Positions 1 through 64,000 of a DNA stretch of 64,000 nt are shown here, piece by piece. The notes beneath the pieces are model-generated. The model saw nothing but the letters and a program-made list of their open reading frames with translations, had not been told where the DNA came from and ran no database searches. Position 1 is the stretch's first letter. Each line of letters opens with the position of its first letter. A program made the position numbers and the translations under genes. Source of the DNA: Marsupella aquatica (taxonomy: Eukaryota > Plantae > Marchantiophyta); the NCBI GenBank assembly GCA_973895155.1, contig OZ316899.1, positions 6,451,241 to 6,515,240 on the forward strand, read 5' to 3'.

Positions 1-1199
1 CCAAGGGGCTAGCGAGACCGGGAGCGAGATAGTGCAGGAGGAGGGGACTCAATGAGGCAGGACAGGAGGGGTCTCCCAAGAGGTCCCAACTAGGGCCCCA
101 CTTTCTCACTTTCTTTCAGGCTTTCTTTGCGAGTTCTTCATCGTCTACAGAGCTTGCGTGATCTTGGGCCAGGGTTTGGGTGAAAGTGTTTGACCCCGTG
201 TTTGACCCAATGTTTGACGTTGGGCAGACTGCAAGATGGGCGGGGAGCTAGGGTGAGTTATTTTTTATAGCAAATGAAGGGTATTTTAAATTCCAAAATA
301 TATCTGATTATAATAACATAGGTAGGTTTTATATAGGATTGAAAATTCTTTTTGGAACGAACAAGGTAAATTTAATGTTCCTCCAAAATATAACAAGGGG
401 TACCTAGGGGGCCTTCGGATCATACTTCCTATTGGTCCAAAGTCAGACATCTTGAAGGTCAAATGGTGTGGAAACAACGCTTCAAAATCTTCATTCCATT
501 ATTTGTCCGGAAATCTCGAATATCTCTTGGTTGCACCGGTTAGAGTCTCATAATATTAAGTGGGTCATTTCGAGTCCATTTTCAGACTTCTTTATATATA
601 TCTTAACCGCATCGGAAAGAGATTTCCAACACACTTTACAGATCTTGATTTGGATAAATGGTTTGAGAGTTATGGTAATTTTTCTACCGGATGGTATGTC
701 CAAACCGAATCAAAAACCGGCTCAAAAACCGGATGGAAACCGGTTCAAATTCCGGATGGAATAACTCTTCAATTTCCATCACTTAGTTGGTGTAATTTTT
801 TCCATGAACTACTGGAAAGTGGGGTAACACAACCTTGATAAAAGATTGAGCTACTTGTTGCTGAAATGCACTGATTAATTCACCTTAGAATTAGCCGTCT
901 AACTCAAATTTGTGAAAAGTTGGACCTCAATTCCAAAGTTAAACCTTTGCTTGAGGGGTTGAAGTAGGTCTCTCCTCGCTATCAGATTTTCCCAATACCA
1001 ATCCATTTATGGTTTTATTCATCTTTCACTATTGAGTCGGATGAGGGACCATAACATCTTTATATGCACCTTGGCATGATTCAAGCTTAATATACTCACA
1101 TATGCTTAAATAGTCATTCAAGGTCCTCAACATGGTCATGGAAAACTATTTTTTTCACATAAGATAACTTTTCTATCCTTAAGGGCTTAACCCCTCTAT

Positions 1200-1290
1200 T
1201 ACACCTCTCTGGTGAGTAGTCCCTCCTCCTATCCGGGGAATAGTCCCTCCTCCTATCAAGCAAATAATCCCTACCCCTATCACAATGTCG
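1200..1290. repeat. Short degenerate tandem repeat (~24-bp unit TAGTCCCTCCTCCTATC..., about 3 copies)
   Basis: Reads as repeated RRDYSP-like units in minus ORF 1114..1395. Confidence 0.6.
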
Positions 1291-3560
1291 GTATCTCCAA
1301 CCAACAATTGTATCCCCATCATTTGTGTCATTGGACAAGTCATAGATCACCATGTCCGACAACCCTAAATCTATGATATGAGCAAAGGGAATCAACCCTA
1401 CACAAAGCCAATCCCAGAAACCCTACAACTTATGATGTAACTCTAGTATTAACGTCGTCTTTTGCAAAAACCCTAAAATGTAACATCGCCCATAAACCCC
1501 TCTGATGTCAGTTACATCTTATTGAATGACGTTCTTACATATTAACGTCATTTTGGGTTAGGTTTCTCTACGGAACATTGAGTGCCAAATGACATAACAA
1601 ACGACGTAAATTGAGGGAAACGGCAAACCCGTGAGGTTAATTGTTTCCCCGGTCATTTCCTTTAGAAAACATTGGGGTCGTGTTTGAATGTGAATCACAT
1701 TTGACATTCCTCAATGCACCTCTAATCCTCACCTCTCCTGGTCTCCTCTACCTCACAGAATCGTCCGCCATGTCTCATCCAGGCTATCTTCCATGCAGTG
1801 TGAACTTTGATGTAGTGAAGGTGGGCATGGAGGATCCAAAGGATTTGGAGAAGGTGCATATAGCACTACGTTTGACACATTCACTAGTTCAGGCCTTCAA
1901 CCATAGCTTGCAATTCATGGGAGGGACAGGGAACGAAGGAGTCCAAGTTTATAGAGTACTTGGAGAGTATTGAGGCCAATGCTCCCACCCAAGAGGAGGA
2001 GGCCGAGGTTGAAGCGCCAGAGTTTGGTGGAGAGCTTGACGGGGCATTGATTGATCCGCTATAGACTTACATTCCCAACTTACACTACCAGACAATGGTT
2101 GGGATGATCCTACCTTCTGTTCCATCCAACTAGATTCTCAGGCAGTTGCTCGAACCCCTATCAAGAGTCAAGTGAGGATTGCACATGAGAGATACAGGGC
2201 AGAAGATGAGAGGGGGGACTGTCAAGCACACAAGAGGAGGAGGCAATCTCTGTCTTTCTCAAATAGCAGCATTGAAAGGAGAAGGCAAAAGGGGAAAGGA
2301 ACCAATGAGCACAGTGCAGAGACATCAAGGTCAAAGAGACGCATGGGAGATCAACATCATGGAGTAGAGAGGAGAGAGGAGCACTAATGTTCGTTCCCTC
2401 CAGAGCGGCGATCATGTCCTCAGCAAGCTCCTGCCAGCAAGGAGCACCTCCCCACCATCACCCTTGTTGCTTTCAATGCAAGGCCTGGATGAGAAATCAC
2501 TCACAAACAGATTGCAAACCTGTGTAACTAAACACTGCCCTAATTGGACAACTTGGAAGGATCTGGTACATAACAAAAAGAAGTTCCAGCTGCTCCTGAA
2601 TGATGTGCAGGCTGGATTCACAAACGGGCAAGAGATTGACTACCGCCACGTTAGGAAGAAGACTATGAATCACCTCACTGATCGACGGTTCAGGTAGAGA
2701 GCAAAGGTGGGCAAACTGAGGTGCATAAGGATAGGGGAGTACAAGGAACCTGATGGCATGAGCAAAGATGACTTCAAATTGATTGTCAGTGAACTCAAAG
2801 CAGCCCCAGACACCCCAATTCAAAAGCGACTGGGTATGGGAGACAAGGTCACTATTGTTCAAAAAGTGAGTGGCAAGAAGGTGACTAATTTATGGGGGCA
2901 GGGAGGATGGGGAGGATTTCTTGCAACCTATGTAAGTCCCCTTGCATTTCACATTGCAGCACAATTGTTCTGAACCTGTTGCCTTGTGCTGCTGCGGTGT
3001 GAAGCACTAATGAACATTGTTTTTTGGTACTAACGTTGCCATTGCCAAAAAGAACGGCGCCAAACACGTGGTATCTCAAGCAAAACGTCTTCCTAGATGA
3101 TGTTACCCTTAACTTAATGTGGTAGTCTTGACGTTAGTACTATCCAAATGTCTCTAACATTGTTTTACACGATGCAAAAGATTAACCACCTCCTAAACGA
3201 CGTAAGATACCACCTCTTGGACAACATAATATGAATTTTGCTGCAAAAGCAAAAGTATGGCCAAGATGCCGACCCAAGTGAGCAAGAGCGCTTGTGCTCC
3301 AAGCGATATGGCTTGGCAGCCCTATGGGCAAAGCTTGATTCAACTCCGGAAGACCACCAGGTAAGTGTAGGCCTTGTGCTAGCTTGTGTATACCATTCCA
3401 TAGACGTTGAGTGAAAGAGTATCTTGTGCCAGCCTACACTGAAATTGTGTCTTGTATACAGGTGGATTGGACTGCACCAGAGGGTTTAGTAGCACAACCC
3501 ATTGCGGAGGATGAGGAGGCTGACATATCACCCTTGAGGAGGGTACCCAAGAGGAGCCCC

Positions 3561-5354
3561 CAAGTTGTGGAACTCGACTACCTTAACACTTAGCTCTGGC
3601 ATTGTTGACTCTGACGCCAAGCTCCCTTATGGTCCAGGCCCGGATAGGCCATTCGGGGAGGACTTAGCATGGGGAGACTTTTGGGCAATGGGACGTGGCG
3701 CTCGCGAAGGCAAGGCGCCAGGCTAGTGTCACGCAATTAGGACTTAGACTAGTTGAGGACTGGTCGGGTTGAGGGAAAAGGGTCAGGCTCAAGGTCGACC
3801 ATCCAGACCCCCAACGGACTTTGATTTTTGAGGGCTTGAGTGAGAACTCCTCTTGGGCCCAAGGCCAATGGAGTTGACTTCATGGGCAACGGACGCTTGG
3901 GGCGCGAGTCATGGCCCAATCTAGGTTTGGCCAATTTGGGGCCCTGAGTGGCGATGAGGTCTGAGGGCCCAAGCATAAGCACTGGGTTGGCCCGATCACA
4001 ATGGGCTAAGGCACTCCGCTTGCAAACGCCTAACTAGGAAGTTATGGGCGTTGCCAGTTGGTGGCGCGCCCTGACATGCGGGATGGGGTCCAGGTTGGGG
4101 GCCAAAAGTTTGGGGACCAAAGTTGGTCTGGGGTTGGCAGGTCTCTAGAAACATATATTAGGGGAGTGGTGTCTCCCTAGGGGCTAAGAGCGAGCCGAAG
4201 TTGTGAGCCGCGGTGGTCGCGATACTAAGGGAAAATGTCAAATGGAAACGACAATAACTTCCCAACGAGAAGTCCGTTGGGGGACTTCTTGGGTGCATTG
4301 GAAATCTCTCAAGGAGGGCTACATCCTCCTGAGCTCATCTGGGTCTGGAGGCGCCATAGGTTCTTGAGGTTTGTGGGTGTTGTCTTGGCTGCTTGGCGAA
4401 TCCCGTCAAAATAGCAGCCAAGCCGCATTCAGTCTCTCAAGGAAGCTTGCATTGGGGAGGCAAGGCCAAGTAGGCATGGAGGTTGAGTTCCAAGGGCACT
4501 TGGCCCATAGGCCATCAGTGGGGCAAGAACTGGGAGTTGGTTGCTAAAGTCGGGGCCATTCTGGTCCCGGCATGTAGGGACAAGCTTTAGGACAAGCTAC
4601 GCTATTTGGGCCATGAGCATATCTTGGGGATAGGGCGATCAGTTGATGATGGATAGATACAAGGCGGAACCCGGGCTGCGCCCAAGGATGGAGCTGTTCT
4701 AGACAAATAGTGGGCATCGGTTCTGGTTCCGGCTTATGGCATCGAGAGGACCTATCGCTGACCTACTTACCAAATGTCTATTGAGCTTGAGTTAGGATGC
4801 TAGACTTGAGAGATCTAGATCCTAAAGGGTTACTTACCAAGACACTTGGGTGCTTGTGCAGACAATGAGGACCATTGAGTAGTGATCGTGTTGGGGAGCA
4901 AGTACGGCTTTGTATGGGAGGGGCCGATGGCGGTGCAAGGGGCATCAGATTGCTTGCTCAAGGTATTCCGTGGAGGCATTTGGGCACCAGGGGCACTTAG
5001 GCGTGGGTGCTGGGATTGGTGAGGGCACGGGGTGGCAAGGTCCACCACTCCTTGGTACCGTGCGAACAATAGGGTGGGACTTCTCGTGATCTTTTCCTTG
5101 CAACGGAGACTCATAGGACCGGACAACAAGGGAAGGAGAGACACGGGGAGGAGGGAGATAGAGAGAGAAGGAGATAGAGAGAGGAGGAGGAGTAGTGGCA
5201 AGAGGCATTCCACTAGGGTACCTTGTAGCACTCAAACAACTAGAAGCAAGGCTGCATTGGAGCCAAATAGTAGTACCTCAAAGTAGGATGACCAGAGGTA
5301 CAAGTTGCGCCGACAAGGTGGACAGTCAGGATGTGATAGGCCCCAATCTTAGCA
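3561..5354 (+). mobile_element. Solo LTR of the chromovirus family whose 3' LTR lies at 38923-40740
   Basis: Colinear similarity from 3561 (CAAGTTGTGGAACTCGACTACCTTAAC) to ~5051 (AGGTCCACCACTC) with 38925-40740. The putative CA end at 5354 is inferred. Confidence 0.75.
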
Positions 5355-7630
5355 GCATCAGGTTGTACCTCTTGATTAATCCTACAACCTAATGACTCTT
5401 AATTGTCCCAAACATTGTGTTGTGGTACGTTTGCCAATGTACGTCCGCATATAGATTCAAATTACATTGTGATTAACTAGGTAGACCTTACCATACATCG
5501 TAGCATGCGTCACACTTAACCCACTAATTTACAACGTATCCGTTATACGTTGTTTCCCACATGGCTAATTATCGGGTCTTAAATTTGGTTAAATGTTCTT
5601 ACATTGTATTCAACTACGTAAATTGGTCATGTTTTCACAATTTTGGTTAAGTGTAACATAGAATGTGACATCGTAAATTGTAAAATGTTGAAGTTCGCTT
5701 TGATATAACGTCGACTAAGGCGACATACCCAACCTTATACGTTGTTTGGGACTTTTCAACATGTCGTCTGAACTTTGCATTTATTGTCTTCTGATATTAC
5801 ATTAATCAGGCAGAAAATGTAGTTGTGACCCACATCAAAGCATGTTGCAAGTAAGAGCAAAAGGGAGAAGCCGCACAAGAATCTACCAGTCAAAGACTTG
5901 TGTCTTCCTATGTTGGACAACAATCAGGATGTTGGACTCGTGGTGGGGATCATGCGCAGCGGTATTGCCCTGATCATAGAGGGCCAAGAGGGGCCTCAAC
6001 ACCTGATCAGCGACAGTGTGATCATTGTGGAGCTCTTGGACACACCAAGGATAGGTGTTTCTGACTCCATCCTGAGCTACGGAGAGGAGGACAGCGCACA
6101 CATGATCAGGGAAGAGGAGGTAGAGGTGGTGGTCGTGGCCAAGGTATGCTACATGCAGGGAGATAGGGAGGTGATGTTGCTCCTATTGTAACCACAAATC
6201 CTAAGGATGCTAAGATTTCTCAATTGGAGCAACAACTAGTTGCTATTGTTAGTTCTCAGGTGAGACCTGCTTCTACTGATGCAGCTTCTACATCCTATGG
6301 AGCTTCCACATCTTATGGGGTTGATGGAGATCTTGCCACCATGGGATTCATGTGTGACACTGCACACATTGATGCATCAGCAACTTTGATGTGTGAGGTA
6401 GCAAAATCTCTTGAGCCCCAAGGAGCAATAGTGGAGCTAGATCCATAGAGGGGGATGCACGTTGTCAAACAAAGCTTCCTTAGTTTTTTACATTGTCAGA
6501 GACAGTTTCAACTGCCATTATGAACCCAATTCAAACAACCCTAGTGTGGGCAAGTTGGCAAAATCATATGATGTTGTAGCAGGGATGACAAGTACCTTGT
6601 TGGGGGCAGCTACCACCATAGTGCGCACCCTATTATTTTCAACGATAGATATGTTGACATTGGGAGTTAGTCCAACTGATGTGTTCAGATTGGCAGCCAC
6701 ATTATGCAAGGATACTCCAATTTTGGCTTCTCATGCAGAGGCAACATGCAATTTTGAAGCAGCAGAGTTGATACCACCTATTGCTATTTGTAAGACATGG
6801 CATGCAACAGCAGCAAAGTTGATGGATTTGTCAGCACGCCCTGCATTTGAGAGGCTAGGTTTGTGTCATTGGTATCTTTAGATTACTTGGGCCTATTGGA
6901 GCAGTATACTAGCCAAAGAGAGTGTTACCAGATATTGGTGCTCAACCCTTGATGTTGGGTAAGTCTGCCATACAAGGATTGGGATTGCATCCAAATGATC
7001 TAGAGGAGTGTCCCATTCCTCTTCAAACTTCATTGGGGGACCTACACCCTTACAGCACGTCACCAGACGACCACTTGACTTGAGGATTCAGGAGGGTCAT
7101 GCAAAGGATAGCTCCCACATGTAGGCGCAAGCTATTATGACTAAGGCAAAGTCCTATGATGTGTTGGTGGGATGTATAGTGTTGTACCCCATGGGATTTA
7201 TTCTTGATTTTTGGGATGAATCAATTTCATAGTGGCTTATTGGCAATCAAGAGATGCTAGATTGAGCAGATTTCCAGTGCAATTTAGTGGACCTTTGGGA
7301 GGCCCTAAATCTACACCATTGTCTTTGGTAGCATTCAGTGGTGTGATCACTGATCCTAATGATTTGATGGAAGGTAATGCACATGCAGCAAATGTTCCAA
7401 TAGTGGAGGAGTCACATGAGGAGTAGGTCATGCATGGGTTACCTGTTGGTAGTGTTGCGTCACCTATGTGGGGCACAAGATAGGCCTTGCCACAGACAGC
7501 AGCACGATTGGTACATGATGCATGGCATCATACTTTTACACCACAACCAGGAGCAGAGCAGTCTCCTACAGGTGGGCCAGTGACTCTTTCACCATTGGCT
7601 ACCACCACTATTGCATGGCAGTATCTATTA

Positions 7631-8580
7631 GAGGGTATTTGTTTGTTGGATTTATTTGGTGAAATTAGCATTGGATTGGCTGTTGTTCTTTAGGCAGGAA
7701 TTCCTGTGCGTCGCACCTGGTATGTGGAGATAGATGAGATAGCATGGAGAGTCTCATTGCGCCATGTGGCTATGTTGGTGGGTCGTTATCCACAATTATT
7801 GTTAGTGGATGTTGTTCTTGGCTATCAGCATGCACTGCCTATTGATATTTCATTGTTGGGTGTGGATCATTTGGATTGTGTTGGCCCCATTGATTTGGTG
7901 ATTGTTGGTTGGCCATGTTAGGGCCACTCTAGAGCTGAAGTTGGACATGGACTTCATGATCCACAATCTGCATTATTTTGGGAGATGTTACGGGTGTTGC
8001 GTCATCTCCAATTGCATCAGACACAGTCTCCAACCTACATTTTGGAGAATGTGCCACTCTTGGGTGATCATTGTCAGCGGATTGTTGTCAGCGTTCATTA
8101 GGTGAGGTCCTAGATTGGACTTGTTGTGTTATTGGATGTTGCATGTATGGGTTCTCGTGCACATCGTCCACGCTCGTGGTGGACTAATTTGTTACCAGGT
8201 GAGGTGTTAAAGCGAGCATTTGACAACATTCCTTGCTTGCCAACCTTGGTAGTGGATGATATTTTGGATCCAAGGCATTGTTCTCAGGGTGTGATCTAGT
8301 TTGACGGATCTCCATTGGCAATGGTCAATGTGGTTGGGCGCCCACATTGTGCATTACCCACTTTTGTGAGCCACTATGCTTCATATGCTTTTAACGCATG
8401 TGGCCCTGGACTTGTGTGGGATACAACTCTACAATAGTTAGTCGAGCCCACTGCTGATGAGATAGAGTGGGCTATGGGATTCTCCACAAGTACAACTGCT
8501 GCTACATTTGTGTCAGACAGTTCACGCCCCCAGGTCCTTGACCAAGCCATGGATTTGAATTGTTTGACTTGGATTGTCAG
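7631..8580 (+). pseudogene. DNMT3-like C5-cytosine DNA methyltransferase domain embedded in Gypsy pol
   Basis: One frame read through TAG stops gives: LLDLFGEISIGL (motif I), YVEIDE (II), PIDISL (III), PIDLVIVGWPC*GHS (IV, catalytic PC at 7913-7918), LFWEMLRVL (V), YILENV (VI, ENV at 8045), LDVACMGSRAHRPRSWWTNL (VIII), EPTADEIEWAMGF (IX), RPQVLDQAM (X). Same frame as RT ORFs 8855 and 9209. Confidence 0.88.
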
Positions 8581-11500
8581 CTTGGGAGTAGCAAAGCAGT
8601 TTTGGATGTGCTCTGCTGGTGTTCTAGATCGTCCATTGGTGAGCTTGCGGCCTATTGAGAGAGTAGTGGCCACAGCTGGGGGCAAGCAAATAGTCCATGG
8701 ACCTATGGCAGGATTGGCCAAGGCTGGACAGATTGTTGAGCAAGAAGGGACTGCTCAAACTATTGTTAAATAGCAATCATCGGCTATCTCTTCTACCCTA
8801 CAAAAATATATTAGGGATTTGGTGGAGAGTTGGGAGCCATAGATTGGTCCTAAGTTGACAAGGGAGGAGAGACGTTGCATGCATCAATTCCTAAAGAGTT
8901 ATTGGGATTGTTTTGCATTTAGCATGAAGGATTTGGGGACATTAAAGGGCCCTAGTATTCATATTGAATTGGCTAGTGACGTACCAATCTTTCATAGACC
9001 ATACCATAACAATGACATGGAGAGAGCTTTGATTTGGAGTAGAACTCAGGATTTGCTGGAGGCAAGTTTGGTGGAGATCTCATACAGGGAGTATGCATCT
9101 ACCACAATCATGCCAGCCAAGAAGGATGTGCATGGCAATTACACGAATAGGCGCATGTGTGGTGATTACCGACCTATTAATCGTCAGACAAAATCTGATT
9201 GATATGCCATGCCCACACCTAAGGAGATCTTTCATACTATGGGGCATGCAAAGGTTTCTAATTCATTGGATCTGAGGGCAGGGTACCATCAGCTTCCAAT
9301 CAGACATTTTGACAAGTCCAAAACAACATTATGGGGAATTGCTTTGCATAGCAAGGATCGTTTGTATCAGTGGTTGTTCTTACCATTTGGGTTGAAGAAT
9401 GCACCAGCAGAATTCTAGAGTCATGGATCAAATTCTTGTAGGTTTGGATTTTGTCAGATGTTACATTGATGATATTTTGGTCTATTCTTCCAATGTGGAA
9501 GAACATCAGCAACACTTGCAGATTGTGTTGGAGAGATTGAGAGAACATGGGTTGAAACTCCATCCTGGAAAGTGTAAGTTCTTCCAAGACCAGATTGAGT
9601 ATTTGGGCCACACTATCTACCTAGGAGAATTGGGTGTGCAACAGACTAAGGTGGAGGCCATTACATAGATTCCTCGCTCTACTGATGTGAGTAGAGTTCA
9701 TGCATTCTTGGGATTGGCGAGCTACTATAGGAGGTATTTTAAAGGATTTTATTAGCCAGCTTGCTAAACCTTTAATTTTACTCACTAAGTTGGATCAAGA
9801 GTGGATTTGGGGTGATGACCAGGAGCATGTCTTTTAGGAGTTGAAAAAAAGATTGGGGTCATCCCCTATTTTGAGAAGACCCATTTCAGCTACACACTGA
9901 TTGGAGTGGAGTAGGACTTGGAGCAATGCTGACTCAGAAGGATGATGAGTTTGTTGTGGCTTATGCTAGTAGATCAAACAATTCAATAGATGCTATGTAT
10001 AGCTCTTATGAGAGAGTGTTTGGCAGTAGTGACACACTTCTGTTGCTACTTGTTTGGTAACCCCTTCACCTTGATCACTGATCATCAGCCTCTCAAGTGG
10101 TTAACGGAGTCCGACAAGCTTACAGGGAAGCTTGCACAATGGGCATTGTTGTTACAAGAGTATGATTTCCAGGTTGTGCATAGGCCTGGAAAAGTGAACT
10201 TGGATGCAGATGGATTGAGCCGCAATCCATGTACCAGTCAAGAGGATGAGACTAGAGCCAGATGACATGATGAGTTAGATAAGGAGATGGTGTCAGAATG
10301 ACATGCATCTACCTTCCTTTGTTGGGTTCCAGCATGCAGTGGATCTGTGGACTTTACTTCATTGGATGAAGATGACGAGTCTATAGATATGGATGTTGGT
10401 GAGGTTGTGGTTGGACAACAGGATATTCACAATGATGAGAGAGTGTTGGAATACTTGCGCACTTGTTTTGTTGATGCCAAGGAGTGTGACAGGGTTTTGC
10501 AAAGAGCCACGAGGTTTCAATGGGAAGGAAACCATCTTTTGAGAGTACTACATGATGGTAAGGTATTGGTGGTACCAAAACTATCATAACAAGTACATTT
10601 GGTGCGACATGCACACAAGGAGTTGAGTCACTTTGGTGTGAAGCGCACTTATAGCTTGTTGTAGACACAGTATTGGTGGTGTGGTATGCACACTCATGTT
10701 TGACAACTAATAGCTAAGTGTGTGGTATGTGATATAGTGAGGGCATCATTTAATGCTCCCACTCCCCAATTGCATCAATTGCCGATCATGGGTTTGGGGT
10801 ATAGATGGAGTTTGGACTTTGTTGGTCCATTGCCTCTCACCCAACGGCATAATCGTTATGTTTTGGTTATGGTGGAGCATTTATCCAAGTGGATTGAGCT
10901 AGTGGCGTTGTTAGATAAAGCTAGTGGAGGAGTTGGTGCCACATTTTTGGATCGTGTACTTAGTCATTTTTGGAGCACCAACTGAGGTATTGACTGATCA
11001 AGAAATTGAGTTCCGTGGAGAGTTTGAGAGTTTGTGTGAGCAAGCTCTGATTGATCATCGTACTACTTCTCATGACCATTTTGAGGCAGATGGATTGGCT
11101 GAGAGAGTAGTGGCAAACTGTGAAGAGAGGATTGTGCAAGTATGGGTTGGTCATCTGGGAGATTGGGATCTCTAGTTACCTTGGTTAGTTATGGACTACC
11201 GTTTCAGTTGGCAAACATCACTTACATCCTTCTCACCTTATTTCTTGCTCTATGGTAGAGAGCCAGATTTGCCAGCAACTATTTGTCGTGATACTGCATT
11301 GGTTGTGAACTTGGATAATCTCGATGCTTGGGTCAAGGTTTGTTCGGAGAGGGCAAGGATTTTTGAGAGAGTCATGCCCATGGCCTTTGATAACCTTTCC
11401 ATTGCCCAACATTGTGATACTTTGCGGTATGCCACTATTTTTGGAGGAGGTTATCGTGTGAGGATTCAATAATTTCATCCCAATGATTATGTTTATTTGC

Positions 11501-11706
11501 AGCAGACAGCACCCACTACACTTGATGGGACCGCAAGTCAGACCATTTTATGTGTGCGTGAAGTGCTGCCTTTTGGTGTCCTAATGTTGGAGGGACGTGA
11601 TGGTATGGTTTGGAAGGATCATGTGCGCAATTGTGCACCATGTCATCTTCCAAACATTGACGGTACAGTAGATCCAAGCTTGGCAAATGTTTGTGCTGGC
11701 TTGAAG

Positions 11707-11838
11707 TGTATGTTGTGTTAATCTGCTCAGGGAGCAGCTACGATGTTGATTTGTGATAATTGTTCTAGAGGATGGCACATGTCATGTTTGACACCACCAT
11801 TGCAGGTGATTCCTAGTGGATCATGGTTGTGTTGGTAA
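11707..11838 (+). pseudogene. PHD finger at the integrase C-terminus
   Basis: In frame with ORF 11497..11721: CMLC*SAQGAATMLICDNCSRGWHMSCLTPPLQVIPSGSWLCW*. This is a C4-H-C3 PHD pattern with the last Cys lost. Confidence 0.85.
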
Positions 11839-11875
11839 AGACGCCTAGTTATCATTTGTGTTCTCTTGGAAAACA

Positions 11876-13160
11876 TGGATTGCATGTAGGTGATTGATGG
11901 GGCTCACTTGCACCCAACCTCCTGATCTTCACACCTAAAAAGGTGTATATCAACCTTGTAGAACTCATGGCTAGCTAGAGTTTGGGGACCTTACTCTCAG
12001 CTAGGGGGGCGATTGTGGGTTTTGGACATGTGCGGACATGAGTTACATTTGTCCTTCATTCTTTTATGTGTGTGTGATGTATTGTGCTTAGTTGTGGATG
12101 TATGTGACAAGCAATGTATGTCGTGTAGCAATGTGTATGCGCACGATAACTATCACACCATTCTAGGTAGAATTGTGGTATATTGTACTATCTAGATCCT
12201 TATGTTTAGTATGTGTGCTATATGAGCCGATAAGGTTTTGTTAGATTTGTGTGGGAGAGTAGTTCTCTCGGGGTATTTACAAATGACAAGAAACAGCAAA
12301 CAGTAACAGGAAACAAAAACCGGTAACAGGAAAATGAGTGATAATTTTTTTTGAATTTTTTTTTTTTGAAAAAAAGTTTGTTTTTTTTGCCGAAAACATT
12401 TTTTTGCTAGCGCCCAAAGCTAGCCAAAAAATGTTGTCGGCAATTTTTTTGTTGGAAAATGTGATTTTGTAGGAAATATGTTTACATTGTCATTTTTCTG
12501 GTAACAGTGAATTTTTGCTGGTACCAGTAAACCTGTTTCTTGTTTACTGTCACGCATGTCATACCCGTTCTCTCTTGTGAGGCATCGAAAGGTTATCTTT
12601 CAATGTTGAGCCTTGGAGAGAGGAGCTCGTGTTGTGGCTATGGTGGTCAGAGCTCCTTCTATGTAGCATGGATTGCAAGTAGGTGGTTGATGGGGCTCAC
12701 TTGCACCCGACCTCCTGATCTTCACACCTACAAAGGTGTATATCAACCTTGTAGAACTCATGGCTAGCTAGAGTTTGGGGACCTTACTCCTAGCTAGGGG
12801 AGCGATTGTGGGTTTTGGACATGTGCGGACATGAGTTACATTTGTCCTTCATTCTTTTATGTGTGTGTGATGTATTGTGCTTAGTTGTGGATGTATGTGA
12901 CAAGCAATGTATGTCGTGTAACAATGTAAATGTGCACGATAACTATCACAGCATTCTAGGTAGTATTGTGGTATATGTACTATCTAGATCCTTATGTTTA
13001 GTATGTGTGCTATATGAGCCAATAAGGTTTTGTTAGATTTGTGTGGGAGAGTAGTTCTCTCTTGTGAGGCATTGAAAGGTTATCTTTCAATGTTGAGCGT
13101 TGGAGAGAGGAGCTTGTGTTGTGGCTATGGTGGCCGGAGCTCCTTCTATGTAGCGTGGAT
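11876..13160 (+). repeat. Tandem duplication of 3' UTR + PPT + LTR start (copies from ~11876 and ~12667); a third partial LTR repeat at ~13271-13400
   Basis: Near-identical ORFs 12013..12195 and 12806..13036; direct sequence match. Confidence 0.85.
12270..12566. mobile_element. MITE with 8-bp TSD (GTTCTCTC) inserted in the LTR
   Basis: TSD at 12262-12269 and 12567-12574. Termini GGGGTAT...ATACCC with imperfect longer inverted repeats. The empty site is visible in the duplicate LTR copy at ~13050-13065. Confidence 0.85.
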
Positions 13161-14710
13161 TCCTTGAGTGCAAGGTGCGTTGGCTTGACATATGTGTGTG
13201 ATCAGATCGGACGTGATTGAGTGCGTATTGTTGGCGTTGATTGTGGTTTGTTTGGATTGAGATTATTAGGGGTTTTGGACATGTGTGGCATGAGTTCCAT
13301 TTGTCCTTCATTCTCTTATGTGTGTGTGATGTATTGTGCTTAGTTGTGGATGTATGTGACAAGTGATATATGTTGTGTGGCGATGTGTATGCGCACGACA
13401 CATCTATTTTGAATATTGCATTATTAGATGGGACAGAGTGATAGATCTTGATCACATATCCAGATACAAATTCCAAATAGTTAATGTATTCATGATTCCA
13501 TGCATTGAATAGTCATAGATCATGTCCAAAAAGCATTCCATTCATACAAAGCTATATAGAAATTCAGGAAACCCAATCTCTTCCTATGGCAGATTGCTAT
13601 TTATATCATCCTGCTTTGAAATTTGTTTTGGTGCTATTAGACGTAAGCCAGATGAACAGAGTTTGTTCATGTTAAGATGACCCACAACGATAGTACTCAG
13701 GTGGTGAGTCCACACCATGAAGCATAGACCATCCGCTTTTCTTGGGAACCAACAGACGATATTGGTTCAAGCCCCAATGTCTTTGTTCAATCCCCGCCAT
13801 TGGGGTGAAGTCAATCATTGCAGCACTTGATTTCTAATCCCATGTTTTTGCAGCAATTGTCCAGACGGTTGTGGGGAGACATGGGCCAAAAGAAGGCTAG
13901 CTATTGCATCCAAGATTTTTTTATGTGATATTCGTAGATTATTGCCTAAGAAATCAGCGTAAAGCAAAGAACATATGCATCAAGAAATAAAAGATATCTA
14001 GCACCTGATCTGGGTTATCCATGTGCATAGTCTCAGGTGATAGGGTGGTCCAGGATTGGATACACTTGCACGGCCCCGCAACACTCCCTTGATTCTCCCT
14101 TGCTCCTCTAGCTTGTCAACTTCCCCATGTCCCAAGTAGCATGTCAGTCTCGACACTGTGCCTTGTCAATTTCTGGGGATTTCACCGTGCTTTGTGTGGT
14201 GATATGTATGGAGGCGTTCAGTCTTTAGCAAAGGTGTCATTGCTGGTGGCTCAGATGCTTTTGGGCCCATTTTAGGTTTGCTTCTACCATTGAGTCCACA
14301 AACGGTTGTGATGTTCCAGATCTTATTGTCATCTTTGTTCTATTTCTTAGTGACTAGAGAGCCCCATGTGTTGTATAATATAGTATGGTACATGGCCTGT
14401 ATATACAATGCTGTAGTCATAGGCTAAAAATTTTCCTTGACATTTTTATGACCTAGGAAGTTATGGTCGCTACAAACCTGACCTTTCATTTCTTGTGTAT
14501 TCTCCCCATATTCTTATGAGAGAGAGAGAGGGAGGGATAGGTCCAATAGAGGGAGGGAGAGGGAGAGGAGGCGGAATGATGACACTAGGGGTCCTACACA
14601 CACTACAATGACTAGGCTAGTGACTAGTGGCAGTGGTGTGACATCGGCAGATACGTTGTCCCTAACTAGAACTAGCTCAAAGCAGGATGACACACAGTAC
14701 AAGTTGTGCC

Positions 14711-14916
14711 TGAGAGGCGTACAACCCAGTTCCATATGCAGGTCTAGACGCAATACCATCCCCATACCATCCAGTCTCAACGTCACTAGGGTTTATCCAA
14801 ACTCCATCCTGCATGAGAGGCGTACAACCCAGTTCCATATGCAGGTCTAGACGCAATACCATCCCCATACCATCCAGTCTCAACGTCACTAGGGTTTATC
14901 CAAACTCCATCCTGCA
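14711..14916. repeat. Perfect 103-bp tandem duplication
   Basis: TGAGAGGCGTACAACCCAG...CATCCTGCA at 14711-14813 and 14814-14916. Confidence 0.9.
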
Positions 14917-16049
14917 ATTTGTACATCTCCCATTACAATATTATGTAAAATGACACACTTTTCTCACATTGCAATCACGGCTATATTGTATGCATATGAA
15001 TGTGCACGGTGTATATTCAACCCTAAAATAACCCCAAAGCCCCACCAAAATATAACCCAAAAACCCCACCAAAGTCCAAGGTAGCGCCAAAGGGCATTTA
15101 TAAGCTACATTAATGTCTTATGTAGGTTTTGTTCCGTCCAAAATGTACCTCATATTAAACATTGCAATTATATCTTGACATGCCACACATAGGAAACAAC
15201 TCCCAATTCAATGTAATATATAATAACATCTTTCTTGGCACTATTCTTTACCCCCTCTTGAAAGACGTCATATATAGGAATGTCGTCTATAGGTCTTTAA
15301 CTTATAACTTCCTCTAAGATGCTTTTATTCCAAGTACAACATCTCAAACGTCGTATATGTCGGTTCTAGATATAGATTCCTGAATGGTTTTTATGACATG
15401 AAGGGCATTGTAAAAACATAAACCAAGTTCCTTGGAGGTACTTTACACAATTTGAGATGATGTGGAGTACGTACTTCAAGTGGCCAAATTGATGCTGTGT
15501 TTTGCGTCTTTGGGTCAACCCGTTTGAACATTGTGTTAAGCCTATTGTCAGGCTACATTTAGTCGAATCAAAATGTAGTTGTGCCATTATCGCTATGGAA
15601 GTGAAGTGCGGCATTTTGGGGGCCATAACAGGAAAGAGACGTCCAATCTTTCCTTTGATTTGTGCATATGCGTTGGGTGCCATAATGGACTACATCCTAG
15701 TTGACGGAAGGGTAACAATAATCTCCTCGGAAGACAGTCTGGAAGCAACAGATTGAAGATGAGGCAGAATGAGAAGAAGAGAAGGAGGAGTGAGACAACA
15801 GAGACAAGGAAGAAGAGAATCCAAGACTTTTTGTCCCAGAAGGAGCACTTGCCTCAAGCAATGCAGAAGATTTCAATGAAGAAGGCGCACACACCTTGCG
15901 CAAGTTAAATAAGGATAAGGTACGTGTATGAAATCCCTGCAAACAAAACGGAGGAGAGATCAATCCGGGATGGGGATGAAGGTGAAGAGGAAGAAGCAGG
16001 GACCTTGGGAGCCCAATCCAACTATGTGTATTGCCAACCAATGTTGACC

Positions 16050-16720
16050 GGGCTACCATCAGATATCATGTTGTCCTTCTCGCAGTAGATGAAGTTCCTA
16101 ACTAGGTAGTTCCCTGCAGGAGCTGACTAAGTTGATTATGAAGTTGATTAACTCTAAGCTCACGCACAAGTTTGCTACAAGGCATGCTGGTCCGTATGGC
16201 ATTATTGCTAAGGTTCATAAAGATTCCATGACCTTCTTTGTATTGGCTTTGCCTAAGGATTGGCAACCACCCCTATTTTCCCTCTAGCCTAAGAAAGCTC
16301 CTTAACAAAGGAGATCATGAGTGATTTGCTAATAGCATCAGCATGAGCTCTCAATAGACCTAAATGCAATGCTATGTGTAATATCACCACCAGAATTATG
16401 GGCCAAAAGTTATGGCCCCAACTAAATACAAGTTGGGGGCCAAAAATAGGCAACCAAAGCTGGTTGGGATGGTGACAAGTCCCATAAACATATATGAGTG
16501 GACCAGGCCAAGGGACTAAGAGTAGCTCAGAGCCGTTGATGCATAGAAGGCGGTGTGCTATTTCCAGTCATTGGTGGGGTTAAGGTCACTGCCAATGGGC
16601 GACAAACCATAGCTCGAGATCTGTAAGTGATCTCAAAAAGCTAACGGGAGCATTTCAAAGTGAGTTAGGAGGGGAGAAAGTCAGTTGCTAGACTCCAAAT
16701 TGGGGTTGGGACGCCACATT
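16050..16720 (+). mobile_element. Highly decayed chromovirus remnant (integrase C-terminus and LTR-like sequence)
   Basis: KFATRHAGPYGIIAKVHKD-like stretch resembles KLAPRYAGPYCIIQWAHKD at ~38090. 16430-16530 resembles LTR sequence at ~4090-4200. Confidence 0.5.
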
Positions 16721-18114
16721 TGTGAACACAAAAACTCACAGAAGTTTAGCTTTGCTTCCAGCGTACTTATTGCTCATACCTCACAACCGCATTTGGGCAC
16801 AAGATACTAGGACAAAAGTTCACTTATCATGATGAGTATGCTTTGCACAGGAACTGTCTCAGACCAAGGTTTCAACTACACTTTCCGGAGTTCAGCCTTT
16901 CCCGTGATCAGTCGGGCAAGATTTGGCTGGGAAGGCATAACAGATACTTTGCGTTCAGCCCACTGGACGAAAGACAGTTGCAGGAGAGGCAATTGTCAAT
17001 AATACAAAGCCCACTTCTGACCCAGGCTCAAACCCTTATTGTCCTCATTGAGTACATTTCGTTCCGCCAAATTAAGCTGGGGGAAAACAACCCAGTAAAT
17101 GTAGGGGGCCATCGAGATTTTCCAGGGTTTGACGTGGTTACATACATTCCCTTCTACAGTTCAGATTTCTAAACAAGGACCGATTGTGGAATGATGTCCC
17201 CTTCGGACTGCCATTGGGATAGTAGAAGAAACACGATTAAATTATGAAATACGAACATCGACATAACTAATTGATATTTACCTGGATACGCTGATAACTG
17301 TACTCTTCAGAGACGCTGATAACTGTACTCTTCAGAGATGAATGTGGAGAAAAGCCATCTAGCCGCAGATGAGTGGGGAAGGTCTAGCTGATAATGGAAT
17401 TCTCCAAAAGCCATGAACAGCTACGTTAGTGCTCACGGATGCTACGACGGCTATATTAAGGACATATTTTCACAGAATTGCATAGAATTTCAACAAGCTA
17501 GTTTTCCGGGTTTGACATGAAAGCTCAGGACAACTTGTTAAAATCCTGAAAGAAAACCAATGGGATCGGGGTATGACCAATAACAATAACGAAATGGTAC
17601 ATAACGGTTAAGGTAGAACAAGTAAATGTCATCTTCGAAAGGATTGAACTTGCTCCGCATGATAAAAGGACCTCTTGCAGAACTAGTAGAATCAAATGAC
17701 ACCTACACATGACCTATCATGTAGAAGTCATGCTTGGCTAATTGATCTGATCTTTAACATAAGAAACAAGACCGTTCTGGCGCGTGCCCCAGCATCATCA
17801 ATCTCTTGCCCCAAAAGACACCTAAGGAGAGATTACCTGCAAACAGGTCTCTTCTCCAAAGCAGATGCAGTAGCATGGTCCCCGCGTAAGAAGTACAGGC
17901 AAAAATCGCTAAAACAAAAGGGAGCACGGTAAACTTTGAATTTTTTACGAAGATTTAAGAGAACGTGGCTCCCCACTTCCCCGAAATTAGGAGAAGAATG
18001 AGGCTAGCAACTCCTTAAACATCGCAGTCTCCACATAGAAAACTCACACCACCACACACAAACATCCTCGGGTCTTCCCAAAACATGCTGTGTCGGCCTG
18101 CATACGTGCTATAA

Positions 18115-19817
<1,703 letters not shown>

Positions 19818-20439
19818 CTAGCCAAACAAAAGGGTCCTTTCCGACTGTTCTAAGTTAAACGATCAAGTTGATGGTGGAACTGCGAAACAGCTACAAGTTC
19901 TGTATGTATGTGCGATACCCACCACCTTTCTTTGAAAACCCCCACCCAGTATTCCGTAGCTTGCAGGGCATATACTTCGCCTGTCGAGAAGCACCGCATT
20001 TACGAGAGACTTAGTGCATAACGCACAACTTGCGTAGTCTCTGAATGTCAGTGGGTACTTTATACCTAGTGTGTAAGGGCAATTTGTAAGATTCAACCCA
20101 CGGGCTTCCGTGAACCGAGTTATAAAGTCGGAAGAGTAGAGAGAAACCAGCGTAGGAACCATACATCGACTTGTACCTGATTGTGACTTTTAATTTATCC
20201 TCAACAAATTGTCAAGTAGAAAACTGCCCACGGTAGCTCAACAAGAGTGAATATTGGGAAGTACTCACATTCCCAAACTAACAAAATTCCCAAATGGCCT
20301 CGCTTATCGGTATATTTACTCTCTACCACCCCTTCAATGTAAATTGCTAGGATGCCACTCTCACCCTCACGGTCTGCCTGGCAGAAAAAGCTTCTGCCCA
20401 TTAGCTTCCCGGGCAGTCAAATCCAAGTACTATAGGCAA

Positions 20440-20610
20440 ACAAGCCCCATGCCCGTGCGTTGCACGAAAGATTTCAAGGCAAGGGCAAGATGGTGAGGAG
20501 AGGGCAAGATGTCAAGGAGAGAGCAAGATTTTTGCGGTGAGGGCAAGATGGTGAGGAGAAGGCAAGATGTCGAGGAGAGGGCAAGATGTGGAGGTGAGGG
20601 CAAGATTCAA
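20440..20610 (-). mobile_element. Helitron 3'-end fragment (hairpin + minisatellite), same family as 56997-60148
   Basis: CCCCATGCCCGTGCGTTGCACG followed by GAGGGCAAGATG repeats, matching 57001-57450. Confidence 0.75.
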
Positions 20611-20870
20611 AGTAAGGGAAACATGGTATCTCGCATATTACTCACGGTTGGCCTTTAATCGCTCCGCTAGGGTTATGATACTTGATGTTGCCACACTTGT
20701 TTCTTGTACCAAAGGGTCTGTGACATTTGGTTGTGGCACCTCAGAAACTTCAGTCCTCTCTTGTGCACTATTGTTGGGGGCGTCTTGCATTTCTGGCTTC
20801 CCTATTTTGGGCATATAGCTCGCAATCAACTTCCAATCTCTCCCCAGGGGTTCTCATATTCTAGGAAAAT

Positions 20871-20988
20871 GCTTTAATTCGCTATTGGTGTTACCTATTG
20901 AAATACACCCTTAAAGGCATGTTTTGGCTGCTTTAATTCGCTATTGGTGTTACCTGTTGAAATACACCCTTAAAGGCATGTTTTGGCT
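20871..20988. repeat. ~59-bp tandem duplication
   Basis: GCTTTAATTCGCTATTGGTGTTACC...GCATGTTTTGGCT occurs twice. Confidence 0.85.
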
Positions 20989-23900
20989 ACATATCAGTCA
21001 AATACAGTCCGAAGCTTAAACTGAGCAAACTTTTGTAAATAGTCACATTGATGTTTTTGTATAGTGTATTCTTCTCTATAAAACACCAAAAGTTTAAAGA
21101 GAAAAATCACAAAGTACATTTAGGTCTGGAAAAATTAATATGGCCACCCTCTTCTCCATGAAACATGAAGGTCTGGAAAAATTTAAATGACCATCCCTGA
21201 ATATGTGGAAGCAAGTAAAAATACCTCTTTGGCTATGAGAATCAGCAAGCCAGTGCCGCTACAATTCGCATGTCGTCACTCTCCCAGGAGCAACTTTACG
21301 CCCACCGCCATGTAGGTCTTTCTTGGACCCTTCCGGAAAAGGACTGTCTGAGCAAATAGTAGTGGAATATTGTGTGAATATTTTCTCGGTGGGTTGCCCG
21401 GTCACCCGATGGTACCCCGGCCACCTGTCCCTGCCCGACCTGCCCAAAAATTCAGAATTCAAATTTTTGGCCTCCACCAATGCGATTGTTTGGATCATTT
21501 TTATCATTTTTCTCCCTCATTTTTATCATTTGATGATCTGGTTATTTCTGAGACGTAGATCTAAAAAAGATCTGCATTTTGAGCCATAGATTGGCTCATT
21601 TGATGAACGGACAAAAGTAATCGGGCTCCTGATCGAAGAGCTACAGAAGGGCGCACGTCAACATGTTTTTAGCGGACAATCAAGATTGTGTTTCGTTCTT
21701 TTTGAGTTTGTAAGCAGATAATCCCCCCAGAATTGGCGAGATTGCATATTATAGTACTTGATGCCAAGTAGAAAATATCTCTAGCATACAAAGGATACAG
21801 AAAAAAAAACATTACCGGGTGTGAAAGATGTCAAACAAAAAATATGTCAAGAACAAAATGTGTCGAGCAAAAAGAAGTCGTGCATAAAACATGTTGAAAA
21901 AAGAAGAGATCAAAGAGAGGCCACAAAAACTACCCTCACAATAAACAAAGAGAAAAACAAATAGCCCGGCCCCCTCTTAAGAATCTAACTAAACAGAGAA
22001 AATCATTCCCCACCAAAAACAAATATTTAGAAAATCTATTTGTGGCCTTGGGGGCAATTTGGATATATTAAGTATCCTCCTCGTATATTTTGGAATAAAG
22101 TTTATTGACACATCTTTCCTCTAAATGCAGAATAGAATTGTGACCTCGCTCTCACTCTTTGGATCTTAAAATTTTATATTCTCTCCTCACTGATTTCCTT
22201 GGCTTTGTATTATAAATGACTTCTTATCTACTTAGGATGTATTTTTGTTTCCCTTACGTTGTTTATGTACCATACATGTCTTTGTACCTCACACCTTTTT
22301 ATTATCTCCAGTGTGGTACCCCATTGCCAACACACATGCTTACCTCACTATCCACTCTGACATTTTTAATGCACTAACTTGTGCTCCCTCCTATTCCTTC
22401 GTACATGTCACTGACAGCCATCCCTATCCCATTGGACCCCATCCTCACATTCCTGGTACTTGCTCTGAACCACTTTTTTTAATCCAATGGCACTCAAAAG
22501 TAACATCCTCATCCCAAGGCATGGGAGTCATCCCCCACATCCCTATACCACCATGACACTTTATTTTTTGTCATCTAACGGTCTGAAAAAAATGTAAAAT
22601 GATCCATTGGCAGGGAATCATTCCCGCCCATTGCGCTTTTCATAAACGAACAAAAACTAAAAAGAGCGGCATTGAGTATTATAGTGTTAGATTTCATGGT
22701 TCAGCTGTGCACATCTATGAACAGTTGATTTCATGATCCCCCCCCCACCCATTTTCAGTCTCAGTGCCAATATTTATGGTGATTTCTTTTTTGCAGAAGT
22801 GACACTTAATTTTAGGTTGGGAATAACAATTATAGTCAGGTGGCGTACTTATGTAGTCAGATTTGGAACAAGGATGCTTGGGTCAATGGGTCCCACTCTG
22901 AAATTGTTGCCAATTTTGTGGTAATCTTGATAGTACCCTCGATATTACCAAGTAAATGTTGTGTCGTCGGTAGACAACCTGCAGAAAGGGGGGATGTTCC
23001 AACCCCTCATAATATAGAACAGGAAAAGAAAGAATACACAAGGCCACTTGAAGTTTGCTCAGAGGTTACGTTTGTGGGTACACACAAGAAAGCTTTATTG
23101 AACTTTAAACACATCAGCATATTGAGTCTCCATGGATTGTTTGAGCTCATCTATTTCTCAACTAGCTCTGTAACAATGAGCCTGAGTTCCACCCACTAAC
23201 TAAGTCTTACTAGTGTAAATAATACCATCGTGCCATATGACTTCATGCAAATTAAAAAATCCCCGCCCCCCCACTCCAATTCTGATTTTAATTATTCTTG
23301 GAGTGAGCCAAAGAGAGAACAAAATAAATGGATCTAGAGTGAAAGCACAAAAACATCATTTTTCTATTTGACTTGACAAGTAGAAAAATAGGATTTCATT
23401 AAAGAGTGAAGAGTAAGCACATGAAAGGGCAATGAATGGAAACCCTCACTAAATGACTTTTTAAGTTGAAAAGAATGAAGGAATCTATAAATAGTGAATA
23501 ATAAAGGATTGAAAGCGCATTGAGTGCAAACCTACATTAAATGACAAAAGAGAAAAGAATATAGTATAATTCTTAACTTTACTCTCAATTAGCATAAATG
23601 ACAAGGAGAAGATATGGACACTGCCTCCTAGAATGAAGTAAAGAGAAGATAATTATGTTTTCTGTGCAAAGACATGTGCTACTTGAATTTGAATCAAGTA
23701 AATAACCTCCTTCACCCTAACAAGCCATATTTCATTTGGAAACCAAGAAGCACGAAAGCCTCATCAAATAAAGTTTGATAGTATTAATAGGTTTAGCTAT
23801 AAGTCTACTTTTCATGACATAATATCTTGGGCCAGGGGCCTCACTCTATAATTATGTATTTAGCAGTCTTTGTCACATTTTGCCTACCTAACACAGCCCG

Positions 23901-24980
23901 TGTTGGCAATACGTGTGAATTGTTGAAGTATGAGCTATTTTGGTGTTTCACTCAAAATATTTTGCTTACACAAGAGATATCCTAAAAGTACCCTGTCAAC
24001 TAACTTTTGAGGTATGGTTAGTTAGTAATCCTAGTTGAGTTAAGTTAACTTGACCTACGGTTAAGGATTAACATACAAATGACAAAATACCAAGGCGAAA
24101 ACATCTCGACCACAATTATTCCTAGTTCAAATGTTTTGAACAACAATTTGACCATGTCCATTGCGAGGCACTACCGGTGAGCTCGTTTCAACGTCATTCT
24201 TTGGGGCATCAATTTCATTGCAGCAGGGCGGGAACTACATTTTGCAAGGAGCACTGCCATTGAGCTTGATTGAGTGGTGATTCAATCTGCAGTGCATCAA
24301 TTCCATGGCGGCCGGGCGGGAACTGCATTTGCGATTGCGGATGGTGGGAAGCGTGGCAACTTCATTAGAGGGAGGTGGGAGAGGAGAGGCCAAGAGATTG
24401 CAAGACCAAGCTTGCAATACGAAGAAACAGCCAGTGGAAGACAGGGCGCGGAGTACATCTGCCTCAGAGGAGCTCAATCTTTCAATCCAGGTTCCAGTCT
24501 CGGTTGCGTCGGTTGTTGATGTTGAATCCGCTACGCCCCTACCAGTAGTAGAGAATGAGGTAGAGGAAGAAGAGCCCTTGAGCTCAGTGCAAGAGCACAA
24601 ATCAAGAGTCCCTACATTAAGACAACTTTGAATTCAGCTCAAGAATCTGCCCTCAACGTTAGGTGAATCTCAATTTGATTTTATGCAGGCTGTCTATTCA
24701 ATCTCATGTTCGTGTTGTAATTGCTCCTTCGATAGTTTCTATTACTCACTACTTCCATTTGTGATTGTAGTGGGACTTGGTAATATGCTGGACCACATTG
24801 ATAGTCTCGGACAAGAAGTCATTGGTGATGACACGGTAGTGTCTGTCTCCAGTGAGAATAGTTCAGACAAGGCGTACAGTGGTGACAAAGGCCACAAGAC
24901 AGACGTTGAGGTTAGCAGCGACTCTTCAACTGACAGCATGATGGCCGATATGCAAAAGGGGAAGGTGAAGAAAGGGAAAG

Positions 24981-25856
24981 TTGGCCAAGAACGGGAAGGG
25001 GATGAATGATGTAGCCCTGGATGTTGCAATGCATATGGGGAAGGAGAAGCAGCATTCAGGCATCCTGACTGCAACCAAAGTGTCCAAGGATGATGGGAGC
25101 AAGGCAAAATGTAAGATAGTCTCAAAGGAGCATGTGTACAAGCTTGTGAAGGATTACCAAGTCCATTTTGCAAGCTTTAGCAAGGGGAAAGGGAACAAAT
25201 CAATTGTACAATTTATTCCAGGCAAGGTTTGGAAAGCCATCTACACCAATTACAAGGAATTGTATCCTGATTCACCCTTTGGGGAAATTACTCTCAAAGA
25301 CCATTTGAGAACAAGCTTAAAGGAGCTGCAATCTGGAGTGGGAAACCCTGATGGTGGGCAAAAAGCAGTGTTGCAGGACGAGGATCTGATGACAAAATTG
25401 ATGTCAACTTACTCCTGGAAAGCCAGAAATATTTTGCAGATCAGGGCGGATGCTTGTGATGGAACAGCATCCAAGAAGGCTAAATCCACGGGTCCTGCAA
25501 ATACAGTTTCTCCAGGGTTGTTTACTTCTCCAAGGGAGTCTAATGTGGCATCCCCTTCTCCTTGGACTCCCTCCCAGCAGAACCAGAGCAAGCATAAGGG
25601 CAAGCCTCCAACTAAGTCAAAAAACTTAAAGGCTGCACGAGAAGAAATGGCAGCAATTGTTGGAGAGTTCAAGTCCATGAAGAGGGATAGGAAACACGAG
25701 GCAGATGCCAAAAGAATCCAGGCCCAGGCAAAAGCATCTTTCCATGAAGCTAAGAGGCATGAGTCAGCAACAAGGAGAATTGCCCAAGCAAAGCAAAATG
25801 TCCTGGCCAAAATTAGCCTTCTGGAAAAACAGAAGGCTCTTGGCTTGATTACATAG
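24981..25856 (+). CDS. Probable PIF/Harbinger ORF1 (Myb/SANT-like DNA-binding + coiled coil); possible upstream exon at 24305-24660
   Basis: 291-aa ORF with GKVWKAIY...LKDHLRTSLKEL helix pattern and a basic coiled-coil C-terminus, convergent with a Harbinger transposase. Confidence 0.5.
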   Translation: MAKNGKGMNDVALDVAMHMGKEKQHSGILTATKVSKDDGSKAKCKIVSKEHVYKLVKDYQVHFASFSKGKGNKSIVQFIPGKVWKAIYTNYKELYPDSPFGEITLKDHLRTSLKELQSGVGNPDGGQKAVLQDEDLMTKLMSTYSWKARNILQIRADACDGTASKKAKSTGPANTVSPGLFTSPRESNVASPSPWTPSQQNQSKHKGKPPTKSKNLKAAREEMAAIVGEFKSMKRDRKHEADAKRIQAQAKASFHEAKRHESATRRIAQAKQNVLAKISLLEKQKALGLIT

Positions 25857-26949
25857 CATGAGTTCAAATACCAGTGTAAAGTTGTCTTTGGGATCCTTCC
25901 TGGGCCTAGGCAGCCATAGTTTATGTTCACAGCAAAGAGGAGTCAAAGTAGACCTTAGAAGTTAGGCTCTCTTGGTGGCATGTGCATGCTATCCAATTTT
26001 GTATAAGTACATTTGAAACATATAAAGCAATTTTGCCAGCTTTGACTCTATTCCATGCTTCGTTCAATGTCAGTTGGTAGAGGATTGGTCTGTCATGTAG
26101 AAATGACGAGTTACATCTTCATGGAGGCTTAAATTATGCAATAGAATTAGTTCTCTTGCTAAAACAGGAAGATACCTACAAGGAATTTGTATCTAAATTG
26201 AACTGCAATGTGGGACCATCCTTTGTATACAACTATAATTATAAAGCTCTCTAGAATAAATTTCCCCACCCCATTGCATTTTTCAGAGGCTCCATGAGCA
26301 GAACCTAGCCCCTTCCCATTTTTACAGAGCTACCATTTACAACTACTTCTCTACTTGTGAGTTTGCAGCTGGGTTATAATTATAAGTTTTGAAGGTCCAA
26401 TCCATTCTTCTTATCTTTGTCGTATGAGTTCTGCCTAGCTAGCTTGCTTTACTCTTCCCCCAACTCTTCCCTGCTCCACTAATTGACGTGAGAGTTCTTC
26501 CTTCTAGGTGCCTTAATCTTGCCTTGACCTTCAACCTATTCTCAATGCCAGTTACAATAGCTTTGGACTCCTTCACCGAGAGCATCCAGTCGGATTGACA
26601 ATGCTGACTTTGCAGCTAGGATGCAATAAATCGCAAGCCAGAAAAGCTTAACAGTCGAGCTTGGCAACCTCGGTCCTGCTATCTGTGAACTTAACAACCT
26701 TTGCATACTCAATGTTGTCCTGAATTATCTTCAAAAGCTTCTTTAAGATTGACATTTGCTCTAGATGTCTAAGCACAATATTGATTTCATGACAAAACCA
26801 GAATGTTGAGGCAGCTAGACCATAGTTGCATTGCAAATTGGAAACAAGATTCAAATGTATTGATGCGGAATTGGATTACAGTCATGTAAGATTGCTTCCA
26901 CGTTGCTAACACTAAAGCTATCTAATGCTACACTACTGTTGGGTAACTT

Positions 26950-28158
26950 AGAAGTCCCCTGCCCATCTGCCATTGTTGCCATTTCTGTCCATTGGTGCAA
27001 CTATCTCTTTAGACATGTCCATTCATCTCCTGTGCAAGAAATTTGTCAAAAGAGCAACAACCCTGAAAGTAATGCTGAAATTTTGCTGTGTAAGGTCAAA
27101 TTGCTTCTGCAATCGTCTCCATTTCATCTTGAGGCCTCCAATTCCCCATTCCACCTTAACCCTGTGCCCAATAATGATTTTATTGAAGGTTTTGATCCGG
27201 CTAGCTCTCAATCCACTAGTCCTCATCTCAGTCTTTGTGAATCCCCTCATTATGTACTTCTCCTTTCCTACATACCCAGAATCTCCAAGCACATAAATAG
27301 TTGTTGCCAATAAACCTCAACCATGGAATTCTGCAAGATGGTAACATCGTGATATGAACCTGGATATCTAGCATCCACATAAATGAACAGCCCATTGTGG
27401 TTGACTAACACTCTATTGTTCATACAATACATTTTCTTCCTCCCTTGAAACCACTTCTTATGATAAGGGTTCTGAAATGGCATGCGGATCCTACATAGCG
27501 TGCCATCAATGAACCCAATGCATCCTAGAAGTTGTGGTATGATCCTGGCTAATACCTGCCTCTCTATAGCATTGGGCCACTTAATCTTGTTTGCAATTGC
27601 TTGGTTTATGCAAGATGCAAAAAACAGGGAGTCATCACACACGGATGAACGACACCAATTCCACCTTTGTGCATCCAAATAAACAGAATTATTGTGCTTC
27701 AAATACAATATGAAATTCAGAAGCCTTTGTTCACCAGTGAGCTTGCATGGACGGCCTCTCACCACATGATCCACTCCTGTGCTTTGAGCATTTGCCTGGA
27801 TGATAGGGCAAACACAAGCACACAACGCATGATACTCACCGGGCCAGAAATTGGTAAGGTCCTTGAATTGTTGTGGGATTGCAGAGATAGATGCATATAC
27901 ATTGTGCACACCAATTAGTGGATTGACTGACCTGCCATTCTCTCAAGACAACTTGATACTCTGAAACGACTCTATGCATTTTACATAAGTGTGAATTGCC
28001 ATCACAACCAAGAGCAACATCATGTCGTCAAGCTCCTGCAAGGAATCATTGTTGTCACTATCACTACTATCACTCCCGTTGTCACTGCTGTTGTTTGAAC
28101 TTGAAAACACCTGGCCGAAATGCTCAGCCTCCATCGGCACTTCTTCCATTTGCTGCAT
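26950..28158 (-). pseudogene. PIF/Harbinger (HARBI1-like) DDE transposase, disrupted
   Basis: IGFIDGTLCRI, YPGSYHDVTILQNS, YVLGDSGY, HRVKVEWGIGGLKMKWR. Frameshift near 27290 and a stop near 27943. Confidence 0.9.
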
Positions 28159-28228
28159 TGAGGAAGCTCAAAGGTAATTATGACCTGCATTTCTCTGTTT
28201 TCTATGGATTGTGCTAAACTTGAGTCTG

Positions 28229-31200
28229 CTCTACACGAGAGTCGTGTAGAGTGGGTCTCTTTCATCGACCCATACTCTCTATTTGAGAGCCCTTATGTTA
28301 GAATTTAGAATTTCCTGTTCAGTTCTACGCGAGTCTCGCGTAGACCGTTTCTCCAATCTTGGAAGACAATGGATTTCTACGTGACTGTCGTGTAGAAACT
28401 CAGGTTCTGTAGAGTGTTAAATCCTCGTTCGGAGGTAGTACCATTTGGAATCAAAACATTGTTCATGTGACTTTGTTCTTTCAACTTTTCTAGAGGAAGG
28501 CGCTCATCGCAAGGACGATTTTGAGAAGATTGAGGGATTGTTGCAAAAAAGTATTTCTGCTTTTGATATGAGTTTGATGGAGAATTCCATTCTCCAAAAA
28601 GCGTTGGAGGATGAAAAGGAAGCAATAGAATACGAGCGGGAGCAGATGTTTGCAAAGTATCGATGGGCACAGATCCAACATTTGACTACTTGCGATGTAG
28701 CGGCAAAGTCCATGAAAGCTTCTCTTGAGATGGAGAAGTTTCGAGATCGTCAAGTTCATGACTTGCGCCAGGAGCTGGCCGATGGCCGAGAGAGGGAAAG
28801 ACAATTGGATACCAAAGTGCGATGAATTGAATTGGAAAAAAACAATTGTTGCCTTCATGGCCACATGTGTTCGCATACTTTGAGTTAAGGTTCTCTTATG
28901 TTTCTAGCGGATCAGATTGTTTTCTTAAATCTGGACAATGTTTTGACTCCGAATGATGATGAGCTCAAATGGCTCATACGACTATCTCCAGAGATCTGAT
29001 AGTCATTTTTTGCGGGATCATTTACACACCAAAGAGGCCAGAGGTCTGATAGTCATTTTTGCGGGACCGTTTACACGCCAAAGAGGCCATTTTGTAAAGG
29101 ATGTTTTGACATCATTTTGTTTGTAATGAATCAACAGTTTTTCGGCTCACTTTATTTTCTACGCGAGTGTCGTGCAGATGTTTGACATATTTCTCCTTGT
29201 CTTCTAGGAGTTCGCTCTGTTTATTTCCGTTTTGATAGGCTTCGCATTGAAACTCCAACGATCGCAAAACTTCAGAATATTTTGGCGACAGTGAATTCAT
29301 GGTCTTTTGAATTGCAACCAGTCAAAGGCAACTACCGTTTGATTGTGAGGGGAGTTAAAATAGAAAATGGACGAAGAAACTTTGTGAGTTTTGGCACTCT
29401 CGCAGACTGTACGAGGTTTGCGTCCCCAAAGGACAACCCATCTCTTCTGCTAACATTGGAGTGTGAGAGTTCTTGGAATTTCAAAGATGGTTGCTCCACT
29501 TCATGGGTTTTGCTCAGCACATTGTCTTGAACCTTACAACCAGGACATAAATGTTGTCTCTTGCGGTTTCTTTGATCCTTTAGTGGATAGATGGCTGTCA
29601 CCTGATCGGGTCTTTACGGCTGATGAAATAATTCTAGGGCTTGGATGGGTCTCCTATGTCATGAAGCAGTCCGAAAATTTTATCTCTCGGACACGAGAGG
29701 TGGATCACATAATGCGGATGAAGATCCCAGACGATGACTGGAGGAGAAAGATGACTATTTCTCCGAATGTTGTGTTCATGAAACACTTCAGTGAGACAAC
29801 GGTGGAGGAATGGATTCGAGAGCATCCAGTAATCCAAGACTTGGTACGCCCAAAGAAGAAAGAAGCTGGTGGAAAAGAGATTGACGATGATGATGGGGAG
29901 GGAAAGGACGAGGATGACTCCTCCGAGGATGACTCGTCCGCCTCTGGAGAGAGCAAGTCCCATGAAACGATATCAGTCTATGAGACAGAAAATGAGGATG
30001 ACGGAGAGGAGGGAAGTGTCCAAGAAGAGAGCAAGAAGACTTTTCAGAATCGGGCGGGGTCAGAGAATGAGTCAGAGTCAACAAGTTTAGAAGGTGCAGT
30101 TGAACCAACCAACGATGATGGTGAGAGTGGGGAAATTCAACAAAATGAGGTCATCCCACCAGCAAAGCCTCCAATAGAGAAGCGATACGCAAAGACTTCA
30201 AAGGGAGTTTCGCCCAGGAAGGGGAAAGCTGGTGTCGTGTCAGAGTCATCCACACCCAGTTGGAAGAAAAAAGCAGTGGACAAAAAATCACCATCAGGGA
30301 AACTAGGTCGGAAGAAGGTTGATTTTGAGAAAACAAAAGAAGAAGCTAAACTACCTCGGAAGAGAGTGAGAGTCGTTGATCAAGCAGATGAGCCGCCTAC
30401 GGCAAAAACAGGCCGCAAGAAGGTTCAACGGGAAGAACAAAAAGAAGACAAGAAACCATCTCGAAAGAGAGTTCTTGTTTCTGACCAGCGCGAAGTCGTG
30501 CCTCAAGTGAAAGGTGGAAAAAACTTATCTTTGATTGATAAACAAGAAGAGGCAACATCTTCTCGGAAGAGAATTCAAGTTGTCGAGGAAGCGCAAGGAA
30601 TACGAAAATCAAGCAAAGCAAAGAAAGTTGCTTCACCAGAAAAACCTGAGGAGGAGAAACCGACTCAAAAGTCTCGGGTTGGACAGAAATCTGAGTCGGT
30701 CAGGAAGAAAGTTGAGAAGGTTGAACCGGAGATCAGGACGCTGAAGCGAAAGGGAGTCGTAAAAGATCCTGCACCAAAGGGAAACAAAAAAGCAAAACTT
30801 GATGTTGAATCAGTAGTTGTGGAATCAAGGGCAAAGCCTCCTAAGTGAAGGGGAACGACCACAGAGTCGGCTAAAATTGTTGTGAAAACTCCCATGGTCA
30901 AAGCCGTGGGGAAGAAGGCCCCAAACGTTGAGAAGCAGGCTGTCATCACCTCTCAAGCTGTCGTTCGCAAGCCCAAGAAAGCAAAGAAAAATCAGGAAGC
31001 TGTTGAGATTGACGAGAACCCTAGTTCCGCGAAGCTAGTTGTCGACCGTGCTCGTCTGGAGACTGCAGAAAAAACATTGGAGTTGAATAAGTCTTGGTAT
31101 TGTTTTGGGATATCCAGATTTTTTTCTGTCCCGGTTGAAAACATCCATCCCCCTCCTACCAAGATGAATGAGAGACTCCTCAATGAGGAGCATGTCAACC

Positions 31201-31702
31201 ATCTTGCGCAACTGATGATGACAAATGCAGGGCAAGAACCTTTACCTGCAGATTTGGTTCCTTACAAGATGATCGACGGAGTACCGAGTTTAATTGACCT
31301 TGCGGGAAAGGACATTGACACCAAGAAGCTTGCGGAATTCAAGTTCTTTGCCATCAGTGGTCAACATTCCACAATGGCCGCCAAGAAAATTATCCGGAGT
31401 TCAAAGACCCAACCATCTCTCATGCAAACAGCCAATTTGCTCAAATATCGTCGAGCGCAAATTCTCAAAGGGTCAACTCCGGTGAAAGTTCTTGTGGAAA
31501 TTTCACACGCGAACAACCTTCAGGCGGAGGCACATTGGTTTTCATCTCCATTTATTGATCAAGTGAAACATGCAAGAATGCAATACAGTGATATGGGGCG
31601 ACCAGCTCGTCCACTTCCATCGGGTCAAAAATCTCCATAATTTCAGGGAGGTTCTCCATGAGAGTTGTGAACAAAATCCTTTCTACGCGAGAGTCGTGTA
31701 GA
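28229..31702. repeat. Five dispersed 21-bp palindromes, consensus TCTACGCGA-N3-TCGCGTAGA
   Basis: Copies at 28229-28251, 28324-28344, 28374-28398, 29158-29178 and 31682-31702. Most deviations are CpG-type transitions. Confidence 0.85.
28445..28825 (+). CDS. Coiled-coil ORF of unknown function, possibly a 5' exon of the downstream gene
   Basis: 126-aa E/K/R-rich helical ORF, divergent from the transposase. Confidence 0.3.
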   Translation: MESKHCSCDFVLSTFLEEGAHRKDDFEKIEGLLQKSISAFDMSLMENSILQKALEDEKEAIEYEREQMFAKYRWAQIQHLTTCDVAAKSMKASLEMEKFRDRQVHDLRQELADGRERERQLDTKVR

Positions 31703-32364
31703 GCCTTTCCAGTATTTGGGGATTCGAAACTTTGAGCTGGCTAACTTTGAGTTGTTTGGTCTTTCCTCCCAGGAGTATGAAACACTTACGAAAGTTACGT
31801 TAAAGGTGAATAGCATCAGCGAGTACAATTGGATTTTGTTTGCTCCCGAGAAGCTCTACTCTTTATGGAGAGAGGTTTGCAATTATTGGCTCAAGAGTAA
31901 TCTTTTGGATTCATCCGGACAAATGACAGGAAAATCGAAAGAAGCAAAATAGTTGACAGGGACAACATTCCGGGTTTTTGAGGGTGCCGTAGAATCCGAC
32001 ATCTTGGAAATCCTCCACAAAGTGAATTTGGGGGAGGCGCTTTTGATGAAAAAAAAACATGCTTTGACTGATCTTCCCGCCATGTCAGAATTGGCAAGAA
32101 AAGCAAAGTATACGGAGAAACTTAAGGGGGCAATACTTCGATTCTATCGGGAGAAGTACGAAGGGGTTTTCTCGCAAGGATCAACTTGGGGTGATGTAGT
32201 TCAGCAATATAATTTCACTGATGAGGAATTGGATCATTGTTGTGCAATGGTGGACACTGGATATTTCAAGAGCCTTGTGAAGGTGTCACTAAAAGCAGAG
32301 ATGTCGGAGCCACTGAAAAATAGGTTGAGAAATATTCACCAAAGGGGACCTTCCACGTCCAATC
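29463..32364 (+). pseudogene. Large K/E-rich protein with a ParB/Srx-like domain, truncated by a LINE
   Basis: ORFs 29463, 30882, 31716 and 31953 share one frame, split by stops and a likely intron (~31651-31712). VPVENIHPP...RLLNEEHVNHLAQLM...FFAISGQHSTMAAKKI resembles the ParB/Srx N-terminal GxHR motif. Confidence 0.5.
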
Positions 32365-35300
32365 TTGGTGAAGTTTGCAGCTGGATTCGAGAAAGCTAGA
32401 GTGATGGCTAACAGGAGCATGCTTAAAGGGCTAAGGATTTGGTTGGATGATGATCTGACTCCCACACAAGTCCAAGCAAGGAAAATTGAGCTTGAGAAGG
32501 TGAGGGTAGCCAAAGACCAAGGATTGGTAGCCTACTTGCGCAATGGACAAGCTGTTGTTACCAATAAGAAGAGAGTTGTTTCTAAATGATGGATCGGGAC
32601 CTTGAGAGTCATGGCATGGAATGTTTCAGGACTTTCCATAGAAACAGCAATTGGAGGGGAACCTTTGTTTGAGAATTTTGACATCTTGCTTTTCACGGAG
32701 ACTTGGGAATATGAGGGAAATGCTCTACCTAGCATTAAAGGCTTTACTTGCATACAATCCATCTTCAATGAGAAGAAGACCACACGGGGAAGAGGGTTTG
32801 GAGGCATTGCTGTCTACACCAAGAATCAACTTCAACACATCACCTCTATTGAACATGAAGATCCCAGCAAGCAGTTCATGGTGGTGAGACTTCATACCAG
32901 AGGTACTCCATCATTTCTGATTGTCACCTACTTTGCTCCCCTTAATATGAATGTCTATAAGATGGGAATTGCTGATGCACATTATCCATTTCATAGGTTA
33001 ATCCAAGTCATTCATGATATATCACCACTAGGGGAGACATGGATAGTGGAGGACTTTAATGCCAGGGTATCTAATGAACAATTTACTGAAAGTGAGGACT
33101 TAGGAACTTTACCTTGGTCATCATGTAGTGAAGAGATACCTTGGGTGAGAGAGGCTCTTGACACCAGAACAAATGACATGACACGTCACTTTTTGCATTT
33201 GGGAGCTTCTTGTAATCTAAGAATATTGAATGGGCTTGAGAGATTTCCCCAATCATCTGGTTACACTTTTAGATCTAAACAAGGATGTAGTACCATTGAT
33301 TACCTTCTTGCCTCACCTACCTCTGCCACTAGAGTGGTTGACTTTCAAATACTTGATCAACAACCAGAGTCTTCACACTTGCCTTTGTTGTTCCATCTTG
33401 ACCTGACCACAATCCCAAACAAAGTGCATAGAAAGCCAGTACCCAAACCTCTGTTTCTAGACCCTGATAGAGAAGTCATCTTCAAAGCCAACTTTGAACA
33501 TCTTCTCCATACCCTGGATGATCAGATTGAGCTCTCAGAAGTCATAGCACAAGCAGCAGCCTCTACTTTCTCCACCAAACCCCCTAGAAAGCAAAACATG
33601 AAGGCTTGGTTTGACGAGGATTGTGCTAGAGCAAGGATGCAAGCAAGATCACATTCAGGGGAAAAGAGACTTTTGGCATTCACTATGTACAAGAACTTCA
33701 TCAAACACAAGAAGAGGTGCTTCTTGAAGAGTCATCAACAATCACTATGTGAGGAGTTCATCAAACATCCAAAACATTTTTGGGAGAGAATGCAATCAGG
33801 CAAGACTACTCCCCCCTTGGATCACCAGGACCTGGTAACCTATGTCACATCCTTGTATTTCTTTCCAGATGCTAGTGGCATGCCTTTGCCCCTTGGGGAC
33901 ACCATTCAGTTTACAGAGAGGGAGGTGAAGGTGCATCTTTCCCACATGCAACATGGGAAAGCTAAAGATCTGTTGGGCCTGAACTTGGAGCTTCTTTTGT
34001 GGGGAGGACCCTCTTTACTAACAAACTTGGTGCATGAGCTGAATCAAGCAATGGCTTTAGGTTTACCTAAAGCTTGGATGACCAGAAGAGTGGTGCCTAT
34101 CTTCAAGGCAGGCAACAAGGACGATGTGCACAACTACAGAACCATCATGGTAGGCAATACTTTTGCTAAAGTTTTGGGAGGACTACTTGAAGCCAAATTA
34201 AGCTCTTGGTTGGAGAGTGAGATGAAAAGGGCACCTTCACAAGCAGGTTTTAGGAGAGAATTCAGCACTATGGATCACATTCTCTGCTTGAGGGTGTTGT
34301 GTGAAAAGGCCAAATCTCCACATAAACCATTATTTTGCTTGTTTGTGGACTTCTCCAAGGCCTTTGACAAAGTTTCTCGATCCAAGCTTTGGGATAGGAT
34401 GGTGGAGTTGGAAGTGCCTGAAGAGCTCAGGTTGGCTGTTTCTAAATTGTACCAAGAAGTGCGCATCAAAATTTCAAAGGAAACCTCTGAAGAAATCTGG
34501 AGCACTCTTGGGGTGATCCAAGGTTGTCCTCTCTCACCAACTCTCTTTGGCATCTTCATTGATCAGCTACACAACATTTTGGAGGAGCATGGTGGAGTTG
34601 GCACTCAATTGGGTAGGTTTGTCCTCCAACTTCTTATATTTGCAGATGATGTGGTCCTACTTGCTCATGCTCAAGAAGCTTTGCAAAGACATCTCAATGC
34701 CTTGGAGGAGTTTTGTCAAGCAACAGGGATGGTAGTCAACCTCAAGAAGACCAAGTGTTTGGGCATTGGCACACGACAAAATCCAGAGCTCTACTTCCAA
34801 GGGAATCTGGTGGAATTTGTGAGGACCTACAAATACCTTGGGGTGGAGTTCTCTCAAAACTTGAGTTGGGCCTCATGTGTAAAATCTAGGGCTGCCAATG
34901 GGTACAGAGCTTTTTATGCATTCATGAACAAATGCAAAAGAGCTGGTCTACACACTTGGAGGTTAAGGAAACATCTCTTTGGAGCTTTGGTGAAACCAGT
35001 CATTCTTTATGGAGCACCAATTTGGGGAGCAGGTGTGTCTAAATCTGGGTGGCAACAGATTGAGGGGCTGCAAAAGCTATTTCTTGAGATGGAGCTTGGG
35101 ATCAAGTCACAAACCCCATATGCACTTACACTTGCAGAGGCAGGCTTGTTTCCTTTGGAGGTGGAGGCACTCTTCCACACACTCAAATACATCATGCGTG
35201 TAAGAGAGTTGGAGGAAAACAGATTTCCTTTTCATGCCTTGCGCTCATCTTCAGCTAAAGGGTGGTATGCAGATGTGTGCAGGTGGGCCCATGCTTGGGA

Positions 35301-35934
35301 TTTTCCTGAACATGAATGGCCAACACACCCAACCAAGCTAAGAGCAAAACTTGAGCAAAAGGCTTTGCACAAACTTTGGCATGAACCTAGCCCACGGCAG
35401 CAATACTACATGAGAGATGTGAACCCCATGAAGAAATATTGAGAACAAGAATACTTATCTAGCACTATCTCAGTACAACTTAGACAACTTATTGCTCAGT
35501 ATAGACTAAGCTCACACCACCTTGAAGTAGAACAAGGGAGATGGAAGGATATTGACAGGAAAAAGAGGGTTTGTCAACTATGTGATAGCTCTAGTATTGA
35601 GAATGAATATCATGTATTCATTGCTTGCAAGTTTTATGAGGGGGTTAGGATGGCATCTCAAATCTTGGTGAAAGATTTGTATGCATTGTTTGGTCTGCCC
35701 CCTCAGCAACTTGGAAGATATATCTTTGCGGTGGATAGGGAAAGGAGAATAGGTTTGGAAAATCTTTCAGGGCTCTCTAGGTCCATAGTTTCTTTGAGGA
35801 CATAGTTGTCCTCTTCTGAGCAATCTCTTTTGGTTGCTCTTTTCTTTGATTGCATTGTACTTTACTTTTTGTGGCAGCTCCTTTGACTTTCATGGTCCCG
35901 GAGCTTATAATACATTACCATTACCATTACCATT
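32365..35934 (+). mobile_element. 5'-truncated non-LTR retrotransposon, RTE-X-like (ORF1 C-terminus + EN-RT-CCHC ORF2) with a (CATTAC)n tail
   Basis: ORF1 end LKGLRIWLDDDLT; APE motifs WNV, TETW, STIDY, SSHLP; RT motifs QAGFR, VDFSKAFD, QGCPLSP, FADD, YKYLG; tail TACATTACCATTACCATTACCATT at 35911-35934. Confidence 0.9.
32602..35805 (+). CDS. LINE ORF2 (endonuclease-reverse transcriptase) with one premature TGA at 35440
   Basis: 946-aa ORF. The frame continues past the stop as RLSSHHLEVEQGRW...RVCQLC...ENEYHVFIACKFY up to TAG at 35803-35805. Confidence 0.88.
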
Positions 35935-38900
35935 TGGCCTAGTAAGAGTCCTGCACTATTGGTGTCCAAAAAGGATGATACTTTGAGATTGTGCGCAGAT
36001 TATTAGGCCCTCAATAAGCAGACGATAAAGAACAAGTACGCATTACCTCATATGGATGACCTCTTTGATTGCCTCTCCGGGACTAAGAAGTTCTCAAAGG
36101 TGGACTTGCGGTATGGGTATTACCAGATCCGCATGACTAAGGGAGACAAGTATAAGACTGCGATGCGCACAAGGTTCGGATCCTATGAATTTTTGGTTAT
36201 GCCGTTTGGGTTGTGTAATGCAACTGCTATGTTCATGAAGATGATGAATATCATCTTTCATGACTTGTTGGACCAAGGAGTGGTCATCTTTATTGACGGC
36301 ATCCTAATCTACTCAAAAACTTTGGAGGAACATGAGCAGTTGCTCAGAGAAGTGTTCTCTCGCCTTCGTAAGGCTTGTCTCTTTGCTAAACCTAGCAAGT
36401 GCAAGTTTGCAATGAAGTAGATTCAGTTCCTCGGCCATACCTTTACCCCGGAGGGGATAACGCCTAGTCAGGACAAGCTTAAGGAGATCAAAGAATGGGA
36501 GCGCCCGTCCAATGCAAGGCAGGTTAGAGCCTTCTTAGGATTTACGGGGTTTTATCGGAGATACATGAAAGACTACGCAAGGATCGCAAGGCCCCTAAAT
36601 GCGCTAACGTTGAAAAACAAAGTGTTTGTGATTTGGAAAAATGCAAGTGATTACGCCATTGGCAGGCGTCTTCACCAAGATGGGCGTCCTATGGCCTTTG
36701 AGTCATGTAAGTTGGAAAATCATTGGATCACACCGGAAAGAGAAATGTATGCAGTGATCTACGCATTGAAGAAGTGGGAGATTTACCTTAAGAATGGTCC
36801 CAAAGTGGTAATACACATGGAGAGCTCGCCGACTGGGTACTTCAGTTCTAAGCCAAGGCTGAACCCCAAAGAAATGCGCTAGCAGATGTTCTTGGCGGAC
36901 TTTGATTTCAAAGTCCGTCATGTTCCGGGGAAGACAAACATGGCAGCTAACGCATTATTTTTTAAGGACCGTCATCGTGTCAATCGGATCACGATGCTCA
37001 AATCCGAATGGACAAAGGTTCTGGCCGAGGCATAGGAGGATGACAGGTTAGCTAAGGAATGGCAAAGCAATGGGGGTAGCCAAGGCAAGGTAAGGCACAT
37101 TTCATTGGGGTTGGATACGACACATAATGTCCAGTTTTGGCGATACAAGGAGAGGCGTGTGTACATCCAAGAGTCTCTAAGGTTAGAGGTTCTGCAAAAG
37201 TACCACGACTCACCCTGGGGAGGGCATGGAGGACAAGCGGCTATGTATCGCAGCATGTTTCTCGTGTGCATGAAGCAATCAGTCCTTCGCCACGTGCAAA
37301 GTTGTTACTCGTGCCAAAAGAACCAACCGATCTATAGGGCAAAAGGAGGACTTTTGCAACCCTTATCGGTAGACGCGGCTCCATGGAAGTCCATCTCCAT
37401 GGACTTCATTGTTGGGTTACCTGAGTCCCACGGCAGTAACTTCATCTTAACAATTGTGGATCATTTTTCCAAGATGACGTATTTCTTGCCAACTACAAAA
37501 ATGGTTTCAGCACGAGAGGTTGCCGGTCTAGTGTTTGACAATGTCTTCCGACAATGGGGTTTGCTGTTGCATATCCTATCCAACCACGATACCAAGTTCA
37601 CGGGCCATTTCTGGAAGGCATTGTTCCGGTTATCTGGAATGGACCTTACTAGGGGATCAGCGTATCATCATGAGACTGATGGCCAAATGGAACGGGTGAA
37701 TGGTATCGTGGAGGACTACTTGCATCACTTTGTGACGGCCAATCAAAAGGATTGGGCAAAGCACTTAACAATGGTCGAGTTTAGATATAACTTGACCAAG
37801 CATTCGGCGATGGGGTTTGCGCCGTTTGTGTTGGCCACAGGGAGGATGCCAAGGGTGCCCTCCTGGTTCATAAATCCGACATCTTAGCGGACGGAAAGCA
37901 AGGTTCCTTCTACAAACAATTTTATTTGAGAGTGGCGCCTAGTTGTGGAAGCGGCTACCAAGGGTATGACCCTTGCCCAAAGTTGGTACAAGGAGCAAGG
38001 GGACAAACATCGACGCCAGGTAAGCTTTGAAATTGGGGAGAGCGTCTGGTTGAAGTTGAGACTTGAGCAATACCGCGAGAACATAAGTAGGAAGCTGGCT
38101 CCTAGATATGCGGGGCCCTATTGCATCATACAATGGGCCCACAAGGATAATCCGGTTTTGGTGGTGTTGGAGACACCCAAGGAAATGGGCGTGGGCAAAA
38201 GCTACCATACCATGTTAGCCGGCTCAAGAAATTTGTCAAAGACCATCCCAACCGGGATCAAGTCTTGCGTCCGGACGCCATGCTGGTGGAGGACGTTGAG
38301 GAGTTTGAGGTGGAGGCAATTATGGACCACCGTTACAAACGCAAGTTGGGAAGGCAAATCTTAGAGTATTTGGCAAAACAAGCTGGCTATGATCAGACCG
38401 AGAGTACTTGGGGATCGGAAAAAAATTTGGGTAATGCCTTAGAGATCCTTGGAAGCTATTGTAAGCGAAGTAGCCTACCGCCATTGTGAACTGGTACAGG
38501 CAACTGCAACTACCTTTGTGAGTTGTATACTAGTTCCACTCCTCCCGGCCTCTTGAAAATAAAGTTGGATTGTGTGGGCGCTATAGGTTGTTGGGCGGCC
38601 AATTGCTTTTTGCAAGTGGAAGTTGTTGGTGCCTGCCTCACATCTGTGGGCGGGCTGGTTAAAACCAAAGGGGAGTACCCCAAGGAGAGAACAATGGGTC
38701 CGACAAGTTTGGAGTTAGCTTCCCTGGTTAGATTGGCATCCTACTTGGACAAGTGGGATAGGTTGGAATTTCCTAAGTCTGGAAGGCGCATACCAACCTG
38801 GTTTGCATCAGCCTTATGGGCAAACCATTTGGTACCTCATAAAAATTTTAAGGCCTAAAGTGGTCTACGCGTGCTGGAACATTTACTTAGGTCACGCGGA

Positions 38901-40740
38901 CGTGACCATTTTTAAGGGGGGGTGCAAGTCGCGGAACTTGACTATCTTAACAATTAGCTCCGGCGTTGCTGACTCCAATGTCAAGCTCCCTTATGGTCTG
39001 GACCCGGATAGGCCATCCGGGGAGAACTTAGCATACGGGGACTTGTGGGCAATGGGAAATGGCACTGGCGAAGGCAAGGCGCCAAGCTGGTGACACATAC
39101 TAAGGACTTAGGCTAGCTGAGAGCTGGTTGGGTCAAGGGGAAATGGGCCGGACTCAAGGTCGACCGCCCGGACCCCCGGACGGACTTTGAGTTCTAAGGG
39201 CTTGAGTGAGAGCTCCTCTTGGGCCCAAGGACAATGGAGTTGACGCCATGGGCAACGAACGCTTGGGGCGCAAGTTATGGCCCGATCCGGGTTGGGCCGG
39301 TCGGGGGCCCTGAGCGGCTATGAGACCTGAGGGCCTAGGCATGAGCACCAGGTCGGCCCAATCACAACGGGCTAAGGCACTCCGCTTGCGGACGCCTAAC
39401 GAGAAAGAAATGGGCGTTGCCAGTTGATGGCGCGCCTAGTATGCGCGATAGGATCCGGGTTGGAGGCCAAATGTTTAGGGACCAAAGCTGGTCCGGGGGT
39501 GGCAGGTCTCCAGAAGCATATATGAGGGGAGTGGTGTCTCCCTGGGGGCCAAGGGCGACCCGAAGTCGTGAGCCGCGGCCGGCCGTGACAACTAAGGGAA
39601 AGCGCCAAACGGGAACGACGATATTTTCCCAACGGGAAGTCGGTTGGAGGACTTATTGGGTGCATTGGAAATCTCTCAAGGAGGGCTACGTCCTCCTGAT
39701 CTCAGCTGGATCTGGGGTGCCATGGGTTCTCAAGGTTTGTAGGTGTTAGCTTGCCCGCTTGCCAAATTCTGCCGAAACAGCAGCCAAGCCGCGTTCAATC
39801 TCCCAAGAGAGCTTGCGTTGGGGAGGCAAGGCCAAGTAGGCATGGAGGTTGAGTTCCAAGGGTGCTTGGCCCCTAGACCATCAGTGGGGCGAGAACCGGG
39901 AGTTGGTTGCTAGAGTCGGGGCCATTTGGTCCCTACGTGTTGGGACAAGCTTGAGACAAACTTTAGGACAAGCTACGCTATTTCTCGGGGTCCTCACTTC
40001 TTTTCTTCCGACCCATCACACGCAAATAAGTATAGGGTTTTTTTATTGGATTTAGTGAAATACTTTTAAATTTTTGTTGAAGAACATTAGGGTTATTTTT
40101 ATCCAATTTTGAGAATTATAAGAATCATAGGTTTTTTTAAAATCAAATTTGGGAATATTCTTGGAATATTCCATTAAGTGAAGGGTAAAAAATACTCAAA
40201 AAAACTTTATTGACTTAAGTTTTAGGGTGTTTATTCCCCTAAAACTTCGCGCGTGATATGGGACACCCCTTGGATTGAGGCCCCCGAGCGCTATTTGGGC
40301 CATGAGCATGTCCTGGGGTCAGGGCGGTCAGTTGGTGATGGATAAATAGAAGGGGGAACCCGGGCCGCGCCCAAGGAAGGAGTTGTTTTGGATGAACAGT
40401 GGGCGTGGGTTCTGGTTCCGGCTTATGGCATCGGGAGGACCTATCGCTGACCTATTTTACCAATGTCTATTGAGCTTGAGTTAGGATGCTAAACTTGGTG
40501 AGTTCTAGATCTTGAAGGGTTACTTATCGAAGTGCTTGGTTTCTTGTGCAGACAGTAAGGACTGTTGAGTAGCGGTCGTGTTGGAGAGCAGGTGCGGCTT
40601 CGTATGGGAGGGGCCGCTGGTGGTGCAAGGGGCACTAGGTTGCTTGCTCGAGGTATTCCATGGAGGCGTTCAGGCACTAGGGGCACTTAGGCGTGGGTGC
40701 TGGGATTGGTGAGGGCACTGAATGGCAAGGTCCACCACTC
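35935..40740 (+). mobile_element. Decayed chromovirus (Ty3/Gypsy): RT-RH-INT-chromodomain, PPT and 3' LTR from 38923
   Basis: [37 protein letters not shown]; chromodomain EFEVEAIMDHR...YL...GYDQTESTW; PPT AAGGGGGGG then TG at 38923. Confidence 0.92.
39984..40288. mobile_element. MITE with 13-bp TIRs and 8-bp TSD (CGCTATTT)
   Basis: CTCGGGGTCCTCA...TGAGGCCCCCGAG, with TSD at 39976-39983 and 40289-40296. The empty site is present in the solo LTR at ~4600. Confidence 0.92.
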
Positions 40741-42050
40741 GGATGAAGTGAAAACGGATATGTTTGTCCTAGCATGGAACACAGGGTTCTTAGCCAGATG
40801 CAAAGTAGTTTTTGACTATCACACAACAACACCGGTCTTTGAGGTGAAAGACCGAGGTCACTCACCAATCTCCGTAGCTAGATCACTCAGCTCCTTGGTT
40901 GCCTCAGGCAACCATGTACTAAGCCTCAGTAGTAGACAACGCAACACACGATTGAGTTACCGACTTCCAACTGATACAACCTCCATCCAACATAAACAAA
41001 TTGCCCGTAGTAGGCTTTCTGTTATCCAAGTTACCAACATAATTTGAATCTACAAAACCTTCCAACTCTAATGTAGAGTTTGCTTTACCATCAAATATAA
41101 TCCCACAATCTAAGGTACCTTTCAGATACCCCAAAACCCACTTCACTGCTTCCTAGTGAAGTTTACCAGGGTTTGCCATAAATTTGCTCAAAATGCTAAC
41201 AGCATGGGTAATGTCAGGTCTAGTGCATGTCATTGCATACATCAAACTACCCACGGCACAACATTATCATAGAGAACTTGTTTCATCACTAGTCTATCAC
41301 TCTCACTAGAAGGGCAATCATTCTTTGAGAATTTGAAGTGGAAAGCCAATGGAGTACCAACTAGTTTTGCATTCTCCATTCCATACTTGACAAGTACCTT
41401 TTCCAAATATTTCCTTTGAGACAACCATAATTGCCTTTGCTCCCTGTCATGATGAATCATGGCCCTAGAATCTTCTTGGCCTGACCCAAGTCCTTCATTG
41501 AAAACTCTTTACTCAACATTGTTTTCAGATGGGCAACATCAGACTTATTCTTAGCCAGGATCAACATGTCATCCACGTATAGTGCCAACACAATGTAAAC
41601 AATGGGTGAGAAATTATCCACCTCCTTCATATAAATACAACAATCATGTTCACTCCGCATGAACCCCTGAAACAACATGAAAGAATCAAAACGCTTATTT
41701 CACTATTTGGGACTCTGCTTCAATCCGTATAACGAGCGCAAGAGCTGACGCACCAAGTGTCTGGTCTTCTCATCAACAAAACCTAGAGGTTGAGTCATAA
41801 ATCTCCACATCAAGCAATCCATTGCAGGAAAGCAGTAATTACATCAATTTGATCTAATTCCAGATCATAGAATGCCACAGTCGCAAGTAAACCACGGATA
41901 GTAATGATTTTGACAAATGATGAGAAAATATTTGTGTAGTCCAAGCCCTCCTTTTGGGTGTACCCTTTGGCCACAAGGCATGCCTTGTAAGTGTCATCTT
42001 GCTTCTTATTGTACAATCATCTACACGGAACCAATATCTTCCCGCAAGGC
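40741..42050 (-). mobile_element. Ty1/Copia RT-RNaseH fragment, decayed
   Basis: YKACLVAKGYTQKEGLDY, LALYVDDMLI, MKDLGQAKKILG, CISWKS...VALSTTEA, VLLCDSQ. Confidence 0.92.
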
Positions 42051-43020
42051 ATGTCAGTTAAGCATCAAGTTGAATTTTTCTTCAAAGAGTTACCGATCAG
42101 TATTAGAAGTTGCTGACAACTATCCCTGTGTATCTGTGCCCATCCCTGCAACAAACGCCAACGGTTAGAAAAGTCCCCCCAGGTTTGCTTTTCAGTGGCC
42201 CAGCAGTCAACACTGGCCCTGATCCCAATTTGTTTTATTGTCTTGTAAGACCCTAAATCTATGCCCAGAGAAACATGGTTGTGTGGTAGCTCACTTTAGT
42301 AGAAATTCATAGATCTTGGGTTCAAAAGTTGTGACTGACTGATCCCTTTATGTGGGGTTTTACAAATTTCTTTTTATTTTATTTTAGAAAAGACCCTAAA
42401 TCTGCAGCCCAACAGTCTATTGAGGTCTTGTTGAGTATGTTAATATGCTTGTCGAAATAACACAATAGGCTGCCTATTGGTTTGCTGTAGAGATTTGGCT
42501 GTCCAATTGAACCTATAGGCATTTCAAAATGACTAGACATAGTTTGCCAAGTGTTGCACAGGATGTTGGCAGCTCTTTTGAGACAACAATGGAGGTACAC
42601 CATTTTATCATTATTAATTATCTCCTACTAAATGCGGGTGGATCTCAATTTGACAGTTTCATGAGCCCTACAACCAGACCCTGAACAATGTCCTGCATGA
42701 TAGTAATTTTCTCATTACTTGCCAGGGTGCAGGCAGTCTCAACACAAAGGCTTTCAGCTTCCCTGGGCTCAGTGGTCTGACCTCCTCACGGAATGACCTT
42801 TGTTTCTCTGTGGGCTGCCCAAACCAGAGGGCACTACAGGCTCCACCTCTGCAATCATTTGTGCTATTAATTTGAATAAAGAATTTCTTAGGAAGACAAT
42901 GGTGGGAGCATCGAGAGTGATTCCTCAGGAAGTTAATCGTGGACGCACTCACGGCGAGATTATGTAGATATAGTGGGTAGGAGTCTGGTAGAGGAGGCCG
43001 ATCAGATTGAGTATGTACAG

Positions 43021-43293
43021 TGTATGGAAGCTTGTTTGGTAAGATATACACTGAATCGTGGTGTTTCAGCAACTCTGGAATTGTTCAGATGAGTAATGTT
43101 CCCTATCTAGCGTAATAGTTGGAGAGAATTTAAAAGCTAAACCCAGAGTTTTTACGCCCCTGTACGTATTGATAGCCGGACGTGGGCTATGTAGACGAAT
43201 TGTATGGAACCTTGTTTGGTAGGGTGTACACTGAATCATGGTGATTCAGCACGTCAGGAACTGTTCAGATGAGTAATTCCCTATTTATAGTAA
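43021..43293. repeat. Diverged ~90-bp direct repeat
   Basis: TGTATGGAA..TTGTTTGGTA...ACACTGAATC...GTTCAGATGAGTAAT at 43021 and 43201. Confidence 0.7.
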
Positions 43294-44083
43294 GGGTTGG
43301 AGGGGATTTAAACGTTAAACCCATGCTTTCTACTCATCTACAGATTAGTAGCTACATCTGGGCTAGTCAAGTGTCGCCTAGACTTGAAGGTGCATCTATG
43401 GTGGTGTATCACTATGGTTCTACCCACACATTGTTGGGTGTGGCCCGTGCTCTACTAGTGGGTTTTACTTGTTAATAGAAGGTGCCAGATCCGAAACCAC
43501 AACTTGCATGATCACAAACAAAGTGAGTTTGAGACCTACACTTGGTCTTTTGCAGTTAGGGACTATCCAGAAAACGGATGTCATTCAAGGTTGTGCAACC
43601 CCACGACTGTCCAATTTGTTGGGACGCAATCTTCATTCTTGGTAAAATCGAGAAACAGACTCTTACAGGTCCTTTTTTGGTGTTGTCAGCATGTGATGAT
43701 CTAAGTTGCATATACATCACTTTCTCTGTCAATAAGGAAATACTTGAGAAAACCTAACTCAGTCTAAGCAAGAACAATTTCAAAGTCCCACAATCTAGCC
43801 AAATAGTTCAGAAAACCTTCTGATGCATGAATGGTATTAATTTCAGGATTTCGTCAATCACTAGAAGGAAAGGAGTTGTGATATTGGACGGAAATTTTCA
43901 CAAATGCGTACGTTATCTGCATTGTCAATAAATTACACTGACCACAATATCCATATGCAGTACAACTACTACTTTCCTCGTCTCACGATCCGCAGATAGC
44001 TCCCGGAGATCCACGCAAACCACCTGGAGGTGAACAGTATCGACATTCCTCCTCATCTGGAAGTCTGCCGGTATGAGAAACTC

Positions 44084-47000
44084 TTACACATGGAATCCCA
44101 TCCGACCAGCAAGCCTACCCTCCAGTATCCGTCTGTCAAAAGCTGCATCAATCGAATTCATCTGAAAGCGAGCAATTGGTTAACTTCTCAAAGAAACTGA
44201 TTCATCATGTTTCTCCTCTCTCAAGCAGAACGAAATCTTGAATTAAAAGGCCAAGGGTAGGGCCACTGACCTCTGACCAGAATTACTGCTAAACAGGACC
44301 AAACCTTGGCTTGCCCATTTCAATGCGTGATGCAAAACACAGGCCCAGCAGATCCTTCAAACACCTACCGAGCTTAAGAGAACCAAGATTAAACGCTTTC
44401 CATTCGGAATGAGTCAACATGCAACCCATTTAAGCTTGAGGGAAAGGGCCATTTTAGACTTGGACCTATCCCTGGCCCCGTCACACAACGAAGCTTGAGA
44501 ATAAACGAACGTACGACTCAGGCAAGGCCAAGAGCCTTCCCATTCATGTGAACATCAGAAATCCCCGCACAAAATTTGTGAATTGTTGCACTCTGCATCT
44601 ACTGAGAATAAAATAAAAGACTTATGATTGTGTTATTTTGTACGCTGAACTCTTGTGCTTACCTCCAAGTAACGATATGCTAATTTTTAGCTTACCTGCA
44701 GAGTTTCATCAAGCACCTGATACTGAGGCAAAGACAGTCTGCGCTCCTCCTGCACACATTTTGGAAATTCTAAGGCATTGAAATCTCACCATACACACGA
44801 ACAATTGCTGCTGCCAAACCTCTGGGAACATCTATTCCTCCCTAATAATACATCAACCAGCATGCCTAAATTGTACGTAATATTTGTCTATTAACGAACA
44901 ACGGATCATGATCGACAGATCAACAGAAATGAATGGATCAGTAGATACTCATACCATTGACAAAACCTCATCATCCCATACTAAGTAGACCTCATTCACC
45001 ATTGCTAGAGGATACGAAGGCTTATTTGAGATCACTGGGGGAGGACCAATTGACGGTCCACTGGTACTTGGAGCTGAAGCGTACATATGTGAAGTAAGAG
45101 CTGGTGAAGAGTTGCCAACTGCCAATAAATTATACAAATGATTAAAAATTGCCCCAGCAATGTTAGAACAGCAAGAGATATACGAGTTTGATTAGGCAGA
45201 TGCTATCTTCATTTGATTTAACTTCTGAAAATCATCGAGGGTAGAATAAAGGTATGTGTAACGTGAGTACTCTTTTTGCCACTCTTAACTACATCCTTCC
45301 GTACATACGCTACTATGAAGGAGACCTGCACTCTCATACAGTGGATAACTCCAACTTTATGGTCAGGTCGATGTACAGTATCTGGATGTCTTGTGGTATT
45401 CTGCTGCGCTGTGATGATTACAGTGAACTGTTGCTTGCTTCTGAATCCCAAATCGACGGTGATTCCTCTCAGCCCTGATGCTTTAGGTGAGGCTATGGAT
45501 GATGGCAAAATACTCTGCTTTGACAGGAGATAATACTAGGGTTATCTACTTCTAGCTCGGCAAACTAAGAGTTTGGGCATCAAACGATAAACAGAGATTC
45601 ACGAACTCGTCTTTTCCCCGTAAGCACTAACGGAGAACTTTTCCACCTCTGAACGTATCTGATATCAGATGTAGAAATACTTCGATGATATCTGGATATT
45701 GTGTCTACAACCACTCAATATGTCAGTTTTGGAGGAAGTCTATCATAGAATGATAAGCAGCAATCGCTGTAACGTCTATATGCTGTTGGGCGGTCCCTGC
45801 ACGCCTTTTAGTTCAGGTTGAAACACCTTACCATCTTTCCATACAGGGAAGGTAGAAGAGTCGAAAGATACCTGAGATTAACTAAGACGGCAAGGAACTG
45901 AGGGCAGAGAAGTTATGTGGCTCACCATGATTTGGACAGGCCTTACTACCCATTAATATTTTGAACACAGTCTTAGAAAAATATATTGAAGGAAACCACC
46001 TTTATGTTTCAAGGCTCGGGTAATCCACATTTTACTTTCCACGAAATCTTCCAAATTCAGAGTTGAGAGCAGCCATCTACAACCCTTCCTTGGACATTGA
46101 AGATCGTAGAGAAAGGAAGTCAATAAAAAAAGCATCTATTGGGAAGCTTTTGACTAACCATACCATTCACTTGTCCGGAACCACAAGCCTTGGATACTGC
46201 AAGACATCAGTCCCCGGATCACGTGTGTAATGCGTTACGAAGACTTATGGACAAAAGGATACCGTTCAGAATAAAAATCTGATGGATCAACCAAAACAAT
46301 TCTCAAGCCAGGTCCAGATACTCGATGACATTTTCGAAAGCTACACTCATGTGGCAACTGAAACTGGCATGAGAGTCACTTCAATATCAGATATCAACAA
46401 GGCTGTTTACAAGCACCGACGCAATCTTGGATGCCAACGCACTTGATGAACTACTCATGAGATCTAATTTCAAACCATAGGAAAAGATTTAACCAAGGAT
46501 GTCAGGTCTACGTTAGACTAGATGCCGTGGTAATCGCAAACATACAGAATATCTATCACTGCGCACGAAGTGCCACTCTAAGAAACTCAGAAATCTACGA
46601 AACATGTAGTTATGATGACCTTGTTAACCTTTACTTGGAGTTTACCACGATCCGAAGTGTGCTGCCAAGACATTTCCACGGATGCCTTGCCAGAATCATA
46701 AATAAACTTATAAGTTGAGATGGATTTGGTTAATCCATCGGAAGCCGACCTTTTAGGTCTTCCTGGATCTTAAGAAGTAGGAATCTGGTACTAAATCTTA
46801 CAGTCTGGCTATGAACGTAAGATATTTCAGAGTAAACTCGAGATTGTATTAGCTTTGGGACTCATGTTCAGTGATGAATCTAGTAAATTGCGTCAGAAGC
46901 GCGTTAACTGGCCAGAATGAAAGTAGCCCAGCTGCACTAAACACAACACACCCTCCTCCTGAAATCATTTGACTCTCCAAGGACGTCCTTCCATAGACAT

Positions 47001-50000
47001 TGCAAAAAAGCTCAACTAAGGAAGCATGCTACGAAAGTAACAATACTATCCTTTATGGTTGTCGGCTCTCGGCCTTTAAAGGAGATTAGAAACCTTCATG
47101 ACCGATATAACTATACGAGTTGGCAGCGCAAATCATCTGTCACGTCATTGCGGGCTTTGCAGAAGGCAGGCCGCACCTTGCTCTCGATGTATCTGCATTA
47201 CATCTATGGGCCGAACCTCATGCCCTGGTAAGATGGAACTGGGACAAGCGATAGCATTAGGAGCTACACAGATGGAAGCCCACCTCTGTAGTTAAAGACC
47301 AACCCGAAACAGGTTTAGTGCAGGCTTTCTAGTGTTTTCTTCAGTAACCCTCAGCATAAAACAGCAAGGAAACCCAATAAATTTTACGGATCCCTGCTGC
47401 AGCTTTTTGAATCAATTTCAGGCTGTCAAACTCCAAGAACTTCTTCAGCACTTACTCTGCGACTGTTCCAGTATCTTATCTCCTCTGCGTCAAATACATT
47501 GCCTGAACCTGAGCAAGCAGAGTTCTTTAGGTAGATAAAAGTGTGCTGTCAACGATTACAGAGTGGATCAAGGCTTCAAGTACACTAGGACCGCTGCCGT
47601 AATGAACAATAAGGTTTCTTGAGGTTGTCCGTATCCTTACGTTGCTCCTGAAGGGAAATACGTCCTGTGAAGTTCTAACTCTAGAGTTCTGACACTATGA
47701 ATACTAAATCTTCTCAAAACATCTCACCCAGTCCCACCCAGTCTTTTCTCTGCCCTTCCAGAGTTCCTGTTCCATTACGTTTTCATCGCAATCATAGATT
47801 TATGACAGCACATACAATAGATGACAAATATTAGAAACTAGACAGCACATACAGTAGAATCGACTCACAGCTCACTCCCAGAAGTGCCATCACAAATAAA
47901 GCCAAGGGGGCAACCTCTTCACAGGTAGGGTTGAACCGAAAGCCACAGCTTTGAGAACGTTATCAAGAGGAAGGGACATCCCCTGCAAGCAGCACTCCTG
48001 CGGATGGTTTACCAACCACAGCATGTTTGACGCTATCAACTAATCAAAATGACGCAGGGTGCGACTTTCCTGCCCTCTCCAACGAAATTTTAGGCATCTC
48101 CAAAGAGATTTTGGGCATCCAGAGACTATTGGAGGAAACTCCTATGGTTCTTTACAGTGCAAAATTGCAATCATGTTGCGGCCTGTTGCTAGCCTATACA
48201 ACGATTTTTGCTGGATTGGGTGTACTCAGAATGATATCAGTTGTCGAATGGACAAGACCAAAAAGCTAGTCTACAAACCCGCGCTTCACAAACCATTTTC
48301 ACGTAGAGAACAGCACTGTCATTGCACATAGAGATCTCCCCTCTGAGGACCTGGCACAAAACTGGTCAAAATGCGAATCAACAGGTATGAAGGTTCATTT
48401 CTCTGGGACAACCTGAAATCTGCGAAGATCTCTGTACAAATATCTTTGTCTGCATTAGAGTGCCATTGATGGAGAAGTGCTAATCGTGCAAGCCATAAAT
48501 CGAGTCATCCTCCTATGTAGTCTGCCTGCTGAAAAGCCAAGTAGTGTTCAAGAATCCCAACGTCAAAACCTAAGCGTCACACCGGCCTGCTATCTCCTAG
48601 TGATTGCCACGGTTTGTTGTCTCACCTTCTCGAAACTCCAAGCTGGAAGCAACACTACCTCGCACGCCTTGTCTAAGCTGTGCCCATTCATCAGGAAGAA
48701 TAATTCCTCGAGCAGGGGCAGGTCTTAAGATATTGCTTCTTCCGACTGTGAAGTGTAACAATCTGCATCTAATTTCTCTTCCTGCTTCTACACAATTCAG
48801 TCACATTCTTGACTTTTTTGTTCGTCCAAAATGGTGCCAGTTTATGTAACCTGGAAATTTGATGACACGAGAACCTTCACACTACACTTCTTGGTAGTAT
48901 CAACCTGGATTTTAACATGGAAGGATTTCTCCAGATTTTAGAGATGGCCCACCACGAAGTTCTCACATGCCTCTTTGTTGCCAGACAGAGGTGTGGCAAT
49001 TCTCGACAAAACTCCAAGTCTCAAATGCATCTCCTTGTCTCAGTCTTCAAGGTACTGCTTCCGGCTCAGAATTAAAAGACCTTCCCTGCAATCCCTCTGT
49101 CGTATTACTACTTTAGGTCTCACCCATCACTATTGAACTGAAGGATCTTCACAAGAACACTCTTTTGCCAGTTCGGCTTCCTGTCCAGAGCATTCCTTTG
49201 TTATCACAAGCGGTTCAATACGGTTGTCTCCCACTTGCAGTTGGTGTCCTATGAAGGTTTCGTTTTTGTGGAGCAAGGCAGATTGAAAAGGCAACACCAA
49301 CCAGAACCTTGAGCTTGGAAGGATCTGACTGATAACACCCCAGTAACTCCCATATTCGACGGGAGTCTAGGGGCAACACAAGACGGTACAAAGCCGGATC
49401 TGTGGGATCACGGTCCTTTCACGGTTAGCTTCCGAAAATTCCAGCTCGAAGCCTGCGCAGTTACCAGAGGTACAGTCCCTCATGCTTGCGACAAGCATTA
49501 CATAGGAAATTGGTGGGAGGGTGTGTATTACCGATCTTTGGACCAGAGTCGGCGAGATCAGTTGATGTGGGTCACGGCGAACTGGAAGATTTATGATTAC
49601 TGCTATGACAGCAACCGCTACGTGCCCATGCCATTAGAATGCGAGTACAACGTTCCTTGGGTATAGTAGACAGCGGAAACCGCCAGAGTCGCTACCCGTT
49701 GGCTTCAACGGATTAAGTTTTCATGGATTTCAGTAGCAAAGCTGGACAGTGGCATAGGAAATTTAGAGGGGAGCGAACGTGAGTGTAAATTTGGGTAAAG
49801 AGCTCCACTGAGGGGCCGTTGTTGACACCTCGGTGCTGAAACGTGTGCGAATATGGGGATCAGATGGAACCTGTGCCCATATCAGCTTTCACAGTCCGAT
49901 CCCATACACACTGGCTGAGAACTGGTAGAAATCAGCATTCTAAACAAGCAAGCCGGCTGCCAATTGATCGGATGTACATAAATTTCGACTTCAAGATGTT

Positions 50001-53000
50001 CGGTTACTTGAGAGGCGACAGATGGCCGCACCCAAACTGAATGAGTGAACTCCAAGACTAGTATATGGAATTATGGACTGGTTTTTCCATCAGTTATGCC
50101 AAAGGTGTCATGTCTTTCCGGTAGAGTACGGGATCTCATGCTCCCATTGACTCATTATCCCTACTGCATTGGTCTCCAACACTGGTATACGACTTTAGAT
50201 GGGTAGTGTCATGAGCTCAGAATAGTGGTTACCGCCACAGCAAACCTAAATGCCATTAGTCTAGACACAAGCACCCTCAAGGTAGAGTACATAAAAGACC
50301 TTTGTCAGAAATATGGCAGCCACAGAATACTCCGCATGCATGCAATGGAATTCCAGGATATTCACGAGTACGAAGTCAATTTTGCCACACTGACCTCAAA
50401 ATCTCGACAAGAATTGAAGACAGGTTTTGCAATAAAGCCAAGGCAAAAACAGCCAACCCATGGCCGGGTAAGTAGGACCACGTCACAAGGTACTTGAAAG
50501 AAGCACAACAGAAATGTTCTAGTTGATGAACGTTGTTGTTCCTATCCTAAATTCCGCAAGAACTTCATCTGCAGTGGTAAAGAATATCATCCCTAACATC
50601 TCAGAAGAAGGGAACCACATCAGGCTCTCCACCAATTGCACTGTCCTATCTCTTTAAACAGTGGTGAAGCAATGCCGAGCGCGCGCACTACGTGCCTCTA
50701 GTCTTTCGGCTTGACGATTTCAGGGTTATCTCTTCCCTTCCGTCCCCGAGTCCGGTTTCACCAATGAAAGAGGTACGTGAGTTGGGTTTACAAAGTCACG
50801 ATACAGTTCGGTTCCTATATACCTATACCGTTTTAGAGAGAACTGCGGGAAGCCGACCCTAGTACACAGGCAACTGGAGGCCAGGGAGACGAGGAATTCA
50901 AAGAGAACAGATGTTATGTCGGAACTATGACCTAGGTATATTGGGCAATAAGAATCGCTTCCAGTTCACCTAATGGGAACATTAATTCATAAGTATCTTC
51001 CTGTTTACCGAGGTTCCCATGTCTGTACTGCAAAGCATTTCTTCTAGAAATCTGGCTAATGAAGAAAGATTCCTTCCAAAAACTGATGAAGAGATCGAGC
51101 AAACCTTTTGCATACGTATCCAAAATTTACAAGCTGAAAATTTGTTTGACCCCTACCGCGTTCTCGCTTGAATGATGATGGAGTTCCAAAGGAACCACAA
51201 GAGACATTAGACGCCACAACTTATAATGCAATACAAAGCAGGTGCTCATTGCTGACCACTATGTCTGGTTTTTGAAATTTGACTCGTGAAACTTGTCGTA
51301 CAGTGGTTGTCCAAGACCAATAAAGTCCCTCTCCCTTTGTCAATGCTAAGATACTCTGAATTAATGTCTGCCGAATTATGAACTACCTCGGTTCCTAAGT
51401 CTTGCTCGTTGAAAACAGAGAAATGCAACGATTCCCACGGTCAATCTAGGAAGAAAAGCCGTGGCTTGGTTCCAGCTATTAGGAAATGTATGACTAGGAT
51501 ATGTATCTCTAGTGGGGAAAGTTCAAATCCTACACGAAACACTTTTAGCAGTGCTATAATCCATTAACTGGAGCAGATTGGTGATGAAGTTTCTGCACAA
51601 TTTCCTCCCAGAGCCATGCAAAACAACAGTGAATGCATGCCATCCAAGGTCACTTGGATCCCAAGGTGTCCTACGAAGACAAACATCGAGCTTTCCTTGC
51701 ACTAACTTCCCCGCTAATTCATAAGTGCCTCACTCTTCGCCTAGTTTCTCTTCTCCTGAAGAAACTTTGTCATCCATATCAAAAAGCTGTATGACAATTG
51801 CCTCTAAAACACATCAACCACTACTTCACATTTCTGCTGTGATACCTCTGATACTACCATCCTAACATCACAGGTAAGTCTCAGTACAAAAACTTCGCTG
51901 ATCAACATCCTGACCCCAAGGGAATTTTTTTCTTCGCGTTCCAAGTCGACACCTACCAGTAGATACTGATCAAGACTATGCCATCCTGGCAGTGCCGATC
52001 TTAACATGAAGACTGAATATACGCCAACCCAAATCATCAAAGAGCCAACGCATATGACAACCTATTCTGCTTAGATTTAAGATGAGTGCAATTTTCGGTA
52101 TCAATTACCTTTTAGTAATTGTCCACTACGTTTCGCCACCAGTTAGTCGAAGTGGAGCGAAGATTAAGTTACCCACCTCAAATGAACGATCAAAGAGCCG
52201 ATAGGACGGAGTACAGAAAGGAAACAGGTGTTCAGTTTGAAAAAGTAAAAATTTGACGAATCCATAACCTTCGAGGATCAACTTTCTAGCAACAGCCAAC
52301 GAAGCAACCCAAGCCTATAAGCCTCTAGAACATTGAGTACAGCTGGTTCTTGGGATCAAACCCTAGGTTCAGAATTGGCCCGCTGATCTCGCATATAAAG
52401 TCGTTGTGCATGCTGGCTCAAAAATAACATGATCAGACAGTTCGACTGTGCAGTACCTTAACCTTCTCCTAGGGTAGTACTTTTCGCACCGCCTTACCTT
52501 AACTTACTGTACTTCCTGCCTCTTGTCCCAATTGGGGATCTGTGAACATTGAGTCAAAACAATTCAATTCTTCTCGAATTCAGACCCCTAACAAACTCCT
52601 TCAAAAGTCAAACTACTCAGCCTCTTGCTACACATCAAGGGCAGTATTTGTAGATTACCTGCATATGGTATGAAAGATCTCCCCATTGATGCCGGTGATA
52701 ACCGACGAGTCTTTCCCTCATCTAAAGGGTTTTTCGCAATAAATCCATCCAAAACATCTCCAGGACCATTTGAGAATGTACCAGGATAGTGGGAGCAATC
52801 AAGTAACGGTAATGTCCCAGAAGGAGGGCCACTAGAAGGACGTTTTACAGAAACGGGTTGAGTTGGGGGGGAAGAAGGGACCGCTGGTGGTTGGATTGGA
52901 AACAAGGGCTGCGCCGATGTCGAAGAGGGTTCTGGAGAGATAGCTGGTAGTTGTGGAGAACTTATTGGGAATAAAGGTTGTGTAGAAGATACAGGCCGAG

Positions 53001-55030
53001 GGGGGAGTGAAACTTGATGTCCAAAGCTTGTTAAGCTCCATTGCTGCCTGAGTGGCGCAGATACCCATGTAGGCACATGTGGGCCACTAGCAGAAGCCAT
53101 ATACCTGTTGTCAAGAGCAGCCAGTTAGGACAAAACCCAGAAAAGAGCCTCAGGCCTAGCCCGTTTAAAAAGCTGCCTCCAAAAATGCACAAACTAATTC
53201 CATACTCAGTGCCCCCTATTATCAATCCGAGAAGGCACCGAGAGAAAAGGGTACTCCGTGAGAGGATCACCGGGGAGCAGACCCAAGCAGGACCAACTAG
53301 TTTCATACTAAGTTGCCCCCTGCTAATCAATCCGGCGGTCACAAATAGACAACATAGTTGAAGTGTACGGCTCAGATAGATATGAGGGGAAAACTTCTTA
53401 ATTAAAATAGTTTGGAGGGCAGTTACGCAGTTTTGTGCAGTTCTGGGTTAGTAGAAATCCGTGAAAGCATTTTCTCACTAATCTGACGTAGTATTTAGAG
53501 TTGTACGTGTCCTAGGGCTGTGCAACATACCTAGTGGAATACAATTAGAGACAACACATGAGTATCTGATGGACAAAAGAAACCAGTTTCCTCGACAGTT
53601 CAGCTTCCAATAGAATACTTAATTCAAAACCACTACTGACAACGAGGATATAAACTTCTTAAAGCATATGTCCTGCGAACTCGAGCAAAAGCAAACATGA
53701 CCAGTCTCAGGGACGACCTAAATTACAAGCAAGTCAAAAGAGTGCTTACAAAGCAGGGATTGCAGTAAAGAGCTGTTGGGGTGGCACATGACCACTCGAT
53801 CCCATGACTGCGGCCTCAAACGCAGGGGAGGTCGAGATTCCCACTCTTGCAACCTTTGCAGGCTTTTCACCATCTGCATGAAATCAAAACTTCCCATAAA
53901 CTGCCTATGTTCAACCAAGCATTCAAAAAGACGATGTCAAAACTGGTGATCCCGGGCAAAAGAGAGGAAAGTGAGAAATGTCACTAGAGTCCAGATCCAA
54001 TGCCGCAGCACAACCAGCACTCATTCCAAACCCTAGAATACACATGTAGGATTTACGAGATAGACCCCAAATGAGCAATTCGATGGAGCAGACGAAACTG
54101 GAGAAAAGTTGTGTTCAAATAAGGCAGGCTCCCTACCATCCATTTGATCTCCATCACGTGCTGCCAATATTTCGGGAGGAATGCCCTCCATGCCAAATAT
54201 TTCTAATTCCGCTGACTCCCTCTCCGGCTTCGCGTTGGGAACCCTGCATACAAAGTTTACGTCCGTAAAACTCCCCTCCGCAAAGGCGAAAGAAAATCGC
54301 TAGTATTGCATCACCACACCAAGATCATATCTCGAGCTCAGCTTTAAATATGGGGGAAGTCTCGAAGGTATCCAACGAGCATTATTTCAATCCAATTCTA
54401 AACCTTCCCCTCGGTTGACGATCCAGACAACTCGTCATTTTGGGCGGGCTTCTTCGGGGGCCCAGCATTAATGAGACAGGACGCGTAGATAAAGCAAAAG
54501 CGTGACTCAACTCCGTTTCTTTGCAAGTCAATATGTCGACGCTAAAAGACAGACATATCGTTAAACCGAACTCAATCACAACTTGTTGCTCCCATTCGTA
54601 CACAAAATATTGAAGGCATGATCGTGACTCTCAGATCCATAGCCAGACAATGTCAAGGTAAAGAATGAGGCAAAACTAAGATCAGAACAGGAGAACGAAA
54701 AATAGCCACAGTTAAACCCAAGGACGCTTCTATCAATCCCATAGGGAGGGCACAGCGTGATCTTCAAAATACGTAGAACTCATAACAGTAAAACCTAGAC
54801 AAAGGCATAGAATCAAATGGATGGAGCGAGCTGGCGCACTTTGTGATAGACTCTTTGTGCACTTGCAGCACATGTACCACCATTCCGCCGGCAGTAGAAA
54901 GCTTCTTGTGACACACATGACACTTGAAATGCTTGGCCTTTTGATGCTGGATTAGAATCTTCTCATCTTCAAACTCCCTTTCGCAGTAAAAGCACCACAC
55001 CTTGAAGGACTTCTTCTTCTTCTTCCCCAT
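44084..55030 (-). CDS. SUF4: SUPPRESSOR OF FRI 4 / ZNF207(BuGZ)-like C2H2 zinc-finger protein; exons 55030-54840, 54243-54137, 53873-53750, 53104-52659, 45118-44955, 44749-44696, 44161-44084
   Basis: [33 protein letters not shown]; [19 protein letters not shown]; repeated QPLFPI; [12 protein letters not shown]; [15 protein letters not shown]; [21 protein letters not shown]. All introns are GT-AG with compatible phases. Confidence 0.93.
45950..49300 (-). mobile_element. Heavily decayed L1-like LINE remnant inside the SUF4 intron
   Basis: Scattered degenerate motifs in the expected order on the minus strand: IVMGDL (~49120), KSRL (~48905), [13 protein letters not shown] (~48440, cf. LNADYKIL) and GCP (~47980). 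Confidence 0.4.
49343..49666 (+). pseudogene. XTH: Orphan C-terminal fragment of a xyloglucan endotransglucosylase/hydrolase (GH16 end + XET_C)
   Basis: Stop-free frame: [12 protein letters not shown]...[18 protein letters not shown]...NWWEG...[35 protein letters not shown]. No upstream DEIDFEFLG exon found. Confidence 0.8.
50752..50880 (+). other. Organellar insertion: degenerate LSU rRNA fragment (domain V/VI to sarcin-ricin loop), most like plant mitochondrial rrn26
   Basis: CCAATGAAAGAGGTACGTGAGTTGGGTTTA...ACAGTTCGGTTCCTAT...GAGAACTGCGGGAAGCCGACCCTAGTAC. Confidence 0.7.
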
Positions 55031-55679
55031 TACACTTGGTCCGAACTCCGCGACCGGTGCTGAAATTAAATTGCAACAGACCAAGAAATTACGTCCAGAA
55101 TACTGATTTAAACCTCATTCCCGAAAGAAATTCACGCAGCATGTCTCCAGCCTACTCAGTCGTTGCTTGTCGCGGTCCTCCAACTCGAGTCGTTACCGAC
55201 ACGCTGATCGAAAGGTACGTGGCAGAAACCTAAATTTTCTTTTGAAACGGCACCTAAAATTGGAAGTGATGTTGTTGGAGGGTGGATGAGCATGGCATGG
55301 CCGGAGCGCAGCTGTGCGTGGTACTAATGGCGGCCTTAGTTTCATTAGGGACCCCATTAGGGGTCTCTTGCAAATTCTCTGCCATGAGGTTGAGCTATAT
55401 CATCATAACTAATCACAAACAGGAATATCCTATTTTTAACAATAACAAATGTGCACATTTCTGTTTGTGACAAAAATAATCGTAATTTTTGGAGCGCCAT
55501 GTCATAAATACTAAACGTAAAAAAAACTAAAATACAAAGAAAGAGATGTCATTTAGTAAAACAAAGTTACCATTTTAATGTTTGTCAAAAATATATCAGT
55601 GTTTTATATCAAAATGTTTCTATTTTTTAATTGTTTACAAGTTTTAAAAAATCAATCGATAGAAATGTACATAATTAAA

Positions 55680-56210
55680 ACTCATTTGACTTCACATTGT
55701 AAAACTAAATAATAAATCTCCTTAGTACTTGATAAAATTTTCCAATGTTTGATTCATTGGAAAATTCAAGATCAAGATTTAGAAACTCGTGATATCTTTA
55801 GTAATGTCTTGACAAAATCTCTCAATGTCACTCATTGGAAAACTAGAGTAAAATTAAAAACTCATCATCTCCTTAGTACTTGACAAAATTTATCAATGTT
55901 AGGTTCATTGGAAAGCTAGAGAAATTTAGATACTCATGATCTTCCTATTTCTTGACAAATAATCTCAATGTCACACATTAGAAAGCAAAAAAGATTGAAA
56001 ACCTCCTGGTTTCTTGACCACCGTGACAAAATTTGACATAAAATTTGTAAATGTCAGACTCAATGTTAAAAAGCTAATAGAATTCATGAACTCATAATCA
56101 AAATTTCTTATACTAAAACTCATTGGAAAGGCAAAGATATTCAAAAACTCATATGGAACTTGACAAAATTTGTCAATTTGAGGCTCATTGGAAACCCTTT
56201 CTCGATTAAG
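55680..56210. repeat. AT-rich degenerate tandem repeats upstream of SUF4
   Basis: Recurrent CTTGACAAAATTT..CAATGT..TCATTGGAAA units. Confidence 0.7.
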
Positions 56211-56996
56211 AGATATCACAATCTCGTCACCGTCACAAACTTAGCCGCTACAAATTGATTTCTTTGATTACGTCACCATCGCTTGTCCACAATGCTTGCT
56301 TCCCGGCTTGAATTGTTCGCATCTCTTAGATAGTCTTCAACTCAAGCTCACTCTGAACACAGGTTGACGCCAAATGCAGCCTCTATGTCAAAGAAACAAT
56401 TATTGGTCTTCCCCTCACACCATAGCTTTCTTAAATAAAAATAACTACAAATCCTTTGTTTGAAGTGACGGCTTGTTCGTTTTGTGTAAACATTCTTCCC
56501 ACCAAATTGACAAGCACTCTTTTGCCAACAATTGAGTGTTGTGCTCTAGTCTGTCTTGTGACGATAATGCTCAATGTAACTCACAAACAATCAATCAAGA
56601 ATGGTTGAAAGATTATTTCTTCAATGTATAAGCAAAACCTATAAGAAAACTCAATTCCTCCACATTCAACCTTCCGTTTGATTAATCTCTATCTTTTGAG
56701 CATTTGTTTTTGTACGAGCACACACCAACACCATCGGGAGACTCAAAACCGTTAATTACCGCCTTGATGAAAATTGATTTCACTTAATCACACAAACATT
56801 CATTGGATGAACATGGGGGTCCACGGATTATTTTGGTGTCCTTTCTATTTCCTTTAAATCGCAAATAAATATATTTATAGTCCCAGTGACCCGGAGTTGG
56901 CATACCAACACGGGACTGGCGCTCATCCGCAACCCTCCAATAGCCACTCAAATTCATCTCACCCATTGAGTAAATCAGGTGATCTATGACTCAAAA

Positions 56997-59900
56997 CTAG
57001 CCCCATGCCCGTGCTTTGCACAAAAGACTTCGAGTGAGGGCAAGATTTCGAAGTGAGGGCAAGATGTCGAGGTGAGTGCAAGATTTGGAGGTGAGAGCAA
57101 GATTTCGAGGTGAGGGCAAGATGTTGAGGTGAGTGCAAGATTTGGAGGCGATAGGAAGATTTCGAGTGAGGGCAAGATGTCAAGGTGAGGGCAAGATGTC
57201 GAGGTGAGTGCAAGATTTGGAGGTGAGAGCAAGATGTCGAGTTGAGGGCAAGATTTGTAAGTGAGGGCAAGATGTCGAGGTGAGTGCAAGATTTGGAGGT
57301 GAGAGCAAGATGTCGACGTGAGGGCAAGATGTCGAAGTGAGAGCAGGATGTTGAGGTGAGGGCAACATGTTGAGATGAGAGCAAGTTAGATGTTGAGGTG
57401 AGGGCAACATGTTGAGATGAGAGCAAGTTAGTGTTGAGGTGAGGGTAAGATTTTGAGGCGAGGCAAACATGGTTGTGCATTGCAAACTTATAATTCAGGC
57501 AAAAAGTCAAAGAGATTAATACAAAAGTGATACAATATTTATTCAGGTGTTCAATAAAGAACCTCATCATATACAACATTTTTTGTCAACTTTGCTTGAC
57601 CCTCCTCGGAATCTGAAAGTAAAACCTTGATAGTTGTAGGTGATGTTGCCCTTGAGAATGCTACATACAACTGTCCATGACTAAATACAGGCTTTGAAAG
57701 TTGCAACCCCACATGTTCTAAAGTCTGACCTTGAGCCTTGTTTATGGTCATTGCATATGTCACTCGAATTGGAAATTGGACCCTACGTAATAAGAAAGAA
57801 AGTGACTCGTCAGAGGTCAACGGAATCCGTGGGATAAATGTAAGGGTCCCTACATGTTTTCCTGCAAGAACACGTGCCTCGATGACACGACGATTCATTG
57901 CTCTCACAATTAACCGATTACCATTACACAACCCCAAAGAGTGATCTATATTCCTAAGTAAAATGATAGGCATCGAACCTTCAGTACCAACTTATGAGGC
58001 GGCAGACCACTCGGCGTGGTGTATTCAAGAACTCCGTAGGGTAAAAATTTTCCCCTTTGAGCTGATCTGGACGATCAACGCTAAAAAACTCACTTGATTC
58101 CCCATAAAGCCCTTCTAAGATAGAGTCGTTAATTTTTAGTGCCTTGTCATTTATCGGCGCCAGAATAGTTGATAAGAGAGGAAGAAAATAGAAATCGATT
58201 GATAAGAGAGAAGACATGTTATCCAATGGATGTACTTCTACAACAACTTGCAGAGCAAGAGCCACACTTTTCAAAGTCCAACAATGTTTTACCCACACTT
58301 TTCAAAGCCTTATCCATCAAATGTAGAGAAAAACTCTATTGTTGTTGCTCCGTAGAATCTAAGAAGCCCATCAATTGCAAACGATACCTACAATCATCAC
58401 TCAAATTGGATGCATGTTGTGCCCATAGGTCGCACGGTTTGGCAACACCTCCAAACAACAATATTGTAATAAATAGTTGTCTTATTTGCGCATCAGTGTG
58501 CATGCTTGCCGCTTCTTGAAGGCATCTATCCCTCTCCTCATTGTTCTCATACAAACCCCGAGCAAAAGCCGCTGCTTGAAAGGTGGGGTATACATTGCCC
58601 TCAAAAGTGCGAAGGTTGATGAACAATGTTGCACCTTTGATGTGAAGAAGAAGCGTCCTCAAGTAGTACCGTTCACCCGTGGCTGGCAGCACAAAATACA
58701 TCCTGTCAATGCTAAACCCTCTTCTTCGTGGGTTCCATGCATGGGTTCCATGCACGGGAGGACGTATCCCATACAAACTCATGGGGGAAATTGTTGTAGA
58801 GAAGTTGTCTCGCACGTTATGCAAAGCATTAGCTCTGAACCACCCTGTCAGGGTTGTGTCCCTATGAGATTCTCGTTGAACCACATCATTGATGTCAGAA
58901 TCCTCATTGAACATTATAGATTGTTCCCCCTCACAATGAACTTGCAGGCGTTGTACCAAAGTAGTACTCTCAGACATTTCAAACTGGTTAATGCGCCATA
59001 CTCCCTCACCAGCAAACACATATCTAGCATCTAAGTGCTCCTTCACTTCATCTCGTTGCTCCACCTCCACCGTTGCTTTCTCGTGCCCTTTATAATAGTA
59101 CTTGTATAAATATTTGATTGCTTTAATGGAGCAACAAATCTCCACATTGATGCATTGAATCTCATGCTCAAATATGGACTATGAGGAACAACCCACCTAT
59201 TGTCAAACTTAAACCCGCTCTGGTCTTTTGAGAAATTGCGGCCATCATCCCGACATTGATACATGGGATACCCATCATCTCCAAAAACCGTTTTGGTTAA
59301 GAATGATCGTGGATAGCCCTTGCGTGCAGTCCGTCAACCATGCAAGGTGAGTTTGGATACCCATGACCGCATGGACCATGGACCATGGACTTCATAATAG
59401 TCTGATATAATTGTGGATGTACTCATGCATCAGGTATCTCTGCCAAAACCAATTGATCAACCAACTCCGAGGTGCACAACTTATGTCATTCCACCAATAT
59501 TATAAGAATGTGGGCATGCGGTAGACCCCTCTTTTGAAATCCAATGACATACATAGAGGCAATAGGTCTACCCAATACCCCTGCCAGAATATCCGCCAGC
59601 AGGCCCTTCAACTTAAGTTTGAACACTCTCGCCACAATGTCATCGCGGTCGGCCGGGGTCTGGTAGGGGAAGCACTCCACTCTAATTTCAGGCCATTCAG
59701 GATTGCATGTAAAAGTTGTGAAAAGGTCAGGAGGCCCGTACGTTCAAACAACTGCCATGGCATCTTGATAGGCCTGCATCATATGTCGTGCACTACCCCC
59801 ATATGTGGACGGTAAAATATAGGTCCTACCCACATTGCTTGCTTGTGCGTCCCTATCTTGAACTACATCTTGTAGCCCTTGATATAACTCGGTCCAAAGC

Positions 59901-60148
59901 TTTTTCTGATTGTTTCGAATGTATGTGAGGCGTGTTTGGTCTATACATGCATATGCATCAACGATAAATTGCTTGAATGAGCAATCTTCCTCCACGAAGC
60001 AACCATTCATCTTCCCGCCTTGCATGTAACATATACACATAGTATTGAAGTTGGGTCACCTTCTTAGAACCATTTTGTCCACCCCTGGCTCCTAGTTCAA
60101 CAGCCACAATGACCCCATTTTGGAATTCATGCCCCGCCAATGGGATGT
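56997..60148 (-). mobile_element. Decayed Helitron (Rep + PIF1 helicase) with an intact 3' terminus
   Basis: HUH motif FQKRGLPHAHIL; KYLYKYYYKG; helicase GLCNGNRL, QFPIRVTYAMTINKAQGQTL, FSHGQLYVAFSR; 3' end GTGCAAAGCACGGGCATGGGGCTAG followed by T. Confidence 0.93.
57030..57460. repeat. ~19-20-bp minisatellite (GAGGTGAGGGCAAGATGTC) in the Helitron 3' region
   Basis: About 20 degenerate units seen directly. Confidence 0.9.
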
Positions 60149-63100
60149 TGTGATGCCTAGCCAGGAATCATTAGGCCAGTTTAAATAGTAAAATCAGGAG
60201 TGTACCCTAGGAAACACCTTAGTATATATAGTAACAAAAATAGGGAAAATATAAACAATTAAGGGTGACTATGGAACCCGAGCCGAGGCCGAAAGTAAGG
60301 ACGTCGGGGGAGGGAACACGATTAGGGTTAGGGCGCGCTAAGTACCGGCGGCTATGGGTAACCAACGGGAAGAAAGACCAGCCAGGGGGGTAAGGACCGA
60401 TCGCAAGGAATGGCGGCTCATTTGCAAGCACGAGCCAAGCGGACGACTACGAGAGGCCAACTACTGTCCGTTGCTCAGGCAAGCACTCGGGGTGGAAGCA
60501 GATACCGACAATCAACTCAAGAAGGTATGAGCAACGTCAATCAAGCTGCTCATTTTTGGGGATGCCTGTTAGAACGGGCAACTGAGTAGATTGGGACCTA
60601 CAAGGACGAAGAATCGGAGAGAATGGCTCGAGAATGGCAGGAGCTCGCTTGGCTGTGGGAGCTGCAGAATTCTGCCTTCTTAGGAGGAGAACTCATTACG
60701 GCTGAATTCTTGTGGATGCCTACTGCCGACGAACTCGACGATCTTCTATTTTGTGAGAACAGAATAGTTGGCATCCGGGAGGCCATCAACCGCTGCAACG
60801 ACATACACTGGGAGTTGAAGGATAGCACAGAGGGGTGGATGAAGGCAACCATGCTAGGAGAAACATCCACGGTAGCCGCTATGAAGAGGAAAAGGAACAA
60901 CAATGAAGAAGCCACCCTTGCAAAAAGAACAAGGTCGGCGGCACCCAGGAAACCAGCAAAGCAGGGAAGCAAGAGGCAGGCGAAAGCCGAAGAGGAGGAG
61001 GTACGGTCGACCCCATCAATGTCGTTCCAACAAGAGATGACACCTAGAAAGGCTGGGCGGCGACCCTCCCCGAGGAGGTGCAATTACACTTTGCACGAGA
61101 AGAGGATGCATGCTTTACGGCTATGCAGACTCAAAAATACCAGGGCTTCATGGCCGGATCCGGCTTGGAAGCTTTGTAAAGTTACCATGGCTGAAGCCGG
61201 AGGTGTCAGATTCAAACTTACTAGAATTCATGGGATCATGGGAGCCAGAGACCAATTCCACAAGGGTGTATGGGAAGGATTTCTATCTCACTCCCCGGGT
61301 GATTGCCGAAGTGTTTGGCTTGCCGATGGGCAATAAGACCAAAGTAGATACTAGGAAGACCTTGCCAGACAAGGAGTTCTGGTCGTTTCCAGGGCCATCA
61401 ACAAAGAATGGCTTCTTCCGAAACACTTGCACAAACCCGCACATAGGAGAAATGATCAATTTCTTGCAGGTGACCATGCATTGCAACTTGCCGAGGGCAA
61501 AGATTGGCAAGGCACAGGTCTATCTGGCGGAGAGGCCAGACCGAAGCTGGGACTACAACGGGTACCTCCTCACCCAACTAAAGAAGATCTTGAAGGAGGA
61601 ACAGCTGGTGATCGGCATGGGAAGCGTGTCCCGGCTTGGCTATCATATACCGCTGTTGTGTTGGTATGCCCAAAGTCAGATATTCGCCCCGGTACTTCCC
61701 CTGTAGGCAAGAGCACCAGAGGAGGTTTCCGAACCGAGGCCGACAATAGAGAAACCGACCCAGCCCAACAGTCCTACAATCGAGCAGGTGTTTAGGCCGA
61801 GGAAGGAGGACTTGCCGATGCAACAACCCGGCATGCAGAATCTACTGAAATTGCTGGAGAAGGAAAGGAGAACGGCAACGACAACGGAACTGGTACAAAA
61901 TACTGCTCCCGAAGTTGGCCTTAGCCAACTTACCAGGGGAAACCCCTTTACCAGGGTCAAGGAGAGAAGGAGGCCGGAACACAAGCTGGGAGTCCGAATG
62001 TATGTAGGAGCTTCAAGTCCCAAAGCCGAGGAAAAGCAGCCCAAAGCTCCTGGTCGTGACAGGGAAAAGAAGATATCAACGTGGAAGCCGGAGGAACCAG
62101 GACCCGTGATCTGTGAGGCCGTGTTCACAGCAAGACCAGGACAGCAGCGGGGGGAGCCGGTAGTCCAAGCCGAGGAGGAGGCGGTAGAAGGCTACGACAA
62201 TGATGACTCCGGCTACGGGTCGGACCATCATGTTCCAGGAATAAGGACCTGTGGCAGGTTCATCCCCACGTACGCTTCCAAGAGTAGTTCGAGGGGACCC
62301 GACCCAGCAGAGCAGCCCCGAGTCTCCCCCACCAAATGTTATTCCCCCGAGCTTTGACGGCATAAAACAAACGGCACAGGAATTTCAGGAACGACTCAGG
62401 GAGGAAGAAGAGGACCCTAAACCCTAAACCCTGGCTAGGGAGAAAGATTTACCAGGAGAAGAATGGCCAGAGGACATCAGGTAGCTTGCAGAAAAACAAA
62501 GCAGCCCTCCAGCCACGATAGAAGAAATCCGCAAGGCGGCTTGGGAACAAAGGCCGCGGTGGATGATGCCTATGACTTCTACTCACTCCACCTATGCTAA
62601 AGAACAAGCCATGGAGTATGGGGAGATGTGTGGGGAACTTGCGCTCAGCATCTTTGGGGAGGAGTTGGAGCAGGGACCCTTTTTTCAGAGGGTTTCAGAC
62701 TTTGAACCCACAGCAGAAAGAGTAACAGCTGTGGTGGAATTAAAGCAAAAGTTAGTGGAGGCCCCAGTCATGATAGCACCAGACTGGAACAAGGATTTTC
62801 ATGTCTTCGTAGATGTCTCAGGCTTCTGTATCGGCTCAGTACTAAGTCGGTTAGATGAGAAAGGAAGGGACCATCCCATATACTTTGCAAGCCGCCAGCT
62901 TGCCGATGCCAAACGGAACTACTCCACCACAGAAAGAGAAGCTTTAGGAGTCATTTATTCATGTAAAAAGTTTCGGCATTATTTGCTAGGGTACAAAGTA
63001 ATCTTTCATACTAATCATGAAAGCTTGAAGTACCTAGTAAATAACCCGGACCTTATAGGCAGGGTAGCAAGATGGATTTTGTTATTACAGGAATTTGACT

Positions 63101-64000
63101 ACGAGCAAAAATCAAGTCGGGAAAGCTACACGCCAATGCCGACTTCTTTTCAAGGATCACAGGTAAACCTGCCACAGATTGCATCGATGACGATTTCCCG
63201 ACGAAGAGCTATTTGTTGTGAAAATAGCTGATACATGAGATTTTGCAATTTCTCAGCACGTCCAGATTACAGCCAGGGCTAACCCGAGAACAAGCCGCAG
63301 TCTTTCTGCGGAAGGTCAAACAGCTAGTATCAGTACATTAAGGGTGTGCTACACAGGTATGGAATCAGTGGCACGATTCAAAGGTGTTTGGAGAAGGGAG
63401 AGGTAAACGAGTCTTACGGGCTATGCATGGGGAGGAGGCCGGGAGACATTTTGCTCCAGTAACCACGTCTAAAAAGATATTAAATGCCGGTTACTGGTGG
63501 CCCACCTTGCACAAAGATGTCTATCAGTTTATCAAACAATGCGATCCTTGTCAACGAGCGGGAGGACCAAGGGCGTCCACAAGACATCCTCTGCACCCTA
63601 TTCTACCTCTTGCACCATTTGAGAAGTGGGGTATTGATTTCATGGAACCTCTGAAACCATTGACCCATCCTCGAAGAAACAAGTACATAATCTTGGCCAC
63701 GGATTATGCAACTAAGTGGGTAGAGGCCAGGCCGACGACGAAGGATGATGCAATTACTACGGCTCGATTCATATATGAGCAGATCTTCACCAGGTATGGA
63801 GCACCCCTAGAATTAGTTAGTGATAGAGGAACCCATTTTCTGAATGATATAATTAGTCATTTAAATGAGAGTTAGACATAGACCTACTACTCCTTACCAC
63901 CCAAAGGCAAATGGGTTGACAAAATGAGCCAATGGGATTATAGGAAAAATATTAAACAAGACTGTAGCTCAGAACAAACTCGATTGGGATGATAAATTGT
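60149..64000 (+). mobile_element. Gypsy-like LTR element (accessory ORF + RNaseH + integrase) inserted in the Helitron; runs off the window
   Basis: Begins TGTGATG at the Helitron break; RH FHVFVDVSG...HPIYFASR...NYSTTERE; INT GYWWPTL, CDPCQR, KWGIDFM, LVSDRGTHF. Confidence 0.8.

What the first reader, a model, noticed from the sequence alone, without database searches (positions are those of the whole stretch)
5828..11838. Gypsy retrotransposon encoding its own DNMT3-like cytosine methyltransferase inside pol
Seen: motifs I-VI and VIII-X of a C5-MTase, in canonical order, at 7631-8580. They lie between protease and RT and share the RT reading frame (ORFs 7232, 7487, 7706, 8474, 8855 and 9209 are all one frame, split only by stop codons). 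That argues the MTase is part of the polyprotein rather than a nested insertion. Knowledge: motifs VIII-X (AHRPR-WW-NL, E-E-AMGF, R-QVL-QA) match the DNMT3 de novo family, not the circularly permuted plant DRM, MET1 or CMT. From memory, MTase-carrying retrotransposons have been reported in dinoflagellates and charophyte algae; I do not know of a well-described land-plant example. Inference: the protease-released MTase could methylate the element's cDNA or new insertions, for self-regulation or camouflage. This copy is dead.
Basis: partly seen in the sequence, partly recalled or inferred. Interest (0 to 1): 0.95.

Follow-up and report, generated by a model that had tools for sequence, protein, structure and literature searches.

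The report
Dead liverwort-type Gypsy element carrying DNMT3
This is a long-dead, front-truncated copy of a jumping gene that carries its own DNMT3-like DNA-methylating enzyme; the kind was described in an alga in 2018, and here it has intact relatives in Marchantia and copies in other bryophytes.

Summary
Window 7589-8599 (+ strand) is a complete, unpermuted C5 cytosine methyltransferase domain lying between protease and reverse transcriptase of a Ty3/gypsy element. A profile of six intact relatives matches it at 412 bits, read with X at the stops. It is not a nested insertion. Eleven loci from elsewhere show the same gene order, among them an intact Marchantia polymorpha element with 99%-identical LTRs, two Calypogeia fissa copies and Klebsormidium-type elements.

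The domain is DNMT3-like by profile search (DNMT3A/B/C at 1e-20, DRM at 1e-10, no DNMT1 or CMT) and by fold. In Marchantia it evolves under purifying selection (dN/dS 0.17).

New detail: the stop at 8771 is the family's own ORF1 terminator, not decay. TAG-CAA sits at the same place in all seven other bryophyte-type copies compared (TAA-CAA in one decayed copy), a leaky-stop context. The native layout is therefore gag-PR-DNMT, stop, RT-RNaseH-IN-PHD.

The window copy lacks the gag start and the 5' LTR. It carries about 30 stops and at least 5 frameshifts, and its CpG is heavily depleted.

The kind is known (KnitGypsy-Dnmt3, 2018), and I found no paper describing it in land plants. This scan already found two other copies elsewhere in this genome. 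Catalytic activity and readthrough are inferred, not shown.

The parts
5870..6481 (+). C-terminal part of gag, with a CCHC zinc knuckle at about 6017-6058. The first ~280 codons of gag, the leader and the 5' LTR are missing.
   Evidence: tblastn of Marchantia ORF1 aa 280-478. The CX2CX4HX4C pattern is in piece 5855-6061. No gag N-terminus or 5' UTR/LTR homology lies upstream.
6588..7229 (+). Aspartic protease region, broken by frameshifts (pieces 6913-7080 and 7125-7229 lie in different frames) and stops.
   Evidence: Aligns to Marchantia ORF1 aa 514-738. Weak Asp_protease_2 hit. The colinear PR of relatives passes Pfam.
7241..7588 (+). Linker between protease and MTase, conserved in liverwort-type kin.
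   Evidence: Pieces X and A align at 42-70% aa in L002, L004, L007, L012 and L013.
7589..8599 (+). DNMT3-like C5 cytosine methyltransferase domain, motifs I-X in canonical order, with six in-frame stops. The codon after the catalytic Pro-Cys is a stop, and the second Gly of motif I is replaced.
   Evidence: HMM of intact kin: 412 bits, E 6e-128. The kin profile hits DNMT3A/B/C at 1e-20. Pfam PF00145 E 0.005 on piece 7922-8098.
8600..8770 (+). Variable C-terminal tail of ORF1.
   Evidence: Piece F aligns over its full length to L012. The tail varies in length among kin.
8771..8779 (+). Native ORF1 stop in a leaky-stop context, TAG CAA TCA (the UAG-CAR-YYA type).
   Evidence: The stop and the following CA are invariant in 8 copies within a poorly conserved linker. 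Motif definition from PMC3542737. No difference is listed here in reads of four runs.
8825..9665 (+). Reverse transcriptase; the frame changes near 9416.
   Evidence: RVT_1 at 4e-18 and 1e-5 on pieces. 70% aa identity to Marchantia ORF2.
9875..10262 (+). RNase H.
   Evidence: RT_RNaseH at 2e-13 and RT_RNaseH_2 at 4e-10.
10302..11718 (+). Integrase (zinc-binding, core and C-terminal parts), with stops and a frame change near 10950.
   Evidence: rve at 3e-4. Aligns to Marchantia ORF2 aa 213-1037 at 59-68%.
11722..11838 (+). PHD finger at the integrase C-terminus, then the ORF2 stop (11836-11838).
   Evidence: PF00628 at 1.7e-9. The same domain at the same place occurs in Marchantia, Klebsormidium-type and many metagenome kin.
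11839..13460 (+). 3' non-coding part with about two copies of a 793-bp tandem unit. It probably holds the 3' UTR end and LTR material, but the limits are uncertain because no 5' LTR is left for comparison.
   Evidence: Direct repeats at 94-96%. 11896-12017 resembles the pre-LTR region of Marchantia L008. Kin have similar tandem duplications at the 3' LTR.

Best explanation
Window 5870-11838, plus a 3' non-coding tail to about 13460, is a dead, 5'-truncated copy of a liverwort-clade Ty3/gypsy LTR retrotransposon. The family natively encodes a DNMT3-like C5 cytosine methyltransferase between protease and reverse transcriptase. It is the same kind of element as KnitGypsy-Dnmt3 of Klebsormidium nitens.

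Shown: the native gene layout is ORF1 gag-PR-DNMT, one in-frame stop, then ORF2 RT-RNaseH-IN-PHD in the same frame. The MTase has every catalytic motif in intact kin and evolves under purifying selection. This copy decayed mainly by C-to-T and G-to-A changes, as a heavily methylated sequence would.

Inferred:
- The stop (UAG-CAR-YYA context) is leaky, so most ribosomes make Gag-PR-DNMT and a minority make the full fusion (about 0.6).
- Protease then frees the MTase inside the particle (about 0.5).
- The MTase methylates the newly made cDNA or the new insertion, so the copy arrives already carrying the host's methylation mark (about 0.35-0.4).
- The PHD finger on the integrase reads a histone-tail state to choose insertion sites (about 0.4).
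For: Domain: (412 bits, frame +2, 7589-8599). Intact kin pass the PF00145 cut-off.

Same order gag-PR-DNMT-RT-RH-IN(-PHD) in L001-L004, L006-L008 and L010-L013. Marchantia L007 has ORF1 of 1278 aa and ORF2 of 1045 codons with no internal stop, and LTRs 99% identical.

DNMT3 assignment: profile against PDB gives DNMT3A/B/C 1.5e-20 (75 bits), against NtDRM 2e-10, M.HhaI 6e-10, DRM2 1e-8 and DNMT2 1e-5, with no DNMT1 or CMT. Foldseek ranks 1-48 are all DNMT3.

Kinship with K. nitens KFL_013780020.

Selection: dN/dS is 0.17 for DNMT, against 0.07-0.13 for RT, 0.13 for PR and IN, and 0.32 for gag.

Conserved stop. Motif definition.

Decay: about 30 stops and at least 5 frameshifts. CpG o/e is 0.26, against 0.59-0.74 in intact kin and 0.5-0.6 in the rest of the window. 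Differences from the reads are dominated by T-in-window/C-in-reads (34-40 places, by run) and A/G (34-37), against C/T (8-14) and G/A (8-18).
Against: No enzymatic activity has been shown for any Gypsy-borne DNMT3. The K. nitens domain gave no methylation in yeast, which the authors called inconclusive.

Readthrough is inferred from context and position only. The Marchantia intact copy has TAG CAA CAA, which is not a full CAR-YYA. About half of the DNMT-complete relatives (48 of 94) have no stop at all and fuse DNMT to RT, so the stop is a clade trait, not a requirement.

No RNA run holding this copy was found. No host DNMT3, DRM, MET1 or CMT sequences were in the tree, so 'DNMT3' rests on profile and fold ranking. 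The window's species could not be named.
Confidence: 0.85

Rival explanations
1. One-off capture: a host DNMT3 gene, or a fragment of one, landed inside or next to a single Gypsy copy, so the arrangement is an accident of this locus.
For: Only one copy lies in the 64-kb window. Pfam on the pieces is sub-threshold.
Against: The same order and frame are found in 11 other loci from Marchantia, Calypogeia, Klebsormidium-type and metagenome sources. More than 90 proteins hold the complete domain in a Gypsy context. The domain has no introns and no separate flanking repeats.
Confidence: 0.01
2. The domain is kept by selection but does not methylate DNA. It could methylate RNA (the element's transcript or primer tRNA) or act only as a nucleic-acid-binding or multimerising module of the Gag-PR protein.
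For: KnitGypsy-Dnmt3 gave no DNA methylation in yeast. The domain sits on the Gag-side ORF, where nucleic-acid binders are usual.
Against: All catalytic motifs (FxGxG, PCQ, ENV, RxR) are invariant across kin only 31-47% identical. The best matches by far are the DNA enzymes DNMT3A/B/C, not DNMT2. Human DNMT3B failed in the same yeast assay.
Confidence: 0.15
3. The in-frame stop after the MTase is a true terminator. RT-RH-IN would then be made by another route (internal initiation, a spliced or subgenomic RNA), or these clades rely on RT supplied in trans.
For: Readthrough was not measured. The intact Marchantia copy deviates from CAR-YYA in the second downstream codon. L006 changes frame at this junction.
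Against: ORF2 continues in the same frame with no start codon requirement, and its homology begins 15-25 codons after the stop. TAG-CA is invariant within a variable linker in 8 copies. The Klebsormidium-type clade has TGA-CGG plus a stem-loop 8-9 nt downstream, the classical type II signal.
Confidence: 0.2

Closest known systems
KnitGypsy-Dnmt3 of Klebsormidium nitens (de Mendoza et al. 2018, PMC5890265)
   Same: An LTR Gypsy element with an intronless, unpermuted DNMT3-type domain between protease and RT, under purifying selection. The K. nitens protein KFL_013780020 scores 363 bits on the same domain profile, and its kin have the same gene order and a C-terminal PHD on the integrase.
   Different: The window copy belongs to a separate, well-supported liverwort clade (Marchantia, Calypogeia) at about 30-45% aa identity to the Klebsormidium-type domain. 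The ORF1 stop context is UAG-CAA rather than UGA-CGG plus stem-loop. Marchantia kin have ordinary ~300-bp direct LTRs, whereas the paper describes DIRS-like repeats. The hosts are land plants.
Host DNMT3A/3B/3C de novo methyltransferases
   Same: Best profile and fold match; same motif order; short region between motifs VIII and IX.
   Different: No PWWP or ADD domain. The domain is embedded in a retrotransposon ORF. About 16-20% identity to the mammalian enzymes in structural alignments.
SymbioDIRS-Dnmt3 and SymbioLINE-Dnmt of Symbiodinium (PMC5890265)
   Same: Retrotransposons carrying a C5-MTase. The DIRS-borne one methylates CG de novo in yeast.
   Different: Different retrotransposon classes and an independent acquisition according to the paper. 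No sequence comparison was made here.
Gag-stop-Pol readthrough of gammaretroviruses and the UAG-CAR-YYA signal of tobamoviruses (PMC3542737)
   Same: One in-frame UAG separates an abundant upstream product from a rarer polymerase-containing fusion. The six bases after the stop fit or nearly fit CAR-YYA.
   Different: The boundary lies after protease and MTase, not after gag. Readthrough is untested here.
Chromoviruses and PHD-bearing retrotransposons (PMC6673714, citing Kapitonov & Jurka 2003 and Perez-Alegre 2005)
   Same: A chromatin-reader domain at the integrase C-terminus, thought to steer integration.
   Different: A PHD finger rather than a chromodomain, and combined with an MTase in the same element.

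Membership tests
Ty3/gypsy LTR retrotransposon | pol domain order PR-RT-RNaseH-IN | tested here: met
   Pfam on pieces. Colinear tblastn to Marchantia ORF1 and ORF2.
Ty3/gypsy LTR retrotransposon | Flanking long terminal direct repeats | tested here: not met
   No 5' LTR or gag start in the window; the copy is truncated near 5870. Intact Marchantia kin have 298-bp LTRs at 99% identity.
Ty3/gypsy LTR retrotransposon | gag with a CCHC zinc knuckle | tested here: met
   CX2CX4HX4C at about 6017-6058; the Pfam hit on the piece is weak; kin carry PF00098.
DNMT-bearing Gypsy (KnitGypsy-Dnmt3 kind) | MTase domain within the element's coding frame, between PR and RT, without introns | tested here: met
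   The same holds in 11 other loci.
DNMT-bearing Gypsy (KnitGypsy-Dnmt3 kind) | MTase homologous to that of the K. nitens element | tested here: met
   KFL_013780020 is 53% identical to the L001 protein and scores 363 bits on the shared profile, against 421 for the window. It forms a separate clade in the tree.
DNMT-bearing Gypsy (KnitGypsy-Dnmt3 kind) | Purifying selection on the MTase | tested here: met
   dN/dS 0.17 between two Marchantia copies, in the range of PR, RT and IN. This rests on one pair only. The window copy itself is no longer under selection.
DNMT3 family of C5-MTases | PF00145 catalytic domain above Pfam's cut-off | tested here: inconclusive
   Window pieces reach at best 16.8 bits against a cut-off of 22. 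Intact kin score 29-45 bits.
DNMT3 family of C5-MTases | Motifs I-X in unpermuted order (unlike DRM) | tested here: met
   In the profile search DRM chains match through their C-terminal half only.
DNMT3 family of C5-MTases | Closer to DNMT3 than to DNMT1/MET1, CMT, DRM, DNMT2 or bacterial enzymes | tested here: met
   A margin of 32 bits or more over the next family in the PDB profile search. Foldseek ranks 1-48 are all DNMT3. No phylogeny with host enzymes was built.
DNMT3 family of C5-MTases | N-terminal PWWP and/or ADD reader domains | tested here: not met
   None found by Pfam in ORF1 of kin. The element's only reader domain is the PHD on the integrase.
DNMT3 family of C5-MTases | De novo DNA methylation activity | not testable with these tools
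   The K. nitens domain was inactive in yeast, judged inconclusive.
Programmed stop-codon readthrough, type I | UAG followed by CAR-YYA | tested here: met
   The window, L003 and L013 have TAG CAA TCA; L002 and L008 TAG CAA CCA; L012 TAG CAG TTA. L007 (TAG CAA CAA) and the decayed L004 (TAA CAA CCC) fit in part. Motif from PMC3542737.
Programmed stop-codon readthrough, type I | Measured readthrough product | not testable with these tools
   No expression or ribosome data were available; the runs are contigs only.

The most novel reading that the evidence does not exclude
A single ancient streptophyte lineage of Gypsy elements carries a two-part chromatin kit: a DNMT3-type writer on the Gag-side ORF and a PHD reader on the integrase. 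It sets the writer-to-polymerase ratio by programmed stop-codon readthrough, type I in the bryophyte clade and type II with a stem-loop in the Klebsormidium-type clade. The lineage is still structurally intact in the genetic model Marchantia polymorpha, where the role of a transposon-borne DNA methyltransferase could be tested directly for the first time.
Probability: 0.4. Interest if true: 0.75.

Novelty: new member of a known kind. Interest (0 to 1): 0.5.

Why it matters
Transposons that carry the enzyme hosts use to silence them are a paradox. The one Gypsy example described, in Klebsormidium, could not be shown to be active. This window's copy is only a fossil, but following it leads to the same kind of element in liverworts and a moss, with annotated and apparently intact copies in Marchantia polymorpha. 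Marchantia is a haploid model with methylomes and genetic tools, which makes the function question testable. The conserved leaky-type stop also suggests how much MTase is made relative to RT and IN. For genome annotation, at least 15 Marchantia 'hypothetical protein' models with PF00145 are transposon ORF1s, not host methyltransferases.

Tried and rejected
- Pfam and PDB searches on the stop-free MTase pieces gave only one sub-threshold PF00145 hit and nothing in the PDB. They are uninformative because the pieces are short and decayed.
- Searches for LTRs or inverted repeats around the window copy found none, and there is no gag N-terminus or 5' UTR homology. The copy is therefore truncated, and its 3' limit stays uncertain.
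- No second MTase-bearing copy lies in the window.
- I first suspected that the G>C, T>A skew of the + strand was a decay artefact. Rejected: intact liverwort-clade kin have the same G-rich sense strand.
- dN/dS for the pair L010/L006 failed because synonymous sites are saturated.
- The careful tree did not finish, so I used the quick IQ-TREE. It has no host DNMT3/DRM/MET1/CMT outgroups, because the length and word limits of the protein search returned none.
- The Sphagnum model P0138 did not give a complete domain hit, so it was left out of the tree. It still aligns to window 7271-9232.
- Sequencing-run search gave only coded organisms and no RNA run, so expression was not assessed.
- The window's species could not be named. 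The nearest DNA matches are 72-78% identical.
Full report
**What is in the window.**
- The + strand between about 5870 and 11838 reads as a decayed Ty3/gypsy coding region.
- The parts, in order: the C-terminal part of gag with a CCHC knuckle, an aspartic protease, a ~340-codon C5-MTase domain, RT, RNase H, integrase and a C-terminal PHD finger.
- All MTase motifs lie in one frame (start%3=2), which is also the frame of the first half of RT.
- The stop-free pieces give little on their own. One sub-threshold PF00145 hit (E 0.005, 16.8 bits against a cut-off of 22) and nothing in the PDB.

**Relatives settle the observation.**
- A HMMER scan of 1.84 billion representatives with piece 7694-7918 gave 52 hits. 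The best is a Calypogeia fissa protein at 58% identity. Longer hits combine a retroviral-type protease with PF00145.
- I fetched the DNA of these and later hits and laid the window's pieces on them. The order gag-PR-linker-MTase-RT-RNaseH-IN(-PHD) recurs in every locus that is long enough:
  - two Calypogeia fissa loci (L002, L013);
  - three Marchantia polymorpha loci (L007-L009);
  - a Logan contig (L012);
  - several metagenome contigs (L001, L003, L004, L006, L010, L011).
- A profile built only from six intact relatives (alignment A1) matches the window's frame +2, read with X at each stop, at 412 bits (E 6e-128) over nt 7589-8599. The match has almost no gaps, and nothing else in the 64 kb hits.

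**It is native to the element, not a nested insertion.**
- Marchantia locus L007 (chromosome 4, gene model Mp_4g09160) is structurally intact. It has 298-bp LTRs 99% identical to each other. ORF1 is 1278 aa (gag-PR-MTase), followed by one in-frame stop. ORF2 is 1045 codons in the same frame and carries RVT_1, RNase H, Integrase_H2C2, rve and PHD.
- The window aligns to ORF1 aa 280-1236 and ORF2 aa 15-1037 of that element.
- Protein searches with the MTase region of two relatives returned more than 100 proteins. Among them are at least 15 Marchantia gene models, Calypogeia fissa, Sphagnum fallax BDL97_09G086500 and Klebsormidium nitens KFL_013780020.
- In a quick maximum-likelihood tree of 95 complete domains, the window falls in a fully supported clade with a Logan contig protein (76% identity), Calypogeia and Marchantia. 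The K. nitens sequences form a separate clade. The tree has no host outgroups and is midpoint-rooted.

**Which MTase family.**
- The A1 profile hits DNMT3A, 3B and 3C chains at about 1.5e-20 (75 bits).
- Next come tobacco DRM at 2e-10, M.HhaI at 6e-10, DRM2 at 1e-8 and DNMT2 at 1e-5. No DNMT1 or chromomethylase chain reaches E 1.
- An AlphaFold model of the Marchantia domain (pLDDT 70) finds only DNMT3A/B/C in Foldseek ranks 1-48.
- The motif order is unpermuted, unlike DRM. No PWWP or ADD domain is present.
- The domain is therefore a DNMT3-type catalytic domain without the host enzyme's reader modules.

**Selection.**
- Between two Marchantia copies, dN/dS is 0.17 for the MTase. It is 0.13 for PR, 0.07-0.13 for RT and RNase H, 0.13 for IN-PHD and 0.32 for gag. 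This is a single pair, and one member is partly decayed.
- FxGxG, PCQ, ENV and the RxR motif are invariant across relatives only 31-47% identical to each other.

**A conserved stop between MTase and RT.**
- In the intact copies L003 and L007, one in-frame stop is the only interruption between gag and the end of the integrase region.
- The stop lies 15-30 codons before RT homology begins.
- It aligns with the window's TAG at 8771 and with stops in L002, L004, L008, L012 and L013.
- The contexts are:
  - TAG CAA TCA in the window, L003 and L013;
  - TAG CAA CCA in L002 and L008;
  - TAG CAG TTA in L012;
  - TAG CAA CAA in L007;
  - TAA CAA CCC in the decayed L004.
- In a nucleotide alignment of 69 columns, the first two stop bases and the following CA are invariant, while the surrounding linker is poorly conserved.
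- UAG-CAR-YYA is the type I readthrough signal of tobamoviruses and others (PMC3542737).
- The Klebsormidium-type loci L001 and L011 instead have TGA CGG directly after the MTase. A 13-bp stem-loop starts 8-9 nt downstream and is maintained between the two loci. This is the type II pattern.
- About half of the DNMT-complete relatives (46 of 94) end within 260 aa of the domain. The rest run on into RT without a stop.
- Readthrough itself was not measured. The main text of the 2018 paper does not mention readthrough, frameshift or PHD.

**State of the window copy.**
- It lacks about 280 codons of gag, the leader and the 5' LTR.
- It carries about 30 in-frame stops besides the native one and at least five frame changes.
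- In the MTase, the codon after the catalytic Pro-Cys is a stop and motif I is altered.
- CpG observed/expected is 0.26. It is 0.59-0.74 in intact kin and 0.5-0.6 elsewhere in the window.
- Contigs of four public runs show that the family is high-copy in two coded organisms and occurs in air metagenomes.
- Where those contigs differ from the window, the window mostly has T or A where they have C or G (34-40 and 34-37 places, against 8-14 and 8-18 for the reverse).
- Several stops (7919, 8840, 9666) and frame-change places (7034, 7238, 9416) are private to this copy.
- No difference is listed at 8771-8773, though not all differences were shown.
- This is the pattern expected from deamination of methylated cytosines.
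- The G-rich sense strand is a family trait, not decay.
- After the ORF2 stop come about two copies of a 793-bp tandem unit. Kin have similar duplications around the 3' LTR.

**Mechanism, with what is shown and what is inferred.**
- Shown: the layout, motif conservation, selection and the conserved stop context.
- Inferred: leaky termination gives abundant Gag-PR-MTase and rarer full-length fusion. Protease releases the MTase in the particle. The MTase marks the cDNA or the new insertion. The PHD finger steers integration.
- The 2018 authors proposed self-methylation of cDNA. They showed de novo CG methylation for the Symbiodinium DIRS enzymes but not for the Klebsormidium Gypsy enzyme. Activity of this family is therefore open.

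**Novelty.**
- The kind is known (PMC5890265). A 2025 survey mentions DNMT3 inside retrotransposons 'in streptophytes and dinoflagellates', citing that paper (PMC12344493).
- I found no paper in the held library that describes the element in land plants or names the Marchantia gene models.
- This scan had already noted two other copies in the same genome (s1-327358, s1-327372) and the PHD finger of this copy (s1-751255). I reached Marchantia independently through the protein searches.

**Limits.**
- The species of the window is not known to me.
Read-through was done only with X at the stops, inside scripts.

Noticed in passing
window 3561-5050 and 38925-40740: Two copies of another repeat at 84-87% nt identity, lying directly upstream of the truncated element. 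A 60-nt part is 88-92% like Calypogeia fissa locus L002:12757-12816. It may be an LTR of the other Gypsy family at ~36 kb.
   Followed up: partly
window 35947-36957 and 62716-63839: Remnants of other Gypsy pol genes (RT, RNase H, integrase), only 30-43% aa identical to the MTase-bearing element and without an MTase hit.
   Followed up: partly
window 11874-13460: About two copies of a 793-bp tandem unit right after the element's ORF2 stop. Marchantia L007 (411-bp period around the 3' LTR) and L004 (453 bp) show similar duplications, so this may be a family habit.
   Followed up: partly
window 14707-14912: Two head-to-tail copies of a 103-nt unit at 99% identity.
   Followed up: no
L001:4218-4270 and L011:13844-13896: Klebsormidium-type kin have TGA CGG at the end of the MTase ORF, followed 8-9 nt later by a 13-bp stem-loop that is kept between the two loci. 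This is the look of type II stop-codon readthrough.
   Followed up: partly
L010:1-18357: A metagenome contig holding two and a bit head-to-tail copies (period 8262 bp) of a fused-ORF relative (2358 aa, PR-MTase-RT-RH-IN-PHD in one ORF). It is probably an assembly that cycles through the LTR of a multi-copy element.
   Followed up: no
Marchantia polymorpha gene models (P0078, P0083, P0087, P0095, P0096, P0098, P0124-P0127, P0131, P0132, P0134, P0135, P0161): At least 15 annotated 'hypothetical protein' models carrying PF00145 are ORF1s, or fragments, of this retrotransposon family, not host methyltransferase genes.
   Followed up: partly
window 6800-9700 in runs X5, X7-X9: Short contigs 90-99% like the element occur in air metagenomes, presumably from airborne bryophyte spores or fragments.
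   Followed up: no
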